Positions 1-64,000 of a DNA stretch of 64,000 bases are shown piece by piece. The notes below the pieces were generated by a model. That model was not told the origin of the DNA. It saw only the letters and a list, made by a program, of their open reading frames with translations, and did no database searches. Source of the DNA: an uncultured Spirochaetota bacterium (GTDB taxonomy: Bacteria; Spirochaetota; B62-G9; DRHN01). The stretch lies in NCBI GenBank assembly GCA_964460545.1, contig CAYWUT010000001.1, forward strand, positions 21,320 to 85,319, given 5' to 3'. Every line of letters starts with the position of its first letter. Positions within the stretch are counted from its first letter, which is position 1. Both the position numbers and the translations under genes were made by a program.

Positions 1-1654
1 CCATTCTGCCCGCGGTGCTCAACGGGATTCCCTTCGCTCGAAGGACATGCTCGACCATCGCTATCTCCGCATTCGTCCTGCAGAGAACGGCCATGTCCTC
101 GTACCCAACGCCGCTTCTCCCCATCTCCTCTACACGGGAGGCGAGCGCGTCGAGGCTTGCATCCCTGGATTCGGTACCTTCCAGGAAGACGTATCCCCTT
201 TTTGCTTTCCCGGCGGCGTCCGCGGGCAGTGATTGCGGGTTATACACGTAACCCGGGCCGAGGTTATTCCCGATTGACTCGAAGACCTCGTTCACGAACG
301 CGAGGAGAATCCCGTTCTGCCTGTATGAATGGGGAAGCCTCGCCTCGCCGATTCCGAGCTCCCTTCTCACCGCATTGAAAAGACCGGGCTCGCCGCCGCG
401 CCAGCGGTAGATGGACTGTTTCCTGTCGCCCACATAAAACACGGTACCGCCCGACCCGAGGCAGGAGACCGCAATGGGTCTGAGCCCCTCCCACTGCAGA
501 ACCGAGGTGTCCTGAAACTCATCGATGAGCACATGAGTGATGGTTCCCCCGAGCCTGAAGAAAAGCGTATCGAGCGATTCCATCTCCTTTATGAGACTGC
601 AGGCCGTCCGCTCCATATCGTGAAAGTCGACCGCATGCATCCGTTTTTTCAGGAGACTGTAGTGGCGTTCGATGCGGGTGTATATTTCATTCCACAGCTC
701 CATGGAGGAGCGCATTGCAGCCGTCTGATAATTCTCAAGGGCCGACCTGATCTCAACGAAGAGATCCATGAACCGGTCCGCATCCACGGCCGGGAGATCC
801 CTGTAAAACTTTTGCAGGTAATTCTTCAGGCCTTTTTCTCCGAAATCAGCGAACTGCCGCGCTTCGACAAGGATGGACGGCCTGCCCGTCTCAACGAACT
901 CGCGAACCGTTTCTCTGAATTTTGCAATAGAGACGTTTTCTGATTTCTCGAGCATCCCCTCCAGCCCGGCTGCCTTTTTTCTCATCGCTTCAGACCTGAG
1001 GCGGCGGTCGGCCTCCCTGAAATCCCCGTCATATGAAAATGTCTCCGGGTTCAGAACCACGCTGTCCGAGACGCTGCGCAGGGTGCCGTATATATCAGCC
1101 AGTGTTCCGGCAGCGTCCAGTTTTCGCTCCTTGTAGTGTTCCATGAAATGAACAACCCGTTCAAAAAACCGCCCGTCCCGCTCCAGGTCCTCGAAAAAGT
1201 TTTCCATTGCGTCCCGCAGGAGCACATCCCTGCCGCCGCCCTCCTCGAGCACGGTACAGTCCATCAATCCTGTTTTTCCCGGGAATGCGCGTACGATGCG
1301 CCCGAAGAAGGCATGTATGGTGGAAATATGAATGAAGGAAAAACGGCGAATGAGCAGGCGTTTAATCTCCCCGGCCCTTTCCACAAGGACATCGGGCTCC
1401 ATGGACGTGATCGGGGAAAACATGCGTATTTCGTCATCGTCCCTTTTCTCAAGCGCTGTAATTCTATCGAAGAGCCGCTGCCGTATCTCGTTCGCCGCCC
1501 GCTTGGTAAAGGTGATGGCGAGGATCTCGCCCGGACGGGCCCCGTTCAGGAGCAGGGAGATGAGGCGCGTCGTCAGTGCGTGGGTCTTGCCGCTTCCCGC
1601 GGACGAGCTGAGCGCGAGTGAGCGGTCCGGTCCGTATATTCCCCAGTCCGTCAT
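1..1654 (-). CDS. UvrD/AddA-type ATP-dependent DNA helicase (N-terminal ~550 aa; C-terminus beyond window start)
   Basis: Manual translation of the reverse strand from ATG at 1654..1652 gives MTDWGIYGPDRSLALSSSAGSGKTHALTTRLISLLLNGARPGEILAITFTKRAANE..., with Walker A (GSGKT) and helicase motif Ia (TFT). It is missing from the ORF track because it runs off the window edge. Its ATG overlaps the stop of the upstream nuclease gene (ATGA). Confidence 0.7.
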   Translation of the reverse strand, partial: MTDWGIYGPDRSLALSSSAGSGKTHALTTRLISLLLNGARPGEILAITFTKRAANEIRQRLFDRITALEKRDDDEIRMFSPITSMEPDVLVERAGEIKRLLIRRFSFIHISTIHAFFGRIVRAFPGKTGLMDCTVLEEGGGRDVLLRDAMENFFEDLERDGRFFERVVHFMEHYKERKLDAAGTLADIYGTLRSVSDSVVLNPETFSYDGDFREADRRLRSEAMRKKAAGLEGMLEKSENVSIAKFRETVREFVETGRPSILVEARQFADFGEKGLKNYLQKFYRDLPAVDADRFMDLFVEIRSALENYQTAAMRSSMELWNEIYTRIERHYSLLKKRMHAVDFHDMERTACSLIKEMESLDTLFFRLGGTITHVLIDEFQDTSVLQWEGLRPIAVSCLGSGGTVFYVGDRKQSIYRWRGGEPGLFNAVRRELGIGEARLPHSYRQNGILLAFVNEVFESIGNNLGPGYVYNPQSLPADAAGKAKRGYVFLEGTESRDASLDALASRVEEMGRSGVGYEDMAVLCRTNAEIAMVEHVLRAKGIPLSTAGRM

Positions 1655-4161
1655 GGTTCGAGTATCCTGCATATGTCATGATAAGGGCAATATCTGCATG
1701 TTTCGGGATCGTCCGCCAGGGAGAGCGTCTCCCTGGCATTGAAATCGTCCAGGATGTCCAAAAGATGTCCTTCGAACTCACCCATATAGGCTTCAATCAT
1801 GTCGGAACCGACAATATCGACGTATCGGGACCCGTTAAAGTCGTAGTAGCAGAGCTGTTCCAGCCGGAGGCCGGGAAAGCTCCGCTGAAAGAGCAGCCCG
1901 TAGAAACCGAGCTGGATACTCCGGAAGTCCTTCTGACCGGTGTGGTCCTTCTTCCCGGGCAGCGAGCCCGTCTTGTAGTCTATGACGGCATGTCCCCCGT
2001 CGGGCGTCCGATCAATCCTGTCTATTCTTCCGCTCAGGGTATACCGGCCGAGGGTACAGGAGAAAGGCTTTTCAATGAAATCCCGGCATATCCGGTACCC
2101 CCCCGAGAAACGCACCTTGTCCCTGTCGAGCAGGCCGATCAGCCTGTTCCGCACGAACCTCCGCGTCAGCCCCTCCTCGCGGGTGAAGAAAAAGCCCTTC
2201 GGGAAGCGGGAGTCCAGTATCCGCAGCAGATTTTCCCGCAGATCATCCCCCGAAGCATCTTCCGTCCAAACGTCCCGGTAAAAGGCCGACAGCACGTCAT
2301 GCACGATTTGCCCCACTGCACGCAGCTCTATGGTTCGGTCGAGTCCGGACGGCTCCCGTATTCCGAGCACTCTTCTGATGTAATACCGGGTCTCGCACTC
2401 CTTTATACGCTTTACGTCCATTCTGGAAAAATCCGTGATTTCCCTCTTCATTCGCGGGGGATCCGGGGGTTCAGGCGGGCCCCCGGGCTCCGAGGCCGGG
2501 ACCGGCAGTGTGTATTCCCTCCGCGAAATCCTTTTCACATCGCCGAGGGCGTAAAAAAACCTGCTCCGTGTTCCGTCACCTCCCTCGGGATCATCGATCG
2601 TCAGAAAGCTCGTTCTCCGCGACCCGTCCGCGAGACGCTTCAGGTAATAGAACTCGAGTTCCTCGCGCTGGGCGGGGCCCGCAAGTCCGAGCTCCCGCCT
2701 TACCGCCGGTGGGAGAAAGTCAGTCCCGCTTCGAACCGGGAAAAACCCCTCGTTGAACGAGGGGACGATCACCCGCCTGAACCCGATCCCCCGGGTCTCG
2801 AGCAGTCCCAGTATCTGAACACCCTCTGTGTAATCTCCGAGGAGCGGGTATCGGGTCGCAGCCGCGGACGAAAGCCACATCTCCCAGGGCTTCTGGCCCA
2901 TCTCCTCCTGCAGATCTTCCAGCTCGATCGCCGTTTCTATGAGAAGGTCCCGCACCTTGTGAAAAGCGTAGGGCCTTCTTTCCTTGAAGCGGAAGAGGAA
3001 CAGCTCGAGTCCCCTGACGAAGTCCCCCATGGTCTTCGAACCGTACAGCGTCAGCATCTCCTTGAAAACTCGGGCGCCCTCTCCGAGCGCGCGTATGTAT
3101 TTCGATTCGATCGAAGGGAACCTGAAGACCCGGTCCTTCTCGATGAGAGCCCTTATAATCCCGGATTCGCCCGTGTCCGCGAGCTGGAGGAAAATATCGT
3201 CGTTCAGTATCTGCAGAAAGGGCGCCGTGTCGTACCGGGATTTGAAAAAACGGTCCATGCATGAAAAAAAACGGAAGAGTGGGGCTCCCGCGACCCTCAA
3301 TCCTCCGGAATAGTTCACCATCACGCCGTGATCCGCGAGCGATTCGCGGAGCATGGAGCTGAAATCCGAATCGAGGTTGACAACCGCTATTTCATGGGGA
3401 GGGGTACCGGCGTCCATCTCTTCCATGATCAGGGAAAGGATGAATGCGAGCTGCTCGGCCCGGGAACCCGTTTCCGCGAAATCCGTTACCGGACCGCCGC
3501 CCGTTACGGGCGCGGTGCCGGCCCGGAAGGTCATGACCGGCGAAAAATCATATCCGGCCGTGTCCTGGTAGATGACCGTCAGTCTCTCCTCTAACCGGTC
3601 GAAAATCCGCTTCTCGAAGCGTGTGAGAGAACCGGGGGAGACGAGCACGACCGACTCCCAGGATTTGAAAAACCGGTCGATAAGACCGCCGTCTATGCGG
3701 GAGAGCTGCAGGTCCATATCATAGACCGATGCATTCACCTGTTCGTCCATGTAGCGGACGTAAAGCCGGGACAGGAGCGCAATGTACTCCCGTACGGCAC
3801 TTCCTCCGCGAACGGACCTCTTTTCCGTCAGCTCGCACTCCTCCCCCGCGATCTCTCTGAATGCTCCGAGCAGGCCGAAACCGATACCTGCAAACGTGGA
3901 ATACGCGTTCAGCGCGTCATGCGGGAAAAGGACATCGAGCCCTTCCATTTTTCTGCACGCGCGCAGAAGCATGGACAGTTTTTCCATTCCGGCGGCGGGC
4001 TTTCGGCCGGTTGAAGCGGATAGGGACCGGACGAGCGTTTCCATGGTCATAAGAGCGGGTGCGTACGCTTCCCGCTCGCCCAGCTCTGAAAGGAGGCGGG
4101 AACCGAGGAATGTCTTGAACCGCTGCGTCGGCACCACCACGACCGTTCTTTCGGTTTTCAT
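1651..4161 (-). CDS. AddB/RexB-like PD-(D/E)XK nuclease subunit of helicase-nuclease complex
   Basis: The 910-aa ORF 1651..4383 has a RecB-type nuclease motif (GRIDRIDRTPDG..IDYKTG) and a C-terminal Cys cluster (ETCRYCPYHDIC) typical of the AddB Fe-S domain. The probable real start is the internal MKTERTVVVVPTQRF (~4161). It is coupled to the helicase gene by a 4-bp overlap. Confidence 0.6.
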   Translation of the reverse strand: MKTERTVVVVPTQRFKTFLGSRLLSELGEREAYAPALMTMETLVRSLSASTGRKPAAGMEKLSMLLRACRKMEGLDVLFPHDALNAYSTFAGIGFGLLGAFREIAGEECELTEKRSVRGGSAVREYIALLSRLYVRYMDEQVNASVYDMDLQLSRIDGGLIDRFFKSWESVVLVSPGSLTRFEKRIFDRLEERLTVIYQDTAGYDFSPVMTFRAGTAPVTGGGPVTDFAETGSRAEQLAFILSLIMEEMDAGTPPHEIAVVNLDSDFSSMLRESLADHGVMVNYSGGLRVAGAPLFRFFSCMDRFFKSRYDTAPFLQILNDDIFLQLADTGESGIIRALIEKDRVFRFPSIESKYIRALGEGARVFKEMLTLYGSKTMGDFVRGLELFLFRFKERRPYAFHKVRDLLIETAIELEDLQEEMGQKPWEMWLSSAAATRYPLLGDYTEGVQILGLLETRGIGFRRVIVPSFNEGFFPVRSGTDFLPPAVRRELGLAGPAQREELEFYYLKRLADGSRRTSFLTIDDPEGGDGTRSRFFYALGDVKRISRREYTLPVPASEPGGPPEPPDPPRMKREITDFSRMDVKRIKECETRYYIRRVLGIREPSGLDRTIELRAVGQIVHDVLSAFYRDVWTEDASGDDLRENLLRILDSRFPKGFFFTREEGLTRRFVRNRLIGLLDRDKVRFSGGYRICRDFIEKPFSCTLGRYTLSGRIDRIDRTPDGGHAVIDYKTGSLPGKKDHTGQKDFRSIQLGFYGLLFQRSFPGLRLEQLCYYDFNGSRYVDIVGSDMIEAYMGEFEGHLLDILDDFNARETLSLADDPETCRYCPYHDICRILEP

Positions 4162-4223
4162 GGACGATATATGCCGGGCCGTTTCGAGCGCCGGATCATC
4201 TGAAAAGGACAGCGTTACAAGGT

Positions 4224-5168
4224 TCACACTTTTTCCCGGAAAGAAGGCATTACGTATTTCTCGACATACCCCTTTACGAAACCGGATGAGAGGGAAAGCC
4301 AGGAACAGGTAAGACCGGCCAGGGGCTCGGACAGCGCAAGACCCGCGGCCTCGGCCGCACCGATCTTGAAGAGCCGCCTGCACTCAGCTGAGGGCCATAT
4401 CTTCTCGAGCTCCCCGAACAGGGGATAGAAGAGGCGGCGCGCCTTCAGGGACTGCCGGCGCAGATCACGGACCAGATCATTAATGACCAGCGGCTTCGCC
4501 TCCTCGATCGCCCCGATAAACCGCTGCTCTCCGTGCCAGAGAGCCCAGCCGACCATACGCTCGTAGTTCAGGTGATAATTCGATACGACCGTCTGCAGGG
4601 TTCCGGGGTACGGGAGATTCCTCAAAAAAAATCCCTCCGTAAAGGGCTTCTGATGAACCGGAGTCAAGCAGTCCTCCATGTAATGAAGGGCCCGTGCCGC
4701 AAACCGAAGGGTCCAGTAATCGTCTCCTTCCCTTTTAACCCGCTGTGCCGCTCCGTGATAGTAGCGGGCCCGCTCCGCGACACATCCCGCTTTAATCGAA
4801 AACAGATGGAAATCCAGGTGCCTGTATCCCTGGCTTCCTCCGGTCAGCCCCTGAAAAGCCGAGAGGGATAACCCTGAGTCCATTCCCCAGTCGGGCTCGG
4901 CCGAGTAGAGCGCCAGGACCTCCAGCGCATCAACCTCGCCTCCCGTCGGGGCGCTATAACGCACGTAGTCGCCGTAATACTCGTTCTCATCGTACTGTTC
5001 GTTCCGGGAGTCGACGGTCGGTCTTCCGCCCTCTCTCATCTGTGGAACGTAATCCGGATTGAGCGGCTCGGTATCGGCGTTTTTATTAGTAAAATCCGTG
5101 ATGCGCACCCGTGCTCGAAGACCGCATGTACGCGCGGCACTGTATGTCAGGACATCGTGGCCTATCAT
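4224..5168 (-). CDS. zinc-dependent phospholipase C / S1-P1 nuclease superfamily protein
   Basis: The motif ARALHYMEDCLTPVHQKPF matches the Zn-binding H-Y-x-x-D-x-x-x-P-x-H signature of bacterial Zn-PLC (alpha-toxin AMHYFGDIDTPYHP) and P1 nuclease. A 4-bp overlap (ATGA) joins it to the upstream TPR gene. Confidence 0.45.
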   Translation of the reverse strand: MIGHDVLTYSAARTCGLRARVRITDFTNKNADTEPLNPDYVPQMREGGRPTVDSRNEQYDENEYYGDYVRYSAPTGGEVDALEVLALYSAEPDWGMDSGLSLSAFQGLTGGSQGYRHLDFHLFSIKAGCVAERARYYHGAAQRVKREGDDYWTLRFAARALHYMEDCLTPVHQKPFTEGFFLRNLPYPGTLQTVVSNYHLNYERMVGWALWHGEQRFIGAIEEAKPLVINDLVRDLRRQSLKARRLFYPLFGELEKIWPSAECRRLFKIGAAEAAGLALSEPLAGLTCSWLSLSSGFVKGYVEKYVMPSFREKV

Positions 5169-6058
5169 TGGACGGCGGATCCCCTTCGGTCCCCTATGAC
5201 GTCGAGCGGGGGTGCGGGGATGAGATCGAGCATGGCGTTTCGCATCTCGACGGCGGTAACCGCGTTGCGCTGCAGGGCCGCGTTCACGCCGCCGTATATA
5301 TTCGCCCCGTAAGCCGTCACTCCGATCACGATGAAGAGCGCCGCGAGTACGGGAATACCGAGTACGACCGAGAGAACCGCCGCTCCGGCCAGTCCGCCGT
5401 TTATGAAAAAACTCCGAATCCCGTCCATGGTCCTGCCCGCATAGATATGACCCATTCCCGGGACGACCGAGAGGATCCCCGCAACGGCCGGATGTTTTTG
5501 ACTCGTCTCCGACGCCCGGATGAGCAGCACCTCCAGTTCCGGCACGAAACCGTCATTCATCCGCGCGTCTTCAATGAACTGCAGAGCACCCTCCCAGTCG
5601 AATTCTTCTATGAGCAGAGCGGTCCGCATCGCATCCATATATCCTCCGAGAACGGGGCCGGGCTCGGGGTATTCGGCGAAAAAACGATCGCGGGCCAGGA
5701 GAAAATCATTCGTATGCTTCTGTCTGAAAAAGATGTTTGCGATCTGAAAGAGGGACATCCTCCGTAAATCTTTATCATTACCGCTTTCATAAAGAAGCGT
5801 CTCGAGCTTCATGAGCCCGGAAACCGCCTCCCTGTATCTCCCCGATTGTACATCGGCCATCGCGCCGTAATACCGCGCGCGGTCGGCGAACCCGTGGTCC
5901 GGGTTCACATAAACGAAACGTTCGAATTCGACCGCAGCGGCTTCAAACCTCCCGGACCGGAAGAGAATGAGGGCGAATGACGGGTCGGTCTGGCCCAACG
6001 CCGTTATCCGGACGAGGAAGCAGAGGAGCGCGAGGGCAGTTGTCTTCCGGAGTATCAT
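5165..6058 (-). CDS. TPR-repeat protein with N-terminal signal peptide and C-terminal transmembrane segments
   Basis: N-terminal hydrophobic signal (ALALLCFLVRITALG), TPR-like AxxYY helical repeats, and a C-terminal stretch of hydrophobic helices (GLAGAAVLSVVLGIPVLAALFIVIGVTAYG). A 4-bp overlap joins it to yidD. Confidence 0.45.
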   Translation of the reverse strand: MILRKTTALALLCFLVRITALGQTDPSFALILFRSGRFEAAAVEFERFVYVNPDHGFADRARYYGAMADVQSGRYREAVSGLMKLETLLYESGNDKDLRRMSLFQIANIFFRQKHTNDFLLARDRFFAEYPEPGPVLGGYMDAMRTALLIEEFDWEGALQFIEDARMNDGFVPELEVLLIRASETSQKHPAVAGILSVVPGMGHIYAGRTMDGIRSFFINGGLAGAAVLSVVLGIPVLAALFIVIGVTAYGANIYGGVNAALQRNAVTAVEMRNAMLDLIPAPPLDVIGDRRGSAVQ

Positions 6059-6441
6059 CTGCAGTAATCAACCGGTCTGAAGATAAAATTATGATTGACG
6101 GGATCCCGGTATCTTCCGGTTCCCGGGTCCTCCTCGTAGTGTACGGTCGACCGGGCGTTCTCCCTGTAAAGCATCCGGTCCGCGGTCATGAGCACCGCCC
6201 AGAAAAGACCGTGCATACGGGCGGCTTCGGAAAAAAATTCGGAGCAGGTGGGATAAAACATACACCTTCCCCCGTCATGAACGGAGATACGATCCCTGTA
6301 AAATCGGACAAGGGGCTGCACCGGGAGGACGGTCCCCGTCGTTTCACCGTGTCCCAGAGCGTTCCTGCAGCTCTCGTCCGTCCAGCCGTAAACGGACGCA
6401 CAGGAAAACAGGAAAATGAACCCGAGCGCGAACAGCCTCAT
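6055..6441 (-). CDS. yidD: membrane protein insertion efficiency factor YidD (DUF37)
   Basis: Carries the family signature CRFYPTCSEY-like motif (GRCMFYPTCSEFFSEA). Start taken at MRLFALGFIFLF, a signal-like N-terminus. Confidence 0.6.
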   Translation of the reverse strand: MRLFALGFIFLFSCASVYGWTDESCRNALGHGETTGTVLPVQPLVRFYRDRISVHDGGRCMFYPTCSEFFSEAARMHGLFWAVLMTADRMLYRENARSTVHYEEDPGTGRYRDPVNHNFIFRPVDYCR

Positions 6442-6569
6442 ATCCGGTATGGTAGTATCCGCACCGGTAAAAATCAACAAACTTATTGAACACCGGCGCA
6501 CGGGAGCAGTATAATGCAGGTAACGGATATCAGGGACATCCACCGCACGTTCGAAAACGGAGTCTGAAC

Positions 6570-7196
6570 ATGGACAGGGACATGCTCTTTCAAAAATACG
6601 GACAGGTTGTTGAACCGGGACGGATCATATTCAAGGAAGGTGAGCCGGGAGAAACGATGTGCATCATACAGAAAGGCCGGGTAAAGATAACAAAACGCGT
6701 CGGCCAGATCGAGAAAATCCTCATGATTCTGAATAAGGGCGACTTCTTCGGTGAGATGGCCATCATTACCCAGACGCCGAGAACGGCTACCGCATCCGCG
6801 ATAGACACATGCGAGCTCCTGATGTTCAACCGCCAGGGTTTCACGAGCATGATAAGCAAGAACACGAATATTGCGATGAACATCATCGAAAAGCTCTGTC
6901 TGCGCCTCGAAAAGGCGGACAACCAGATACGCGACCTCGCGAAACGGGACATCAAGTCTCTCGTTATCAGCGCTCTCAATGATTTCAGGAAATCAACAAA
7001 AACCGGAGAAAGGGACACCGTCCTCTACGGTGAGTCCGTCAGGCACATCGCGGAACAGACCTCATCGACCGCGGAGGAGGTCGAAACCCAGTTAAAACGC
7101 CTCATCGAGTCAGGCCTCCTTTCAATGCATGAGAACACGCTTCACATCGTCAAACCGGGTGAACTCGACGTGCTTGCAGGGTACCTGGAGAAGTAG
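6570..7196 (+). CDS. cyclic-nucleotide-binding domain protein (Crp/Fnr-like regulator)
   Basis: cNMP-binding beta-roll motifs (IFKEGEPGETMCIIQKGRVKI ... GDFFGEMAI). Start taken at MDRDMLF (ATG 6570). Confidence 0.55.
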   Translation: MDRDMLFQKYGQVVEPGRIIFKEGEPGETMCIIQKGRVKITKRVGQIEKILMILNKGDFFGEMAIITQTPRTATASAIDTCELLMFNRQGFTSMISKNTNIAMNIIEKLCLRLEKADNQIRDLAKRDIKSLVISALNDFRKSTKTGERDTVLYGESVRHIAEQTSSTAEEVETQLKRLIESGLLSMHENTLHIVKPGELDVLAGYLEK

Positions 7197-7204
7197 GAAA
7201 CCTC

Positions 7205-7708
7205 ATGGACCGCTGCCTCATATGCCGGGAAATGAATGAGAGAGACCTCGATGATGTCATGCGCATCGAGAGGGCGGTTTTCAAGCGCCCCTGGACCGAG
7301 GAGTTCTTCAGGCTGATACTCTCGGATATGAACAATTATATCATTACGCTGAGAGATCGCGATCTCATCGGGTACGGCGGCTATCATCTCCTGAAAAACA
7401 GCTCGAATTTTCTTCATATACAAAAAACCTATCCGAGAATCATCCACCTCATCAGCATCGCCATCAACCCCGGCTTTCAGCACAGGGGTTTCGGCACCAT
7501 GCTCATGAATATGCTCATGAATGATGCGCTGTCGAAGAAAGCCGGATACTGCTACCTCGAAGTTCGTCCCTCGAACATGAGAGCACTCTCCTTCTACCAG
7601 TCCCGGTCCTTTTCCATTATCGGCTTCATAGAGAATTACTACGCGCAGGAGCACGAAAACGCCTATGTCATGGGGAAGGAGATTACTCCCAGGCTGAACC
7701 GGTTATAA
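7205..7708 (+). CDS. GNAT family N-acetyltransferase (RimI-like)
   Basis: GNAT acetyl-CoA motif (IAINPGFQHRGFGTMLM) and a RimI-like length of 167 aa. Confidence 0.6.
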   Translation: MDRCLICREMNERDLDDVMRIERAVFKRPWTEEFFRLILSDMNNYIITLRDRDLIGYGGYHLLKNSSNFLHIQKTYPRIIHLISIAINPGFQHRGFGTMLMNMLMNDALSKKAGYCYLEVRPSNMRALSFYQSRSFSIIGFIENYYAQEHENAYVMGKEITPRLNRL

Positions 7709-7911
7709 TCGGCCGCTTGAATTCGCCACCCCATTCACCGTTATACCCGTAATGACGCCTCGATCATTCAGCCCCGTTCGCGGGCGCGGCTGCGGGCGCG
7801 AATGGCGTCCAGTGAATTTCAACCTGTGTGGTATGAATGACGAGATGGAAGGTCCCCGCGGTCAAACCGGCCGGCGGTCATGGATCGCCGGCCGTCTTCA
7901 TGCGGATAAGC

Positions 7912-8958
7912 TCAGGCAACCGTGACCGTTTTATCGAGATACACGTCCTGTATGGTATTGAGGAGCTTGACACCCTCCTCCATGGGACGCTGGAAAGCCT
8001 TCCTGCCTGAGATGAGTCCCGTGCCGCCGGCACGTTTGTTGATAACTGCCGTCCGAACCGCCTGTGCGAAGTCGTTTTCTCCGGAAGCGCCGCCTGAATT
8101 GATCATACCTGCCCTGCCCATATAACAGCCCATGACCTGGTAACGTGTCAGGTCTATGGGATGGTCGGACGTGAGATCGGAATAGATAAGCTTATGGGTC
8201 TTGCCGAACTTGAGGGCATTGAATCCCCCGTTGCACTCCGCCTGTTTCTGCTTGACGATATCGGCCTCGATGGTGGCGCCGAGATGGTTCGCCTGGTTCG
8301 AAAGATCGGAAGCGAGGTGATAATCCGTCCCCTCGTGCTTGAAAGCATTGTTTCTCAAATAGGCCCAGAGAACGGTAAACATTCCGAGACTGTGCGCATA
8401 CTCGAACGCCTCGGTGATCTCGACGATCTGCCTGCTCGATTCCTCGGAGCCGAAGTAGACCGTGGCGCCGACGGCAACAGCACCCATGTTGAATGCCTGG
8501 TCCACGCTCGCGAAGAGAACCTGGTCGAACTTGTTCGGATAGGTCAGAAGCTCGTTGTGATTGATCTTCACGATAAACGGAATCTTAAACGCGTATTTCC
8601 GCGCCACTGAACCGAGCACCCCCAGTGTCGAGGCGACCGCATTGCATCCCCCCTCAACCGCGAGCTTTACGATGTTTTCAGGATCAAAATAGATCGGATT
8701 CGGTGCGAATGCGCTGCCGGCCGAATGTTCGATACCCTGGTCAACGGGCAGTATAGAGAGATACCCGGTTCCTGCCAGACGACCGTGGCTGAATACGGTC
8801 TGCATATTTCTCAGTACATTGGCCGACCTGTCCGTGTGGACCATAACACGCTCTATGAAATCCGGTCCCGGAAGGTGCAGTAAATCCTTCGATACCATGC
8901 ACTTGTGTTCGAGTAGGTTTTTAGCTTCATCTCCAAGTAGTTGTGAAACTGAACTCAT
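7912..8958 (-). CDS. fbaB: class I fructose-bisphosphate aldolase (DhnA/FbaB type)
   Basis: Near full-length colinear similarity to E. coli FbaB (QLLG..A.NLL.H.CM ... LRNMQT...[22 protein letters not shown] ... [16 protein letters not shown] ... [16 protein letters not shown]) and the same ~348 aa length. Confidence 0.9.
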
Positions 8959-9051
8959 TTCCTCCTCCTCGGCGAGTATTTTTTTACAATATACTAATAA
9001 TTGTCCTGAAAAACAGAAATTGTTTGTAAAACATCATGTCCGGCCGCTTTT

Positions 9052-10179
9052 TTATCTCCATCTCTTTCGAAGCGGATGAAGTTTCAGCGTTTCCTGTACC
9101 AGATCCGCGATTCCTGCGGCGCCGTTTCTCTCTGCGAGCCGGGAAGCGCTGCACCCCATGGAACGGAGAGTCTTTTCGTCCGAAAGCAGCCGGGTAACGG
9201 CCTCGAAGAGTGATTCTCCGCACAGGTCGTCATCCTGCATGACGACCGCACCGCCGTTTTCCTTAAAAAAGGCGGCGTTGCGCACCTGCTCGCCCCTGCT
9301 CTTGGAACGGGGAAGAGGAACGAGGATTGCAGGTTTTCCCGCACACGCTATTTCAAAGAGAGCACCGGCACCCGCCCTGCTTACGACGATATCGGAAGCA
9401 GCGAGGACATCCCCGATCTCCGCGCCGATAAAGGGAAAACACCGGTACTGCCGCCCGCAAGGCTGCCGCCCGTAAGGCTGTCGCCCGTAAGGCTGCCGCC
9501 CGCCGTCCCCGCACTGATGCACGATGAAGAAGGGAAGATCGCGGCGCGACACCATTTCCCGAACCGCGCTGTTCAGCGATTCGGCGCCGAGACTCCCCCC
9601 GAGTACGGTAACCACCGGCTGACCGGGCTGCACCCCGATAAAACTCCTCCCGCGCAGCGCATCTCCCTCCAGAATGAGCTTGCGCACGGGATTTCCCGTA
9701 TACACGGTTTTTACGTTTCCCAGGCGCTCCGCCGTCTGCGGAAACGAAACACACACCGCTTCCGCAAACCGTGCGATAATGCGGTTTGCAAGTCCGGGAT
9801 CGATATCGCTCTCGTGCGTGATTACCGGTATTCGGAGGAAAGTGGCCGCAAGAACGGGCGGAACGGCGACGAACCCCCCTTTTGAGAAGAGCAGCGAGGG
9901 CCTCTCTCTGCGAAGAATGATGAAGGATTGGACGACCCCGATGATGACGTTGAAGAAATCGGAAAAATTCTTCAGCGAAAAATACCGCCTCAGCTTTCCC
10001 GTTCTGACGGGATGAAAGGGAATGGAGAGCTCCCCGGAGCGTGCTTCCTCAGGTCCGCCTTTCTTCCCGATCCAGAAAAATGCACCGAACCCCCTTCTCC
10101 GCAGCTCGTCCAGGACCGCAATAATCGGATAGATATGCCCCCCGGTTCCTCCGCCCGTTACACCGATCTTGATTTCCAC
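9052..10179 (-). CDS. murG: GT28 UDP-GlcNAc transferase, MurG-like
   Basis: N-terminal G-loop GVTGGGTGGHIYP and overall MurG-like architecture. Carries an internal GRQPY x3 insertion encoded by a 15-bp tandem repeat. The gene stands alone, not in a dcw cluster. Confidence 0.55.
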   Translation of the reverse strand: MEIKIGVTGGGTGGHIYPIIAVLDELRRRGFGAFFWIGKKGGPEEARSGELSIPFHPVRTGKLRRYFSLKNFSDFFNVIIGVVQSFIILRRERPSLLFSKGGFVAVPPVLAATFLRIPVITHESDIDPGLANRIIARFAEAVCVSFPQTAERLGNVKTVYTGNPVRKLILEGDALRGRSFIGVQPGQPVVTVLGGSLGAESLNSAVREMVSRRDLPFFIVHQCGDGGRQPYGRQPYGRQPCGRQYRCFPFIGAEIGDVLAASDIVVSRAGAGALFEIACAGKPAILVPLPRSKSRGEQVRNAAFFKENGGAVVMQDDDLCGESLFEAVTRLLSDEKTLRSMGCSASRLAERNGAAGIADLVQETLKLHPLRKRWR

Positions 10180-10331
10180 GACTCTCCCCCGTGCCGGATT
10201 CTCCTGAGAACGGGCCTGCCGGTCCGCACCGCTTCTCCAAATATATCCCGTACATCCGCTATGTCCATTAAAAGAGATTCATTTTCATTTCCCGGGTTTC
10301 ATGGTACACTGAAAAAAAAGCGGAGTTTGCA

Positions 10332-10814
10332 ATGGAACTGAAATCCGTATCGGTTGAAATTCCGGAGGGTGCGAACGTCATTATCGGACAATCGCATTTC
10401 ATTAAAACCGTGGAGGATATATACGAAGCCGTTATCAATACCGCTCCTTCAATACAATTCGGACTGGCATTCAACGAGGCTTCGGGAGTCTGTCTCGTTC
10501 GAAAAGACGGCAACGATGAGGAGCTCATCCGGCACGCGGTGGACACCGCGCTGAATATCGGCGCGGGCCATATATTCGTTCTTTTCATGAAAGAAGGGTT
10601 CCCCATCCAGGTGCTGCCGGCGGTTCGAAACGTCCGCGAGGTGGTCGGTATATTCTGTGCGACCGCGAATCCCCTCGAGATCATCGTGGCTGAAACCGGG
10701 GGCGGAAGGGGAATCATCGGCGTGGTAGACGGTTCTGCTCCCAGGGGTGTTGAAAAAGAAGACGATAGAAAAGCGAGAATCGATTTATTGAGGAAATTCG
10801 GGTATAAACGCTGA
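10332..10814 (+). CDS. adenosine-specific kinase family (PF04008-like) small protein
   Basis: 160 aa. The N-terminal pattern V.IP.GANVI.GQSHFIKTVED..EA resembles the adenosine-specific kinase family. Assigned from memory of the family only. Confidence 0.35.
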   Translation: MELKSVSVEIPEGANVIIGQSHFIKTVEDIYEAVINTAPSIQFGLAFNEASGVCLVRKDGNDEELIRHAVDTALNIGAGHIFVLFMKEGFPIQVLPAVRNVREVVGIFCATANPLEIIVAETGGGRGIIGVVDGSAPRGVEKEDDRKARIDLLRKFGYKR

Positions 10815-10932
10815 GAGGGAAGCGTCCGTAATCGCATGAATAATTCTGTTTACATGCCCGTCCGGACGCATATAATAAAGGGATATGCGGAAGCCGGGTT
10901 TCGTCCGGAGCCCGGTATGAAAGGAGGGAGCC

Positions 10933-11118
10933 GTGTCTCATCTTCTGGGACAGGTCTTGATGGAATCGGGTATGATAACCATAGATGAGCTGAACGAAGC
11001 GCTGGAGATACAGAAATCCTCCGGACAGAGGCTCGGTGACATTCTCATCAACCTTAATATGATCACGCCTGAAGAGCTGCAAATGGCTCTTGAATTTCAG
11101 GAAGATGCAACTGAGTAG
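10933..11118 (+). CDS. stand-alone MshEN / T2SE_Nter domain protein (61 aa), putative c-di-GMP receptor
   Basis: Strong RBS AAGGAGGGAG 3 bp before the GTG start. Two tandem copies of the 24-residue MshEN motif RLGxxLLxxGLLxxxxLxxxLxxQ (LLGQVLMESGMITIDELNEALEIQ and RLGDILINLNMITPEELQMALEFQ). Confidence 0.6.
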   Translation: MSHLLGQVLMESGMITIDELNEALEIQKSSGQRLGDILINLNMITPEELQMALEFQEDATE

Positions 11119-11143
11119 GTGGTTTGGTGTCCGACCCGGTCCG

Positions 11144-12733
11144 TCAGAGGTAGACCTCTTCACTGCCTATGTTGAGCATCTTGACGATCTTGTTCTTGGC
11201 CTCGAGATAGCTGAGGAAAGCGATGATCTCATCCGGTGTCGTACACTTGAGAAGCCATTCGAAATGCTCCATACGGGCGAATATCTTTGACAGCGAATCG
11301 ACAATTCGATCATAGATCTCACCGAGATACTCGGGCGCGAGAAACGCGAACGCGATGTAAAACCGATCGCTGCCCGGACTCATTTCCACGCCGTCAGGCG
11401 AAAGCCCGATAATGGGCACAATATCATCCACGAAATCCCCGAATGCGTGAAACAGGGCGATGTTCCTTCCGATGGGGGTATGCACGATAATTCCGGTCTG
11501 CATGAGCTCCGCTTCCGCTTTTTCAGGGTTGAGCATCCGTCCCTTCCCCGTCTGTATGATCTCCCTGATGATTTCTTCCCGCTTTACGCCCCTGAGCCTC
11601 GGAATAACGAGATCTTTATGAAACATAAGTGACGCCGTGTAGGGAAGCGGATCGGGCGTGTCTCCTCCCGCATCCGTTTCCGTCTGTTCCAGCATGCGCC
11701 GTTGCGCCCTGTACTCGGGTATCTTGATCATGGGCGGGCGCTCGATACCCCATACTTTCATCTTTTCTATGGAATAGACGTCCCTCACGCCCGTCAAAAC
11801 CTGGAGGGAATCGGTGATGTCCTGAAATATCTCTATCCTCCCCATGTCGTCCGCCCTCTGGAGAAGTATCTTCAGAATCCGGTAGGACATGGACCGGAGT
11901 GATTCGATACTCTGGTTCTTGTGTATGCGAACGTCGAGATCGCACTGGCCCATGATATCGAGACTATAGAGCCGGTTGATATCGATGAGATGGCCCGTTT
12001 CAACTCCGTACCCGGTAAAGAAGGGCAGCTTCTCGAGCAGGTCCCTCCGCCCGGCGTATTCACCGGAGAGCGGCTGGGCGAAACCCGTAAGCTCGGGGAA
12101 GAGAAGATTGAAGAAAGGCCTGACCACCAGTTCCGTAACCCTTCCCCCGCCCGTGTAGTGAATCTCTCCGTGTATCTGAATCGGGCGTTTGTAAAAGGCC
12201 TTTACGTATGAGAGGTGCGGATAGAGAAGAAGCGGTCCGACAAGGCCATAGACGAAACGAGGATGTATATTCGTGATATCCGCGTCAATCCAGCATATAA
12301 TGTCTCCCTTGAGCACATAGAGGCTCTTCCAGAGGTTCTCACCCTTTCCCCTGTACACCCTGTGCTGAGGGAGGATATCCGATGAGTAGTAGAAATCCGC
12401 ACCCGCGCTCCTTGCGACCTCCTCGGTCCTGTCCGTTGATCCCGAATCGATGACCGCTATCTCGTCGAGGAGCGGGTGCTTCTCCGCGAGCTCGCGCCGC
12501 ATGAGCTCGATCTCTTTTCCGACGGTCTTTTCCTCGTTCAGCGTCGGAAAACAGAGGCTTATGCTCAATCCGAGCTCATTCTTTTTTTCAATGAGGCTTT
12601 CGACATCCTTGAACCGCGAGTGATGGAAGGTGTTCCGCTCTATCCATTCCTTTATGTACGAGGGCTTGTCGAGGTCACGGGTAAGGGCCTCCTGTACCTC
12701 GTTCGGACTCTCTTTCTTGTATAATTCCGCCAT
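11144..12733 (-). CDS. gpgS: glucosyl-3-phosphoglycerate synthase (GT81) fused to C-terminal PTS EIIA type-2 (PtsN-like) domain
   Basis: The N-terminal ~330 aa align with mycobacterial GpgS (PTLNEE.TVG ... IAVIDSGSTD.TE ... GKGE.LW.SL...GDI..(W/F)IDADI.N.HP.FV.GLVGPLL). The C-terminal ~150 aa have EIIA-2 hallmarks (PIGRNIALFHA ~ GxAIPH; FYIAFAFLAPE). Confidence 0.7.
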   Translation of the reverse strand: MAELYKKESPNEVQEALTRDLDKPSYIKEWIERNTFHHSRFKDVESLIEKKNELGLSISLCFPTLNEEKTVGKEIELMRRELAEKHPLLDEIAVIDSGSTDRTEEVARSAGADFYYSSDILPQHRVYRGKGENLWKSLYVLKGDIICWIDADITNIHPRFVYGLVGPLLLYPHLSYVKAFYKRPIQIHGEIHYTGGGRVTELVVRPFFNLLFPELTGFAQPLSGEYAGRRDLLEKLPFFTGYGVETGHLIDINRLYSLDIMGQCDLDVRIHKNQSIESLRSMSYRILKILLQRADDMGRIEIFQDITDSLQVLTGVRDVYSIEKMKVWGIERPPMIKIPEYRAQRRMLEQTETDAGGDTPDPLPYTASLMFHKDLVIPRLRGVKREEIIREIIQTGKGRMLNPEKAEAELMQTGIIVHTPIGRNIALFHAFGDFVDDIVPIIGLSPDGVEMSPGSDRFYIAFAFLAPEYLGEIYDRIVDSLSKIFARMEHFEWLLKCTTPDEIIAFLSYLEAKNKIVKMLNIGSEEVYL

Positions 12734-13016
12734 CTTAGCCCCTATCCCGATATTAATTTAATAACATATATTTACACTTTCATCAATAGAAATAGACAGA
12801 CGCGTATACACGCCGGGAACGGTTATGTACGGAATAAAGGTCACTTTCAGCCCCGTTTCTTCATTAATAATTGAAAAATCGGACCGCTTTTTACCTTATA
12901 TACAGTATAATGAGGCGAATGGGGCGATCGAGTTTCAAGAAATAGGTAAAAGAGGGAGATTACACAAAAAATCCCTCAATTCACCCTTTTTTAAGGGTGC
13001 CGGGAAGGAAGGTGAA

Positions 13017-14714
13017 ATGTCAAGTACCGATTATGACCGTATGAAAGAACGGCTCAATAAACTGTACGGCGGGCGGAAGGGCAAAACAACGTATGAAAAA
13101 CTTATACGGATAATCGAACGATACGAGCCGGAGCTCACGCAGCAAACCGGGAGGCTCTCGGAAAAGGACGTCGTGATCATCACCTACGGGGACGCGTTCC
13201 GGAAAGAGGGCACGGCACATCTCCGGACACTTCACGGATTCCTCAAGGACCATCTGCACGACATGGTGAGCATCGTTCATATTCTGCCCTTCTTTCCCTA
13301 CTCCTCGGACGACGGATTCTCGGTAATAGACTATAAGAAGGTCGACCCGAAGCTCGGCTCATGGGACGACATCGGGTTCCTGGAAAAGGACTTCAAGCTC
13401 ATGTTCGACGCCGTCATCAACCATATATCCGTCAAGAGCGAACCGTTTATGGGGTTCCTCGCCGGGGATCCCAGGTACCAAGGCTTCTTCATAGAGCCCG
13501 GTCCCGAATACGATATCTCATCGGTATTCAGGCCCAGGGCCCTTCCCCTTATTACCCGCTATAATACCGACGAGGGAGAGGTCGGCCTGTGGACCACCTT
13601 CAGCGTTGACCAGGCGGACCTGAACTACGAGAATCCCGAGGTCCTCCTCTACATCATCGACGTCCTCCTCTTCTACGCTTCAAAGGGCGCATCTATCATA
13701 CGTCTCGATGCCATCGCGTTTCTCTGGAAGACGAGCGGTACCTCGTGCCTCCACCTTCCACGGACCCATGAGGTCATCAAGCTCTTCAGGAACGTCATGA
13801 ATGCGGCCGCACCGCAACTCAAGATCATTACGGAGACGAACGTACCGCACAGGGACAACGTCGCATACTTCGGATCCGGCAGGGACGAGGCGCATATGGT
13901 CTACAATTTCGCTCTGCCGCCGCTCGCGGCGCACGCGCTCATAACCGGAAACGGCTCCTACCTGACGTCATGGGCCGCGAAGCTCGAAACCCCGGGGGGA
14001 AACACGGCCTTTTATAATTTTACCGCTTCCCATGACGGCGTCGGGCTCATGCCCGTAAAGAACATCCTCCCACCCGAGGAGATTTCGGTCCTCGAGAACG
14101 CCGCTGTCCGTCACGGGGGGCTGACGGGCCTGAAAAACAATCCCGACGGCACGAAGAGCGTTTACGAGCTGAATATATCCTACTTCGACCTGCTCTCCGA
14201 TCCCGCTGGACAAGAGGACACCCGCCAGCAGGCATCCCGTTTCATCGCTTCACAGGGTATCGCACTGACGCTCCGGGGAGTACCGGCCCTCTATTACCAC
14301 TCCTTCATCGGTTCGAGAAACGACCTTGACGGGGTGGAAAGAACCGGAACAAATAGGTCGATCAACAGGGAGAAGCTCGATGTCCAGGAGGTCGAAGAAG
14401 GCTTGCGGGACCCCGGCTCTCTCCGTTCACTCGTTTATGACGGTTTGAAAAAGCTCACCCGGGCGAGGAGCAGCCGCGACGCGTTCAGTCCGTATGGAGG
14501 CCAGGAGGTACTGAACATATCAAATGAGATCTTCGCGGTTCTGCGGACCTCACCCGACGGCCTGAATAAAATTCTATCGTACATCAATGTCTCGAACAGT
14601 GAGGTTTTCGTCAAGCCGCCCGCAGCCGGGATGCGCGATATCATAACCGGCAGGCGTTTCGGTGAGGAGATCGGGGTGAAGCCGTACGAGGTGCTCTGGC
14701 TCGAGGAAAAATGA
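13017..14714 (+). CDS. GH13_18 sucrose-phosphorylase-family enzyme (likely glucosylglycerate phosphorylase)
   Basis: Sucrose-phosphorylase-like motifs (ITYGDAF, ILPFFPYSSDDGFSVIDY, DAVINH, IIRLDAIAFLWK). Start taken at MSSTDYD with an upstream GGAAGGAAGG RBS; the ORF track begins earlier at 12825. Product inferred from context: divergent from gpgS. Confidence 0.65.
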   Translation: MSSTDYDRMKERLNKLYGGRKGKTTYEKLIRIIERYEPELTQQTGRLSEKDVVIITYGDAFRKEGTAHLRTLHGFLKDHLHDMVSIVHILPFFPYSSDDGFSVIDYKKVDPKLGSWDDIGFLEKDFKLMFDAVINHISVKSEPFMGFLAGDPRYQGFFIEPGPEYDISSVFRPRALPLITRYNTDEGEVGLWTTFSVDQADLNYENPEVLLYIIDVLLFYASKGASIIRLDAIAFLWKTSGTSCLHLPRTHEVIKLFRNVMNAAAPQLKIITETNVPHRDNVAYFGSGRDEAHMVYNFALPPLAAHALITGNGSYLTSWAAKLETPGGNTAFYNFTASHDGVGLMPVKNILPPEEISVLENAAVRHGGLTGLKNNPDGTKSVYELNISYFDLLSDPAGQEDTRQQASRFIASQGIALTLRGVPALYYHSFIGSRNDLDGVERTGTNRSINREKLDVQEVEEGLRDPGSLRSLVYDGLKKLTRARSSRDAFSPYGGQEVLNISNEIFAVLRTSPDGLNKILSYINVSNSEVFVKPPAAGMRDIITGRRFGEEIGVKPYEVLWLEEK

Positions 14715-14724
14715 CCGCCTGAGG

Positions 14725-16053
14725 CTATTCGCTCCTGGGATCCATGGATTCGACGATTCCCTCGAAATTGATAAGGAGGCTCTTGAGCTTTCTCTTGAGT
14801 ACTTCGTAGGAAAAATACTTTGCCGCGAGCCTGTAGTTCTTCTCCGCCCGTTCCCTGTGCGAATTCCCGTCCCGGAGCACCGCTTTAATTTTACTTATCA
14901 CCTCGTCCGTTACATAGCCCTCCATCTCGATGACCTCGAAACCGAGGGGCTTTATGTCCGTGAGGTATGCCGAGTACCGGTTTACCAGTATGGCCTTCTT
15001 GAAGTAGATGGCCTCTATGAAGGCATTCCCGAATCCTTCGTAGGTGGAGGGATAGGTGATGAGGTCGGCGTGCGGATAAATGTCCCAGAGAGTGTACACC
15101 TTTTCTCCCCGCTCGTTTCTCCCACGCCGGTCGCCGATGATTTCGGGTTTTAATATGATGGAAACCCCGAGGTGCTCCGCATAACTCAGGATACGCTTCT
15201 CATAGGCATCACCCTCGTCTCCCACGGAATGGGTAATGACGAGCTTCGCCCTCGGATCACCTATCCTGGATACGGCCTCTATGGTGTGCTCGATCCCCTT
15301 CCTGGCCACGACCCGGGTGGGCTGCAGTATAAAGTAATCGTCCTTTCCTATACCGAACGCCTTCCGTACATCCGCATTGTAGTGGTTGATTCCCGGAGGC
15401 TCCTTACTGAAATCGAGTACATTCGGGATAACCACGGGCGAAAGCCCCGTTCTGTAGCTCAGCTGGCGGTCGGCTTCGGACTGGATCACCACGTGCTGTA
15501 TGGAATGAAGAGAGGGCGGAAAGGCCGTGCTCAGTATGTCCGCCACGGCGTTGACGTAGAAACGGGGCCGCTCCCAGTAGAAATCGTGATGATGCGCTAT
15601 CGTCGGAATCCCGGTCTCCGCTATGAGCTCGGTCAGCGCGAGCCCGAGCGGAATGTTCATCGGTATGGCGAGGCAATTTTCCGCTATGATGAGATGTATC
15701 TCGAACTTATCGAGAAACCGGTAGAGGGCGTCCTTCAGCATCCGCCTGAGCCGGTGTATTTTACCGGTGAGCTCCGAAGTCCTCCTGTACACCTTGAAGC
15801 ACTGGTCATTGATCTGCAGTATGCTCTTGTGGCCGAAGAAAGCCTCGGGTACGATCATGGTCTTTGCCGGGTCCCGGTCGCTGACCCCGGCAAAATAGAA
15901 CTTCCTGTACCCCATTCCCCTGAGCACGGCGGCCCACTTTTCCGTTTCGAGCGAAACACCGTCCGTCCCCGCGAAGCGCGTTGAAACGAATCCGATATTC
16001 TTGATTTGCCTGTAACCGTTGTACCTGCCCTTTTTCTGGTTAGCCGCTGCCAT
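14725..16053 (-). CDS. GT4-family (GT-B) glycosyltransferase
   Basis: GT4-like C-terminal nucleotide-sugar binding region (YPSTYEGFGNAFIEAIYFKKAILV). Sits inside the compatible-solute locus; may catalyse a second glycosyl transfer. Confidence 0.5.
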   Translation of the reverse strand: MAAANQKKGRYNGYRQIKNIGFVSTRFAGTDGVSLETEKWAAVLRGMGYRKFYFAGVSDRDPAKTMIVPEAFFGHKSILQINDQCFKVYRRTSELTGKIHRLRRMLKDALYRFLDKFEIHLIIAENCLAIPMNIPLGLALTELIAETGIPTIAHHHDFYWERPRFYVNAVADILSTAFPPSLHSIQHVVIQSEADRQLSYRTGLSPVVIPNVLDFSKEPPGINHYNADVRKAFGIGKDDYFILQPTRVVARKGIEHTIEAVSRIGDPRAKLVITHSVGDEGDAYEKRILSYAEHLGVSIILKPEIIGDRRGRNERGEKVYTLWDIYPHADLITYPSTYEGFGNAFIEAIYFKKAILVNRYSAYLTDIKPLGFEVIEMEGYVTDEVISKIKAVLRDGNSHRERAEKNYRLAAKYFSYEVLKRKLKSLLINFEGIVESMDPRSE

Positions 16054-16271
16054 AACCCCCCCGTATTCGCTCGCGGACGATAATCGGTTTCACCTCATCC
16101 CCTTAAGTCCCGTCACCCTGTACTTTTTGGCATTATCTATTAAAATCCGGTATATTTTATCAGAATTCACGAAAGAAGATAATTATTTTTTTATACGGCC
16201 TTTTAAGCGTTGATGCTTTACGGAAAGAACCGTATGGTACGTCTTGATTTCGAAATTTTACGCGCTTCATT

Positions 16272-17108
16272 TTATTTTACGCTATTAATATGTTCGGTTA
16301 TTTCCGGAAGCTTTAAAACCGTAATATCGGGCCGCACCCCCCCGCACCGTTCGTCTTCCTTCCTGAGGCGCAGCGACCGTGCGTCGCCCGCAAACAGGGC
16401 GGTTTGAAAACCGGCCGCTGCAGCCGGCGCGATATCATTCAGCATGTCGTTTCCCACGTAGAGCACGTTGCCGGCGTCTATCCCCCTCACCGCACAGGCC
16501 CTTCGGGCCCTTTCAAAGAACAGGGAGGACGGCTTCGCACGGGCCTGCTCGAAGGAGTAGAACGAAAGGTCCCGGCATATCCCGATATCCCCGGGTTTCC
16601 CGAGGAAATAGTAAAAGAGCAGGGGTGTGTAGAACTGGGCGTTCGATATAACACCCAGAGGCAGGTCTCCCGCCGCGAGGTCCGTGAAGAGACCGCGGAG
16701 TCCGGGCATGGGCCAAGCCGGGTTTACCGTCCACTCGTACTCGAGTGCAAACCGTTTCACGCGGCCCGGGCCGAGATCCAGCACCCGCATCCACACCTCG
16801 TCAATGTTCACCTCGGGGAAATCGATGCCTTTCAGGCGGTCGACTTCATGCATCTCCTCTATGACGCTGAAATAGGACGAGAGAACACTCCCGGGATCGC
16901 GGCGGATTCCGTACGCGGAGAGCAGGGGGGCGAGCGCGGCCGCTCCGTAATCCCGGCGTGCCGTAGAGATATCACCGGAGCCGCTGATGAAGAGCGTGCC
17001 GTAAATATCGAAAAACACCGCGCGTACCGTGCGGCCGAGCGAACCGCTGCTCCGCAGTTCCGTGGCGAGGGGCTGCATGGGAGTCGCGTATTTTTCGATT
17101 ATGGACAT
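16272..17108 (-). CDS. HAD-superfamily hydrolase (candidate sugar-phosphoglycerate phosphatase)
   Basis: HAD motif I FFDIYGTLF and motif IV YVGNDMLNDI. Start taken at MSIIEKY; the track ORF begins 30 nt earlier. Confidence 0.5.
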   Translation of the reverse strand: MSIIEKYATPMQPLATELRSSGSLGRTVRAVFFDIYGTLFISGSGDISTARRDYGAAALAPLLSAYGIRRDPGSVLSSYFSVIEEMHEVDRLKGIDFPEVNIDEVWMRVLDLGPGRVKRFALEYEWTVNPAWPMPGLRGLFTDLAAGDLPLGVISNAQFYTPLLFYYFLGKPGDIGICRDLSFYSFEQARAKPSSLFFERARRACAVRGIDAGNVLYVGNDMLNDIAPAAAAGFQTALFAGDARSLRLRKEDERCGGVRPDITVLKLPEITEHINSVK

Positions 17109-17118
17109 AAATTTATTC

Positions 17119-18534
17119 TTATGCATAGGATTTTTCACAGAGAAGCAGCTGGTTATGCTCGGGCTTGTTGAACGCCCTCAGTAGTACGGATTTATCGATC
17201 CGGTGTACGGGCGACCCTTCAAGCACTTTTCCGTATATTCCCATCATCCGGGCCCCGTTTTTCTCCAGCGAATACGCGTCTTCTATTATTGTACTGTTCC
17301 GCTCGATCCGTTCCTCATCGATCATCGTATCTCCGGAAACCGGGAGAAAGGGATTGTATTCCTCAAGACGCTTCCGCGCGGACGGCTCCTTAAGACACCG
17401 GACGATCACCCCGCTCTGCAGGTCCTCGCTCAGCGCACCGAAATCGACCCAGCCGCGCGTTCTTATGGAGTCCAGGTAGCCGTCCTCCTCTTCCCGGCGG
17501 ACCTCCAGGCCGTACCGTTCCGCTTTAAGCCGATGGCACGCGCGCCACTTCATCTCGAAGAGGCTGTAATCGACCATATCGAGGGGAATACGGAGCGCGG
17601 TGTAGAGTTGATCGAAGACGATTCCACGGTCGGTAAAATCCCCGCATACATCCGGAAGCAGCCGCCCGAAGAGCTGTCTTTTCCCTGTCCACGGCTCCAA
17701 AAAGGTGAGGCCGAAACCCTCCTTGATACTCGTGGTGATCACGAAGCGGGACCTGCCGAGTATGACGGACAAGTCCGTATCCGTGCCGAGCCCGAAGAGC
17801 ACCGGAAGGCCGTACCGTGAAACGAAACTCCGCCACTCCTCGTAGCTCTGTACATCGAGCATACCCGTCGGCTCAAGGGTCAGGCCGACCGCATCGCCCT
17901 TTTGTATGAAGAGCGAGAGAAGCACCGCCTCTCCCACGTTCTTTCTCCGTATCGCCCTTACCGGGTAAAGCACGATATCCCTGTTTCCATTCCGGGCCCG
18001 AAGAGGCCTGACCGCGTTCGGAAGGAGATGAAGCCCCTCATCCTTTAAACCCGCTTCCCTCAGTATTTTATAATCACGTGAATTGATAACCGCGTAGTGG
18101 CAATCGGAGGGGTACTCTTCGGCCGTATAGTTGTCGGGCCTGCCGTCTTCCGCGAAATCATGAATCTGGAGCAGGACCCGCTCACCGCGGGAGCGTAAAA
18201 TCCGGACCATACGCACGAACTCTTTATTCTTGCCCAGCGTCGGATTGTGTATGTGCAGTATGTCCGCTCCCTCTTTCCACACCGAGCCGATCGAACGCTG
18301 AACATCATCGGCCATCCGTTCCGGGTCGCATCCTTCCCTCCTGTCACGGTCATACCTGAGAGAGGAAACGACCCTGAAGGGCAAGCGAAGATCCTCGTCG
18401 GACGGAGGAGGGGATTCCCCGGTCAGGATGAGCGGCCTGAATCCGGCAAGGCCGGCGGCGGATGCGATCTGGTCCTCAATTACGCGGGTAACGCCTCCCC
18501 GCCGCATATGGTGATGGATAAACGCTACTTTCAT
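17119..18534 (-). CDS. GT-B glycosyltransferase (GT4-like), second copy in locus
   Basis: 471-aa ORF with a GT-B C-terminal motif (SIKEGFGLTFLEPW). Confidence 0.45.
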   Translation of the reverse strand: MKVAFIHHHMRRGGVTRVIEDQIASAAGLAGFRPLILTGESPPPSDEDLRLPFRVVSSLRYDRDRREGCDPERMADDVQRSIGSVWKEGADILHIHNPTLGKNKEFVRMVRILRSRGERVLLQIHDFAEDGRPDNYTAEEYPSDCHYAVINSRDYKILREAGLKDEGLHLLPNAVRPLRARNGNRDIVLYPVRAIRRKNVGEAVLLSLFIQKGDAVGLTLEPTGMLDVQSYEEWRSFVSRYGLPVLFGLGTDTDLSVILGRSRFVITTSIKEGFGLTFLEPWTGKRQLFGRLLPDVCGDFTDRGIVFDQLYTALRIPLDMVDYSLFEMKWRACHRLKAERYGLEVRREEEDGYLDSIRTRGWVDFGALSEDLQSGVIVRCLKEPSARKRLEEYNPFLPVSGDTMIDEERIERNSTIIEDAYSLEKNGARMMGIYGKVLEGSPVHRIDKSVLLRAFNKPEHNQLLLCEKSYA

Positions 18535-18551
18535 GCTCGGGACGTCCGGTT

Positions 18552-19658
18552 TCAGAGCTCCGTAAAGGGAATGTCGATCCGCTTTCCGCCCGCCATCGCC
18601 GATTCATGGGCTGCTATTCCGGCCATGGTCCAGTTGGCCGCCGTATCCGCATCGATCGCGGATTTTCGCCCTTCCCTGATGGCGCTCAGGAATTCATGAA
18701 CGAGATGGGGATGGGACCCCCCGTGTCCGGACCCCTGTATGAACGAGGTGGATTCCTCGTCGACCACCTCCCCCATGGTAAAGGGGGCTATTTCCTTGGG
18801 AAGTATACCGGCAAAATCAGGTACATCCACCCGCTCCGCATCCTCAAATCCTGAAAAACGTACCATGCCCTCGCCCGCCACCTGCTCCCACTCGTAGGAC
18901 AGCTTTGTCCCGTAAACGTCGAAACTCTCCCTGTACTGTCTGATCGTATCGAAGAGCGACCTCGTTACCTCTATTGTCAGGTTGCTCTCCCTGAGCTTCA
19001 TGGTGGCCGTTTCAACGGCAAAGGGAGAGTTGTACCGGGCGCGGTACTCCTCCCGTATCCTGCCTGAGCCGTGACACACCACATATTCAGCCGCGCCGCC
19101 TGAAAGTTTCAAAAGGGGACTCACCGCATGGGTGGCGTACAGCATGGGCGGATATCCGTACCAGTACTCGGGCCATCCGGGAAGGCTCATGTTCTGCTGA
19201 TGCGAACCGCGCATGAACTGTATCGCGCCGATATTTCCAGAATTATACTGCTCCTGGACGTAGAGAAACTCCCGTGTGTACACGGCTGTTTCCATCATCA
19301 TATACACCCGGCCGGACGCCTTCCGCGCCTCCGCGATACCCATGCACTCATCAGCGGTGAATCCCATGGGTACGGTGCACGCCGTGTGCTTACCCGCTTT
19401 GAGTGAAGCGATTGACATGGGGGCATGGTCGGCAATACCCGTTACGATGTGAATTGCGTCGATTTCCTCCACCTCGAGGAGATCCTCGAAACGGGTGAAC
19501 CGCCGTTCCACGCCCAGCTGGTCGCCTATCTCGTCGAGATGCTTCCTGTTGCGCCGGCATATGGCATAGCATTCGGAATACGGATGCTTCTGGTAAATAG
19601 GTACGAACTCGGCTCCGAATCCGAGACCGACCACCCCGACCCTTATTTTATCCGCCAT
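18552..19658 (-). CDS. Gfo/Idh/MocA family NAD(P)-dependent oxidoreductase
   Basis: N-terminal Rossmann fold IRVGVVGLGFGAEFVP and the typical family length of 368 aa. Confidence 0.6.
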   Translation of the reverse strand: MADKIRVGVVGLGFGAEFVPIYQKHPYSECYAICRRNRKHLDEIGDQLGVERRFTRFEDLLEVEEIDAIHIVTGIADHAPMSIASLKAGKHTACTVPMGFTADECMGIAEARKASGRVYMMMETAVYTREFLYVQEQYNSGNIGAIQFMRGSHQQNMSLPGWPEYWYGYPPMLYATHAVSPLLKLSGGAAEYVVCHGSGRIREEYRARYNSPFAVETATMKLRESNLTIEVTRSLFDTIRQYRESFDVYGTKLSYEWEQVAGEGMVRFSGFEDAERVDVPDFAGILPKEIAPFTMGEVVDEESTSFIQGSGHGGSHPHLVHEFLSAIREGRKSAIDADTAANWTMAGIAAHESAMAGGKRIDIPFTEL

Positions 19659-19834
19659 GGTTCCTCCTCCTCTTTACCTTTCTCACGGGGTACAAACTCC
19701 CCCTGGAAAGGAACGTCATCCGTATTACAATACTACCACGACACTGTTTATTACACCACCACTCAAATACCGGAAGGGTAAATCGTCCGAAGCCGTTTAA
19801 AAAGAATGGAACCGGTGGAATCCAGGGGTGGAAA

Positions 19835-20638
19835 TCAGGCTACGCCGTTTTCTTCGGGATCTTCCAGCACCTTCTTGAGGTCCTGAAGAAACCGCGCGCC
19901 CGTTGCGCCGTCCACCGCCTTGTGGTCGCATGAGACCGTCATTTTCATGCGATAACCCGCCTGGATGGAGCCGTCCTTCACGACCGGGACTTCCTTGATC
20001 GCACCCACGGCGAGTATGAGGGCCTGCGGGGGATTCACAATCGCGGCAAAGTGCTCTATTCCGAACATGCCGAGGTTTGAAACGGTAAAGGTCCCGCCCA
20101 TCCCCTCTCGCGGCCTGAGCTTCATGTTTCGAGCCTTCTCGATGAGAATGAGCGATTCCTCCTGCAGCTGCTCGAGGTTCTTCGACTCGCAGTTCCTCAC
20201 CGTGGGAACGAGCAGGCCGCCTTCGACCGCCACGGCAATACCTATATTAATCTCTTCAAAATAGAGCATTTTTCCATCGTCATACGATGCGTTGCACTCC
20301 GGATGGTTCTGCAGTGTAACGGCGCATGCCTTGACAATGATGTCGTTGAAGCTGAACGTGCGCTCACGCCCCTCATTCAGCTTCTTCCTGTACTGCATGG
20401 CCCGCTCCATCTCGACTTCAATGGTCATATAGATATGGGGGTTCTCGAGCTTGCTCTGCACCATTCTCTTTGCAATGACCTTCCTCAGCGACGAAGCCGC
20501 TTCTTCCCTGTACTGTACGTCACTCATACTCACTGTCCTCCGAGTATCCATGGCATTTCGGAAATAATACCCCGCGGGCTCTTTAAAAGTAAAGAACCTT
20601 TTGCTCCGCCGGGAACGCCGAACCGCCGTGATAGACAT
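19835..20638 (-). CDS. 2-oxoacid dehydrogenase acyltransferase (E2) catalytic-domain protein, no lipoyl domain
   Basis: Catalytic motif SCDHKAVDGATGARFL (DHRxxDG). No lipoyl or E1/E3-binding domains. The true start may be the internal MSDVQY (~20530). Confidence 0.55.
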   Translation of the reverse strand: MSITAVRRSRRSKRFFTFKEPAGYYFRNAMDTRRTVSMSDVQYREEAASSLRKVIAKRMVQSKLENPHIYMTIEVEMERAMQYRKKLNEGRERTFSFNDIIVKACAVTLQNHPECNASYDDGKMLYFEEINIGIAVAVEGGLLVPTVRNCESKNLEQLQEESLILIEKARNMKLRPREGMGGTFTVSNLGMFGIEHFAAIVNPPQALILAVGAIKEVPVVKDGSIQAGYRMKMTVSCDHKAVDGATGARFLQDLKKVLEDPEENGVA

Positions 20639-20913
20639 AGAAAACTATTGCAAAATCCCAACGGCCGTGACACTATACGGGTTGTAAGGCCCCGTGCATG
20701 GGGCCGCACCGCGGGAGAACCGTGTGGTATAGAACTTTGAATTTAAGGGTATTCATGGTATATTTAATGTACATAGAATCGGTGTGATCACGGAAACTCC
20801 CGAAGGGACGAAGGGACGAAGGGAGACCGGAACACAGTGATTATCAAAAATATGCGTGTCATAATTATAAATCGACATCGGTATAAGCGGCATGTTTACA
20901 GGTCAAGTAACGG

Positions 20914-21705
20914 ATGACGAAAAGCGAGTTTCAGAAAAAGGTCATAGAGCTCCTCAAGAAATATCGTATCAACAGGAGGATGAAGGAGAGTATTTTCCCC
21001 CTCTTCTCACTGGCCGATAATCTATCTCAGGAGGAGATGGTCAACGTCTACAACCTCCTCAAAGAGGCGATTGTAGCCCAGAAGGAGGCGGAAAAACTCT
21101 CCACGAGGCTGAATGCGCTTTTCCTTGATTTCAACACCACGATCAAGGACGTTTCGGACGACCTGAGTGATATCAGGAAGAAGCTTAATGATCTGCGCGA
21201 ATCGGAAGCTCAGACGGGGGCCAGACCGGCGGGGAGAGAAATACGGATTAAACACGGAAATACGATGAAATTCAACAAACAGTCGTTTCCAGGAGAGAAA
21301 CCGAATTTCGGTCTCAAGCTGAACAAGCTTTTCGCCGCCTTTATAACCGAATACGGCCCGGACCATATAACGCTCGTAGTCAGCGACTCGATTCTCTATA
21401 CCAACAATCTCATCCTGAGGATCTCACTCCGGACAAAAGAGGTACTCATCGGTTCCAGCAAATCCATGAAGCTCTACGAATCCTCGAACGGAGAAAGCTT
21501 CCTCGTCACCGACAAGCCCGAGGTCATTCCCCGGGGAAGCAGAAAGGGATTTTACTTCAAGAACATCACCTACGAGGATATCCTGAATCTTACCAACGGG
21601 GATTTCTTCAAGGTATTCGACGAGAACATACTCAAGACGTACCGTGAGTATGAAACCGACCTTCCGAGCGAGCTGGAACAGGTGGGCTACTTCGAATTCG
21701 AGTAA
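20914..21705 (+). CDS. hypothetical protein (lower-GC region)
   Basis: 263-aa ORF lying in an AT-richer stretch with no antisense competitor. No recognisable motif. Confidence 0.4.
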   Translation: MTKSEFQKKVIELLKKYRINRRMKESIFPLFSLADNLSQEEMVNVYNLLKEAIVAQKEAEKLSTRLNALFLDFNTTIKDVSDDLSDIRKKLNDLRESEAQTGARPAGREIRIKHGNTMKFNKQSFPGEKPNFGLKLNKLFAAFITEYGPDHITLVVSDSILYTNNLILRISLRTKEVLIGSSKSMKLYESSNGESFLVTDKPEVIPRGSRKGFYFKNITYEDILNLTNGDFFKVFDENILKTYREYETDLPSELEQVGYFEFE

Positions 21706-21796
21706 TATCCATCCCGGCATTCGCTCTCAACATCATTAACGAGATATAAATCGAAGCCGTTGAGCGGTGCACCCCTCCATAATCGTATAATCCGCC

Positions 21797-22369
21797 TTAA
21801 TCCGGAGCGGAGAAACGTCCGCCCGCCTCACGCGCCCTCCGCATGAGATCTGCGCTGTTCCGCGCATCACCCGGCCCCTCGATGCCGCTCTCCACCACCT
21901 CCCCGGCATGCGATAGTCCGCAGGTAGCGTAAAAGGCCCTGACCACCGCGATGTTGCACCTGAAGATGCGGTCCGTCCCCTTGAATCCGCCGACCGAGAG
22001 CAGGAATCCCTTCCGTTCGATCCCCTCCCGCTCGGGTTTGATTCCGAGCACATATTTTCTTATCCAGAGCGCCTGTCCCCTGTCGATGAAGCCCTTTGTA
22101 AGGGCGGGCGGGCCGAGAAAATAGACGGGAAAGCTCATAACGACCCGTTCATATTCGATAAGCTTATCGTAAAGTAACTGCATATCATCCCTGACCACGC
22201 ACATGCCCGTTTTCGAGCACCCGGCACACTCCGAACAGGGGGCTATGTGAAGATCGCGGAGATAAATCCTCTCGATCCCGCAGTCCCGCGTGCCTTCCAG
22301 AAATCCATCGAGCAGGTCGTCACTGTTGCCGCCCTTTCTCGGACTTCCGTACAGCGCCAGAAGCTTCAT
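21797..22369 (-). CDS. NADPH-dependent FMN reductase / iron-sulfur flavoprotein-like
   Basis: Flavodoxin-like start MKLLALYGSPRKGGNSD and a CSECAGC cysteine cluster. Confidence 0.55.
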   Translation of the reverse strand: MKLLALYGSPRKGGNSDDLLDGFLEGTRDCGIERIYLRDLHIAPCSECAGCSKTGMCVVRDDMQLLYDKLIEYERVVMSFPVYFLGPPALTKGFIDRGQALWIRKYVLGIKPEREGIERKGFLLSVGGFKGTDRIFRCNIAVVRAFYATCGLSHAGEVVESGIEGPGDARNSADLMRRAREAGGRFSAPD

Positions 22370-22415
22370 CCGGCTTTCGCTCCTCGTCATCGTCCTGTAA
22401 AATCGATACACGGTA

Positions 22416-23012
22416 TCATGAAAGCGGTCTGCGTCCGTCGATCGCCTTGGAGAGGGTGACCGCATCCGCATATTCGAGGTCCCCGCCGACCGGAAGGCCG
22501 CTCGCTATCCTCGTAACCAAGACGCCGAGCGGTCCCAGGAGCCGCGCGAGGTAAAGGGCCGTGGCATCGCCCTCCACGTTCGGGTCCGTGGCGATGATGA
22601 TCTCCTCCACCTCGTCCGTAACCCTCGAGAGCAGCTCGCGAATACGGAGCTTGTCGGGTCCTATTCCGTCGAGCGGTGAAAGCGACCCCATGAGAACGTG
22701 GTAGAGCCCGGAATAGGTCCCGGTTTTTTCAATGGCCCACACATCCTTGGGCTCCTCGACGACGCATATGGTCTTTCCGTTTCTGCCGGGATTGGAACAG
22801 ATCGCGCAGGGGTCCTCTTCCGTCAGGTTCCCGCACACCGAACAGAACGCCACGCGCTCCTTGACCTCCCGTATTGCACGGGCCAGTTCGTCCGCGAAAG
22901 AGCCGTTCTCCTTCACTATGAAATAGGCGAGACGTTCCGCGGTCTTGCGGCCGATACCGGGAAGCCTGGAGAGTTCGCCTATCAGCCGGTTTATTGCATT
23001 CTTCTGCTGCAC
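22416..23012 (-). CDS. recR: recombination protein RecR
   Basis: HhH motif LPGIGRKTAERLAYF, C4 zinc finger CSVCGNL..CAIC, and a Toprim domain. 198 aa. Confidence 0.9.
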   Translation of the reverse strand: MQQKNAINRLIGELSRLPGIGRKTAERLAYFIVKENGSFADELARAIREVKERVAFCSVCGNLTEEDPCAICSNPGRNGKTICVVEEPKDVWAIEKTGTYSGLYHVLMGSLSPLDGIGPDKLRIRELLSRVTDEVEEIIIATDPNVEGDATALYLARLLGPLGVLVTRIASGLPVGGDLEYADAVTLSKAIDGRRPLS

Positions 23013-23333
23013 TTAAAAGGGCACCTCTAATCCCGGGATATTCAAACCGCCCGTGACCCTGGCCATTTCAGCCTTTATGACTTCGTCTATCCGGTGCATC
23101 GCATCGGTCACAGCTGCCACCACGAGGTCCTCGAGCATCTCGATCTCCTCCTTGTTCACGACCTCAGCCGCGATACTGAGACCGATGAGCTCGTGTTTTC
23201 CGTTCACCGTGGCTTTCACCATGTCGCCGCCCGAACTGCCTGTCGCCGTCTTGTCGACGAGCCCTTCCTGTATCTTCTTGATCTTCTCCTGCAGCTGCTG
23301 AGCCTGCTTGAGGAAGTTCATATTCATTGCCAT
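23013..23333 (-). CDS. ybaB: nucleoid-associated protein YbaB/EbfC
   Basis: 106 aa. Begins MNMNFLKQAQQLQEKIKKIQEGL, and sits in the conserved position between dnaX and recR. Confidence 0.85.
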   Translation of the reverse strand: MAMNMNFLKQAQQLQEKIKKIQEGLVDKTATGSSGGDMVKATVNGKHELIGLSIAAEVVNKEEIEMLEDLVVAAVTDAMHRIDEVIKAEMARVTGGLNIPGLEVPF

Positions 23334-24886
23334 TATTTACCTCCGGAATTGTTGTTCGAAATTATATCTCCCTTGAATATTTCAACCACCTTCGCCGTAT
23401 CTTCTGAAAGATCCCCGCCGGCCTCTTTTACCTCCTCATCAATGGAGACCACCAGGCGCAACTCCCTGTTCAATAATTTCCGCATCTCATCCTCTATGAA
23501 CCGGCGCGTTCCGCGTTCGCTCACACGGTCGTAGCACATCCTCTCTTTCTGTTCATACCGAACGTTCAGGCTGTCCCCGTTCATAGCGCAGCTCTTCGCC
23601 TGTATGAGACACTCGGCTATGGCCCTCCGTTTCCCGGTGAGGTGCTCGATTATTCTCCCGGTTTCATCGGCTGCCGCATCTCCCGGTTCTGGGCCCCGTG
23701 CAGGGCTCCCTGCAGGGTCCCGTGCCGAATTCCCCGTTCCCCCGAGCTTCTTTCCCAGTTCCTCCATTCTTCTGACGAGCGTTGACGGATGGACGGCATC
23801 CCTGAAATGCGCGCACTTGATGAGCGTAACCTCGAAGAGTTCGTAGGCGAGCCCGCAATTCCTCGTATCCGTGTATGCCCGTGACAAAAGCACCAGTATG
23901 TTTCTGATATCCGTACTGGTAAACCGCGGAAGCAGGCCGGAGAGTTCCGTCCTGTCGTCTGGAGGAAGATCGATAAGCCCCTCGGCATCCGAGTCGACCG
24001 AGAGTACGTAGAGGTCGCGGAAGTACTCTATCAGGCCGCTTATAACGACCGGGACCTCGGTACCGTCGCGCACGAGCGCGTCGAACAGGGAGAGGCAGGA
24101 CTTCGTGTCTTCATCCGCGATCGCCCGGGCGAAATGATGAAAGGACTGGTAGGCGGGCCTTCCCTGGACAAAGAAAACGTCCTCCTCCTTTATAGTCCCT
24201 TCCGCGTAGGACGCCATCTGATCGAGTATGGATTCGGCGTCCCGCATCGACCCCTGGGCGTATCGCGCCATCCAGAAGAGGGCCCGTGCGTCGGCCTTCA
24301 CTCCTATATCTTTCGCGATTCTCTCGAGCATGTCGATGATGAGGGGAATGGGAATGCGTTTGAAGATGAACTGCTGACAGCGTGAACGGATGGTCTGCGG
24401 CACCTTGTTGATCTCAGTTGTGGCAAAGAGGAAAACGACGTGATCGGGCGGTTCCTCGAGCGTTTTTAATAGGGCGTTAAAGGCCTCATGGGTGAGCATG
24501 TGCACCTCGTCGATGATGTAGATCTTGTATCTCGACGAGGAGGGAACAAAGCGTACATTCTCGCGGATCTGTCTGACCTCATCAATACGCCGGTTCGAGG
24601 CGCCGTCAATTTCGACGAGATCGAGCGCGGTGCCCTCCTGTATCTCGCGGCAGAAGGTACACGCTCCGCACGGTGCGGGCGTGGGACCGTGCTCGCAGTT
24701 GAGGGCCTTTGCGAATATCCGTGCCGCGGAGGTCTTGCCGATGCCTCTGGGTCCCGCGAAGAGATAGGCGTGGCCGACCCTTTCCTTTGTAATCGCGTTC
24801 TTCAGGGTATTCGCGATATGCTCCTGCCCGACGAGCTCGTCAAAGGTCTGCGGTCGGTATTTTCGGGCTGATACTATGTAGGACAT
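23333..24886 (-). CDS. dnaX: DNA polymerase III subunit gamma/tau
   Basis: N-terminus MSYIVSARKYRPQTFDELVGQEHI, Walker A GPRGIGKTS, and zinc module CEHGPTPAPCGACTFC. Confidence 0.9.
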   Translation of the reverse strand: MSYIVSARKYRPQTFDELVGQEHIANTLKNAITKERVGHAYLFAGPRGIGKTSAARIFAKALNCEHGPTPAPCGACTFCREIQEGTALDLVEIDGASNRRIDEVRQIRENVRFVPSSSRYKIYIIDEVHMLTHEAFNALLKTLEEPPDHVVFLFATTEINKVPQTIRSRCQQFIFKRIPIPLIIDMLERIAKDIGVKADARALFWMARYAQGSMRDAESILDQMASYAEGTIKEEDVFFVQGRPAYQSFHHFARAIADEDTKSCLSLFDALVRDGTEVPVVISGLIEYFRDLYVLSVDSDAEGLIDLPPDDRTELSGLLPRFTSTDIRNILVLLSRAYTDTRNCGLAYELFEVTLIKCAHFRDAVHPSTLVRRMEELGKKLGGTGNSARDPAGSPARGPEPGDAAADETGRIIEHLTGKRRAIAECLIQAKSCAMNGDSLNVRYEQKERMCYDRVSERGTRRFIEDEMRKLLNRELRLVVSIDEEVKEAGGDLSEDTAKVVEIFKGDIISNNNSGGK

Positions 24887-24940
24887 GGTCTACTCGGGGA
24901 TATTAAACCGCCTTCCGCCAAACGATAGAACCTATATCTC

Positions 24941-25063
24941 GGCGCCCGCTCCAACCGAGTATCCGCATTCACAAACACAGATCGCTTACCGTTGCTCCCT
25001 TCCGGTCCTGGCGGGGTTGGGCGTCGGTGTTTTGAACCGTACCCGGTTATCATCACGGGCACC
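24941..25063 (-). ncRNA. ffs: signal recognition particle RNA (4.5S/ffs, small bacterial type)
   Basis: The reverse strand contains the domain IV core CCAGGACCGGAAGGGAGCAACGGUAAG (compare E. coli GGUCCGGAAGGAAGCAGCCAAGG). Terminal helix GGUGCCCG / CGGGCGCC. Located immediately upstream of dnaX, the conserved position. Confidence 0.6.
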
Positions 25064-25089
25064 GAGGTACAGGCCTCAGGAACATGGTA

Positions 25090-25177
25090 CGGAGAGAGTG
25101 GGATTCGAACCCACGGTACCCGGTTAAGGTACACACGCTTTCCAAGCGTGCTCCTTCGGCCTCTCGGACATCTCTCC
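25090..25177 (-). tRNA. tRNA-Ser (anticodon GGA)
   Basis: Reverse strand reads GGAGAGATGTCCGAGAGGCCGAAGGAGCACGCTTGGAAAGCGTG...GGTTCGAATCCCACTCTCTCCG. Anticodon loop TTGGAAA, long variable arm, T-loop GGTTCGAATCC. CCA not encoded. Confidence 0.8.
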
Positions 25178-25280
25178 AGGTGAAATGATCACGGGAGAAA
25201 TCTTAAGTAACAGGGCGAGCTTTGAAACTCGACCCCGGCATTCGCTTTAATATATCATGGGGCAGGTGAAAAAACAACGG

Positions 25281-26795
25281 TTAATGGGAAACCGCCTGGT
25301 CCGGCGGGAAGATGAGGGCGCCGTCCGTGATCTCTATGGTAAGGTTTCCGTTCTCGAGGTCCAGGTCGCGGAATATCCGCGCCGTGACCCCGTCACCGTC
25401 CGGCACCAAAGCGTACAGATTGACCTTCTTATGGTTGCGCACGAGCTTGTTGTAACGGCGTTTCCCGATGGTGAGGGTATAGGCCCCTTCCATCGGGACC
25501 TTGAACACGAAATTATAATCGACTTTCTTGAACCCGATCTCGTCCAGCTGTTGGAAATAACGCGGTTTCTGATAACCCCGCTTTTCTCCATCCTCTCCGG
25601 TGACGTATGCAATCTCGGTCTTCTCCACAATAAGCAGCGTTTTACGTTCGCGCGCCACTCGTTCTCTCACTCCCCGGAGGAAGGCGGAGAACATATCGTG
25701 ATCGAAATCATACTTCTTCTCGAGGTTCACCGTGAAGATGCACAGCGGATACCGGTACTTCTTCTTAGTGAGATCATACCACTTCATGATATGATCGGCC
25801 GAGAAATCGACCACGATATTCTCGGCGTCCTCGCTGAAGATGTTCGAATCCTGCCCGCGTTCCCAGTTGTTTGCGGTGAGGAGCGTGGTCGTGGAGCGAT
25901 ACTCGTTATCGAAATACCCGTACACCACCATTGAGTGGTGCATCTTCTTGCTCAGGTATCCGATGATGATTCGCCGGCCCCGGTCGATCGCGCTCCTTAC
26001 CGTTCCAAGCTCGTTCGCGAGCGTTTCCGGGTCTATGCCTTCCGACATCCTTATCCTTCCCGAGATGAAATTGGCGAATACGATATCGTTCTGCACGTAA
26101 TCCATCGCCCGTATGACCGTCTCGTTGAGCTCGCTCAGCTCGTAAACGTCCCCGTATCCCTCGGGAAAGCGTTCCGGATCGTCTAGATAGTAGATCTGCC
26201 CTCCGGTGAACCCGTAGCATCGGCCTATGCTCCCCTTGTACAGATCATACATCGAGGAGAGGAGCAGAACCTCCTCTTCCCCGTCAAGGGGTTCGAACCG
26301 TTCTCCGGCCCACTCGATGAGCCGTTCCGATACGAAATCGTTGTAATCCTCGTACTGCCCGTCATTGGCGAAGCTGTAATTGTCCCGTCCCCAGACGAAA
26401 TCGGCGAACGCGACGACGAATGACCGCTCGAATACGCCGAAATCCGTTTCGAGTTTCACGAGGGGCCTGTAAACGCCCGCCTCCCTGTACGGTATGCCCC
26501 TGAACACCGTTTCGTTTACCGTTTTGTCAACAGCAAGGTCTGTGTTTCCGTCCCGGTCGAAATCGAAGAGGACACGGCGGACCAGGTTCTGCGGGTCCCG
26601 GAGCACGAATTCCAGAACGAGCGGGGTCCCGCTGTGGCACTCGATATCCAGGGAAACCGAACCGTTCTTATCCCCGTACGCTTCTTTCGAAGGACCGCCC
26701 GGATCCTCGGCGAACAGGAAGAGGGGACTGAGGGATAAAAGATTGAGGACGATTAAAAAACGGGCGGGTAGTAACCGGAATAATACCATAGGCAT
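25281..26795 (-). CDS. secreted hypothetical protein (504 aa)
   Basis: N-terminal signal peptide (LLPARFLIVLNLLSLSPLFLFA). No recognisable catalytic motif. Confidence 0.4.
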   Translation of the reverse strand: MPMVLFRLLPARFLIVLNLLSLSPLFLFAEDPGGPSKEAYGDKNGSVSLDIECHSGTPLVLEFVLRDPQNLVRRVLFDFDRDGNTDLAVDKTVNETVFRGIPYREAGVYRPLVKLETDFGVFERSFVVAFADFVWGRDNYSFANDGQYEDYNDFVSERLIEWAGERFEPLDGEEEVLLLSSMYDLYKGSIGRCYGFTGGQIYYLDDPERFPEGYGDVYELSELNETVIRAMDYVQNDIVFANFISGRIRMSEGIDPETLANELGTVRSAIDRGRRIIIGYLSKKMHHSMVVYGYFDNEYRSTTTLLTANNWERGQDSNIFSEDAENIVVDFSADHIMKWYDLTKKKYRYPLCIFTVNLEKKYDFDHDMFSAFLRGVRERVARERKTLLIVEKTEIAYVTGEDGEKRGYQKPRYFQQLDEIGFKKVDYNFVFKVPMEGAYTLTIGKRRYNKLVRNHKKVNLYALVPDGDGVTARIFRDLDLENGNLTIEITDGALIFPPDQAVSH

Positions 26796-26821
26796 GAAGA
26801 GTGGCCGATACGGGCGGAGAG

Positions 26822-27223
26822 TCAGTCCTCCCCGTTTCCTTCTCCTTTTTCTTCGCCGTTTTCCTTGAACAGAAAGGATGGATTCTTTCCCTCTTTAAGG
26901 GCCTGGAGAAACTTCAGGCTGATGGACTTCGGAACCATCCTGAGTATACCGTCACCGTAGTACATGAAACCGTAAACGTTGCGTATGAGCGCCCTGGTAC
27001 AGGTCCTCCCGTCCTCTGCAAAAAACGCTTCGTGAACGAAAGCTCTCTTCTCCGGGTCCTTGAAGGAGGCCACATACACCTCCCTGGAGGTGATGAGGTC
27101 CTCGTACCTGTCGAACTTCTTGCCCCTGAGATACTCAGGAAGCTTTTCCTGGCGCTTTCTCCGGTGAATATAGATCGCGAAATAGACTGCAGCGGCTAAA
27201 ACAACGACTGCGATAATGATCAA
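26822..27223 (-). CDS. small membrane-anchored hypothetical protein
   Basis: Single N-terminal TM helix MIIIAVVVLAAAVYFAIYI followed by a charged domain. 133 aa. Confidence 0.35.
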   Translation of the reverse strand: MIIIAVVVLAAAVYFAIYIHRRKRQEKLPEYLRGKKFDRYEDLITSREVYVASFKDPEKRAFVHEAFFAEDGRTCTRALIRNVYGFMYYGDGILRMVPKSISLKFLQALKEGKNPSFLFKENGEEKGEGNGED

Positions 27224-27242
27224 GATCCCGCCTCCGGCGTTC

Positions 27243-29876
27243 CTAACCCGAGATCGAAAGGAGTAGGTTTTTTACACGCTCGCGGCTGCTCTCAAAGGAG
27301 GCGAGCCTCGTCTTTTCCTTTTCCACGACCTGCGGCGGCGCCTTCCGGGTGAACTGTTCGTTTTGAAGCTTGGTCCTGCTCTTGTTTATCTCGGCGTCGA
27401 TCTTTTCCATTTCCCTGGCGAGCCTCTGTTTCTCCAGATCGATATCGATGACCCCCTCGAGGGGCAGATAGACTTCGAAACCTTCTCCCACGGCGGACGC
27501 GGACCCTGGCGGCTTGGACAGGTCCCCGCACTCGATGTGCTCCAGGTGGGCGAGGAATTTGATCGTCGTCTCCTTGGAATCCACGATCCCGCCTATCCGT
27601 CCGTCGAGGTCCCTGACGAGCACCTTCACCCTGAGCTCCGGGGGCACGTTCATCTCGCCCCTTATGTTCCTGATCGCATACACCAGGGACTGCAGAAGCG
27701 CTATTTCCCGCACGCTCTCCTCGTTCTCCTCGTGCTCTCCGGCTACCGGATAGGGAGCGGACATGATGCTCTTCTCCCCGTGATCCACGGGCAGCCGCTG
27801 CCAGATCTCCTCGGTGATAAAGGGCATGATCGGATGGAGGAGGCGCATGCATCCCTCGAGCATAAAGACGAGCATGCTCGCCGCGCGTACCTTCTTCTCA
27901 CCGTCATCGGAATAGAGCCTGACCTTCGTGAACTCGATATACCAGTCGCAGAACACATGCCAGAAAAACTCGTATATAAGGGAAGACGCGTCGTTCAGCC
28001 GGTACTCCTCGAAACAGCGGTTCACATTCCGCACGGTCCGTTCGTAGAGCGTCAGTATCCACCTGTCTTCGGTCTCGAGCTCATCGTCGGAGAGACGGCG
28101 AATTTCCAGCCCCTCCACATTCGTTAATATGTAGCGCGATGCGTTCCATATCTTGTTCGAGAAGCGGGCTCCCGTGTTGAACTTGTCCATGGACAGGAGG
28201 AGGTTCTGGCCGACGGGCGTTATGTTCACGATGGTGTACCGCATGGCGTCGGCACCGTATTTCTCCACGACCTCGATAGGGTCGATCCCGTTGCCGAGCG
28301 ACTTGCTCATCTTTCGCCCCTGATCGTCCATCACCACGCCGTGAATGTAAACGTCCCTGAACGGCACCTCGTTTCTGAATTTCAGGCCGCTCATGATCAT
28401 CCGGGCGACCCAGAAGAAGAGTATTCCCGGGTCCGTCACGAGAAGGTTCGTCGGGTAGTAGTAGGCGAGGTCCTCGGTCTCCTCCGGCCATCCGAGCGTG
28501 GAGAAGGGCCAGAGCTGCGACGAGAACCAGGTGTCGAGCACGTCCTCGTCCTGGCGGATGACCGAAGATCCGCACTCGGGACATGATTCGGGCTCCTCGA
28601 CCGAGGCGAACTGCCCTCCGCACGCGTCGCAATAGTAGACCGGTATCCGGTGTCCCCACCAGATCTGCCTGCTGATACACCAGTCCCTGATGTCGTTCAT
28701 CCAGTTCATGTAGACCTTTGTCCACCTGGACGGATGGAAAACGACCTTCCCCTGCTCGACCGCCTCTATGGCGGGCTGCGCGAGCGGTTTCATGCGCACG
28801 AACCACTGGTTCGAGACATAGGGCTCGACAACGGTATGGCAGCGGTAGCAGTGGCCCACCTCCGATTCGTGCGGCTCCTGCTTAACGAGATACGCACCAG
28901 ACTTGAGCTCGTCGACCATGACCTCCCTGCACTCGTACCGGTCCATACCGATGCAGTCCGCAATACCGTTTTCATTTACGGTCGCGTCCTCGTTGAGAAC
29001 ATTGATGACCGGAAGCCCGTGACGCTTTCCAACCTCGAAATCGTTCGGATCATGCGCGGGGGTGATCTTGAGCGCCCCTGTCCCGAACTCCCGCTGCACG
29101 TACCGGTCCGCTATAACCGGGATTTCTCTTCCCACAAGCGGAAGTATTACGGTCTTCCCGACATGGTCCCGGTAGCGGGGGTCCTCCGGGTGGACGGCTA
29201 CCGCGGTGTCGCCGAGCATGGTTTCCGGCCTCGTCGTAGCCACCACGAGACCGCCGCCGCCTTCCTTGAAGGGATAGCGCACGTAGTAGAGGTACCCGCT
29301 GTGCGGCTCATGCTCCACTTCTTCGTCCGAGAGCGCAGTCTGGCAGCGGGGACACCAGTTTATGATGTATTCCCCCCTGTAGATGAGGCCCTCGTTGTAG
29401 AGCTGCACGAATACCTCGCGAACCGCCCTGGAGAGCCCCTCGTCCATGGTAAACCGCTCACGCTCCCAGTCACAGCTCGCGCCGAGCCTTTTAAGCTGTT
29501 TTATAATATTGGAACCGTATTCCTCTCTCCACTCCCAGACGAGCTCGATAAACCGCTCGCGTCCAACGTCCTGCCTCTTCTTTCCTTCCCGCCCGAGGGC
29601 CTTCTCCACCACGTTCTGTGTGGCTATGCCCGCATGATCCGTACCGGGCACCCAGAGTGCGTTGCAGCCCAGCATGCGCTTCCAGCGTACCATGATGTCC
29701 TGTATGGTGTTGTTCAGACCGTGCCCCATGTGGAGGACGCCGGTAACGTTCGGTGGCGGGATAACGATGGTGAAGGGTTCTTTCCCTTCGTCGACTTCCG
29801 CCCTGAAATAGCCGTTCTTCTCCCAGAATTCATACCACTTCTTTTCCACACGCGCCGGGTCGTACTTTTTTTCCAT
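27243..29876 (-). CDS. valS: valine--tRNA ligase
   Basis: HIGH motif PPPNVTGVLHMGHG, KMSKS motif KMSKSLGN, and a C-terminal coiled-coil. 877 aa. Confidence 0.92.
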   Translation of the reverse strand: MEKKYDPARVEKKWYEFWEKNGYFRAEVDEGKEPFTIVIPPPNVTGVLHMGHGLNNTIQDIMVRWKRMLGCNALWVPGTDHAGIATQNVVEKALGREGKKRQDVGRERFIELVWEWREEYGSNIIKQLKRLGASCDWERERFTMDEGLSRAVREVFVQLYNEGLIYRGEYIINWCPRCQTALSDEEVEHEPHSGYLYYVRYPFKEGGGGLVVATTRPETMLGDTAVAVHPEDPRYRDHVGKTVILPLVGREIPVIADRYVQREFGTGALKITPAHDPNDFEVGKRHGLPVINVLNEDATVNENGIADCIGMDRYECREVMVDELKSGAYLVKQEPHESEVGHCYRCHTVVEPYVSNQWFVRMKPLAQPAIEAVEQGKVVFHPSRWTKVYMNWMNDIRDWCISRQIWWGHRIPVYYCDACGGQFASVEEPESCPECGSSVIRQDEDVLDTWFSSQLWPFSTLGWPEETEDLAYYYPTNLLVTDPGILFFWVARMIMSGLKFRNEVPFRDVYIHGVVMDDQGRKMSKSLGNGIDPIEVVEKYGADAMRYTIVNITPVGQNLLLSMDKFNTGARFSNKIWNASRYILTNVEGLEIRRLSDDELETEDRWILTLYERTVRNVNRCFEEYRLNDASSLIYEFFWHVFCDWYIEFTKVRLYSDDGEKKVRAASMLVFMLEGCMRLLHPIMPFITEEIWQRLPVDHGEKSIMSAPYPVAGEHEENEESVREIALLQSLVYAIRNIRGEMNVPPELRVKVLVRDLDGRIGGIVDSKETTIKFLAHLEHIECGDLSKPPGSASAVGEGFEVYLPLEGVIDIDLEKQRLAREMEKIDAEINKSRTKLQNEQFTRKAPPQVVEKEKTRLASFESSRERVKNLLLSISG

Positions 29877-30025
29877 TTTCCCTCTGTACTCCGAAATCGT
29901 CCGGCCGGATCCACCCGGGCCGTTTCTTCAAAATCTGAAAAAACATAATCAGCATAACTTTATATGTCAAATAAAAGGGCCGGGTGCCTTCGCGGGAGGG
30001 GAAATCACAATCCGCGGATCATTAT

Positions 30026-31024
30026 TCAGACACGATTATATTTTACATATCTCCCGGACTCGTACCTTCGTACAAAGATGGTATAGAAGAGGGCCGAGAT
30101 GGGAAACTGCGCGAGCACACAGGCGGCCACACCGAGTATGGCCCTGGTCTCGAACGTGGTTATAACGATGACCATGGCAATGGAGAGGTTTTTCGATCCG
30201 TTCTGGTAGATGAGGGGGACGGAGATCTCCCGGTCCAGCTTGAAGAGCGCGGTAATCATCCAGGCCATCATGAAACCCGCGGCGTAGTATATGGACGCGG
30301 ACAGGACGCCCCACCAGATGATTACCGGATACATCGTCAGTATCTCGGCTCTGAGCGCGATCGATATGAGAATGATGAAAAGCTCGATGATACCGGAGAT
30401 CGAGGAGAGCGTCGGCCTGATACGCCTCATGATGTCCTCCTTCAAATGCCTGCGCAGGAAATACTTCAAACCGCCCGCGAGGCCGAAGGGAATGACGATG
30501 AGGAGGAACAGGTTCCTGGCGAGTATGACGATTGAAAACGGAGCGGCCCTGAGCAGGAGGGCCTTGAGACCGAACGGAACGAGAATGAGGTAGTATATGA
30601 AGGTAAAGGACTGTATGATGAGCGTGAGCAGCACGTCCCCCTCGAGAAACGCGGTCCAGGCCGAGAGCATGGCGTTGGGAGGAACGGTCGAGGAGATGAT
30701 GAGTCCGTTTCTGAGGAACACGAATTGAACCGGAATGATCCTGGAAATCAGTATCCCGAGAACGGGGGAGAGAATGGTGAGTATGAAGCTCACGATTATG
30801 GGCATGGCATAGTTTCTGAGCTTGTAGAGCAGGGAGAGGTCCGTGGGGAAGACCATGAGAAACACCATGATAAAGAGGAGGGGGGTCAGAAGAAAACGGA
30901 GAGAGGACACCCGCTCCGGATTGAACCGTCCCACGAGGTACCCGACCACCATTGCAGCGAGCGCCCAGAGGAGTATGTATTTCCTGAAACTTATGTTGAA
31001 GTGCATGAAGGCGTCCGCCCGCAA
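30026..31024 (-). CDS. BASS/ACR3-like (bile acid:sodium symporter / arsenite efflux family) membrane transporter
   Basis: About 10 predicted TM helices over 332 aa and a family-like overall pattern. Family-level call only. Confidence 0.4.
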   Translation of the reverse strand: MRADAFMHFNISFRKYILLWALAAMVVGYLVGRFNPERVSSLRFLLTPLLFIMVFLMVFPTDLSLLYKLRNYAMPIIVSFILTILSPVLGILISRIIPVQFVFLRNGLIISSTVPPNAMLSAWTAFLEGDVLLTLIIQSFTFIYYLILVPFGLKALLLRAAPFSIVILARNLFLLIVIPFGLAGGLKYFLRRHLKEDIMRRIRPTLSSISGIIELFIILISIALRAEILTMYPVIIWWGVLSASIYYAAGFMMAWMITALFKLDREISVPLIYQNGSKNLSIAMVIVITTFETRAILGVAACVLAQFPISALFYTIFVRRYESGRYVKYNRV

Positions 31025-31064
31025 AGTTGCACTATTTTAACATAAACGGCGATCAAATAAAATA

Positions 31065-31874
31065 TTAATTAAGGGCGCGCAGTATGCGGACGCAGGTTTT
31101 AACGTTTTCCAGCCTGTCGCCGTTGGACAGGGAAACCCTGATCGTGTCGCCTATGCCCTCCGCAAGCAGGATTCCCGTTCCGAGCGCGGATCGTATGATG
31201 CCGTCCGTACCGAAACCGGCCTCCGTTATGCCGATGTGCAGGGGATAGTCGACGCGCGCGGCGATCAGCCTGTTCGCATCCACCGTGAGCCTTACATCCG
31301 TCGATTTGAGCGATAATACAATATCTTCGAACCCCTCCCCTTCAAGGAGCGCCACCTCGCGCAGGCAGCTTTCCACGAGCGCCTGCGGCGTCATGGAGTA
31401 TTTATCGAGGATTTCGCGGGCAAGTGACCCGGAATTGACCCCTATCCTTATGGGAACCCCCCGCGCCTTCGCCGCAGCAGCAACCTCTGAGACCTTCTTC
31501 TTGGATCCGATGTTGCCCGGGTTGATCCGTATCTTGTCCGCCCCGCTCTTTATCGCCTCCAGCGCGAGCCGGTGGTCGAAGTGAATATCCGCCACAATGG
31601 GAACACCCGACCGTTCCCTGATCACACCGATAAGCCGGGCGCTCTCCTGATCGGGAACCGCGACCCGGATGAGCGCACACCCCGCCTGCTCGAGGCGTTT
31701 TATCATCTTCACCGCGTTCTTTACGTCCCCCGCGCTCCGAACGGGCGTGGGCAGCATCTCCTGAATTACAACGGGGCTCCCGCTTCCGATGGAGACCGGA
31801 CCGACATAGACGGTGCGCGTAACACGCCGCCGGACCTGCGTTCTCCCCGGATCCTTCCGTTCCCCGCAGTTCAT
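31065..31874 (-). pseudogene. ispG: 4-hydroxy-3-methylbut-2-enyl-diphosphate synthase (IspG/GcpE) N-terminal TIM-barrel domain only; 4Fe-4S C-terminal domain absent
   Basis: Colinear with E. coli IspG residues ~1-270 (IQEM/SMT ... ADIHFDHRLALEA ... RINPGNIG ... IRIGVNSGSL ... HIGITEAG ... GIGDTIRVSL ... VRILRAL). Terminates with TAA where E. coli continues RIRSRGINFIACPTCSR. The next 40 bp are AT-rich intergenic before a transporter gene. Start taken at MNCGERK (31874); the track ORF extends to 32078. Confidence 0.6.
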
Positions 31875-31888
31875 TCGGCGCCCGGCGA

Positions 31889-33160
31889 TCACGTGAATAC
31901 CGCCTCCTGTATCTTTCTGAACTGGAGAAGAATGGAGTCGACGACCTCGACGCTGCTTTTCTTTATGACCTCGTCGCGGGCGATATCCTCCCTTACCCGG
32001 GCTCCCTCGCAGAGTCCCATGGGAAGGAGACCTTCCTGTTCGGCGGTCGCGCTTCTCTCTATACCGCCGTAAACGCATTCCCCGCCGAAACCGTCGATGA
32101 CGTCATCCTTTTTCAGGTCTTTCTTCGCACGCGTGATGACCTCGAGCCGCGGCTTACCGGGCGTCATTGAGGCCCTTCCGTGGAGGCACGCATTCGCGAC
32201 GGTAAGGGGAACCTCGAGGTTGGTGAGGTGATAGGGCCTGACGAGCGCGTAGTTCGGCCCTTCGCCCACCCGCAAATAGCGCAGGGTCCGGTCCGCGACG
32301 GGCCCCTTCGGCCTCACAACGGCGAAGACCCCGGGAGCCAGGTCCCCGATAATGTAATCGACGACGCCCTCCTTTTCCAGCACGCCCCCCTCGCCCGTAC
32401 TGAAGACCTTCGGCAGGTCCGCCACATCGGCGCTCGGTCCGTGCATGTTCCTGACGTCGATATCGAGCCCGGCGGAGTTCGCGGCACAGCACATCTCGAC
32501 CATGGTTTTCGTACCGTCCACAAACTCGGTAAGCATCTTCGGATTGAGCCCCGACGATTTCGCCCTTTTCTCGAGGGACCGCGGCGTGCCGTGATTATCC
32601 AGCGGATTGTTCTTTCCCTTGCCCGCGGCCACGACCGTGCACCCGCAGAGCCGGGCGAAATCGACGAGCTCGACGACCGCCGCGGGCTCGTCGCCCGCGC
32701 ACACCGTGTACACGGTCCCCATCCGTTTCGCCAGCATGCCCAGATAGGGTCCGACCGTGGCGTCCGTCTCCACATTGAGCATGCCGGTGTGCTTCCCCCG
32801 CACCATGCTCAAGAACGCCGTTTCCGCGCCGATCGCAGGTTTTCCGGTCGCCTCGATCACCATGTCGATCCCCTCCAGCCCGGGAATCAGCCTGAAATCA
32901 TCGGTGATAACGCGCTCCTCCGGGAACGCGATGTCCTTAACCGGTCCTTTCGAATCATCCGTGCGGACCGTGCACGGAATATTCTCGAAACACCGGGCGG
33001 CCCGCTCGATGTCGATATCCGCGAGCGCAACGACCTTCATCCCCGGCACGTTCTCCATGACTTCGACGATGCCCCGTCCCATGAAACCGCCGCCCACGAG
33101 GCCCACCTTGAAAAAGCGGCCCTGGCTCTGCATATCCTCCAGCTCCCTGTACATACCCAT
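31889..33160 (-). CDS. NAD(P)-binding oxidoreductase with C-terminal SAF domain (homoserine-dehydrogenase-like, COG4091-type)
   Basis: Rossmann motif VGLVGGGFMGRG near the N-terminus. Start taken at MGMYRE; the track ORF extends to 33238. Confidence 0.4.
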   Translation of the reverse strand: MGMYRELEDMQSQGRFFKVGLVGGGFMGRGIVEVMENVPGMKVVALADIDIERAARCFENIPCTVRTDDSKGPVKDIAFPEERVITDDFRLIPGLEGIDMVIEATGKPAIGAETAFLSMVRGKHTGMLNVETDATVGPYLGMLAKRMGTVYTVCAGDEPAAVVELVDFARLCGCTVVAAGKGKNNPLDNHGTPRSLEKRAKSSGLNPKMLTEFVDGTKTMVEMCCAANSAGLDIDVRNMHGPSADVADLPKVFSTGEGGVLEKEGVVDYIIGDLAPGVFAVVRPKGPVADRTLRYLRVGEGPNYALVRPYHLTNLEVPLTVANACLHGRASMTPGKPRLEVITRAKKDLKKDDVIDGFGGECVYGGIERSATAEQEGLLPMGLCEGARVREDIARDEVIKKSSVEVVDSILLQFRKIQEAVFT

Positions 33161-33310
33161 ATCGCTCCCCGTCCTTTCGACAAGGAAAATAATACTCCCG
33201 TGTCGGGGAAAAATAAAACAAGTTCTCAAATAATTCATGGAACATAAGGGGAATAGTGAGCCGAACAGCGGAAAAGGGGAATAACCGCACGCTACGCGCG
33301 AAAAGACAGA

Positions 33311-33382
33311 TTGATAGGAAACGATTTTTTTACTACAATTAACATACCGGTAAAACGTTTACCGTCCGGTAAGCATTTACCG
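33311..33382 (+). promoter_or_regulatory. sigma70-like promoter (TTGATA-17-TACAAT) followed by two tandem palindromic operator-like sites upstream of gspD
   Basis: -35 TTGATA at 33311..33316, 17-bp spacer, -10 TACAAT at 33334..33339. Site 1 CGGTAAA-acg-TTTACCG at 33348..33364; site 2 CGGTAA-gca-TTTACCG at 33367..33382. Confidence 0.45.
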
Positions 33383-33387
33383 TCCGA

Positions 33388-35055
33388 ATGCTGAGAGGAT
33401 TGAACATGAGAAAAGCTGTGATCGGATTTTTTATACTGGCGCTCCTGACAGGGGCGTATCCGCTCCTCGGCCAGAAAGTCTCCCTGAATTTCGACGAGGT
33501 CGACATCGCCGTCTTTCTTCAAACGATGAGCGAGATTACGGGTAAAAGCTTCGTTGTAAGCGACAAGGTAAAGGGCAAGATTAGTTTCGTCTCGTCGGAG
33601 GATGTTCCCGCATCAAAAGTCTATCCCATCGTTCTCTCCATACTGGAAGCGCGGGGATTCCAGGCCGTGCCCGGCAAGGGCGACATCATACACATCTACC
33701 CGGCGCAGGAAGCGCTGAAGATGAGCGGGCGCATACACTACGGCACCCAGCCCCATCCCCCCGGGGACGAGGGCATCATCACCCACATCATTCCTCTCGA
33801 TTACGCGGATGTCAACAGCGTGATCAACGCAATACGTCCCGCTTTCGGCAATGACATCATTCTCACTCCCTACACGCGGATTAACTCCATTATAACGAGC
33901 GGCAATCCGGAAACCGTCAACCTGATCCTCGATATGGTGGGGTACATGGACACCTCGGTCCCGACCGAAAAGTCGGATATACACATATACAACCTCGAGA
34001 ACTCAGACGCCGTAACCATGGCCAAGACCCTGTCGACCCTGGCGAGCAGCATACAGTCGCGGCAGAGCCAGAAGAAACAGAAGACGCCGGAACAAGAGGA
34101 GGATTTCCTCAGCGACCGCTTCAACGTGGTGGCCAACGAGGAGACCAACTCCGTTATCATAATCAGCGCTCCGGATGACTGGGAAAAGATCGAGAATATA
34201 ATCGTTGAGCTCGACATCAAACGCGACCAGGTGCTCGTCGAGGCGCTCATCCTGGAGATAACGCTGAACGACGACCAGATACTGGGATTCGACTGGAACG
34301 TGCTGGTCGATACGGGTGTCGGGGCGGACGTGGTGGCGGGCTCGAATACCGGCCTCATGGCCGAGGGCCTGCAGACGGGCGGGCTTGCCGGGCTGACGGT
34401 CGGGCTTCTCAGTGGAGACCTGCCCAACGTGTACGCGATTCTCAATGCGAACAAGGAGAAGACGAACCTGAAGATCCTCTCCACTCCTGAAATCGTGACC
34501 GTGGACAATCACGAGGCAACGATCGAGATCGGCGAACAGATTCCGTTTCTCACGAGCTCCCGCGTCGATGAAAACAACAACGTGGTTCAGACCTACGATT
34601 ACAAAAACATCGGGATCACCCTCAAGCTCACGCCCCACATAAACAAGAACGGCTACATAACGATGAACATAAACCAGCAGATAAAGAAGATCGTCGAGGG
34701 CACGAGGGCCCTGGAAAACCCGTCGGTCTTCAACCGCGAGGTGACCTCGAAGGTCACGGTCAGGAACGAACGCACCATCGTCATCGGAGGGCTCATCAGG
34801 GACGATATTACGACGAGCGAGCAGAAGGTCCCGATACTGGGGGACATACCGATTCTCGGCCTTCTTTTCAGGAAAGAGGTGGAACAGCGGACGAGAACGA
34901 ACCTCCTCATATTCATCACTCCGCACCTTATAACGGACGATACGCAGATCAGCGAGATCACGGAGCAGAAGAGGCGGCAACAGGAAGATTTCGAGGCGAC
35001 GCAGCAGAAGAAAAAGCTACTCAGGCGGAAGGAAGATGAAAAAGACGGAGACTGA
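33388..35055 (+). CDS. gspD: type II secretion system secretin GspD (PilQ/GspD family)
   Basis: Signal peptide, then N0 domain LNFDEVDIAVFLQTMSEITGKSFVV. C-terminal secretin domain (LSTPEIVTVDNHEATIEIGEQIPF...VIGGLIRD...VPILGDIPILGLLFR). Confidence 0.85.
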   Translation: MLRGLNMRKAVIGFFILALLTGAYPLLGQKVSLNFDEVDIAVFLQTMSEITGKSFVVSDKVKGKISFVSSEDVPASKVYPIVLSILEARGFQAVPGKGDIIHIYPAQEALKMSGRIHYGTQPHPPGDEGIITHIIPLDYADVNSVINAIRPAFGNDIILTPYTRINSIITSGNPETVNLILDMVGYMDTSVPTEKSDIHIYNLENSDAVTMAKTLSTLASSIQSRQSQKKQKTPEQEEDFLSDRFNVVANEETNSVIIISAPDDWEKIENIIVELDIKRDQVLVEALILEITLNDDQILGFDWNVLVDTGVGADVVAGSNTGLMAEGLQTGGLAGLTVGLLSGDLPNVYAILNANKEKTNLKILSTPEIVTVDNHEATIEIGEQIPFLTSSRVDENNNVVQTYDYKNIGITLKLTPHINKNGYITMNINQQIKKIVEGTRALENPSVFNREVTSKVTVRNERTIVIGGLIRDDITTSEQKVPILGDIPILGLLFRKEVEQRTRTNLLIFITPHLITDDTQISEITEQKRRQQEDFEATQQKKKLLRRKEDEKDGD

Positions 35056-36760
35056 GAGAAAGTCTTTTCTGGGGCTCAGGTTCGGCGAGATCCTTCTGCG
35101 AATGGGAAGAATCGACGAAGAGGATCTGGAGTCACTGATCGCCGCACGGAAAAACGTGCGTACCCGGATCGGCGAATTCCTGCTCCAGCGGGGAGTCATA
35201 TCCGAAGACGACGTGCTCCGCACCCTCTCCGCGCAGCTCGGAATAGAGTACAGGGAGGACCTCCTCCTTCGGCACTCCGTCGTCATCGCGGAAAACCTGC
35301 CCAGACACTATATCAAGAAATACAACGTCCTCATCCTGAGCGATTCCGGAGATTTCGTGGAGGTCGCGATAAACGACCCCTTCCAGTTCGATGTGGTCGA
35401 GAATATCAGGGTGCTGACCGGCAAGGACGTGCAGCTCGTCCTCGGCAAGAAGCTCGATATAATGAAGCTCTCGGATATGCTCGCCGGCGAGGACGGTGAG
35501 AGCGCCGACCAGGTCATAGAGGACATGATGGGCGGGGAGGGGGGCATCGAGATACTGGGCGAGATAAACGAGACCGGAGAGGACATGCTCGACCTCGCCA
35601 ATGAAGCGCCCATAATCAAGCTCGTCAACCTCATGATAACCGAGGCCCTCAAATCCCGGGCCAGCGACGTTCACGTGGAGCCGAGCGAAGAGGGGATAGC
35701 GGTTCGGTACCGTATCGACGGTGTCCTCTACAACGTGCTCTCCCCACCGAAGAAATATCAGCAGGCCATCGTTTCGAGAATCAAGATCATGTCCAATCTC
35801 AACATAGCGGAGAACCGGCTTCCACAGGACGGCCGCATAAAGGTCAAGTACGGCACGTCAGACGTGGACATACGCGTTTCCATAGTCCCCTCTGTGGTGG
35901 GCGAGCGCGTCGTCATGCGGCTTCTCGTCAAGGACGAGCGGCGCTTCAACCTGGACAAGCTCGGCATGCGCGAGGACCTCGTGGAGTCGATGCGCTCCCT
36001 GCTCGGATCGCCGAGCGGCATCATCATCGTATCCGGTCCGACGGGAAGCGGAAAGACAACCACGCTCTACGCCGCGATCCGCGAGATCAACACGCCCGAG
36101 CGGAACATCATTACGATCGAGGACCCGGTGGAATACCGGATACAGGGCATCAGCCAGATACAGGTCAACAGCAAGATAAACCTGACCTTCGCGAACGGGC
36201 TCAGGTCCATACTGAGGCAGGACCCCGAGGTGATCATGGTGGGCGAGATACGCGACCGCGAAACCTCGGAAATAGCGATACAGGCCTCGATGACGGGGCA
36301 CCTCGTTTTCTCAACGGTGCACACGAACGACGCGGCCAGCGGAATCGTCCGCCTCATCGACATGGGCATCGAGCCCTATCTCATCGCCTCCACCGTTATC
36401 TGCTTCCTCTCGCAGCGGCTCGTCCGCGTGCTCTGCCCCCACTGCCGCGAGCCGGTCCGGATCGATCCCGAGGTGCTCCGCAGGGAGAATATCGATCCCG
36501 ACAGATTCGAGAAGGATGTGTTCAAACCCGTGGGGTGCACCAAGTGCCAGAACACCGGGTACCACGACCGGGTCGGCATATACGAGATAATCAGGTTGAA
36601 CGACGAGGTACGGCGCATGATCGTCGAAAAGCTCGACGCCGCCACCATCAGGGACCGCTGCATCGAGGCGGGCATGCGCACCATGATGGACGACGGCATC
36701 CAGAAGGTGCTGGACGGCGTCACATCGCTCGAGGAAGTAGTGCGGGTCATCAGGGAATAA
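35036..36760 (+). CDS. gspE: type II secretion / type IV pilus assembly ATPase GspE (MshE-like) with N-terminal MshEN repeats
   Basis: Walker A GPTGSGKTT, Asp box, His box, and tetracysteine CPHC...CTKC. N-terminal T2SE_Nter repeats (LRFGEILLRMGRIDEEDLESLIAARKN; RIGEFLLQRGVISEDDVLRTLSAQLG). Its start overlaps the gspD end by 20 bp. Confidence 0.88.
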   Translation: MKKTETERKSFLGLRFGEILLRMGRIDEEDLESLIAARKNVRTRIGEFLLQRGVISEDDVLRTLSAQLGIEYREDLLLRHSVVIAENLPRHYIKKYNVLILSDSGDFVEVAINDPFQFDVVENIRVLTGKDVQLVLGKKLDIMKLSDMLAGEDGESADQVIEDMMGGEGGIEILGEINETGEDMLDLANEAPIIKLVNLMITEALKSRASDVHVEPSEEGIAVRYRIDGVLYNVLSPPKKYQQAIVSRIKIMSNLNIAENRLPQDGRIKVKYGTSDVDIRVSIVPSVVGERVVMRLLVKDERRFNLDKLGMREDLVESMRSLLGSPSGIIIVSGPTGSGKTTTLYAAIREINTPERNIITIEDPVEYRIQGISQIQVNSKINLTFANGLRSILRQDPEVIMVGEIRDRETSEIAIQASMTGHLVFSTVHTNDAASGIVRLIDMGIEPYLIASTVICFLSQRLVRVLCPHCREPVRIDPEVLRRENIDPDRFEKDVFKPVGCTKCQNTGYHDRVGIYEIIRLNDEVRRMIVEKLDAATIRDRCIEAGMRTMMDDGIQKVLDGVTSLEEVVRVIRE

Positions 36761-36969
36761 AGACCTCATTCCGCTTCTATTCTTTTCTCCGGTATAATAA
36801 AGCAAAAGAGGATAAGGCACTTTTTCACGGGAAAACCATAATCGCCGCTCATTTGATTCGGTTGTTGGATCGACCCGGGACAATTCATCTACATTATTCA
36901 AATATATCCCTCATCAGCTATACATCCGGTAAGGCATCCTTGATGAAACCATTTCAAGGAGGCTACAAG

Positions 36970-37507
36970 ATGAGACCGGCACGATTTGCGTCAATCATGA
37001 TTCTTATGGTAACAGCATCGATTATGGCTGAAGGTTGTGCAACTAAAAAGGCAATTACTCATGATGATGCGTCCAACAGATTGATTGGAAAATGGGTAAA
37101 TACTGACAATCCCGATTCCGGAACTTATGTGGTCCTTACACAAGATGCGTCAGATACTGCGGATTTTTTCTCATCCTTAAAAATTGATATTAACATCAAA
37201 AAAAATATGGCAAGTCCATCATTCGGCTGATGATCCGCTTGCAGCCGGTTACGGAACATATACTATAAGAAAATGCTGGGTAGACTTAAAAGAAAATACA
37301 TTCTGTCAGGCTCTGCTGCAATTTGTAAGTGGGAGCAGATTTTATACGTTATTTCAGCTAGATTCATCTAATGCTATTCTTGAATGCAACTGGTATTATG
37401 GTGGGGAAGAAAGATATCCGGAAAAAATCATTGGGCATGATGTTATCATAGAAGATTTTAGATCGTCTGATGTATCACTTTATTATAATATCTACTACGG
37501 AAGGTAA
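36970..37507 (+). pseudogene. AT-rich lipoprotein gene, frameshifted at an A8 homopolymer (two ORF fragments 36970..37230 and 37184..37507)
   Basis: RBS AAGGAGG, then ATG 36970 and a lipoprotein-type signal MRPARFASIMILMVTASIMAEGC. The reading frame switches at CATCAAAAAAAATATGG (about 37196..37212); the downstream fragment continues in a different frame, which would give a single ~180-aa protein. Low GC relative to the flanks. Confidence 0.45.
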
Positions 37508-37563
37508 AAAGCCACGCCCGCTGAAGAGGAGCGTTCCGCCCCCGGGAAAATCCCTCTGACTTC

Positions 37564-37600
37564 TTGACTCAAATATGTTACACGTGTATTATACGTGTAA
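37564..37600 (+). promoter_or_regulatory. sigma70-like promoter TTGACT-17-TATTAT with inverted repeat TTACACGT...ACGTGTAA flanking the -10 (putative TA operator)
   Basis: -35 at 37564..37569 and -10 at 37587..37592 with exact 17-bp spacing. Inverted-repeat arms at 37578..37585 and 37593..37600. RBS AGGAGG at 37605..37610. Confidence 0.5.
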
Positions 37601-37619
37601 ATAGCAGGAGGTGTGCGTG

Positions 37620-37850
37620 ATGCAAAAAAAACTCACCGTTACCATAGACGAGGAAGTCTATAACGGTTTACGGACCGTCATCGGTCCGCGGAAAATCAGC
37701 CGGTTCATCGAAGAGTTGGTCCGCCCGCATGTTGTCAAGAAGAATATGTATGCTGCCTATAAAGAGATGGCTGCTGATAAGGTCAGGGAATCCGAAGCCC
37801 TTGAGTGGGCCGAAGGTACGGTTGGAGATGTAAGTGATGAAAAGAGGTGA
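37620..37850 (+). CDS. type II antitoxin (MazE/PemI-like partner of downstream PemK/MazF toxin)
   Basis: 76-aa ORF ([33 protein letters not shown]...) immediately upstream of, and overlapping, the toxin gene. An autoregulatory-type promoter/operator lies upstream. Confidence 0.6.
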
Positions 37851-38157
37851 AATATGGTGGGTCAATTTTGATACTTCCGTCGGTGGTGAAATCCGTAAAC
37901 AGCGACCTGCCGTCATTGTAAGTAATGATGCCGCCAACCAGTACCTTAACAGAGTCCAAGTCGTACCCCTGACGAGTAGCGTCGGCAAACTCTACCCAAG
38001 CGAATCATACGTAACATTTCGTGGAAAAAAGACCAAGGCTATGTCCGATCAGATTACAACGGTGAGTAAAAAGCGGCTCATCAATCAAGCAGGATCGTTG
38101 TCCACTACCGATATGGAGGGTATAGGCCAGGCTATAACTGTCCAACTGGATCTTTAA
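37834..38157 (+). CDS. mazF: PemK/MazF-family endoribonuclease toxin
   Basis: Canonical N-terminus [33 protein letters not shown]. 107 aa. Its start overlaps the antitoxin stop (GTGATGA). Confidence 0.8.
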
Positions 38158-38456
38158 GGCGGAACAAGCTGTGCGGAGTGGTTTGTCAACCGTAAAATAT
38201 GATGAAACACCATGAGCCGTTGTTAACCGGCGACGAATTTGTTATTAGGGTGAACTTAGATTTTTTCTTTTATACCACTGGGTAGTCATTAAACATGATA
38301 ATCATTTCTATTTTATTTCATTAATTATTGAAGTTCACCTGCAATAGCGTATCTTATATATGTGAAAGCTTCCCATTATATATATTTCTTAAAACTCGAA
38401 ATTCGCTCTATTAATATGTGAGAAGTCTAAAAGAAAATCGAAGGATATAGGGAATA

Positions 38457-39668
38457 ATGGCGGTCTTCGACTACAGGGCGATAACGGGGGGCGGCAAGCA
38501 GGTGAAGGGGATGCTGGATGCCTCGTCCCTGGAGAGCGCCCGGGAGCGGCTCAGGAGCCGCGGTCTCTTCATACAGTCCCTCACTGAGATGACCAAATCC
38601 GGGTCGGGGGGCCTGGGCCGATCCTTCTCGTTCAGGCGCAAGAGCACGGTCACGACCCAGATCACCCGCCAGCTCGGTTTCCTCCTGAGCGCCCACATCC
38701 CGGTCGTATCCGCGCTTGACGGCGTCATAGACCAGGCCGAGGATGAAAAGACGAAAAAGATGATGATAGACATAAAGGAAAAGATGAAAGAGGGGAAGAG
38801 CGTATCCCAGGCCTTCTCCGATTACCCGGACTATTTCAACAACATGTACGTGAACACGCTGAAGGCGGGCGAGGCGTCCGGCAGGCTCGAGTCCGTTTTC
38901 AAGCGGCTGTCCGAAATGTACGAGCGAAACCAGGCGCTCGTGTCGAAGCTCAGGTCCACCCTTACCTATCCGGCGGTGCTTCTCCTCTTCTCTGTCGTCG
39001 TCATCGTGTTTCTCGTCTCCTTTATCGTTCCCACGTTCGCGAAGCTCTTCGAGGATTTCGGACAGGCCCTCCCCCTTCCCACGAGGGTCCTCATAGGCCT
39101 GTCACAGGCGTTTTCCGCGGGATGGTGGATCATCCTCATCGTTCTGGTGTTTCTCTTCTTATTGGGAAGGAGGATCTACCGCGGAGAACGGGGGCGTGTC
39201 TACCTAGACGGGCTCGTCTTCAAAATACCGGTGGTAAAAAACCTCGTGCTCGATACGTTCAGGATACGCTTCTCCTTTACCATGAGCCTCATGCTCGGGA
39301 ACGGCGTGGGAATAATCGAATCCCTCCAGAATACCGGGCATGTATTCAGAAACAGGCTGTTCACGAACGCAATCGCAGACGCGATTACGAAAGTGAAAAA
39401 AGGTGCGAAACTATCAAAAGCGCTTTCATCGAACGAGGTCTTCAACGCGTCCCTGCTCGGAATGATCCATGCAGGCGAGATGAGCGACCGGGTCTCCGAA
39501 GTGCTTCAAACGATCGGCGACAACCTCGAAATCGATCTCGAGGAACGCATCGGGATACTGACCTCTCTCGTGGAACCCGTCATGCTGCTCGTGATAGGAA
39601 TCATCGTGGGCTTTGCGGTTCTTTCCATTATGCTGCCCATCTTTCAGATAAACCAGATATTCGGCTGA
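38457..39668 (+). CDS. gspF: type II secretion system inner-membrane platform protein GspF (PilC family)
   Basis: Two GspF-type repeats, TM segments, and a typical N-terminus MAVFDYRAITGGGKQVKGMLDASSLESARERLRSRGLFI. 403 aa. Confidence 0.85.
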   Translation: MAVFDYRAITGGGKQVKGMLDASSLESARERLRSRGLFIQSLTEMTKSGSGGLGRSFSFRRKSTVTTQITRQLGFLLSAHIPVVSALDGVIDQAEDEKTKKMMIDIKEKMKEGKSVSQAFSDYPDYFNNMYVNTLKAGEASGRLESVFKRLSEMYERNQALVSKLRSTLTYPAVLLLFSVVVIVFLVSFIVPTFAKLFEDFGQALPLPTRVLIGLSQAFSAGWWIILIVLVFLFLLGRRIYRGERGRVYLDGLVFKIPVVKNLVLDTFRIRFSFTMSLMLGNGVGIIESLQNTGHVFRNRLFTNAIADAITKVKKGAKLSKALSSNEVFNASLLGMIHAGEMSDRVSEVLQTIGDNLEIDLEERIGILTSLVEPVMLLVIGIIVGFAVLSIMLPIFQINQIFG

Positions 39669-39697
39669 GGGGGATACACCGGCCGTACGGAGGAGAA

Positions 39698-40603
39698 ATG
39701 AACATACCGTTCGTCAAGATGCAGGGGGCGGGAAACGACTACATTTACCTCGACCTCGTGAAAGAGGAAATCGAACTCGACTTCGCCTCCCTTGCCGCGG
39801 ATATTTCCGACCGGCACTTCGGAGTCGGGGGCGACGGGCTCGTCCTCATCATGAGAAGCGGGGAAGCCGATTTCCGCATGCGGATGTTCAACGCGGACGG
39901 AAGCGAGGCCGAGATGTGCGGCAACGCGGTGCGATGCGTGGGGAAATACGTATACGATTCAGGGTATACCTCCTCAGACACCATCTCCGTACAGACACTC
40001 GCAGGCATAAAACACCTCACCGTTGTCCAAAAAGGCGATGACGCATACATGCACGGCGCATCAATGCTCACGGTCGATATGGGTGAGCCCGTTCTCGACG
40101 GAAAATCCATTCCCGTGAACGTGGATGAAAATCCCGTGCTCGACCTGGAAGTCGAGGGATTCACCGGTACCGCCGTCAGTATGGGCAACCCGCACTTCGT
40201 GATTTTTGTCGACCGGGTAACGGACGATCTCGTTCTGAATCACGGACCCCGAATTGAAGTTGCTCCGGTTTTCCCCAGGAAAGTCAACGTCGAATTCGTT
40301 CAGGTCCTGGATTCCGGCAGCACGGTTCTCCGCGTCTGGGAACGCGGCTCCGGCGAGACGCTGGCATGCGGAACGGGCGCCTGCGCGAGCGTGGTTGCGG
40401 GCGTACTCAACGGGTTCCATTCGAGGGAAGTGTCCGTCAGTCTCCTAGGGGGCGTGCTCCGCATAGCGTGGAATGAAAAAAACAACCGCGTATATTTAAC
40501 GGGACCGGCCGTGGAGGTGTTTCGCGGCACCTTCAATGTACCACGATCCTGTTCTTGCCGTCCTTTTTCGCCCGGTAGAGCGAATCATCCGCCAGCTTCA
40601 TGA
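39698..40603 (+). CDS. dapF: diaminopimelate epimerase
   Basis: Begins MNIPFVKMQGAGNDYIYLD (GNDF/Y motif). Catalytic cysteines MCGNAVRC and LACGTGACA, plus SMGNPHFV. RBS GGAGGA at 39689. The 3' ~70 bp overlap the convergent GGDEF gene. Confidence 0.85.
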   Translation: MNIPFVKMQGAGNDYIYLDLVKEEIELDFASLAADISDRHFGVGGDGLVLIMRSGEADFRMRMFNADGSEAEMCGNAVRCVGKYVYDSGYTSSDTISVQTLAGIKHLTVVQKGDDAYMHGASMLTVDMGEPVLDGKSIPVNVDENPVLDLEVEGFTGTAVSMGNPHFVIFVDRVTDDLVLNHGPRIEVAPVFPRKVNVEFVQVLDSGSTVLRVWERGSGETLACGTGACASVVAGVLNGFHSREVSVSLLGGVLRIAWNEKNNRVYLTGPAVEVFRGTFNVPRSCSCRPFSPGRANHPPAS

Positions 40604-41960
40604 GCTCGTCCATGCTCTTCGTATCCACGGGATATCCGGCGATACCGATGCTGAGCGTCACAGCGATGACCTGTTTTTCAGACGGAACCCTGATCTCCCT
40701 CCCTGAGAAGAGGTCCAGGAGCCTGCGCGCTATCTTCAGGGCCCGCTTTTTTGGGGTTTTCGGAAGTACGATTATGAACTCGTCCCCGCCGTACCGTGCG
40801 GGTATATCGGAGGAACGGACGGAGAGACTCACACTCCTGGCCAGCTCTCTCAGAACAAGGTCGCCCACCTGATGGCCGTAGGTATCGTTGACGATCTTGA
40901 AGTCATCAATATCGAGCATGATGCATGAAAGATGCTCATCGTAACGCCTGGCCTTCTCTATCTCCAGCCGCAATGTCTCCACGAAATGTCTGAAGTTGTA
41001 GAGGCCGGTCATGGAGTCCCGCATGGAGAGGTCCTTGACCTTTTCGTAGAGGATCGTGTTGTGTATCGAAACGGCCAGATGCTTGGATATGCGGACGATT
41101 CGGCCCTCGAAATCGATATGCTCCATTTCCTCAAGACCGGGATCGTTCACATTCAAGACACCGATGGTTTTATCCGCCGATATGAGCGGTACGACACACA
41201 CTTCATTGCTCTTGTACTTTTCCCGCTTTCCCTTCCTGTACCGGGAAGCGCTGAAATCATCAATAAAGAGGGGTTTCTTCGTTTTTAATACCTCGTACAT
41301 GACGCTCTTCTTGTCGATCGGTACAACGAAATTCTGGGGCATATCCTTATGGTTGGAAACGAAGAGCCTGAATTCACGCTCGCCCTCGTCAATGGTAAAA
41401 ATGGTGAAGAGACGGGCTCCGAGAAAAGTTGAAAAACTTTCACCGATAAATGCTTTTTTTAGCTCCGCGTCGAGAAACTGGTTCAGGTCCTGGGTGAAAT
41501 CGGCCTCCTGTGCGAGCATTTCCCTGTTTAGGGAAGCCGAGTCCATAAGCCGGACGAGCTCTTCACCCTTCAGCCGAAGCTCTTCCTCCTCCTCCTTCAG
41601 CTTGAGCATGGAATCGATCTTGGCCGTAAGCACCCGGTAATCGAGGGGCTTCTCCATGAAATCGTTCGCGCCGCACTTGATCGCCCGTATCACGTCCTCA
41701 TCGCGCCGCGAAACGGACAGCGCGATGATCGGAAGACCCGCATGCGGTCCGCCACGCAATTTCTCGCAGACCTCGAAGCCGCTCGTATCTTTCAGCACTA
41801 AATCAACGAGTACGAGACTGATATTATTCCGGGAAAGCAGGGAAAAGGCCTCGGCATCGTCACCCGAGACAAACACCCCGTATCCCCCCTCCTCGAGGTT
41901 CTTTTTGAGGATATTTCGCATGTCGAGGTCATCATCGATGACGAGAATGTTCTTCTTCAT
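40533..41960 (-). CDS. response regulator with REC-GAF-GGDEF architecture (diguanylate cyclase)
   Basis: REC (VIDDDLDMRNIL...LVLVDLVL..SGFEV), central GAF-like region, and GGDEF domain with intact RYGGDEF and upstream RxxD-type I-site context. Confidence 0.8.
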   Translation of the reverse strand: MKKNILVIDDDLDMRNILKKNLEEGGYGVFVSGDDAEAFSLLSRNNISLVLVDLVLKDTSGFEVCEKLRGGPHAGLPIIALSVSRRDEDVIRAIKCGANDFMEKPLDYRVLTAKIDSMLKLKEEEEELRLKGEELVRLMDSASLNREMLAQEADFTQDLNQFLDAELKKAFIGESFSTFLGARLFTIFTIDEGEREFRLFVSNHKDMPQNFVVPIDKKSVMYEVLKTKKPLFIDDFSASRYRKGKREKYKSNEVCVVPLISADKTIGVLNVNDPGLEEMEHIDFEGRIVRISKHLAVSIHNTILYEKVKDLSMRDSMTGLYNFRHFVETLRLEIEKARRYDEHLSCIMLDIDDFKIVNDTYGHQVGDLVLRELARSVSLSVRSSDIPARYGGDEFIIVLPKTPKKRALKIARRLLDLFSGREIRVPSEKQVIAVTLSIGIAGYPVDTKSMDELMKLADDSLYRAKKDGKNRIVVH

Positions 41961-41988
41961 TTATTCCTTCTTATCGTCAGGTTTATGT

Positions 41989-43272
41989 CTATAGAAAGTC
42001 CTGAACCGTAACCCCGCTGACGCTTTCCTCGGAATGCGCCATTATATAGGAAACAGCCGCGTTACCGGTTACGTTTACAACGTTCTCGATCTGGAAGATT
42101 ATGGCCGTAACTCCCAGCAGGATCGTGTATCCCTCGGCCGGCAGCTTGATGACGTAGGAGAGCACAACGGAGAGGAGCACGAGGCTGCCCTCGGGTAATC
42201 CGTCAAGCTTCAAGGTAGAAACGGTGATCAGCAGAACGACGATTATCTGCAGGTAGACGGAGAGGTCGAGCCCGTATGCCTGGGACACGAAAAGGGTCGT
42301 AACTCCCGCCGCGACCGCGCTCCCCGAAAGACTGAGCGCGGTACCGAGACCCGCAGTCAGGCTGAAAACCTCCCTGTCCGCGCCGAGGTTATTCTCCACG
42401 CACTCGACCAGCGTCGGATAGGCCGTATACCGATTTCCCGCGCAGTAGGCGATGATGGCGGCCGGAAGGACCGCGTGTATGAATTTAAAGGGATTGAGCT
42501 TGGTCAGAAAATAGACGAGGAGCGACTGCACGATAAAGACCTGTATTATGGAGCCCGCGGCAATAACGAGGATGAGTTTCAGGAAGGGTAGAATCTGTCC
42601 GAATGTGGAGGATCCAATAGCTGCCCCTATGGATGCGAATATTCCGATGGGAAGAAACTCGAGAACGGTGATAGCCAGGCGATGGAGCGTGTCGTCTATA
42701 CTGACCAGTATGTCAAACAATCCTTCCGCCTTTTCTTTCGCCGCCAGTATACCCATACCCGCGAGAAACCCGGCAAACAGCATGGGAAGGGCCGAAGTGC
42801 TCGATGTGAGCAGCCGGAATACACTGTCGGGCACAATATCGGTGATGAACCGGGCGGTGCCCGGATAATCGATAAGAACGGGAGATTCGAACGCGGAAAC
42901 GGTTATACCGACCCCGGGCTTGAGCACCTCGCCCAGCGTTATACCGATGGCGGCTCCCACAATGGTGAGAACAAGGAAATAACCGATCGACTTTGAAAAA
43001 ACAATGAGAAGGTTCCTGCTCGTTCGCAGATTGATGAACACGCGAATGCTGGTAAAGAAAAGAAGCGGTAGGAAGATGAAGCTGAGCGTCCGCATGAAAA
43101 CCATACCCGCCGTATAGAGTGGAACGATGGCATGCGAGTCGGACCTGAGAAAGCTCCCGATAAGTATACCCGCGACAAGACCGACCGCCATTTTTATCCA
43201 GAGCTTCATCCACCGTACCTCCGCTCCTTGATTTTTGGACATTATCTTAATTGAGGTTGGGGATATTGTCAA
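41989..43272 (-). CDS. dicarboxylate/amino acid:cation symporter (DAACS/GltP family)
   Basis: Multi-TM 427-aa protein with a family-typical hairpin and serine-rich reentrant loop region (GAAIGSSTFG; GLGTALSLSGSAVAAG). Confidence 0.6.
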   Translation of the reverse strand: MTISPTSIKIMSKNQGAEVRWMKLWIKMAVGLVAGILIGSFLRSDSHAIVPLYTAGMVFMRTLSFIFLPLLFFTSIRVFINLRTSRNLLIVFSKSIGYFLVLTIVGAAIGITLGEVLKPGVGITVSAFESPVLIDYPGTARFITDIVPDSVFRLLTSSTSALPMLFAGFLAGMGILAAKEKAEGLFDILVSIDDTLHRLAITVLEFLPIGIFASIGAAIGSSTFGQILPFLKLILVIAAGSIIQVFIVQSLLVYFLTKLNPFKFIHAVLPAAIIAYCAGNRYTAYPTLVECVENNLGADREVFSLTAGLGTALSLSGSAVAAGVTTLFVSQAYGLDLSVYLQIIVVLLITVSTLKLDGLPEGSLVLLSVVLSYVIKLPAEGYTILLGVTAIIFQIENVVNVTGNAAVSYIMAHSEESVSGVTVQDFL

Positions 43273-43320
43273 GGCGGCCCGAAAAATGAAGACCGAAAGG
43301 TGTAAAAAAGGGGCCCGTCG

Positions 43321-44310
43321 TTAAAAATCCAGCCATGCTCGAAAATACGCTCCGCCCTTTTCCAGTGCAACGGCCGATCCGTATGAGTATCCGTTTTCCG
43401 TTATAATGTAGCCGGCACGCCACCGGGCACCCGCCGTTACCATGTAGAGGCTCAGGCCCGCGCCGTAAAAGGAAAGGCCGTCCCCGTTCTCATTAAAAAG
43501 TGCGAGTGATGCTGCGGTGCCGAAGTCTTTCCACGCCCTGTCGAGCTCCAGACCGACCTTGCTTGGAACGCTCCCCTTTTCCCCGTTCAGTGACAATCCC
43601 CCCTCCAACCCCAGGTAACGCACACGCGTCCCCGCGCCGAAGCTCCACCCCTCGCTCTCGGGACGGACTGCCGTTCCGAAGGCGAGTCCGAATATCCCGC
43701 CGAAGAGCTCGCCCGCCGAAAAAGAAAAACCCGCCTTCCCTTCTTCGCTCCCGGATACATAAAATGCCTCATACGCGGACCGCTCCGTACCAAATACGAG
43801 GGAAAGCGCATTGGCGGCATCGGTACCGAACCCGGTCCCGGCAGTCACGCCGACCCCTCCCGATTCCGCATAAACTTTCAGGGGAATCGGATCCACACCG
43901 GATCGGACAAGCGTGCGCTCGTACGCGTGACCCGTTACCTCGTATTTTCCCGTATACAGATTCGTCAATCCGGCGGTCAGCTCGAATCCCACGGGCAGAC
44001 TGAAATAGGAACCCGCATCCGTGGTCAGCTCAAATACGGGAACATGCGCCGCCGTAGAGGCCCCTGTCTTCTCCCCTTCCAGCGTCAGAAGCACCCGGTT
44101 GTACTCGTTCGGGCGCAGGGTAAAGTCCACATACATATCTTCGAACCCGGCATTCCTGCCGCCCTCGGAGTCCTGTATCGCACCAAAATCAACCCGCCCT
44201 CCGGCGTACAGTGACGGACCCTCGACTTCAGGAGGATCCGCGCGGACCGTAACGGGAATTCCGGCTATAAAAACCGCGACACAGCCGATAAGCACCGTCC
44301 ACATCCGCAT
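43321..44310 (-). CDS. outer-membrane beta-barrel porin-like protein (paralog A)
   Basis: Signal peptide; alternating amphipathic beta-strand pattern rich in G/Y/S/A; C-terminal ...AWLDF with a terminal Phe. Paralogous to 45066..46115 (shared EVTGHAYERTLVRS / EVSGHAWERTPVRS). Confidence 0.55.
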   Translation of the reverse strand: MRMWTVLIGCVAVFIAGIPVTVRADPPEVEGPSLYAGGRVDFGAIQDSEGGRNAGFEDMYVDFTLRPNEYNRVLLTLEGEKTGASTAAHVPVFELTTDAGSYFSLPVGFELTAGLTNLYTGKYEVTGHAYERTLVRSGVDPIPLKVYAESGGVGVTAGTGFGTDAANALSLVFGTERSAYEAFYVSGSEEGKAGFSFSAGELFGGIFGLAFGTAVRPESEGWSFGAGTRVRYLGLEGGLSLNGEKGSVPSKVGLELDRAWKDFGTAASLALFNENGDGLSFYGAGLSLYMVTAGARWRAGYIITENGYSYGSAVALEKGGAYFRAWLDF

Positions 44311-44397
44311 GTATGCACCCCGTTCGTACTATTTTTTTGACATCATCCTACCGCTCGGTTATCATTATGTCAATCCCGGCATTGAAAAGGAGATCGT

Positions 44398-44994
44398 ATG
44401 CAGAAAATGTTTTTATTCACGGCACTCGCAGCGGCCGCCCTCCTCTGTTCCTGCGCCACCACGAGTGTGCAGCCTGATAGAGCGGATAGTATCGTTCTTC
44501 AAAAGTCGGCCGCAGGCGTAGACATGTCCGTACGCTTTCTCGATGAAACCGTCCTCAAAGAGCTTCACGGTGAAACGAACAACCCCTTCATCTCTCCGCC
44601 TTCAACCTTGAAGATGAACCAAACCCTGGTCTTCGAGGTGACGGCGTCCTCCGCGTCTGCGAAACCGGAAAATATTCTCATGCAGCTTAATACCATAGAG
44701 CTGCAGTTCGGCCGCAAACCCGAAGAGCCGGTAAACCGTTTTCACCTGGCAAATATCTGGGAAAGAAGGATCGAAAAGAATGACGGCTATCGGGGGTGGA
44801 ACAAGGCCCGTTTAAACAATGTTATCAAGGAATACGTGCTTCCCAATACCGCCCAGGCCGCATCCGGCGAACGTATCGAAGGATACGTTGTATTCATGGG
44901 CAAGTTCCCCACCTACGGCGACGCCACCCTCTATATTCCGGTATTCGAAAGGGAAAACATGCTGAAAAACTTCCGCTTCCAGTTCACGTTTTAA
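44398..44994 (+). CDS. lipoprotein, hypothetical
   Basis: Signal plus lipobox LLCSC. 198 aa. Followed by a strong terminator. Confidence 0.5.
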   Translation: MQKMFLFTALAAAALLCSCATTSVQPDRADSIVLQKSAAGVDMSVRFLDETVLKELHGETNNPFISPPSTLKMNQTLVFEVTASSASAKPENILMQLNTIELQFGRKPEEPVNRFHLANIWERRIEKNDGYRGWNKARLNNVIKEYVLPNTAQAASGERIEGYVVFMGKFPTYGDATLYIPVFERENMLKNFRFQFTF

Positions 44995-45025
44995 CGTTTT
45001 TTTCTACAGACAAAGTAAAAAAAAA

Positions 45026-45052
45026 CCCCCTCTTGAAAGAGGGGGTTTTTTT
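45026..45052. terminator. bidirectional Rho-independent terminator (A-run, CCCCCTCTT-gaa-AGAGGGGG, T-run)
   Basis: Perfect 8-9 bp GC-rich stem with a 3-nt loop, flanked by A8 upstream and T8 downstream. Lies between the convergent lipoprotein and porin genes. Confidence 0.85.
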
Positions 45053-45065
45053 ATTCTGATTCAGA

Positions 45066-46115
45066 TTAGAAATCGATGTCACACGCCAGGAAGAGCCCGC
45101 CGCCACCAAGAGGTTCAGCAAACGAGGTAGCCTGAGACGCATAGGCATAACCCTGATCCGTTACGAGGTAGCCGGCCCTCCACTTCGAGGCGCCGGGAGC
45201 CAGGTAAGCGGATACTTCGAGGCCCTGGAAGGTCTCAGCATTTTCAGCAAGACCGAGACCGACAGCGACGTCAGCACCGTACATGTCGGAGGGAGCGATA
45301 TTCACATCGATACCGAGCATGTTGATCGCGTCAACATCGTTTCCGTTGAGGCTCACGCCGAGCGTGGCGATCGATACGGAGTAGGCACCACCAACACCAA
45401 ACGCCCAGGTTTCCATCAGCGTATCATACTTGAAACCCGCGGCCGCTTTGGCAGGACCAAAAGAGGCATTGCCATCAACGCCGAACGCACCCTTGAACTC
45501 ATGGTTGTCGTTGATCATGTAGAAAGCCTCGGCAAAAGCAGGTCCGACCTCGGGCAGGGTGACCAGTACGCCGTAGTCGATCTGGGGAGCGGCATCGGTT
45601 CCGCCGGCTTCCATGTTGAATCCGAAGTCGACTATAGCCATCCCGAAATCAGCGTTGAAGTAGAAACCGTGGCCCGCGATGTTGCTTCTGACCGGGGTAC
45701 GTTCCCACGCATGACCCGAGACCTCGTACTTGCTCGAGTAGAGGCTCGCGAAACCGGCCTTGGCCGTGAGAGGAATGGCCAGACCGAGATAGTCGCCCAC
45801 AGACGTTTGCAGGAAGGCCGCGCCAATTGTCCACGCATTGACTGGACTAATGACTGCGGCGGCGCCGGCACCAGCAACACTGGAAGCATTACCAAAACCA
45901 CCGCCGAACTCGAACACCACATCGTTGTAGTCGTCAACACTGTAAGTAACATCGGCATAGAGGTTGCCGTAGCCGTTGTTTACCTCTGAGTGCTCAAATG
46001 GCGTGATGCCTCCGAACGTGAACTCTCCCGCCCAGCTGGCATCACTCGCAAGAGCTGGTACTGCAAAGGCAACGAGCACAGCTACCGCTGTAAGAATAAG
46101 GACTAACTTCTTCAT
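45066..46115 (-). CDS. outer-membrane beta-barrel porin-like protein (paralog B)
   Basis: Signal peptide MKKLVLILTAVAVLVAFAVPALA and a C-terminal ...CDIDF. RBS AGGAGG upstream. An AT-rich ~600-bp upstream region. Confidence 0.55.
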   Translation of the reverse strand: MKKLVLILTAVAVLVAFAVPALASDASWAGEFTFGGITPFEHSEVNNGYGNLYADVTYSVDDYNDVVFEFGGGFGNASSVAGAGAAAVISPVNAWTIGAAFLQTSVGDYLGLAIPLTAKAGFASLYSSKYEVSGHAWERTPVRSNIAGHGFYFNADFGMAIVDFGFNMEAGGTDAAPQIDYGVLVTLPEVGPAFAEAFYMINDNHEFKGAFGVDGNASFGPAKAAAGFKYDTLMETWAFGVGGAYSVSIATLGVSLNGNDVDAINMLGIDVNIAPSDMYGADVAVGLGLAENAETFQGLEVSAYLAPGASKWRAGYLVTDQGYAYASQATSFAEPLGGGGLFLACDIDF

Positions 46116-46722
46116 TTTTTAATCTTCCTCCTAAAATAAAGTCTATCCTCTGGGACCGACGGCCCCTGTTATCCAGGTTTTACCCGAATAATTCATTCGT
46201 TTCACAACATTCCGGCTTGCCAGGCCGTACTGAAATTTGAAGCTCCTCCACCCTCCTTTTAAGAATGTCTGCACCGGTTTTCCGGTGCTGAAAAGGCTTT
46301 CACCTTTTATAATCAACCGCCGAAGCGAAGCTTCAAATCCTACAGCGAGGCAGATAAACAGTGAAAGAGTATACCCTTTCATTTCAAAATGCAAGCGAAT
46401 TTTTACAAAAAAAGTAAAAAATACGCCTTAATTAAGTAATAATTATGAAAAGATCAATTCTATAAGGAATTTTTATATACGATCAGGAGCGAGGCTGCCG
46501 TCTCTACCCCCTTCTGTAATCAGCAGATAAATGATCAGGCTTTTTATTCATCCGCCCTTATGCGAGGACTCGTACTATACTATTTCGTCACGTGAAGCAC
46601 AAATCTTTATTTATTAAAATAGTAAATATTTGGAGAATAATACCACTATCCCTCATGGTAGTCAAGAAAAAATAAATAAATAACAGCAGGATACCGTGAG
46701 CCGGATTTCATCGCGTCCTCCG

Positions 46723-49020
46723 TCATTTTAATCCGTCGCCGGATCCGAGCACGTCGCCCACCCTCCCGAGAAAACTTTCAACATCAAGCGGTTTGGACAC
46801 GACATCCCGGACGGCGCTCAGTCCGTGTAGGCTCTCCAGGGTATCGGACGTTTCTCCCGTCAGTATTATGATGGGCATGTCGGTCTTCCCGGACAGCTCC
46901 TCTATGAGCATCGAACCGTCAAGCCCGGGCATATGGTAGTCGAGTATGCAGAGGTCGTACCGGTTCCCCTTATCCAGCAAATCGACCGCCTTCTCCCCGC
47001 TTCCGGCCGTGCCGACCCGGTATCCGTTCTTTTCCAGTATTTGCTTTCCGATAAGCCTGAGGTCCTCATCGTCGTCGACCAGGAGTATACTCGCCCCCCT
47101 GTGTTCCTTCCCGGTCTTTCCGCGGGGAGACGTATCACCTTCACCCGCTTCTTCCAGCAGAGGAATGGAAACCGTAAAATCCGAGCCCTCTCCGGGAACC
47201 GATTCCACGCAGAGCCCGCCGCCGAGTTTTTCCACAACCGAATAGACGATGGCCAACCCCAGCCCGTTGCCCAGCACCTCGCCCTCCAGCTTGGTCGTAA
47301 AGCAGGGCTCGAATATTTTATCCAGAATGGCTTCATCGATTCCCGTACCGTTGTCCTTCACCGAGAGCATGAGGAAGTCGGCGTTTCGCTCCTTCGGCAT
47401 GACAACGGGACGCTCCGGAGTCCGGTACGGTCCGGTACGCGCACTGACCTCGATACGTCCGTCCCGTCCCACGGCTTCACGCGCGTTCATGATGAGATTG
47501 AGCAGGACCTGCAGGATGCCTGTTTCATTCGCTTTGAACGCGCTTCCGTTTTTCACCTCGTTCCTGAAATGGAACGGAACCGACTCCCCGAGCGCTTTCT
47601 GTGCAAGGGTCTCGATCTTCATGAGGATTACAGACAGGGGGGTTGTTTTCTCCACGCTGCCGTCACCCCTCGCAAACACGAGTATCTGATCGATGAGCTC
47701 TTTCGCCTTTCCGACCACCTCCTCGTTCCCGTTCAAATGACCCCTCATCGCCTCCAGGTCCGTTTCATTCCGGGCGAGGTAATGGTTCTCCCTGATAACA
47801 GTGAGCAGATTATTCAGGTCATGGGCGAAACCGCAGGCGAGCTTACCCATGGTTTCCATCTTATACGATTGGATGAGGCTGCGTTCGAGCTCCTTCCGTT
47901 TTCGTATATCCCTGATCGTTGCAAGGTACACGCGCTCCCCGTCGAGTACGGTCGTGGATACCGAGACCTCGATCGGAATCGTGATCCCGTCCTTCCTGCG
48001 TATGCCGGTTTCGAACGCCGTTACATTCCCGGCGTTGTCCTGGCTTACGCGGGTTCGCCGCTCTTCGCGAAAGCTTCCCGGCTCCTCCTCGGAGAGAAGA
48101 AGCCGAATATCCATCCCCCTGAGCTCGTTTGGTTCGAACAGGGTCAGCTTCTCGAAGGCGGGATTATTGAAGACTATCTCCCTTTGCGTATTGGAAGCCA
48201 CTATACCGTCGTTAATACCGTTCATGATGGTTTCATAGGTATGCCGTATACGAGCCTCACACTCCCGGGACCGGGACATGGAATGCACGACGCTTTCCAT
48301 GAGCTTCCGCGATGTTCCCGTTATATGGTAGAGAATATACCCGAGGAAGAGTATATAGAGCGATTTAAAGACCTGTCCGATTATGTTCCCCGAGGTGATC
48401 TCGCTGAAAAAGGGAAGGAGGGAAAACTCCGGATAGCGGAGAAAATAAACGAGATTGAATGCTGTGAGAACCAGCCCGACCGTATACACGGTGAACATCT
48501 TTCTCTGTCTGAGCGCGCTTCCGGCGAGTATCACGATATAGAGAAAGACCGTGGCGTTCGTTACCGGACCGATCGACGATGAGAGGTAAGATCCGACATA
48601 GATGGAACAGGTGACGATGACCGTATCGATGAGCACGGAAAAATACTTGATTATGCACCTGTACCGGTTCTGCCTGAATACAATGCCGAGGTAGAAATTG
48701 TAAATCGCCGTACCCGCGATAAACCCGTAGGCGTAATAGTGGGTGGATAAGAAGCGTCCCGTTACGGCAAGGACCGAGATAAGCACGAGCTCGAAGATGA
48801 CGATACACCAGCGCAGCCAGTAGAAAAATTTTTCTCCCTGTATCTCCTCCTTCAAAACGAGGAAGGGAATCCTCTCTTTTCGATTCGAACTCACTGTACC
48901 CCTCTTTCGTATCGGAAATCGGACACGCTCACTCCGGATATAAACACGCTTCCGGACGCCGCTGTTCCCGAACAGGCGGTCCTGCAAAGAAGGAGATGCT
49001 AAAAGGGGAAACGGCCGCAT
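46723..49020 (-). CDS. hybrid sensor histidine kinase (N-terminal multi-TM sensor, PAS, HisKA, HATPase_c, C-terminal REC)
   Basis: H-box FAHDLNNLLTVI, ATPase G-boxes DNGTGID and GNGLGLAIV, and a C-terminal receiver ILLVDDDEDLR...DLCILDYHMPGLDG. Confidence 0.8.
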   Translation of the reverse strand: MRPFPLLASPSLQDRLFGNSGVRKRVYIRSERVRFPIRKRGTVSSNRKERIPFLVLKEEIQGEKFFYWLRWCIVIFELVLISVLAVTGRFLSTHYYAYGFIAGTAIYNFYLGIVFRQNRYRCIIKYFSVLIDTVIVTCSIYVGSYLSSSIGPVTNATVFLYIVILAGSALRQRKMFTVYTVGLVLTAFNLVYFLRYPEFSLLPFFSEITSGNIIGQVFKSLYILFLGYILYHITGTSRKLMESVVHSMSRSRECEARIRHTYETIMNGINDGIVASNTQREIVFNNPAFEKLTLFEPNELRGMDIRLLLSEEEPGSFREERRTRVSQDNAGNVTAFETGIRRKDGITIPIEVSVSTTVLDGERVYLATIRDIRKRKELERSLIQSYKMETMGKLACGFAHDLNNLLTVIRENHYLARNETDLEAMRGHLNGNEEVVGKAKELIDQILVFARGDGSVEKTTPLSVILMKIETLAQKALGESVPFHFRNEVKNGSAFKANETGILQVLLNLIMNAREAVGRDGRIEVSARTGPYRTPERPVVMPKERNADFLMLSVKDNGTGIDEAILDKIFEPCFTTKLEGEVLGNGLGLAIVYSVVEKLGGGLCVESVPGEGSDFTVSIPLLEEAGEGDTSPRGKTGKEHRGASILLVDDDEDLRLIGKQILEKNGYRVGTAGSGEKAVDLLDKGNRYDLCILDYHMPGLDGSMLIEELSGKTDMPIIILTGETSDTLESLHGLSAVRDVVSKPLDVESFLGRVGDVLGSGDGLK

Positions 49021-49042
49021 GGAAAGAAAGCCGCGTATAAAA

Positions 49043-49909
49043 CTATTCTCTTATATCGAATTCATAGGTAAAGATCTGATTCTTCCTCTCGAGATCCACA
49101 CTGATCCTCGAATCGTCCTTAATATTTTCCCAGAGTTTGTACGACTGATCTATCCGGTTCAGCTCATGCCCGTTAACGCGGCGTATAATATCGCCGTTCC
49201 TTCCTCCCAGTTCATACACGATACTGTCATTAGGCACCTTTATAAGACGCATTCCCTCCATCTTCCCGTCTTCCATGTAAGGACTGATGGCGATTTTCGT
49301 CAGTATTTCATTGACCCGGTTGAATACCTTGCTCTCAACATCACTTCTGCTCAGCACCTTCGTTATCTGTTTCGCGTCGCCGTAGATGTCGTCGCTCCGC
49401 CTGTTCGATTCCTCGGAGGAAGCGTTCTTCGAGCTCTTCTGCTGCGGCGTATAATACATGGGGAGCCCGACCGCCTTAAATCCGTCATGGAGCAGTACCC
49501 TGCGTTTCTCTATGCCGACGACCTCGAGGTTGTCTATCATGTCCCCCTTCCTGTATATGCCGCTCTCCCGTTCCCGCGCCTTCCTTATGAGCGCGATGGA
49601 CCGGTCATCGGGAAGCATGATGACCCCGCTGAGCTCGTATTTCCTCAATAACGGAGAATCCACGGTTTCGATTTCTTCACCGTCCGAGATGCCGGTACCG
49701 GGCGACGTTACGGTAAAGAGGGGTGAATTGAAGAAGACGAGCTCGTATTCCTCTGTTTTCAGGGGCTCGCGGACCTCCGGAGCCGAGAAATCGGCATCGG
49801 GCGGAGAAACGAGAACGCGCCGTTCTATGGATATCCCGACCAGCCTGGAGGCCTGGAAGAGAATGAAAACTCCTATGCAGATATAGAGAAGAAAGAAGAG
49901 CTTCTTCAT
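49043..49909 (-). CDS. GspC-like type II secretion protein (N-terminal TM anchor, C-terminal PDZ domain)
   Basis: Single TM MKKLFFLLYICIGVFILF. PDZ-like C-terminus (GMRLIKVPNDSIVYELGGRNGDIIRRVNGHELNRIDQSYKLW). Immediately upstream of the prepilin peptidase. Confidence 0.5.
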   Translation of the reverse strand: MKKLFFLLYICIGVFILFQASRLVGISIERRVLVSPPDADFSAPEVREPLKTEEYELVFFNSPLFTVTSPGTGISDGEEIETVDSPLLRKYELSGVIMLPDDRSIALIRKARERESGIYRKGDMIDNLEVVGIEKRRVLLHDGFKAVGLPMYYTPQQKSSKNASSEESNRRSDDIYGDAKQITKVLSRSDVESKVFNRVNEILTKIAISPYMEDGKMEGMRLIKVPNDSIVYELGGRNGDIIRRVNGHELNRIDQSYKLWENIKDDSRISVDLERKNQIFTYEFDIRE

Positions 49910-49951
49910 GGACCGGCACTATCCCCTCTCTTTATATGTGCAATAATACTA

Positions 49952-50689
49952 TTAAAAAAAGAGAATTTCAATAAAGACTCCTCCGGCGAGACAGGGTAAA
50001 AAGGGAAGCTTCATCCCTCCCGCGCTTTTCCTTTTTATTATAAGGAGAACGAATCCGGCGATAAGGCCCAGAACCGAGGCGCAAATGAGCACCCGTATAA
50101 TCTCTTCGGGTCCGAAATAGAGGGATACACCGGGGAGCACGAGAAGATCTCCCACACCCAGGCCCATCCGTTTCTTTATAATAAATACCGCTCCGATGCT
50201 GACCGCCGCAAGGCCCACCCCGACCGCCAGTCCGTACAGCGGAACCGGAAGGGGGACCGGCACGGTTCCCCGAATAACGAGCAGCAGGTAGGCGGCACTT
50301 CCCGCATATACCGTTAATCCCTCCCACACCCGTATGGAACCGACCTCCAGGTCCAACAGCGCGAGATAGAGAAGCACGCAACTGAGATATCCGTAACAGA
50401 AGAAGAGCGGCGTTATTCCGTGGTGCCGGTAGAGAAAAAAAAGTACGCACGGGAGCACGATCTCCGCCGCAGGGTACCGTACCGGTATTGATTTCCCGCA
50501 GTACCTGCACCTCCCTCTCAGCAGTATGTAGCTCAGCACAGGTATGAGGTCCGGGATTCTGAGACTCGAACCGCAGTCCGGACAGAAGGACGGGGGCGTT
50601 ACGATCGATATGTTCCTGTGGCTCCTGTAGGAAAGGCTGCCTATGAAGCTCGCCAGAGCAAGCCCTGTGCAGATTATAAAGATCCCCAC
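49952..50689 (-). CDS. prepilin peptidase (A24 family; PilD/GspO)
   Basis: N-terminal zinc-binding CPDCGS...CRYCGK, followed by multi-TM peptidase A24 topology with conserved Asp positions. Confidence 0.75.
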   Translation of the reverse strand: MGIFIICTGLALASFIGSLSYRSHRNISIVTPPSFCPDCGSSLRIPDLIPVLSYILLRGRCRYCGKSIPVRYPAAEIVLPCVLFFLYRHHGITPLFFCYGYLSCVLLYLALLDLEVGSIRVWEGLTVYAGSAAYLLLVIRGTVPVPLPVPLYGLAVGVGLAAVSIGAVFIIKKRMGLGVGDLLVLPGVSLYFGPEEIIRVLICASVLGLIAGFVLLIIKRKSAGGMKLPFLPCLAGGVFIEILFF

Positions 50690-50692
50690 CGT

Positions 50693-51529
50693 TCAGCTCA
50701 CATAGTGATAGGCGTTTTTAAAGAGAGCCAGTCCGTCCCCCTCCTCGGACAAGGGAGCACCCGAGCGTTTCGCCCTTTCCCGAACCAGGGTCCAATCAGG
50801 GTACTGGTAAATGCTGACAGCGGCCTCGGGATGGGGCATGAGACCGAAAACCCGTCCCGTGGGGTCGCACAGGCCGGCGATCGCATTCTGCGATCCGTTC
50901 GGATTCCAGGGGAAGCGCTGCGTCGCCTTAAAAGAACCGTCCCCGTACCTGAGCGGGACCTGTTCGTTTTTTTCGACCGTCTCCAGAGTCCCTTCCTCCG
51001 CAATGAGCCTCCCCTCCCCGTGCCGTACGGGCAGCCGTACATTTTTGAGCCCGCGGGTAAATACGTTCGGGGATTTTTCAACCTCGAGATTTACCCACCG
51101 GTTCAGGAAAGTTCCCTCCCTGTTGAACCCGAGTGTCATCTGCTGCTCTCCGTATGCTCCGCCGGCAGCGGGAATGATCCCGAGACGCACGAGTATCTGG
51201 AACCCGTTGCACACTCCCAGTATGAGCCCGTCCCGATTGACGAACTCCATCAGGTAATCGTAGAGTCCGGTGCCGCCCTCGCCGGCCGAATACCGTATCT
51301 TTGCTGAAAACGCGACACCCGACCCGAGATCGTCGCCGAAAGTAAATCCCCCTGGAAACACGATGAGGTTGTAATCGAATATTCGCCTGCCCGATCCGAG
51401 CAGGTCTTTCAGGTGCACGCGATGCGGATCGAATCCCGCGAGTTTGCACGCCGTAAACGTCTCATAATCACAGTTTATTCCATAACCGGCAAGTACGAGC
51501 GCTTTCGGACTTTTTTTCCCCACCTTCAC
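50693..51529 (-). CDS. purQ: phosphoribosylformylglycinamidine synthase subunit PurQ (glutaminase)
   Basis: Class I amidotransferase nucleophile GVCNGFQIL and a His/Glu pair near the C-terminus (HPE). Confidence 0.85.
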   Translation of the reverse strand: MKVGKKSPKALVLAGYGINCDYETFTACKLAGFDPHRVHLKDLLGSGRRIFDYNLIVFPGGFTFGDDLGSGVAFSAKIRYSAGEGGTGLYDYLMEFVNRDGLILGVCNGFQILVRLGIIPAAGGAYGEQQMTLGFNREGTFLNRWVNLEVEKSPNVFTRGLKNVRLPVRHGEGRLIAEEGTLETVEKNEQVPLRYGDGSFKATQRFPWNPNGSQNAIAGLCDPTGRVFGLMPHPEAAVSIYQYPDWTLVRERAKRSGAPLSEEGDGLALFKNAYHYVS

Positions 51530-51556
51530 TCTCCCTTTGCCTTCCGTTATACCCTG

Positions 51557-54500
51557 TCAGCCGCCCTCAGGGCCGTCATCAAAGGCCATCCCCATGAGGT
51601 CGTAGAGCGGCCTCCGGTAAGAGGAGGCGATGCTTTCCACGCTGAGCGACAGCAGTTCCCCTCTCTTTGCCTTTACGCGAAGGTCATTCCCCTCGCCGGT
51701 TTTCCCTATCCTGACGAGGAGGTGCGACAAACCCGCGGTCCCGGCGCGCCGTTCGAGATCACTTTCTCTGTCCCCGTTCACCGAGACGAGGAACCTGCCC
51801 GCGGACTCCGAGAACAGGACCTCTTCGGGGCTCAGACCCGAACGTTCCTCCACGGAAGAGATATCCACGTCGGATCCGAGCATCCCGCCGATACATGATT
51901 CCATGAGGCCTACGGCCAGGCCCCCTTCGGAGAGGTCGTGACCGCTCGCGATGACCCCGTCTCTCACGAGTCCGAAGTAAAACCGGTACACCGCGCCGTT
52001 GCGTGTAAAATCCACCTCCGGAAGCCTGTGAGAGCTCCCGCCGTAAAGCCTGTAAAAGAGTGAGCAGCCGAGAGCGGGACCCGTCTCGCCCAGCAAATAG
52101 ATCCCGTCGCCCGGGAGCTTGAAATCGGAGGTAACGCAGGTCCGTATATCGGGTACGATACCGAGCGCGGACACGAGTACGGTCGGAAGAACGCTCACCT
52201 TGTGCTCACCGATCTTATAGTCGTTCTTCATACTGTCCTTCCCGGATATGAAGGGCGCACCGTACGCGGTCGCCGCGTCATGGAGAGCCTCCGCGGCGCG
52301 TACGAGCTGCGCGAGCTTATACCGGCCGTCCGGTGTCTTTTCTTCGTTGTAAACCGGGTCGGGCCAGCAGAAGTTGTCGAGAAGCGCCACCCGGTCAGGA
52401 TCCGCTCCCACGGAGACTGCATTCCGAAGGGCCTCGTCAACCGCATGAGCTCCCATTGTATAGGTGTCGACCGGGGAAAGAAAGGGATTTATCCCCGACG
52501 CGAGCACGAACCCGGTATGATCACCGGGAACCGGGGCGATCACGCCGCCGTCGGACGGAGCGGTCTTCCCCTTTTCCTTGCCGGTCCATCCCATCAGTGG
52601 CTTTATCACCGTATTCCCGCCTACCTCGTGGTCGTAGCGTCTGATCACGGGCTCCCTCGAGCATATGTTGAGGTCTCCTATCATCCGGAGGAACACTTCT
52701 CCCAGATCTCCCGCCCCTGAGGGCGGCTTTCTGCGAACGGGCGGTTCTTCCCACACGGCTTCGAGTGAGAGGGGAATGGATGCATGCAGAAATTCCAGCT
52801 CCAGCAGCCCCACCGTCCTGTTACCGTAACGTATGTGAAAATATCCCGAATCGGTAAAACGTCCGATGGAAACGGCGAGAACGTCACGTGATTCGGCGAG
52901 CTCGAGAAATCTATTCAATTTCTCCTCAGGAACCGCCAGAGTCATGCGCTCCTGCGCTTCGGAGAGGAGTATCTCCCATGGATCGAGACCGGCATATTTA
53001 AGCGGGGCCTTTTCGAGCTGAAGCACCGCGCCGCCCGCAAGCAGGGCCATCTCACCGACGGACGAGGAGAGACCTCCCGCACCGTTATCCGTTATTCCCC
53101 TGTAGAGAAAACGGTCACGGGCCTCGAGTATCATGTCGAGCAGGTTCTTCTGCGTTATGGGGTCCCCGATTTGCACCGCCTGCGACGGGGATTTTTCCGA
53201 GATCTCCTCGCTCGAAAAGGTCGCGCCGTGAATTCCGTCCTTCCCGATCCTGCCTCCGGCCATGACGATCACGTCACCGGGTTTCGCGTGCTTTTCATGT
53301 GCCGGCATGCCATCGATAAACCGCGGCATGATGCCGACGGACCCGCAGAATACGAGGGGCTTGCCCCTGTATGAGGGGTCGAAAAGAACAGCCCCGTTTA
53401 CCGTAGGTATGCCGCACTTGTTTCCCCCGTCCTCTATCCCCTTGACGACACCCTCCATGATCCGTTTCGGGTGCATCATCCGGGGAGGCAGTTCATCCAC
53501 GGAAACAAAAGGATCGCCGAAACAGAGCACGTCCGTATGGGCTATAATACGGGAGCCCATACCCGTTCCGGCCGGGTCCCGGTCGCATCCCACGATTCCG
53601 GTGATCGCCCCCCCGTAGGGATCGAGCGCTGAAGGCGAGTTGTGGGTCTCCACCTTGAATGCGAGGTTGTAATCGTCGTTGAATCGTACGACCCCCGCGT
53701 TGTCGCTGAAAACGGATACGAGAAAATACTTTTCCTTCGCGATCCGTTCGGTCGCCGAGCATATAAAGGTCTTGAAAAGGGAGTTGATGACCCGCTCCCT
53801 GCCGTTCTCCCGGTAACGGATCGATGCGTTGAATATCTTGTGCTTGCAGTGTTCCGACTGCGTCTGCGCGAAACACTCGAGCTCCACATCGGTCGGGTCC
53901 GGACCGATGCCCTCGTCTATCCTGGCCTGCCGCACGGCCTCCCTGTCGAAATAATTTCTGAAGTACTTCATCTCCTCGAGTGTAAGGGCGAGCACGCGAT
54001 CGGCGGATAGTTCCATGAGTGCATCATCGGGAACATGCAGGTCAAGCGTATCAACCACCGGTGCATGATCGAAAAAACTGTTCTTTGACCGCGGGCCGAC
54101 CCCCCCCTGCTCCTCGAATTCGTTCCGATCGAGTATAACGATCTCCTCGATAAGGCCGTTGTAGAGTATCTCCCTCCCGATGCGCTCCACCGATTTCCGT
54201 TCAAGCTCCGCATCGATGAGATACTGTACGGACTTGTAAACGGCCGGGAGGGAGCCGTCTCCGGCGTCGGACGGCCCGGGCCGCTGTTCACCGTTTTTCA
54301 TCATCATCTTCAGGACATCGGTCGCCGTATGTCCCACATTATCCGTGACACCCGGTTTGTAACCAACCTCGACCGCCCACCTGAAAAACGGGAGCTTCAG
54401 TGCCGCAGGCGCGTCCACCGTATAGATGCAGAGCACGGGGTCGCACAAAACATCCCGGGCGAATTCCGAAAGCCGTTCCTTTGAAAGGCGGGAATAAACC

Positions 54501-54652
54501 GTGTAGACCGACACCGTTCGCAGTGATGATATTTCATAACCGAGCGTCGAGCCTATCTCCCACGCCGCGTGCGCGGCAAAGGGATCGTCCCTGTCAGGTC
54601 GCACCGCGATCTCTATCCTCGAGCATTTCGCCTCGTCGGTCCCCGAATCCAT
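51557..54652 (-). CDS. purL: phosphoribosylformylglycinamidine synthase, PurS-PurL fusion (1031 aa)
   Basis: The N-terminal ~170 aa are PurS-like duplicated domains. The rest carries PurL AIRS/AIRS_C motifs (SVFSDNAGVV, THNSPSALDPYGGAITGIVG, ISGKDSM). A separate purQ lies immediately downstream. Confidence 0.8.
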   Translation of the reverse strand: MDSGTDEAKCSRIEIAVRPDRDDPFAAHAAWEIGSTLGYEISSLRTVSVYTVYSRLSKERLSEFARDVLCDPVLCIYTVDAPAALKLPFFRWAVEVGYKPGVTDNVGHTATDVLKMMMKNGEQRPGPSDAGDGSLPAVYKSVQYLIDAELERKSVERIGREILYNGLIEEIVILDRNEFEEQGGVGPRSKNSFFDHAPVVDTLDLHVPDDALMELSADRVLALTLEEMKYFRNYFDREAVRQARIDEGIGPDPTDVELECFAQTQSEHCKHKIFNASIRYRENGRERVINSLFKTFICSATERIAKEKYFLVSVFSDNAGVVRFNDDYNLAFKVETHNSPSALDPYGGAITGIVGCDRDPAGTGMGSRIIAHTDVLCFGDPFVSVDELPPRMMHPKRIMEGVVKGIEDGGNKCGIPTVNGAVLFDPSYRGKPLVFCGSVGIMPRFIDGMPAHEKHAKPGDVIVMAGGRIGKDGIHGATFSSEEISEKSPSQAVQIGDPITQKNLLDMILEARDRFLYRGITDNGAGGLSSSVGEMALLAGGAVLQLEKAPLKYAGLDPWEILLSEAQERMTLAVPEEKLNRFLELAESRDVLAVSIGRFTDSGYFHIRYGNRTVGLLELEFLHASIPLSLEAVWEEPPVRRKPPSGAGDLGEVFLRMIGDLNICSREPVIRRYDHEVGGNTVIKPLMGWTGKEKGKTAPSDGGVIAPVPGDHTGFVLASGINPFLSPVDTYTMGAHAVDEALRNAVSVGADPDRVALLDNFCWPDPVYNEEKTPDGRYKLAQLVRAAEALHDAATAYGAPFISGKDSMKNDYKIGEHKVSVLPTVLVSALGIVPDIRTCVTSDFKLPGDGIYLLGETGPALGCSLFYRLYGGSSHRLPEVDFTRNGAVYRFYFGLVRDGVIASGHDLSEGGLAVGLMESCIGGMLGSDVDISSVEERSGLSPEEVLFSESAGRFLVSVNGDRESDLERRAGTAGLSHLLVRIGKTGEGNDLRVKAKRGELLSLSVESIASSYRRPLYDLMGMAFDDGPEGG

Positions 54653-54711
54653 ACCGTACCCCTCGTATAAACTTACCCTCTATTTTATAGACGCCTGATC
54701 CTGTGTATTCG

Positions 54712-55479
54712 CTAGAACCGGAAGTCGCCTCCCGTAAGCCCGCTCAGTCCCCCGAGAAGCCCCCCTCCCCGGGTCTCTTCCCTGTTCGACCGGGCAGCCG
54801 CCATGACCCGGTCGGCAAAACGGGAGAAGGGCAGGGTCTGAAGGTATACGGTGCCGGGACCGCGGAGGATGGCGAAGAAGAGTCCCTCGCCCCCGAAAAA
54901 GGCGGTTTTCAGACCGCCCACAAACTCGATCTCGTAGCTCACCTTTTCTTCAAAGGCCGCCAGGCACCCCGTATCCACGCGGAGCAGTTCCCCGGATTCC
55001 AGCTCTTTCTTGACAAGGGTTCCTCCCGCGTGAACGAACGCGAGCCCGTCTCCGGAGAGCTTCTGCAGAATAAAACCCTCTCCACCGAAAAAACCGGCCC
55101 CGAGCCGCTTCGTAAAGGCCACGGATATGTCAATGCCGTATGCCGAGCAGAGATAGGCATCACGCTGGCAGAGCATGGTTCCCGTTTGAGCGAGGTCCAG
55201 CGCGAGTATCTTACCCGGATAGGGAGCCGCGAAACTGACCTTTTTCTTCTCTCCCGCCCTGTTCATAAAGGTCGTAATAAAAAAGGATTCCCCGGCGATT
55301 ATGCGCTTGACGCCGGCCATCATGCCCCCGCCGGTTTCCGTCTTCATCTCAACGCCGTCCTCCATGAACATAAGCGCACCCGCCTCGGCCTGCACGGCCT
55401 CATCCGGATCGAGCGAAATAATGACGGCCTGCATGTCATCACCGATCAGGCGGTAGTCTATCTCATGAGCAGTGCCCAT
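54712..55479 (-). CDS. AIM24/TIGR00266 family protein
   Basis: Family-typical length and Gly-rich repeats (FFGGEGFILQKLSGDGLAFVHAGG...). Start taken at MGTAHEIDY. Confidence 0.5.
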   Translation of the reverse strand: MGTAHEIDYRLIGDDMQAVIISLDPDEAVQAEAGALMFMEDGVEMKTETGGGMMAGVKRIIAGESFFITTFMNRAGEKKKVSFAAPYPGKILALDLAQTGTMLCQRDAYLCSAYGIDISVAFTKRLGAGFFGGEGFILQKLSGDGLAFVHAGGTLVKKELESGELLRVDTGCLAAFEEKVSYEIEFVGGLKTAFFGGEGLFFAILRGPGTVYLQTLPFSRFADRVMAAARSNREETRGGGLLGGLSGLTGGDFRF

Positions 55480-55733
55480 AGCGTGCCCTCCTTCCTTTCC
55501 GGGACTCATTTAACAGTATCGCCGCTTTCGGCGATCACATATCGGCTGGGAAATGTTTTATCATTAATAATGTACCGCAAATAGACGGCACGTCAATCAG
55601 TCATGGGCCGCCGGATACCTATCAGTACCTGATAGTACCTTTCAGGTACTGATAGGCACTTTTATTTGACAATTAATGTCCATTCGTCCATATTTAGAGA
55701 AGCGCGAATCCTCCCGCTGAAGGGGAACCGGGA

Positions 55734-57128
55734 ATGAGAAACAGAGAACGGATCATGTGGATAAGCCTCGTTCTCGTCCTCCTCGTGGTCATCACCGCGT
55801 CCGGGCTGAACAGGATATTCGCCGGAGACGCGGAAAATACCTACGAACAGCTCCGGCTCTTCAACGAAATATTCAACCTCCTTCGCACCGAATACTACGA
55901 CGAGGATAAGGTCAAACCCGACGTTCTCGTTCCGGGCGCGATAGACGGCATGATAGAAGCGCTTGAAGACCCCCACACCTCCTATCTTCCTAGAGAGATG
56001 TATCAGGAGCTTCAGACCGATACGAAGGGAGAGTTCGGGGGGCTCGGCATCGTAATCGGAAAGCGCGACGACTGGATCACGGTGATATCACCCATAGACG
56101 ACACCCCGGCCGCGAAGAAGGGCCTTCGCTCGGGCGATAAAATCATCAGTATAAACGGGGAAACCACGGAGGGCTTTACGACCATGGACGCCGTGAAGCT
56201 CCTGCGCGGCAAGGTGGGCACGAGTGTGACCATCACGATAAAACGCGAGTCCGTGTCCGAACCGTTCGATGTAACGATCGTCAGGGGCGTTATCAAGCTT
56301 GAGACGGTCAAATCCACCACCATCGACGACGATATCGGCTACATCAGGATATCCCAGTTCAGCGAGCCGACCGCAGAGGCCCTGACCGAACACCTCGCGG
56401 ACCTGATTGGCCGGAACGTGGAGTCCCTCATCATAGATCTCCGCAACAATCCGGGCGGCCTCCTCTCCTCGGTCGTTGAAATAGCGGACATGTTCCTTGA
56501 AGAGGGAACCATCGTATCGACCAAGGGGAGAAACGCGGCGCAGAACCAGTTCTTTACCGCGCGTGAAACCGCCATGGTTCCCTCCCTACCTCTGCTGATA
56601 CTGGTAAACGAGGGAAGTGCATCCGCATCCGAGATATTCGCGGGTGCCATGAAGGACAACAAACGCGGCATACTCCTGGGCAGGAAGACGTTCGGGAAGG
56701 GGTCCGTGCAAACCGTGCGCGAGCTTCCGGACGGCTCCGGTATACGTATTACCACGGCGCTCTATTACACGCCCTCTGGAGTTTCCATAAACACCATCGG
56801 CATAGAGCCGGATGAGATCGTGAACGAGATCGAGCTCACTCCGGAGGAGGTCGAGGCGGTTAACAAACTGAACGAGACGACCATAATCGGGGATTTCGTT
56901 TCAAGCACACCGGACTATTCGAATGAAGACGTGAAAGATTTCACCATGACCCTCCGGGACGAAGGCTTCGACCTGCGTCCTGTTATCGTCAGGAGACTCA
57001 TCAAAAACGAGGTGGAAAAGAATAGAATGCCTTCGCTCGTGGACCTCGATTATGACGTTCAGCTCAAGTATGCCGTGGATATGCTGAGATCCCACGCCAT
57101 GCTGACGGGCACGGGTTCAGGCTCCTGA
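55734..57128 (+). CDS. carboxyl-terminal processing protease (S41 family, Ctp)
   Basis: N-terminal TM, PDZ domain (GGLGIVIGKRDDWITVISPIDDTPAAKKGLRSGDKIISING), catalytic Ser in LVNEGSASASEIFAG, and Lys in TFGKGSVQT. Confidence 0.88.
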   Translation: MRNRERIMWISLVLVLLVVITASGLNRIFAGDAENTYEQLRLFNEIFNLLRTEYYDEDKVKPDVLVPGAIDGMIEALEDPHTSYLPREMYQELQTDTKGEFGGLGIVIGKRDDWITVISPIDDTPAAKKGLRSGDKIISINGETTEGFTTMDAVKLLRGKVGTSVTITIKRESVSEPFDVTIVRGVIKLETVKSTTIDDDIGYIRISQFSEPTAEALTEHLADLIGRNVESLIIDLRNNPGGLLSSVVEIADMFLEEGTIVSTKGRNAAQNQFFTARETAMVPSLPLLILVNEGSASASEIFAGAMKDNKRGILLGRKTFGKGSVQTVRELPDGSGIRITTALYYTPSGVSINTIGIEPDEIVNEIELTPEEVEAVNKLNETTIIGDFVSSTPDYSNEDVKDFTMTLRDEGFDLRPVIVRRLIKNEVEKNRMPSLVDLDYDVQLKYAVDMLRSHAMLTGTGSGS

Positions 57129-57137
57129 GGAGATCCC

Positions 57138-57530
57138 ATGGTACGTGAGGTCACGATCCGCTCGGAGAAAAGAAACCAGTTCATCAGGGTGGACAACCAT
57201 CTTCGTGATCTTGTTCGCGATTCGGGCAGGGGGGAGGGCGTTATCACCGTGTTCGTTCCCCACACCACCGCGGGGATAACCATTAACGAGAACGCGGACC
57301 CGACCGTGGTCCTCGATATCGAGAAAAAAACAGGGGAGCTGATACCGGAGCGGGACCGCTACAGGCACGCAGAAGGCAACTCGGACGCCCATATCAAGGC
57401 GTCTTTCTTCGGAAGCAGCCAGAGCATAATAGTCGATAATGGAACACTCATGCTCGGAACCTGGCAGTCCGTATACTTTTGTGAATTCGACGGGCCCCGT
57501 ATACGAAAGATGTTGATGCGTTTCGACTAG
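57138..57530 (+). CDS. yjbQ: YjbQ/UPF0047 family protein (secondary thiamine-phosphate synthase-like)
   Basis: 130 aa. Contains VFVPHTTAGITINENADP and GTWQSVYFCEFDGPR, both typical of YjbQ. Confidence 0.75.
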   Translation: MVREVTIRSEKRNQFIRVDNHLRDLVRDSGRGEGVITVFVPHTTAGITINENADPTVVLDIEKKTGELIPERDRYRHAEGNSDAHIKASFFGSSQSIIVDNGTLMLGTWQSVYFCEFDGPRIRKMLMRFD

Positions 57531-57612
57531 GTCGGCCTGAACGCGGCAGTCCGTATACTTTTGTGAATTCGACGGGCCCCGTACTCGAAGGATGTTGATG
57601 CGTTTCGATTGA
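57463..57612 (+). repeat. direct duplication (68 bp x2, 14-bp spacer) of the yjbQ 3' end
   Basis: Copy 1 at 57463..57530 contains the true stop. Copy 2 at 57545..57612 differs at 4 positions and ends in a different stop. Confidence 0.85.
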
Positions 57613-57662
57613 GATATAAAAGCATGGAAAGGTTCTCCCACACGGGTTAAAGGAGGGGTACA

Positions 57663-58070
57663 ATGGTACTGTTTCTCGGAATCGCATGCATCATAGGAGG
57701 AGTGGTGTGTGTTCTTCCTCTCTTCATGGAGAGGAACCCCGGGTTAAAACGGTTCGATGATAGGCTTACCACCTATAAGATAATCATCGGCATAGCCGTA
57801 CTCGTTATCGGAATCATCAAGTTCATCGTGCCCTATCACAGAAACGGCAGGGTGCTCATCCCCATTTTCGGGGACTTCTTCCCGGCCGTGCTCGCAATAC
57901 TGACAGGCATATTCGTGTCTATCGATTTCCTCGAGTCTATTGAAGGCATAAAGGGAGCTTTCCTGGAACGGCTGCGTGCAATACTGCAAAAATATCAGTT
58001 TCCCATCGGCTTTGCAGCTATCCTCTTCGGGATTCTGCACTGGATCGTTTTCAGGGTCGTATTCTTCTGA
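57663..58070 (+). CDS. small integral membrane protein, hypothetical
   Basis: 135 aa with 4 predicted TM helices. RBS AGGAGGGG upstream. Confidence 0.5.
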   Translation: MVLFLGIACIIGGVVCVLPLFMERNPGLKRFDDRLTTYKIIIGIAVLVIGIIKFIVPYHRNGRVLIPIFGDFFPAVLAILTGIFVSIDFLESIEGIKGAFLERLRAILQKYQFPIGFAAILFGILHWIVFRVVFF

Positions 58071-58073
58071 TCC

Positions 58074-58970
58074 TCAATCGAGCGCGTCGCTCCTGCTCAC
58101 CACCTTGTTCAGGGGATACTCGATAATGCCGTCCGCGCCCTCGCCTATGAGCTGCGGTATAAGCTCCCGGACAAGGTCCTCCCGAATGATCGTTTCAACC
58201 GAAAGCCACTCGGCATCGTGCAGCTCAGCCACGGTCGGAGCGGTCAGGCTCGGCAGAATCCCGGCAACGGCTTCCAGTTTCTTTCGCGGAACGTTCATCT
58301 TCAAACCGACCAGGCTCTCGGCGTTGAGCGCACCCCTGAGCAGGAGGGCCATCTGGTATATCTTCGCCTTTTTCCACTCGTCTTTCAGGCTTTCTTTGTT
58401 CGCGATGAGCTTCGTATTCGTTTCCAGCAGGGTATGAATGATTTTGAGGCCGTGCGCCCTGATCGTCGTTCCCGACTCGGTCACTTCCACGATCGCGTCC
58501 ACGAGCCCCTCGGCCACCTTCGCCTCGGTCGCTCCCCAGGAGAATTCCACCTTCACGGGAATATCCCGCGCTTTGAACCAGTCCCTCGTGTAGTTCACAA
58601 GCTCGGTCGATATGGTCTTGCCCGCCAGGTCCTCGACACGGTTGATGTCAGAGTCGCCGGGCACGGCAGCGACCCACCGCGCCTTGCGCAGGCTCCTCTT
58701 GGAGTAGATGAGGTCCGATATGATCTGCACCTCCGCCCTGTTTTCGAGTACCCAGTCGAGACCGGTGAGCCCCACGTCGAGGACGCCGTTCTCCACGTAG
58801 CGCGCCATCTCCTGTGCCCTGACGAGCGAGCATGAGATCTGATCGTCGTCAATGGAAGGAAAATAATTCCTGGCCGAAACGTCGATCTTCCATCCCGCGC
58901 GGTAGAAAAGATCGATCGTTGCCTTCTCCAGGCTCCCCTTCGGTATACCGAGTTTAATGTTCTTTTCCAT
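58074..58970 (-). CDS. hisG: ATP phosphoribosyltransferase (long form)
   Basis: Begins MEKNIKLGIPKGSLEKATIDLF, and has the long-form C-terminal regulatory domain. Start taken at MEKNIK. Confidence 0.85.
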   Translation of the reverse strand: MEKNIKLGIPKGSLEKATIDLFYRAGWKIDVSARNYFPSIDDDQISCSLVRAQEMARYVENGVLDVGLTGLDWVLENRAEVQIISDLIYSKRSLRKARWVAAVPGDSDINRVEDLAGKTISTELVNYTRDWFKARDIPVKVEFSWGATEAKVAEGLVDAIVEVTESGTTIRAHGLKIIHTLLETNTKLIANKESLKDEWKKAKIYQMALLLRGALNAESLVGLKMNVPRKKLEAVAGILPSLTAPTVAELHDAEWLSVETIIREDLVRELIPQLIGEGADGIIEYPLNKVVSRSDALD

Positions 58971-59027
58971 ATTCTCTCTCCGGTGCGCCGCACCATTCAA
59001 CAAAATAACGTATGCCCGTCAGCGGCC

Positions 59028-59420
59028 TTATTTTTCCTGCGGATTATTTGCCGCTGGATACTTTTCCGCGGGATCGAAGACCTTCACACCGTCAACCTCG
59101 AGCCGGTCTCCCCGAACGACACGGTAGAAACAGCTCCTGTATCCCGTATGACAGGCCGCTCCCCCGATCTGGTTGACCTTGATGAGAATGCAGTCCCCGT
59201 CGCAGTCGACCCGGATTTCCTTCACTTCCTGCACGTTTCCCGATGTCTCGCCCTTTTTCCACAGTTTTTTCCTCGACCTGCTCCAGTAATGGACGATCCC
59301 TGTCTTCAGGGTCATCTCCCACGACTCCCTGTTCGCGAATGCCATCATGAGCACCTCGCCGGTTTCATGGTCCTGCGCGATTACCGGCACGAGCCCTTCC
59401 TTGAAATCTATATCGATCAT
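59028..59420 (-). CDS. hisI: phosphoribosyl-AMP cyclohydrolase
   Basis: Motifs [52 protein letters not shown]. Start taken at MIDIDF; the upstream part of the track ORF overlaps a tRNA. Confidence 0.85.
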
Positions 59421-59485
59421 GGTATTTACCCTTTTCACCCTGTACCGGATTGGTATACGGCGGAAAAAACGAGGTGTCGTCCCAT

Positions 59486-59569
59486 TGCCGGAGGAGGGAC
59501 TCGAACCCTCATGGAGTTGCCCCCGCTGGATTTTGAGTCCAGTGCGTCTACCAGTTCCACCACTCCGGC
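59486..59569 (-). tRNA. tRNA-Leu (anticodon CAA)
   Basis: Reverse strand reads GCCGGAGTGGTGGAACTGGTAGACGCACTGGACTCAAAATCCAGCGGGGGCAACTCCATGAGGGTTCGAGTCCCTCCTCCGGCA. Anticodon loop CTCAAAA, long variable arm, T-loop GGTTCGAGTCC. Confidence 0.8.
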
Positions 59570-59733
59570 TCACCAAATGTATAGCAACCGCCTTTGGCAA
59601 AGTCAATTAATTTCACCCACGCCTCCTTCCTGTAAAACTCGTTGACCCGACCCCGCATGACCGCTATTTTTTGGAAACCCGTTTTTCACGGGCCTCTACA
59701 CCACTTTCACTCTGCGAGGATTCGGAGCCGGCT

Positions 59734-62331
59734 ATGGCGAGAGAGCACTACCCCTTTAAAACGATAGAAGAGAAGTGGCAGAAGGCCTGGGAGCGCGGGA
59801 AGCTCTTCAGGGTCGCCCGTGACGATTCGCGCGAGAAGTTCTACTGTCTCGAGATGTTTCCCTATCCGTCCGGCAGAATACATATCGGACACGTCCGCGT
59901 CTACACCATAGGCGACGTGCTTGCACGTTTCAAGCGGATGAAGGGATACAATATACTCCACCCCATTGGCTGGGATTCATTCGGCCTTCCAGCAGAAAAC
60001 GCGGCGATCGAGCGCAACGTGCACCCGGCGAAGTGGACGGCGAGCAATATTCATAACATGAAGGAGCAGCTCAGGAGGATGGGTTACTCGTATGACTGGG
60101 AGCGCGAAGTCGCCACCTACATGCCCGAATACTACCGGTGGAACCAGTGGATCTTCCTGAAAATGTATGAAAAGGGGCTCGCCTACAAGCGTGAAGCCGA
60201 GGTCAACTACTGTCCCAGATGTTCCACCGTGCTCGCCAACGAGCAGGTGGAGGACGGCGCCTGCTGGCGATGCGGGACCGAGGTGGTGCACAAAAGCCTC
60301 TCCCAATGGTTTCTCAGGATAACCGATTACTCCGACGAGCTCCTCGACGGTCTCGAAACCCTGCCGGGCTGGCCCGAGCGCGTCAAGAGCATGCAGCGCA
60401 ACTGGATCGGAAAAAGCCGCGGCGTTCTCATCAACTTCACGCTGGACGGCGAGGATTTTCCCATTTTCACGACCCGTCCCGACACGGTGTACGGCGTGAC
60501 CTTCATGGCGATCGCGCCCGAGCACCCCGTGGTCGCGCGGATTCTCGAAAACCACCCCGACCCCGCGCTCTCCCGGTTCGTCGCCCGTTTGAAAAAGGAA
60601 AGCGGACGCAGGGAGGAGGAAAATTATGAGAAGGAGGGCATGTTCACCGGCAGGTTCGTGATCAATCCGCTGAACGGGGAGCAGGTACCGCTCCACGTGG
60701 TGAATTTCGTACTCATGGAGTACGGTACCGGCGCCATCATGGCGGTCCCGGCCCACGATCAGCGTGATTTCGAGTTCGCGCGTAAGTACGATCTTCCGGT
60801 CAGGGTCGTCATTCAGAACCCGGAGGAGACTCTGGACGGGACATCAATGACGGAGGCGTACGTAGAAGACGGCGTCAACGTTGATTCGGGCCCCATATCC
60901 GGCCTTCGGAACCGCGACGGTATAGAGAAAATTGCGGACTATATAGAAAAAAAAGCGCTCGGCACGAGGACTTTGCACTACAGGCTGAAGGACTGGCTCA
61001 TATCGAGACAGCGCTACTGGGGGACCCCCATACCCGTGGTCTACTGCGAAAAATGCGGTATCGTACCCGTGCCCCTGGAGGACCTTCCCGTCATCCTTCC
61101 GGAGGATATTGAATTCGGAAAGGAAGACAACCCCCTGAAAACGAGTGACGGGTTCCTCCACGCAGTCTGCCCGAAGTGCGGCGGGGCCGCGCTTCGCGAG
61201 ACCGACACGATGGACACCTTCATAGACTCCTCGTGGTATTTCGAGCGGTACTGCAGTCCCGGAACGGACACCCTCCCCTTCCTGAAGGAGGATTCGGATT
61301 ACTGGATGAACGTCGACCAGTACATCGGCGGGATCGAGCACGCCATACTCCACCTCCTCTACGCCCGTTTCTTCACCAAGTTCCTCCGCGACATGGGCCT
61401 CACCTCGGTGGATGAGCCCTTTCAGCGTCTCCTCACGCAGGGCATGGTAACGAAGGAGACCGCATACTGTGAGGAGCACGGGTATCTTTTTCCCGAGGAG
61501 GTCGACGAGAACAAATGCTGTACAAAATGCGGGAAGAAAGCCGAGTTCGGACGAATCGAAAAGATGTCCAAGTCGAAGAAGAATGTAATCGACCCCGACG
61601 ACATCGTTAAACGGTACGGCGCCGATACGGTAAGGCTCTTCATACTCTTCGCCTCGCCGCCGGAAAAGGACCTCGAGTGGTCGGACGCGGGCGTGGAGGG
61701 CGCTTTCAGGTTCCTCAACCGGGTATACCGTCTCTTCGAGAAGTGGGTCGGTACCATTAAATCCAGGCATGACGAAATCGACGCGTACTGGAGGGATGAA
61801 GCACGGGCCGCGGTGAAACAGCGGGAGAAGGAGCTCCTGCATATGACGCACCGGACAATCAGAAAGGTGAGCGAGGATATCGAGACCCGCTTCCACTTCA
61901 ACACCGCCATTGCCGCGGTCATGGAGCTCGTCAACTACCTCTACGCTGCGGAACCGGAGTCAGTTGAAGGAGAGCATGAGCTCCTCGCGTACCTGGGGAG
62001 TCTCAAGACCCTCATCGTTATACTCTCACCCTTCGTGCCCCACCTGGCCGATGAGCTGTGGAGCAGGGCGGGATACGCGGGCTGCCTTCTGGAGGAACCA
62101 TGGCCGGTCTTTGACGAGGACCTCGCAAAACAGGACATCGTCACCATCGTGGTGCAGGTGAACGGCAAGCTCCGCGCCCGTTTCGAGGCGGAGCGGGACT
62201 CGGACGACGAGACACTCCTGGACCGGGCGCTCGAAGAGGAAAAGATAAAAAGGCTTGCCCAGACGGGGGAGATCGTCAAGACCATAGTAGTGAAGAACAA
62301 GCTGGTGAACATCGTCCTGCGCCCCTCCTGA
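59734..62331 (+). CDS. leuS: leucine--tRNA ligase
   Basis: HIGH motif [20 protein letters not shown], and editing-domain insertions. Start taken at MAREHYPFK. Confidence 0.92.
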
Positions 62332-62342
62332 AAACGGAAGAG

Positions 62343-63080
62343 CTATGAAAGTAAAAGGTTAATGGATGCCCCGGCCGCCAGGATCTCAACGATTATATTG
62401 AAGACCTTCTGCGGAATTACCTTCACGAGGAAAACCCCGATAAGCGCTCCCGTGATTATGGCGGGAAAAAGAGTGATATCGAACGTCAGGGACCGGAGCG
62501 TTATGAGACCCAGCCCCAGTGAAAAGGGCAGCTTGAAGAGGTTGATTGCCGCGAAGAACCACGCCCTGTTGCCGATAAACTCCTTCTTCTCGGCTCCCAT
62601 GGAAAGGAGATAAATCGTCATTATCGGGCCCGCTGCATTCGCAATCATGGACGTGAAACCCACGAGCATGCCCATGAAACCGGAAAAGAAGAGCCCGTAC
62701 CGTCCCATGTCCACCTTTTTCAAACGCAGGAAAAAATTGAGGACGATGAGGCCGAGCACGAGGCCGCCGATAATGGGCTTGAGCTGAATATTCTCGAGCC
62801 TGTGCATGAAGAAAAATCCCGCGACAACGCCGGGAACGGCGAAGGGGAAGAGCCGCAGCAGGACCTTCCACTGCGCGTGCCTCCGGTAAAAGAGTATGGC
62901 GAAGATATCGGCGAATATGAGCAGCGGGAGAACGATGCCCACGGATTCCTTTGCCGGGAATATGCTCGCCATCAGGACCACGATAATGGGACCGGTCCCG
63001 GCGATACCGGTCTTGTTGAAGCCTATAAGGAGCGCGGATACGGCGGCGAGCGCCCAGCCGAGAGGCGACAGCCCGAACAT
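62343..63080 (-). CDS. TauE/SafE (DUF81) family sulfite/anion exporter-like membrane protein
   Basis: 245 aa with 7-8 TM helices and duplicated Gly-rich halves typical of the family. Confidence 0.55.
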   Translation of the reverse strand: MFGLSPLGWALAAVSALLIGFNKTGIAGTGPIIVVLMASIFPAKESVGIVLPLLIFADIFAILFYRRHAQWKVLLRLFPFAVPGVVAGFFFMHRLENIQLKPIIGGLVLGLIVLNFFLRLKKVDMGRYGLFFSGFMGMLVGFTSMIANAAGPIMTIYLLSMGAEKKEFIGNRAWFFAAINLFKLPFSLGLGLITLRSLTFDITLFPAIITGALIGVFLVKVIPQKVFNIIVEILAAGASINLLLS

Positions 63081-63249
63081 GTTTTCTCCCTGAATCGAAG
63101 ATGGTCCCTACAGATGGGGAATCCGCATAAGATACCACCAATCCCCCGGTAACACAAACACGATTTCCGCCCATCCCCGCTCTTCCCTTGACCGGGCGGC
63201 TATTTTTCCTTATCGTATGGGAAATTAGACATTATATGAGGATACGTAC

Positions 63250-64000
63250 ATGGGAAGCAAGGTAGCCAAGTTCGGGGGTTCATCCCTCGCGAACGCCGAC
63301 CAGTTCAGAAAAGTAAAAAAAATTATCGAAGATAATCCCGACAGGAAATATATCGTTCCGTCAGCGCCGGGAAAACGGGCTCCCGAAGACAGCAAGATAA
63401 CGGACCTGCTCTATCTCTGTCACGCTCACGTGCAGCAGAACATACCCATGGATGAGGTTTTCAGGCCGCTCAGGAAGCGGTACGAAGGCATCGTCCGGGA
63501 CCTGAACCTCGATTTAGACATTGCCGTGTACCTGGATGAGGTCCGCGCACGCATCATCCGGGGCGCTTCCGCGGATTACACGGCCTCCCGCGGCGAATAC
63601 CTCAACGGCATCGTCATGTCAAGACTCCTCGGCTACGATTTCGTCGACGCCGCGGATGTCGTTTTCTTCGACAGCAGGGGGAACCTCGAAACCGAGCGCA
63701 CGCATCAGGCCATGAAGAAACGCCTGGCGGACCACGAACGCGCGGTCATACCCGGATTCTACGGGAGCTCGAGGGACGGAGAGATAAAGACCTTTTCCAG
63801 GGGCGGTTCCGATATAACGGGAGCCATCGTCGCGCGCGGCGTTCACGCCGATATATACGAGAACTGGACCGACGTATCCGGCCTTCTCATGTGCGATCCG
63901 GCCATCATAGAGGATCCCGAACCCATAGACGTGGTCACCTACCGGGAGCTCCGGGAGCTCTCATACATGGGAGCCAAGGTCCTTCACGACGAGGCGGTGT
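63250..64000 (+). CDS. lysC: aspartate kinase (N-terminal 250 aa; continues past window end)
   Basis: Manual translation MGSKVAKFGGSSLANADQFRKV... (KFGGSS kinase motif). Not in the ORF track because it runs off the window edge. Confidence 0.75.
   Translation, partial: MGSKVAKFGGSSLANADQFRKVKKIIEDNPDRKYIVPSAPGKRAPEDSKITDLLYLCHAHVQQNIPMDEVFRPLRKRYEGIVRDLNLDLDIAVYLDEVRARIIRGASADYTASRGEYLNGIVMSRLLGYDFVDAADVVFFDSRGNLETERTHQAMKKRLADHERAVIPGFYGSSRDGEIKTFSRGGSDITGAIVARGVHADIYENWTDVSGLLMCDPAIIEDPEPIDVVTYRELRELSYMGAKVLHDEAV

Follow-up and report, generated by a model that had tools for sequence, protein, structure and literature searches.

A short ispG gene of an uncultured Spirochaetota bacterium probably encodes the barrel subunit of a two-gene IspG

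The MEP pathway depends on the Fe-S enzyme IspG (HMBPP synthase), which is essential and serves as a drug target. The window analysed here, a 64-kb stretch of DNA from an uncultured Spirochaetota bacterium, carries an ispG gene whose product ends where the TIM barrel ends, and the question is what purpose such a gene could serve. From the sequence comparisons given below, we consider it probable that the short ispG is intact and encodes the substrate-binding TIM-barrel subunit, named A, of a two-gene IspG (HMBPP synthase) whose partner, named A*B, is encoded elsewhere. A two-protein IspG is apparently undescribed so far, and no description of a split IspG was found in the searchable literature, the coverage of which is incomplete.

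The short ispG lies on the minus strand, and its ORF spans 31065..31874 when started from an ATG (269 aa) or 31065..31892 when started from a GTG (275 aa). The A gene is given here as 31065..31892, and its identification draws on the ORF, domain search, structure alignment, and family tree. The GTG at 31892 and the TGA stop of the DRL gene upstream form an overlapping GTGA, an arrangement suggestive of translational coupling, and an AGGAGG Shine-Dalgarno-like hexamer was read from the sequence at 31903..31908 (minus strand), 10 nt upstream of this GTG. The same GTG is the start called for P0001, a gene call in an independent assembly. In the sequence-only reading the gene ran from 31024 to 31874; the ATG at 31874 is a possible start, but 31024-31064 is either intergenic or belongs to the transporter ORF. 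No internal stops or frameshifts were observed in the ORF, and its TAA stop lies at 31067-31065. Directly past the TAA, the in-frame codons TAT TTT ATT TGA (31053..31064, minus strand) look like a relic of the family C-terminal tail I-x-[Y/W/H]-[I/V]-stop, in which the Ile is nearly invariant across the A-only alignments. The tblastn alignment of the L001 ortholog reads through the window TAA as far as 31056. Given these relic codons, the window lineage appears to stop 4 codons early, and the conserved 4-residue tail is missing from the window protein and its 99%-identical relative. An identical stop was observed in the independent assembly L018 (99% amino-acid identity to the window protein). 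A further related protein, P0002 (85% identical) of the 88%-identical relative L146, breaks off 17 codons before the stop. Homology of this contig to the window ends abruptly at 31116 and is followed by an antisense glycosyltransferase-like fragment, so the contig is probably a chimera. The seemingly different, longer C-terminus of P0002 was therefore rejected, and P0002/L146 was left out as evidence on the 3' end of the gene.

The claim that this ispG encodes only the TIM-barrel domain and lacks the 4Fe-4S domain was borne out, the ORF stopping just before the CPxC motif. Pfam GcpE (PF04551) matched the window protein over profile positions 1-247 of 343 (E 2.4e-94), and a GcpE_C domain was not found in the protein by Pfam search. 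The NCBIfam IspG equivalogs matched over positions 8-264 of 364 only, with scores below their cut-offs for both NF001540 (310 against 345) and TIGR00612 (275.7 against 280.25). The three-domain profiles gave partial matches, PRK02048 scoring 172 against a cut-off of 886 and PRK00694 scoring 161 against 1045. A canonical two-domain IspG carries the 4Fe-4S domain at the C-terminus of the same polypeptide, which the window protein does not, and a three-domain IspG joins A, an A* insert, and B in one chain of ~600-750 aa, while the window protein has 269-275 aa. The missing domain was searched for by tblastn in all frames, with three full-length IspGs and one Fe-S-domain protein as queries, and no Fe-S domain, GcpE_C, or A*B was found in any frame of the whole 64-kb window. 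One weak Fe-S match at 53417-53677 (E 0.13) was dismissed, as it lies inside a 1031-aa ORF.

The truncated form is not confined to the window. A family search with a profile built from 13 A-only proteins gave, as its best 64 clusters (379-475 bits), exclusively proteins of 248-331 aa with PF04551 alone; two-domain IspGs begin at 374 bits, and the window protein, scored via P0001, falls within the A-only block at 411 bits. At least 64 protein clusters thus share the barrel-only architecture and the same end point, at ~50-60% mutual identity. In a neighbour-joining (NJ) tree the 68 A-only sequences form one clade excluding 166 canonical IspGs (18 of 20 bootstraps), and the window protein falls inside it. 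In the alignment of these 68 truncated and 166 two-domain proteins, 66 of the 68 end at the same column, the canonical CPxCG column lies 7 columns beyond the A-only ends, and the window protein stops 4 columns before the others. The A-only family is defined here as PF04551-only proteins of about 250-295 aa that end at the A/B boundary and carry a five-residue signature (E39, N201, R254, N257, C261), of which the window protein has all five. The junction between A and the downstream SBF transporter gene recurs across lineages from 39% to 58% GC. Judged by these alignments, the truncation of A-only IspG is real and old. The hosts of the clade are uncultured bacteria labelled Spirochaetes/Spirochaetota by NCBI, and are called spirochaete-like here. 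A GTDB scan with the window protein showed no Spirochaetota or A-only locus among the matches listed, and the conserved octapeptide VADIHFDH drew canonical IspGs in the GTDB genome scan.

The barrel itself appears complete. The window protein was aligned with the IspG structures 4mwa, 3noy, 2y0f, and 4s38. The T. thermophilus residues R56, D87, H89, R110, N112, R141, N145, K204, T231, R260, and S262 are those which we take to be MEcPP-binding or catalytic. Counterparts of R56, D87/H89, R110/N112, R141/N145, and K204 are present in the window protein, as are those of T231/E232 and R260/S262, and nearly all of these positions are invariant across the A-only alignments. E232 is such a substrate-binding or catalytic residue of IspG (PMC11192765), and the E218 of window-type proteins is equivalent to this catalytic residue for reductive ring opening and is retained. 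The AF2 model of the A barrel showed a complete (beta/alpha)8 barrel (pLDDT 92.8, pTM 0.89), whose last helix comprises residues 254-267. The A-only barrel is thus predicted to be catalytically intact and able to bind MEcPP. The A-only genes are under purifying selection, with omega values of 0.18-0.29. Between L001 and L008, both window-type loci, omega was 0.175 for A, a value comparable with 0.19 for DRL and 0.10 for SBF; between the window and L146 it was 0.286 for A. In the window lineage, omega of A (0.29) is higher than that of DRL (0.08).

A is the middle gene of a conserved trio, DRL - A - SBF. The first gene of the operon (31889..33160, minus strand; 423 aa from ATG 33160) showed a Pfam DRL_cat domain (PF21135, E 8e-59) and a full-length match to B. 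abortus DRL (3UPL/3UPY, E 1.8e-84). Compared with 3upy, its product conserves G121, Y161, E174, F178, K191, K193, T229, H250, R320, and Y322. Residues G121, Y161, K191, K193, T229, H250, and R320 are characteristic of or important for DXR-II (PMC3847144), and this diagnostic set is complete in the upstream protein, which is accordingly predicted to be a DXR-II/DRL enzyme of the MEP pathway. The sister clades DLO1 and DLO2 are without DXR activity (PMC3847144), and the assignment to DXR-II was made from the diagnostic residues alone. The sequence-only reading had described this NAD-binding plus SAF-domain protein as not a normal ispG partner, which its DRL homology and retained diagnostic residues contradict; with a DRL/DXR-II gene upstream, the operon is MEP-related. 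DXR-II directly upstream of A is kept in L001-4, L008, L145, and the adjacent-pair (type-1) loci described below, and a DXR-II - A - SBF operon would co-express two steps of the MEP pathway. The transporter gene that had been reported to follow the short ispG is indeed present as the third gene. It is an SBF/BASS/ACR3-like gene on the minus strand at 30026..31006 (326 aa from ATG 31006), or up to 31024 when started from a TTG (332 aa), with a Pfam SBF match of E 2e-10 and a weak NCBIfam acr3 match. An SBF gene adjoins A or A*B in L001-L005, L008, L011, L018, L019-L024, L120, L124, L133, and L145.

Related genomes contain a second IspG paralog of ~350 aa (about 320-420 aa), the A*B protein, which is colinear with the whole IspG. 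Homology to A was found for its N-terminal half (hhalign probability 97%, E 8e-11), which forms a (beta/alpha)8 barrel in the AF2 model (pLDDT 89.5), and the closest PDB matches of A*B are the full-length IspGs 3noy, 2y0f, and 4g9p (TM 0.6-0.7). In this barrel every listed substrate-binding residue is replaced. The cluster domain carries the CPxCGRC...MGCNVNGPGE ligands, and the Fe-S ligands C238, C241, C286, and E293 (three Cys and one Glu) are invariant. By Pfam, A*B-type proteins are PF26540-only. In many relatives the A and A*B genes touch or are separated by a few kb. In the type-1 loci (L005-7, L019-24, L120, L124, L133) they sit side by side in convergent orientation, in L011 and L014-16 they lie on either side of an ABC-transporter operon, in L108, L111, L115, L117, and L131 they are neighbours, and in other relatives they are unlinked. 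At a serS...PGM locus, many mid- to high-GC relatives have A*B without A, which places their A gene at another site; such a locus is the mirror image of the window-type locus. A scan of JGI metagenomes for the A*B signature VMGCNVNGPGEA at the DNA level, in a collection without the samples that hold window-type contigs (Ga0599...), gave 39 loci. Three of these (L114, L123, L126) were ordinary full-length IspGs, so the signature Asn is not fully exclusive to A*B.

These observations are best read in the light of the canonical enzyme. In the canonical IspG dimer each active site combines the barrel of one subunit with the cluster domain of its partner (PMC11192765), and two-domain IspG must dimerise, as within one chain the cluster lies ~4 nm from the substrate site (PMC11192765; PMC10663253). 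Three-domain IspG has an additional structural TIM-like domain (PMC11192765; PMC10663253). As the canonical active site is already built from two chains, a heteromeric two-gene IspG is the best reading. The ancestral two-domain ispG would have been duplicated in this clade, and the copies would have degenerated in complementary ways. One copy would have lost the Fe-S domain and fully kept the MEcPP-binding barrel, giving A; the other would have kept the Fe-S domain on a barrel without substrate-binding residues, giving A*B, and its A* barrel would presumably now serve as a dimerisation scaffold only. From the complementarity of the two sequences and the linkage of their genes, we infer that an A:A*B heterodimer would make one complete active site, in which A would bind MEcPP and the B domain of the partner would close over A. 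The topology of A:A*B would equal that of the single-chain AA*B IspG of plants, Chlamydiae, and Bacteroidota. A split gene with its C-domain elsewhere, one option of the sequence-only reading, comes closest to this proposal, but the partner in relatives is a full-length paralog with a dead barrel and not a free-standing C-domain. In the source genome, A*B is inferred to lie elsewhere, outside the 64-kb window; the likeliest site would be the interval from serS/SAM_HAT to PGM/gcvH, where other mid- to high-GC relatives have it.

A different, rather unlikely reading is that A*B has been lost from the window-type genomes and that A works without any IspG Fe-S domain. The window-type loci are the window, L001-4, L008 (GCA_016934265.1), L018, and L145 (GCA_964424795.1). 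A*B was not found within 30 kb on either side in the 64-kb window, nor in the examined parts of L001, L008, and L145, and the window-type locus resembles a linked locus from which the HAD and A*B genes are missing. Cluster look-ups, together with the contigs of P0174, P0169, P0137, and P0305, showed no assembly common to a window-type locus and A*B, assembly accessions being present for a minority of proteins. The DRL - A - SBF trio is also conserved under purifying selection. Such a barrel might bind, sense, or sequester MEcPP, might share with DRL and the transporter a task on some related phosphosugar, or might use a non-homologous redox partner. That A*B is truly absent in these genomes and that the barrel has gained a new, Fe-S-independent function beside DXR-II and SBF, possibly MEcPP/phosphosugar binding or processing or the recruitment of an unrelated redox partner, we regard as unlikely. 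Window-type proteins keep the five A-only signature positions as well as residues for reductive ring opening such as E218, and the relatives with A*B alone at serS...PGM show the opposite arrangement. In addition, the A protein of L145 is 76% identical to an A that shares its contig with A*B, so the separation of A and A*B is recent and recurrent. These points speak against a barrel that works without A*B.

It is very improbable that the gene is a pseudogene, a decaying 5' remnant of an ispG that lost its 3' end to the transporter gene. The absent Fe-S domain, the scores under both NCBIfam equivalog cut-offs, the stop 4 codons before the usual family end with relic codons beyond it, and the omega of 0.29 compared with 0.08 for DRL would fit such a remnant. 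However, the same architecture and end point in at least 64 clusters, the ORF free of lesions, the invariant catalytic residues, omega well below 1, the confident complete barrel in the AF2 model, and the A - SBF junction shared by lineages of 39% to 58% GC all argue against decay. A pseudogene would show omega near 1, internal lesions, and sporadic occurrence, and none of these applies to the short ispG. The disrupted gene that the sequence-only reading had considered is likewise contradicted by the monophyletic truncated family, purifying selection, and the retained catalytic barrel residues.

We give equally little credence to an accessory paralog, in which a normal two-domain IspG would also be present and A, either alone or together with A*B, would have an additional role in regulation or under stress, such as modulating MEcPP levels. 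The genomes were seen only in small parts, which leaves room for a canonical ispG, and MEcPP has been discussed as a stress signal (PMC11192765). However, the complementary losses in A and A*B fit an obligate pair that replaces the ancestral enzyme and not an add-on, the gene shares an operon with DXR-II, a core step of the pathway, and no canonical IspG was found on the examined contigs of the A-only family, which are small parts of genomes. An assembly or sequencing artefact, in which an uninterrupted two-domain ORF would be masked by a frameshift or a chimeric join, is extremely unlikely, because, apart from the probably chimeric contig L146 that breaks off 17 codons before the stop, the same stop and transporter occur in independent assemblies from other samples (L018 at 99%, L001-4, L008, L145) and no downstream frame encodes an Fe-S domain.

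If the proposal is true, a two-gene IspG would be an evolutionary experiment confirming the trans mechanism, and it would offer a simple route to the role of the non-catalytic A* barrel, since the subunits could be expressed, mutated, and mixed separately. A and A*B would then correspond, on two polypeptides, to the three-domain enzyme of plants and apicomplexans, which to our knowledge is still structurally uncharacterised. If instead the barrel works without an IspG Fe-S domain, it would have a new role; we know of no function of the IspG barrel outside IspG so far. Automated pipelines give the name 'HMBPP synthase' to A and A*B alike, and A can pass for a pseudogene, so the MEP pathway of these Spirochaetota MAGs could be mis-scored as intact or broken.

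Among known systems, the Brucella abortus DXR-II/DRL (3UPL, 3UPY) is homologous to the upstream protein over its full length, including the NAD-binding, catalytic, and SAF-like C-terminal parts; K191, K193, and T229, which anchor fosmidomycin or substrate, and also H250 and R320 are conserved in the window DRL. The best PDB sequence match of the A protein is Bacillus anthracis GcpE 4MWA, a chain of 276 residues (E 2.5e-72, residues 8-258). This indicates that an IspG barrel of such length can fold alone, although 4MWA, with 276 residues compared with about 350-370 in the two-domain IspGs of this analysis, probably represents a laboratory construct cut from an ordinary two-domain enzyme.

The A domains of canonical two-domain IspG (A. 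aeolicus 3NOY; T. thermophilus 2Y0F/4G9P/4S38) are 50-59% identical to the window protein, which aligns with the Aquifex aeolicus 3NOY barrel end to end (E 1.5e-65) and shares all the barrel residues. The canonical enzyme has its Fe-S domain on the chain, whereas the window polypeptide is without it. The window protein also differs from canonical IspG in having E39 for Ser, N201 for Tyr, R254 for Pro, N257 for Glu, and C261 for Gly/Ala. A split version is plausible because in the canonical enzyme a barrel already works in trans with the cluster of the partner chain (PMC11192765). The three-domain A-A*-B IspG of plants, Apicomplexa, Chlamydiae, Bacteroidota, Chlorobi, and Verrucomicrobia has the same parts, namely a catalytic barrel, a non-catalytic TIM-like domain, and one Fe-S domain (PMC10663253; PMC11192765), and presumably likewise one active site per A/A*/B unit. 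It is one chain, whereas here the parts lie on two polypeptides, A and A*B. Both are nearer the two-domain type, as NCBIfam PRK00366 outscores PRK00694 and PRK02048, and the part of 734-747-aa IspGs to which A* aligns is their A domain (residues ~38-304) and not their insert. By these comparisons, an independent origin of A and A*B appears likelier than descent from a three-domain IspG.

The short ispG of the window (A) lies on the minus strand and ends with a TAA stop at 31067-31065. Two starts were read, ATG at 31874 (269 aa) and GTG at 31892 (275 aa). The GTG overlapped the TGA that terminates the upstream gene (as GTGA), had an AGGAGG 10 nt upstream, and was the start used for the homologous protein P0001 in an independent assembly. 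The Pfam GcpE domain (PF04551) covered profile positions 1-247 of 343 (E 2.4e-94), no GcpE_C domain was detected by Pfam in the product, and the NCBIfam IspG equivalogs aligned over their first ~260 positions only, with scores below the cut-offs. A tblastn search of the whole 64-kb window with three full-length IspGs and an Fe-S-domain protein detected no Fe-S domain. The sequence-only reading, which saw a barrel-only ispG without the Fe-S domain, was therefore correct; it had placed the gene at 31024-31874, where the ORF part holds, and 31024-31064 is intergenic or transporter ORF.

A protein search detected PF04551-only homologs of 257-275 aa (54-58% identity) beside two-domain IspGs. A profile built from 13 short proteins gave 64 clusters, all PF04551-only (248-331 aa, 379-475 bits), and two-domain IspGs started only at 374 bits. 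When short and canonical proteins were aligned together, 66 of the 68 short ones ended at one column, which lies 7 columns ahead of the canonical CPxCG, and the window protein and P0001 ended 4 columns before the other short proteins. All 68 formed one clade in the NJ tree, with the 166 canonical sequences outside it (18/20 bootstraps). Directly after the TAA of the window gene, the in-frame codons TAT TTT ATT TGA (31064-31053) aligned with the conserved C-terminal tail of the A-only family, I-x-[Y/W/H]-[I/V] plus stop, and look like a relic of it. Because of this match, the window lineage, together with its 99% identical relative L018, gained an early stop four codons before the usual family end; this may be harmless or a first sign of relaxation.

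Between loci L001 and L008, dN/dS (omega) was 0.175 for A, 0.19 for the upstream DXR-II homolog (DRL), and 0.10 for the downstream BASS/ACR3-like transporter (SBF). Between the window and L146, omega was 0.286 for A (88% aa identity, 253 aligned codons) and 0.078 for the C-terminal part of DRL, so that in the window lineage A showed the higher value (0.29 against 0.08). L146, the contig of the 331-aa protein P0002, was 90.6% identical to the window across 1314 nt; homology broke at window coordinate 31116, and an antisense glycosyltransferase-like ORF fragment followed (L146 1315-1912). L146 is probably an assembly chimera, and P0002 was rejected as a longer A-only form, its length being a misleading product of this junction.

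The window protein was mapped to T. thermophilus IspG (2y0f/4s38) by HMMER alignment. It retained R56, D87, H89, R110, N112, R141, N145, K204, T231, E232, R260, and S262, the substrate-binding residues of IspG, and nearly all of these positions were invariant across the A-only alignments. E232 of IspG is catalytic (PMC11192765). Judged from these residues, the barrel of A is catalytically complete. The confident AlphaFold2 model (pLDDT 92.8, pTM 0.89) showed a complete (beta/alpha)8 barrel whose final helix spans residues 254-267. In the PDB, the sequence closest to A was 4MWA, a 276-residue B. anthracis GcpE chain, which suggests that a barrel of this size is stable on its own. Family-specific substitutions were observed at E39, N201, R254, N257, and C261. 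Cys 261 (codon ~31092-31094), in the last helix, was conserved in 99% of A-only proteins, its place being taken by Gly or Ala in canonical IspGs, and it may act at an interface or in redox chemistry.

At locus L005, the short gene was followed by a convergent gene for a 354-aa protein with GcpE_C as sole Pfam domain. A search with this protein gave about 58 clusters of 320-430 aa (A*B), colinear with whole IspG. The C-terminal third retained CPxCGRC...MGCNVNGPGE, with C238, C241, C286, and E293 invariant. Homology to the barrel of A was detected for the N-terminal two thirds (hhalign probability 97%, E 8e-11, 19% identity), where all listed T. thermophilus-equivalent substrate-binding positions were replaced; R56 became W, and the DxH, RINPGN, RIGxN, and TE motifs were gone. 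In the AlphaFold2 model (pLDDT 89.5), the Fe-S domain comes after eight beta/alpha units, and Foldseek ranked full-length IspG structures best in the PDB (TM 0.6-0.7). Roughly a dozen residues were inserted before the third Cys, and the Asn after it (MGCNVNGP) was present, in the sets compared, in 57 of 58 A*B proteins and in none of the 174 canonical ones. This signature is not fully exclusive, because ordinary metagenome IspGs with live barrels at L114, L123, and L126 also bear MGCNVNGPGE (L114 and L126 are full-length, with the QSM motif read in both; L123 ends at a contig edge). The A*B family is small and well separated, since among 1.84 billion representative proteins only some 31 scored >=240 bits against its profile, and canonical IspGs came next at <=171 bits. 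Just upstream of A*B in L014 (5445-5750; also in L015 and L017), a 101-aa ORF matched the GcpE profile at 236-296 only, at the barrel/Fe-S junction; by this match it resembles a remnant of a further ispG copy.

Four locus types were observed. Type 1 (L005-7, L019-24, L120, L124, L133; 31-35% GC) has the order gspD / ROK / DRL - HAD - A and A*B (convergent, in either order) - SBF. Type 2 (L011, L014-16, L108, L111, L115, L117, L131; mostly 41-51% GC) has A - AP_endonuc_2 - ABC transporter - A*B; L111 and L115 are among several that lie between serS and PGM. In type 3 (L009, which is Spirochaetota MAG GCA_048622675.1, L105, L112, L116, L132, L135, L142, L144, and others; 37-63% GC) the order is serS - SAM_HAT ... 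A*B ... PGM - gcvH, with A not nearby. Type 4 (the window, L001-4, L008, L018, L145; 39-58% GC) has DRL - A - SBF without A*B. Types 3 and 4 mirror each other, because each holds one partner without the other, and they overlap in GC content.

The main alternative is that the type 4 barrel is an orphan with a different role. A tblastn search found no A*B gene within the 64-kb window, and types 3 and 4 were not found together in one genome among the loci gathered. The type 4 A of L145 is 76% identical to P0268, and P0268 shares its contig figures (3 contigs, longest 95,320 bp) with the A*B protein P0135, so both are very probably on one contig; if so, A and A*B separated repeatedly and recently. 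We consider the orphan reading rather improbable, and infer that an A*B gene lies elsewhere in this genome. A disrupted ispG does not fit the relatives, where the gene order of the window (type II secretion genes, then divergent DRL - short GcpE - SBF - valS) recurred in four JGI metagenome contigs (L001-4), the NCBI Spirochaetes MAG GCA_016934265.1 (L008), a Logan assembly (L018), and a 39%-GC MAG (L145, GCA_964424795.1); the short ispG is neither an artefact nor a recent lesion.

The upstream gene (31889..33160, PF21135 in Pfam) had been considered no normal ispG partner. Its product aligned along its full length with B. abortus DRL (3UPL/3UPY; E 1.8e-84) and retained G121, Y161, E174, F178, K191, K193, T229, H250, R320, and Y322, which include fosmidomycin/substrate-anchoring residues and positions reported to be conserved in DXR-II but to vary in DLO1 and/or DLO2, the clades that are inactive (PMC3847144). 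It is thus a DRL/DXR-II homolog, so the operon joins two MEP steps. SBF (30026-31006; weak Pfam and NCBIfam matches) adjoined A or A*B in types 1 and 4, and in type 2 as seen in L011, despite several rearrangements, for example in the window, L001, L005, L008, L011, L019, and L145 (31-58% GC). A plant member of this superfamily, BASS2, takes up pyruvate that feeds the MEP pathway of plastids (PMC5316546), and by analogy precursor supply is a conceivable role for SBF. In low-GC L005 (4861-7904), L019 (2391-5929), and L133 (501-3656), the cluster of DRL, A, A*B, and SBF also included a ROK-family sugar kinase and a HAD phosphatase, neither of which occurs at the window-type locus; the two might belong to a side route, of salvage or phosphosugar type, that enters the MEP pathway.

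Elsewhere in the window, an insertion of ~1.7 kb (36761-38456) separates gspE, which ends at 36760, from gspF (38457-39665); in L001 and L008 these two genes are neighbours. Within the insertion lie an ORF for a PemK/MazF-type toxin (37834-38157, Pfam E 5.5e-26) and an ORF without Pfam match (37184-37507) of low GC3 (0.29 vs ~0.75 in neighbouring genes), and it is probably a toxin-antitoxin insertion splitting the secretion operon. A bacterial small SRP RNA (24950-25048, minus strand) adjoined tRNA-Ser(GGA) (25089-25178), and tRNA-Leu(CAA) was located at 59486-59569. A 529-aa ORF (11144-12733) showed an unusual fusion of family-2 glycosyltransferase and PTS EIIA-2 domains.

We consider it likely that the window gene encodes the catalytic-barrel subunit of an IspG made from two genes. 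A split gene was the closest of the options first proposed; the partner, found as A*B in relatives, is a full-length paralog that has degenerated, and not a free-standing C-domain. Two-domain IspG must dimerise, as within one chain the cluster is ~4 nm from the substrate site, and the active site combines one chain's barrel with the other chain's cluster domain (PMC11192765). A duplicated homodimer could have undergone complementary degeneration, giving a barrel-only protein and a dead-barrel/live-cluster protein; the A and A* barrels would keep the dimer interface, leaving a single composite active site. As a speculation, the reciprocal A-only substitutions and the A*B Asn and insertion may be co-adapted contacts.

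Two- and three-domain classes were found in the searchable full-text literature, and a split IspG was not. The three-domain A-A*-B IspG has a parts list equal to A plus A*B (PMC10663253). Both halves were nearer the two-domain type, and in comparison with 734-747-aa IspGs the A* region of A*B matched the A domain rather than the insert. Because of these two likenesses, we favour an independent origin for the A/A*B system, which would be convergent with three-domain IspG.

Follow-up and report, generated by a model that had tools for sequence, protein, structure and literature searches.

A strain-variable AT-rich islet with a mazEF-type cassette at the gspE/gspF junction of an uncultured spirochaete

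The type II secretion system (T2SS) genes gspE and gspF are usually adjacent in bacteria, which raises the question of how 1,696 bp (36761-38456) came to lie between them in an uncultured Spirochaetota bacterium. The initial annotation of the window, by which we mean the whole 64,000-nucleotide stretch of DNA that was analysed, had described about 1.7 kb of AT-rich DNA at this position, carrying a broken lipoprotein gene and a toxin-antitoxin (TA) module, and had read it as a small mobile or addiction cassette lodged in a secretion operon. Our analysis makes it likely that this DNA is a lineage-specific, strain-variable islet that entered at the gspE/gspF stop/start with a 9-bp target duplication, took two or more steps to build up and would play a selfish TA role.

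A derived insertion at a formerly tight junction

The genes of the gsp locus and the limits of the islet are as follows.

33388-35055: gspD, recognised, like gspE and gspF, from Pfam and NCBIfam models (TIGR02517, 421.5 bits, cutoff 351)
35036-36760, + strand: gspE, the T2SS ATPase, left flank (TIGR02533, 653.9 bits against a cutoff of 630; PF00437, PF05157)
36752-36760, + strand: left copy of the 9-bp direct repeat AGGGAATAA, the final 9 nt of gspE including the stop codon
36761-38448, + strand: AT-rich islet, short haplotype, recognised by composition and absent from lineages L007, L090-L093 and L114
38449-38457, + strand: right copy of AGGGAATAA, its last A being the A of the gspF ATG
38457-39668, + strand: gspF, the T2SS inner-membrane platform protein, right flank (PF00482, 169 bits)

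GspD and GspE pass the equivalog cutoffs for T2SS core proteins, and GspF, which scores 354.6 bits with TIGR02120, under its cutoff of 424, is identified through PF00482. GspE has an N-terminal MshEN/c-di-GMP-binding domain. No pseudopilin motif was found in the entire 64 kb, so the T2SS is locally incomplete.

The composition of the insert sets it apart, as had been noted. Its GC content is 0.413 against a window mean of 0.551 (SD 0.043, 500-bp windows), the lowest-GC stretch of the 64 kb falls inside it, and GC3, at 0.29-0.33 for the lipoprotein gene and 0.47-0.55 for mazEF, is far under the 0.67-0.82 of the flanking genes. Where GC content is low elsewhere in the window, at 12.5-13.2 kb and 46.0-46.9 kb, the DNA is ordinary intergenic sequence. 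All islet genes have the same orientation as gspDEF.

Comparison with other genomes bore out the claim of usual adjacency. The gap between gspE and gspF is at most 150 bp at 49 of 64 loci from other phyla, and in related spirochaete lineages it is 3-7 nt (L090-L093), a 1-nt overlap (L114) or 97 nt (L007). The GspE proteins of these tight-junction relatives are 67-76% identical to that of the window, and they share the synteny dxr…gspD-gspE-gspF-dapF-GGDEF-SDF. Since the genes overlap or lie 3-97 nt apart in five related lineages, the insert is derived and entered a formerly tight gspE-gspF junction.

The border repeats for which a search had been proposed are present. When the junctions were read directly, AGGGAATAA was the sole direct repeat of at least 7 bp between the two border zones; a generic repeat search, set to lengths of 10 or more, had picked up neither this repeat nor the 8-bp repeat of the cassette described below. 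AGGGAATAA matches the uninterrupted gspE-gspF junction of L114 (CGGGAATAATGCC), and its right copy recreates the ancestral TAATG stop/start overlap. The islet appears to have inserted exactly at the ancestral overlapping junction (…AGG GAA TAATG GCG…), duplicating 9 bp of target, and for the islet as a whole the repeat has the form of an IS- or transposon-type target-site duplication. A second haplotype of the same species, which carries a longer islet, has CGGGAATAA at its right border, matching AGGGAATAA at 8 of 9 positions. Among the islet ORFs none encodes a transposase or integrase, and the islet termini carry no terminal inverted repeats. An Rfam scan of 36600-38600 (E of 1 or below) returned no match, nor did any islet protein match the PADLOC defence models.

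Relatives with the same genes at this place, which would have pointed to an ancestral arrangement, were all members of the species itself. In L111, the closest lineage outside it whose junction is split, a different island of 7.4 kb occupies the site. Because that island opens with two lipoprotein genes of the same broad family and its borders show a 7/9 repeat, the first split could predate the islet of the window species, and the lipoprotein could be connected in some way with the secretion genes. Trees of GspD, GspE, GspF and DapF left it unsettled whether the window species and L111 are sisters, and a search for intermediate relatives by which to date the insertion found none between 65% and 99% GspF identity in a database of 5.8 billion proteins.

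Two haplotypes and a decayed lipoprotein gene

Besides the window, six short-haplotype and four long-haplotype assemblies of the same species are available. The short-haplotype sequence, including the frameshift described below, recurs at >99.5% identity in six other independent metagenome assemblies, so the arrangement is not an assembly artefact. The islet measures 1.7 kb in the short haplotype and 4.3 kb in the long one. The parts of the islet that bear on the comparison of haplotypes are these.

36970-37507, + strand: lipocalin-like lipoprotein pseudogene, with its N-terminal part at 36970-37230 and the rest in the +1 frame
37170-37180, + strand: lesions that inactivate the gene, namely a frameshifting extra C at 37170 and, in the authentic frame, TAA at 37178-37180
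37198-37205, + strand: A8 tract, the same in the intact allele, where by alignment it is read through in frame
38166-38213, + strand: segment specific to the short haplotype, in place of which the long haplotype has about 2.5 kb
38214-38448, + strand: AT-rich spacer common to both haplotypes, 98% identical between them

The long haplotype is 2.6 kb larger, and its extra DNA encodes an Lnt-like CN_hydrolase and an RHH/PemK pair, that is, a second mazEF-like pair. The possibility that the short haplotype is a simple deletion of the long one was rejected, as the junction is unclean and the short form has 48-54 bp of its own. The part of the initial annotation that called for an insertion stands as a derived insertion, and the idea of a single cassette gives way to a composite, strain-variable islet assembled in at least two steps. 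AT-rich DNA with the lipocalin-like lipoprotein gene would have arrived in a first step, and the mazEF cassette would have been acquired in a second, recent one.

The lipoprotein gene is indeed broken, as annotated, but not at the A8 tract that had been held responsible. Its N-terminal part runs for 86 aa before a premature stop, and the lesions are the frameshift at 37170, the nonsense codon at 37178-37180 (CAA in the intact allele, hence CAA>TAA) and a 145-bp deletion at 37497/37498 that took the original 3´ end of the gene. The frameshift and the nonsense codon are present in six of the six short-haplotype assemblies, and the gene is intact in the sister haplotype. Two outgroup homologues with 50-54% identity (P0002 and P0003) back the authentic frame. 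Between the haplotypes, dN/dS is about 0.8 for the lipoprotein gene against 0.03-0.12 for the gsp genes.

The product bears the marks of a lipoprotein, namely a signal peptide and the lipobox MRPARFASIMILMVTASIMAEG-C in the window; in homologues the lipobox is the canonical V-G-S-C, and the cysteine is invariant in the three closest (P0001-P0003). The family has no Pfam model, and BlaR1/M56-type membrane proteins also have its domain, at their C terminus. With Treponema pallidum Tp0751 (pallilysin), one of the lipocalin-like lipoproteins, the window protein shares spirochaete origin and an N-terminal signal peptide ending in a lipobox cysteine, but it is only about 12% identical to Tp0751 and the window gene is dead. 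Resemblance to the fold of a T2SS pilotin, of the GspS/PulS or AspS type, was not found. The family is typical of spirochaetes, and its member in the window haplotype later decayed into a pseudogene.

The mazEF cassette and expression of gspF

Within the islet, only the 633-bp mazEF unit has the signature of a discrete transferred cassette. It comprises the following features.

37533-38165, + strand: self-contained mazEF cassette of ~633 bp, bounded by an 8-bp inverted repeat
37564-37600, + strand: mazEF promoter (-35 TTGACT at 37564-37569, -10 TATTAT at 37587-37592) and candidate operator
37620-37850, + strand: mazE-type antitoxin gene, 76 aa, with an AGGAGG ribosome-binding site 8 nt upstream, accompanying the toxin gene in every cassette copy
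37837-38157, + strand: mazF/pemK-type toxin gene, 106 aa from ATG, or 107 aa from a GTG at 37834

The annotated antitoxin-PemK/MazF pair was confirmed. The toxin matches PF02452 with 91.3 bits (cutoff 23.1, E=5.5e-26) over profile positions 1-108 of 109, and its closest solved structure is Mycobacterium tuberculosis MazF9 (5hjz, E=6e-18, full length). It resembles MazEF9 (Rv2801c/Rv2801A) from end to end, including RPAV and VP(L/V)TS: the motifs QRPAV and VVPLTSS of the window toxin align with QRPAV and VVPVTSN of MazF9, so that the Arg-Pro and Pro-x-Thr-Ser elements are retained. We take these positions to be those of the catalytic Arg29 and Thr52 of E. coli MazF. As is usual for type II TA systems, the antitoxin gene lies upstream and overlaps the toxin gene, here by 14 nt. 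The same pair of 76-aa and 106-aa proteins is found in every cassette copy, and the mazE gene calls are identical in 10 assemblies. Family matches of the antitoxin are weak (NF050104, 23.4 bits against a cutoff of 65, E=6e-5; RHH_6, E=0.026), none of the AbrB-type, CopG-type or DUF3018-type MazE models scored above threshold, and PDB sequences gave no match at E of 1 or below.

The initial annotation had stated that the cassette would need a promoter of its own, or read-through, to express gspF, and the mazEF pair does have its own promoter. No site in the region is more promoter-like than TTGACT-17-TATTAT, which agrees with the consensus at 10 of 12 positions. The palindromes TTACACGTGTA and TATACGTGTAA, side by side at 37578-37600, overlap its -10 element, and the promoter and palindromic sites are conserved in five independent cassette contexts. 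These features suggest a classical type II TA operon with a sigma-70-type promoter. The double palindrome lying across it would serve as the operator, bound by the antitoxin with or without the toxin so that transcription is repressed. The overlap of mazE and mazF suggests coupled translation, and the predicted MazF-type endoribonuclease would arrest growth once the labile antitoxin is lost. The likeliest role for such a cassette is selfish, namely addiction and hence stabilisation of the islet.

The frames of mazE and mazF are intact (dN/dS 0.20-0.26), mazF in all haplotypes (dN/dS 0.26). When the haplotypes were compared, mazF had a dS of 0.16, or 3-5 times the value for the flanks, and the SNPs that distinguish strains concentrate in the 3´ half of the gene. 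This pattern could reflect real allelic exchange, or else co-assembly with near-identical cassettes that other organisms contributed to those samples. DGR-type mutagenesis was rejected as the cause of the SNP cluster, as the changes are not adenine-specific.

Copies of the cassette occur in unrelated gene contexts elsewhere, with DNA identities of 87-88% (L107 and L109), 84% (L125) and 81% (L116), in genomes whose GC content matches that of the cassette. Similarity stops sharply at both ends, the right limit lying at 38167/38168. For comparison, the GspE of the host shares only about 48% protein identity with deltaproteobacterial GspE. The 81-88% identity with unrelated lower-GC genomes, together with the sharp ends, indicates recent horizontal transfer of the cassette, probably from a pool shared with distant lower-GC bacteria. 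Its bounding inverted repeat, GTTCCGCC at 37533-37540 and GGCGGAAC at 38158-38165, shows no mismatch in either the window or L116 (GTTCTGCC/GGCAGAAC), and the two differ by one compensatory change. Across the five contexts it is otherwise less regular: 6-7 of 8 positions are kept in L107 and L109, the left repeat is absent in L125, and the right one is degenerate in L095. Outside the inverted repeats, the window, L107, L109 and L116 showed no shared direct repeat that could be a target-site duplication of the cassette. GTTCYGCC was rejected as a genome-wide REP-like element, given 6 matches in the window against 5.8 expected by chance. A search for a vector gave only three weak, partial matches of 70-77% among plasmids, all to other PemK genes, and no match among phages; IMG/VR viral contigs matched neither the operator DNA pattern nor the MazF protein or alignment.

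Between mazF and gspF, the expected AT-rich spacer of about 300 bp was found directly before gspF, with a length of 299 bp and a GC content of 0.33. It contains a weak terminator-like hairpin at 38218-38235. A promoter scan of its + strand yielded no promoter-like site of at least 9/12 and no convincing gspF promoter, and the spacer is nonetheless presumed to hold one. Between the two haplotypes dN/dS is 0.03 for gspE and 0.12 for gspF; gspF is under purifying selection despite the split and, having been kept so after losing its tight coupling to gspE, must be expressed. Its transcripts may start at the co-oriented gspDE and mazEF promoters and read through, or else at a weak promoter within the spacer. 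The tightly coupled gspE and gspF can become separated by 1.7-7.4 kb with the constraint on gspF kept.

Alternative explanations and known systems

Several other explanations of the locus were weighed. The islet might be tied to secretion, with the lipoprotein acting as a T2SS accessory (pilotin-like) or substrate and the TA promoter co-opted, such that gspF follows TA autoregulation or stress. Consistent with this, one or more lipoprotein genes of the same family come first after gspE in both the window species and L111, the islet genes are all co-oriented with gspDEF, and in both haplotypes a co-oriented mazF-like gene lies directly upstream of the gspF spacer, followed by only the weak hairpin. 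However, the lipoprotein gene is a pseudogene in 7 of the 11 sequences of the species, whereas gspD, gspE and gspF are strongly constrained; the homologue nearest to it (54%) is found in an unrelated context free of gsp genes; the L111 lipoproteins, only 22-26% identical, are not orthologues; the tight-junction relatives have no such gene in the cluster; and the two genes just upstream of gspF in L111 are on the opposite strand. We regard a tie to secretion as improbable, and still more so the notion that the lipoprotein gene is no pseudogene but a contingency locus, switched on when slippage shortens A8 to A7. Read from the sequence, the loss of one A does join the frames into a 178-aa protein, which would differ in only about 9 residues (SSLKIDINIKK in place of the authentic HPQKLILTSKK). 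Yet the length of the tract is constant in all ten other assemblies, including the in-frame intact allele, the real change of frame lies at 37170, 28 nt upstream of the tract, the nonsense codon in the authentic frame and the 145-bp 3´ deletion accompany that change, and a dN/dS of about 0.8 speaks against a maintained gene.

Equally hard to sustain is a site-specific integration hot spot at the gspE-gspF junction, with integron-like or recombinase-dependent exchange of cassettes. What lies at the junction does vary, both between the haplotypes of the window species and in L111; chromosomal integron arrays typically carry TA cassettes (PMC3879964; PMC7167474); and in L109 and L107 the mazEF cassette adjoins other TA modules. 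Against such exchange, none of the assemblies has an integrase or recombinase in the 8 kb to each side, the ends of the cassette, GTTCYGCC and GGCRGAAC, depart from the attC consensus (inverse core RYYYAAC … core GTTRRRY), no recombination-site motif is repeated between the islet genes, and GTTCYGCC occurs at chance frequency in the window. An ancestral arrangement lost by the relatives, or a chimeric assembly, has almost nothing to recommend it beyond the presence of the islet in all sequences of the species: six outgroup lineages lack it and differ among themselves, the 9-bp duplication recreates the ancestral junction, the composition of the islet is foreign to the host, and ten independent assemblies from different samples and pipelines concur. 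The evidence is best accommodated by a strain-variable islet, assembled stepwise at the gspE/gspF stop/start and with a probably selfish TA role.

Chromosomal TA systems are known to be acquired horizontally and to differ from isolate to isolate, and their persistence may be that of selfish genes (PMC7167474; PMC3879964). The cassette shares with the MazF/PemK/Kid family (E. coli mazEF/chpA, plasmid pemIK, kis-kid) the layout of an antitoxin gene placed first and overlapping the toxin gene, a layout typical of the family, and it has a candidate for the palindromic operator over the promoter that is likewise typical (PMC3879964), but its antitoxin scores above threshold for no characterised MazE family and its toxin falls in a very large unstudied environmental subfamily (>6,500 members, many of them 80-92% identical). 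Like the chromosomal TA 'islets' of E. coli and other bacteria (PMC7167474), the islet varies in presence/absence and in alleles between close strains, lies between conserved housekeeping genes without recognisable mobility genes and has decaying neighbour genes, all compatible with selfish persistence. Unlike them, it sits inside a secretion cluster, exactly at an overlapping stop/start, is flanked by a clear 9-bp target duplication, and carries a cassette that is 81-88% identical at the DNA level across genomes of very different composition and context, at least one of them labelled Deltaproteobacteria. The islet is a well-documented but ordinary case of TA cassettes colonising chromosomes and leaves current views of TA systems and of type II secretion unchanged; its interest is that one locus displays every stage of colonisation, from the empty site and the 9-bp duplication to two haplotypes, a decaying passenger and readable cassette borders.

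Those borders also invite comparison with the TA cassettes of integrons and superintegrons. The mazEF unit is likewise small and self-contained (promoter, antitoxin, toxin) with sharp ends, lies beside other TA modules in some genomes and plausibly stabilises adjacent dispensable DNA, but it has neither intI nor attC, and its ends are the 8-bp inverted repeat GTTCYGCC…GGCRGAAC. There is an outside chance that the unit is a non-autonomous mobile element of ~633 bp bounded by this repeat, which would enter intergenic or stop/start junctions and be moved in trans between distant phyla by machinery still to be identified. If so, the mobility of 'solo' chromosomal TA modules, which was noted long ago but lacks a mechanistic explanation, would have a defined vehicle. 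The border repeat is the one lead of wider value at this locus and, if upheld across many copies, could reveal how such modules are mobilised.

Composition, borders and origin of the gspE-gspF insert

The interval between gspE and gspF spans 1,696 bp (36761-38456) and is the lowest-GC region within the 64 kb, with a GC content of 0.413 compared to a window mean of 0.551 (SD 0.043, 500-bp windows). At third codon positions, GC is 0.29-0.33 for the lipoprotein frames, 0.55 for mazE and 0.47 for mazF, compared with 0.67-0.82 for gspD, gspE, gspF and dapF. All genes of the insert are on the + strand.

Features of the insert and its flanks
33388-35055: gspD (Pfam and NCBIfam models; above the equivalog cutoff)
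35036-36760: gspE (Pfam and NCBIfam models; above the equivalog cutoff)
36752-36760: left copy of the border repeat, final 9 nt of gspE
36970-37230, continuing in the +1 frame to 37507, +: split lipoprotein reading frame
37533-37540: left copy of the cassette inverted repeat, GTTCCGCC
37620-37850, +: mazE, 76-aa gene, 14-nt overlap with mazF
37837-38157, +: mazF, 106-aa PemK/MazF gene (PF02452, 91 bits)
38158-38165: right copy of the cassette inverted repeat, GGCGGAAC, immediately past the mazF stop codon
immediately before gspF: 299-bp spacer, GC 0.33
38449-38457: right copy of the border repeat, last base the A of the gspF ATG
38457-39668: gspF (Pfam and NCBIfam models; clears the Pfam cutoff only)

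The closest other lineages, all labelled Spirochaetota (GspE 67-76% and GspF 57-61% identical to the window), keep the gene order dxr…gspD-gspE-gspF-dapF-GGDEF regulator-SDF transporter, with gspE and gspF overlapping by 1 nt in L114 (GCA_964521865.1) and separated by 3-7 nt in L090-L093 and 97 nt in L007. Across 64 loci from many phyla carrying both genes, the gap has a median of 33 bp and is ≤150 bp at 49; the 14 loci with a gap of ~1.1 kb are pilB-pilT-pilC clusters. A search for direct repeats at the insertion borders, proposed in the initial annotation, gave a perfect 9-bp repeat, AGGGAATAA. The right copy restores the ancestral junction …AGGGAATAATGGCG…, for which the L114 counterpart is CGGGAATAATGCC, and the repeat has the appearance of a target-site duplication. 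ORF, gene-annotation and repeat searches detected no remaining transposase, integrase or terminal inverted repeats of the islet. These comparisons show that the islet is a derived insertion, as the initial annotation had supposed. Given that a collection of 5.8 billion proteins holds no GspF relative of 65-99% identity, the insertion is not datable more finely.

The same junction is also split in a related lineage, L111 (GspE 74% and GspF 65% identical to the window), by a different island of 7.4 kb encoding a 399-aa protein, a 150-aa protein, a PQQ propeller, a DUF3795 protein and, on the opposite strand, an M24 peptidase and a glycerophosphotransferase. The island borders carry a 7/9 repeat (CGCGAATAA and CTCGAGTAA). 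With scores of 111 and 103 bits against a 105-sequence family profile, the first two island genes join the window pseudogene in one broad lipoprotein family, though at 22-26% identity to it they are not its orthologues. Gene trees did not resolve whether L111 or L114 is nearer the window species, and the junction may have split once, long ago, with its content replaced later, or twice independently.

Haplotypes of the islet and decay of the lipoprotein gene

The short arrangement was found in six independent metagenome assemblies (ENA, JGI, Logan) at >99.5% nucleotide identity, and in all of them the lipoprotein frameshift and A8 tract are present. A longer islet of 4.3 kb occurs in four further assemblies of the species, whose gspD, gspE and gspF are 98.7-99% identical to the window in DNA. 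The gspE-gspF arrangement is thus real and polymorphic within the species. The long islet encodes an intact lipoprotein (179/188 aa), the same mazEF pair (95% DNA identity), an Lnt-like carbon-nitrogen hydrolase (530 aa) with an N-terminal membrane domain and a second RHH/PemK pair, followed by the same 243-bp spacer before gspF as in the window. Instead of the single small cassette first described, the islet is therefore composite and strain-variable. Comparison of the two haplotypes ruled out that the short form is a clean deletion of the long form.

In the long-haplotype locus L095, a 71-bp segment (7663-7733), formed by the end of the second mazF-like gene (3´) and ~40 nt downstream, repeats in inverted orientation and at 79% identity the sequence at 7890-7960 just upstream of gspF; the latter arm corresponds to window 38346-38416, the only arm the window holds. 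Conspecific assemblies also differ upstream of gspD (an 18-bp indel, 33358-33375), within dapF (an in-frame indel of 15 bp at 40047) and around the GGDEF regulator start (about 41960), where substitutions and small indels are dense at 41931-42002.

The authentic lipoprotein frame, …DFFH(P/F)QK(L/F)(I/V)LTS…, was set by the intact allele (alignment A1) and the outgroup homologues P0002 (54%) and P0003 (50%). Relative to this frame, the window gene carries one additional C at 37170, TAA instead of CAA at 37178-37180, and a deletion of 145 bp at 37497/37498 by which the C-terminus is replaced. The gene is thus broken, as initially annotated, but not at the A8 tract, which is identical in the intact allele and read through in frame there. 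Its dN/dS between haplotypes is ~0.8. The close family is tiny, with three matches in a word-indexed search, and a profile search retrieved ~200 representatives, typically of 145-160 aa, a family without a Pfam model. Some members are the C-terminal domain of BlaR1/M56 membrane proteins. In the signal-transducing peptidases of this type P0180, P0232, P0241 and P0202, this uncharacterised lipocalin-like domain, presumably extracytoplasmic, stands where a penicillin-binding sensor domain is usual.

The mazEF cassette

Alignment to Mycobacterium tuberculosis MazF9 covers the whole toxin (E=6e-18), with the RPAV and VP-x-TS motifs kept. The toxin has >6,500 homologues at E≤1e-10, dozens of them 80-92% identical, including proteins labelled Deltaproteobacteria and Desulfobacteraceae. 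Matches to the antitoxin are all sub-threshold (NF050104, 23 bits against a cutoff of 65; RHH_6, E=0.026).

The same 76-aa and 106-aa pair recurs in four further gene contexts, none related to another.

Cassette copies elsewhere (DNA identity to the window)
L107: enoyl-CoA hydratase and DUF362 genes either side; 87.9%
L109: after a leucyl aminopeptidase gene, before a TacA-type TA; 87.3%
L116: OsmC and UPF0102 genes either side; 81.2%
L125: after priA; 83.6%

All four alignments end at 38167/38168, 10 nt past the stop codon, and start between 37545 and 37579. Cassette GC at these loci (0.43-0.48) matches the flanks (0.42-0.49) and is anomalously low in the window host. Host GspE shares only ~48% protein identity with deltaproteobacterial GspE. 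The cassette is therefore a recent horizontal acquisition, probably from a lower-GC donor. No copies were found in plasmid, phage or viral-contig collections. At L125 (2284-5320; also L126-L128), the cassette and an AAA_14/DUF4143 ATPase gene lie directly 3´ of full-length priA and are followed by a 192-aa fragment corresponding to the PriA C-terminal domain, a layout expected of an element integrated into the priA 3´ end and carrying a replacement end.

The components of the islet, a MazF/PemK TA, a lipocalin-like lipoprotein and a genomic islet with target duplication, are of known kinds; only the 8-bp inverted repeat bounding the mazEF unit has the potential for something new. The pair is also perfect in L116 (GTTCTGCC/GGCAGAAC), with one compensatory change relative to the window, and matches at 7/8 positions in L109 and 6/8 in L107. 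The left copy is absent in L125, and that on the right is degenerate in the long haplotype. The window shows no excess of the motif, and the cassette lacks a flanking target duplication. Resting on five contexts, the repeat is a possible boundary signal, a lead rather than a result.

TTGACT-17-TATTAT (37564-37592), 28 nt upstream of the mazE ATG, is the best promoter-like site of the region. Two adjacent palindromic sites, TTACACGTGTA and TATACGTGTAA, overlap it and form a putative operator that is conserved in all four other contexts. The cassette has the make-up of a standard type II TA operon, and the steps we propose follow MazEF, Kis-Kid and related systems (PMC3879964, PMC7167474). Transcription would start from the TTGACT/TATTAT promoter and be repressed at the double palindrome by the antitoxin, alone or with the toxin; the overlapping genes would be translationally coupled, and antitoxin depletion would lead to RNA cleavage by MazF. 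The most probable role here is selfish persistence, with islet stabilisation as a side effect.

Constraint, polymorphism and gspF expression

Divergence between short and long haplotypes
gspD: dS 0.035, dN/dS 0.07
gspE: dS 0.051, dN/dS 0.03
gspF: dS 0.028, dN/dS 0.12
mazE: dS 0.086, dN/dS 0.20
mazF: dS 0.156, dN/dS 0.26

The TA genes are constrained, yet their divergence is 2-5 times that of the flanks. Among short-haplotype assemblies, SNPs cluster in the mazF 3´ half (37951-38130); in L005, an assembly of the window species, 11 of 16 differences fall inside these 180 bp. Some are alleles found in other genomes, and the changes are not adenine-specific. The cluster could reflect allelic exchange with a wide cassette pool; equally, near-identical cassettes of other organisms present in the samples could have been co-assembled.

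The dN/dS of gspF indicates constraint even without tight linkage to gspE. No promoter-like site matching at least 9/12 positions was found on the + strand of the gspF spacer. The co-oriented islet genes and a single weak terminator-like hairpin before the spacer (38218-38235) make read-through into gspF from the gspDE or mazEF promoters plausible. In L111, gspF is immediately preceded by opposite-strand genes; independent gspF transcription is thus evidently tolerated in the clade.

A minimal cluster, gspD-gspE-gspF with dapF after it, is shared throughout the clade (window, L091, L114), and no prepilin/pseudopilin N-terminal motif was found anywhere in the 64-kb window; pseudopilins and other T2SS parts must therefore have their genes elsewhere or be absent. 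The N-terminal part of GspE (35036-36760) contains an MshEN-type c-di-GMP-binding motif (NF053729, 43.9 bits; cutoff 38), and a response-regulator/GAF/GGDEF diguanylate cyclase gene (40533-41960) lies three genes downstream on the opposite strand, a synteny kept in the relatives L112 and L114. Together, the motif and the conserved neighbouring gene suggest c-di-GMP control of the secretion ATPase.
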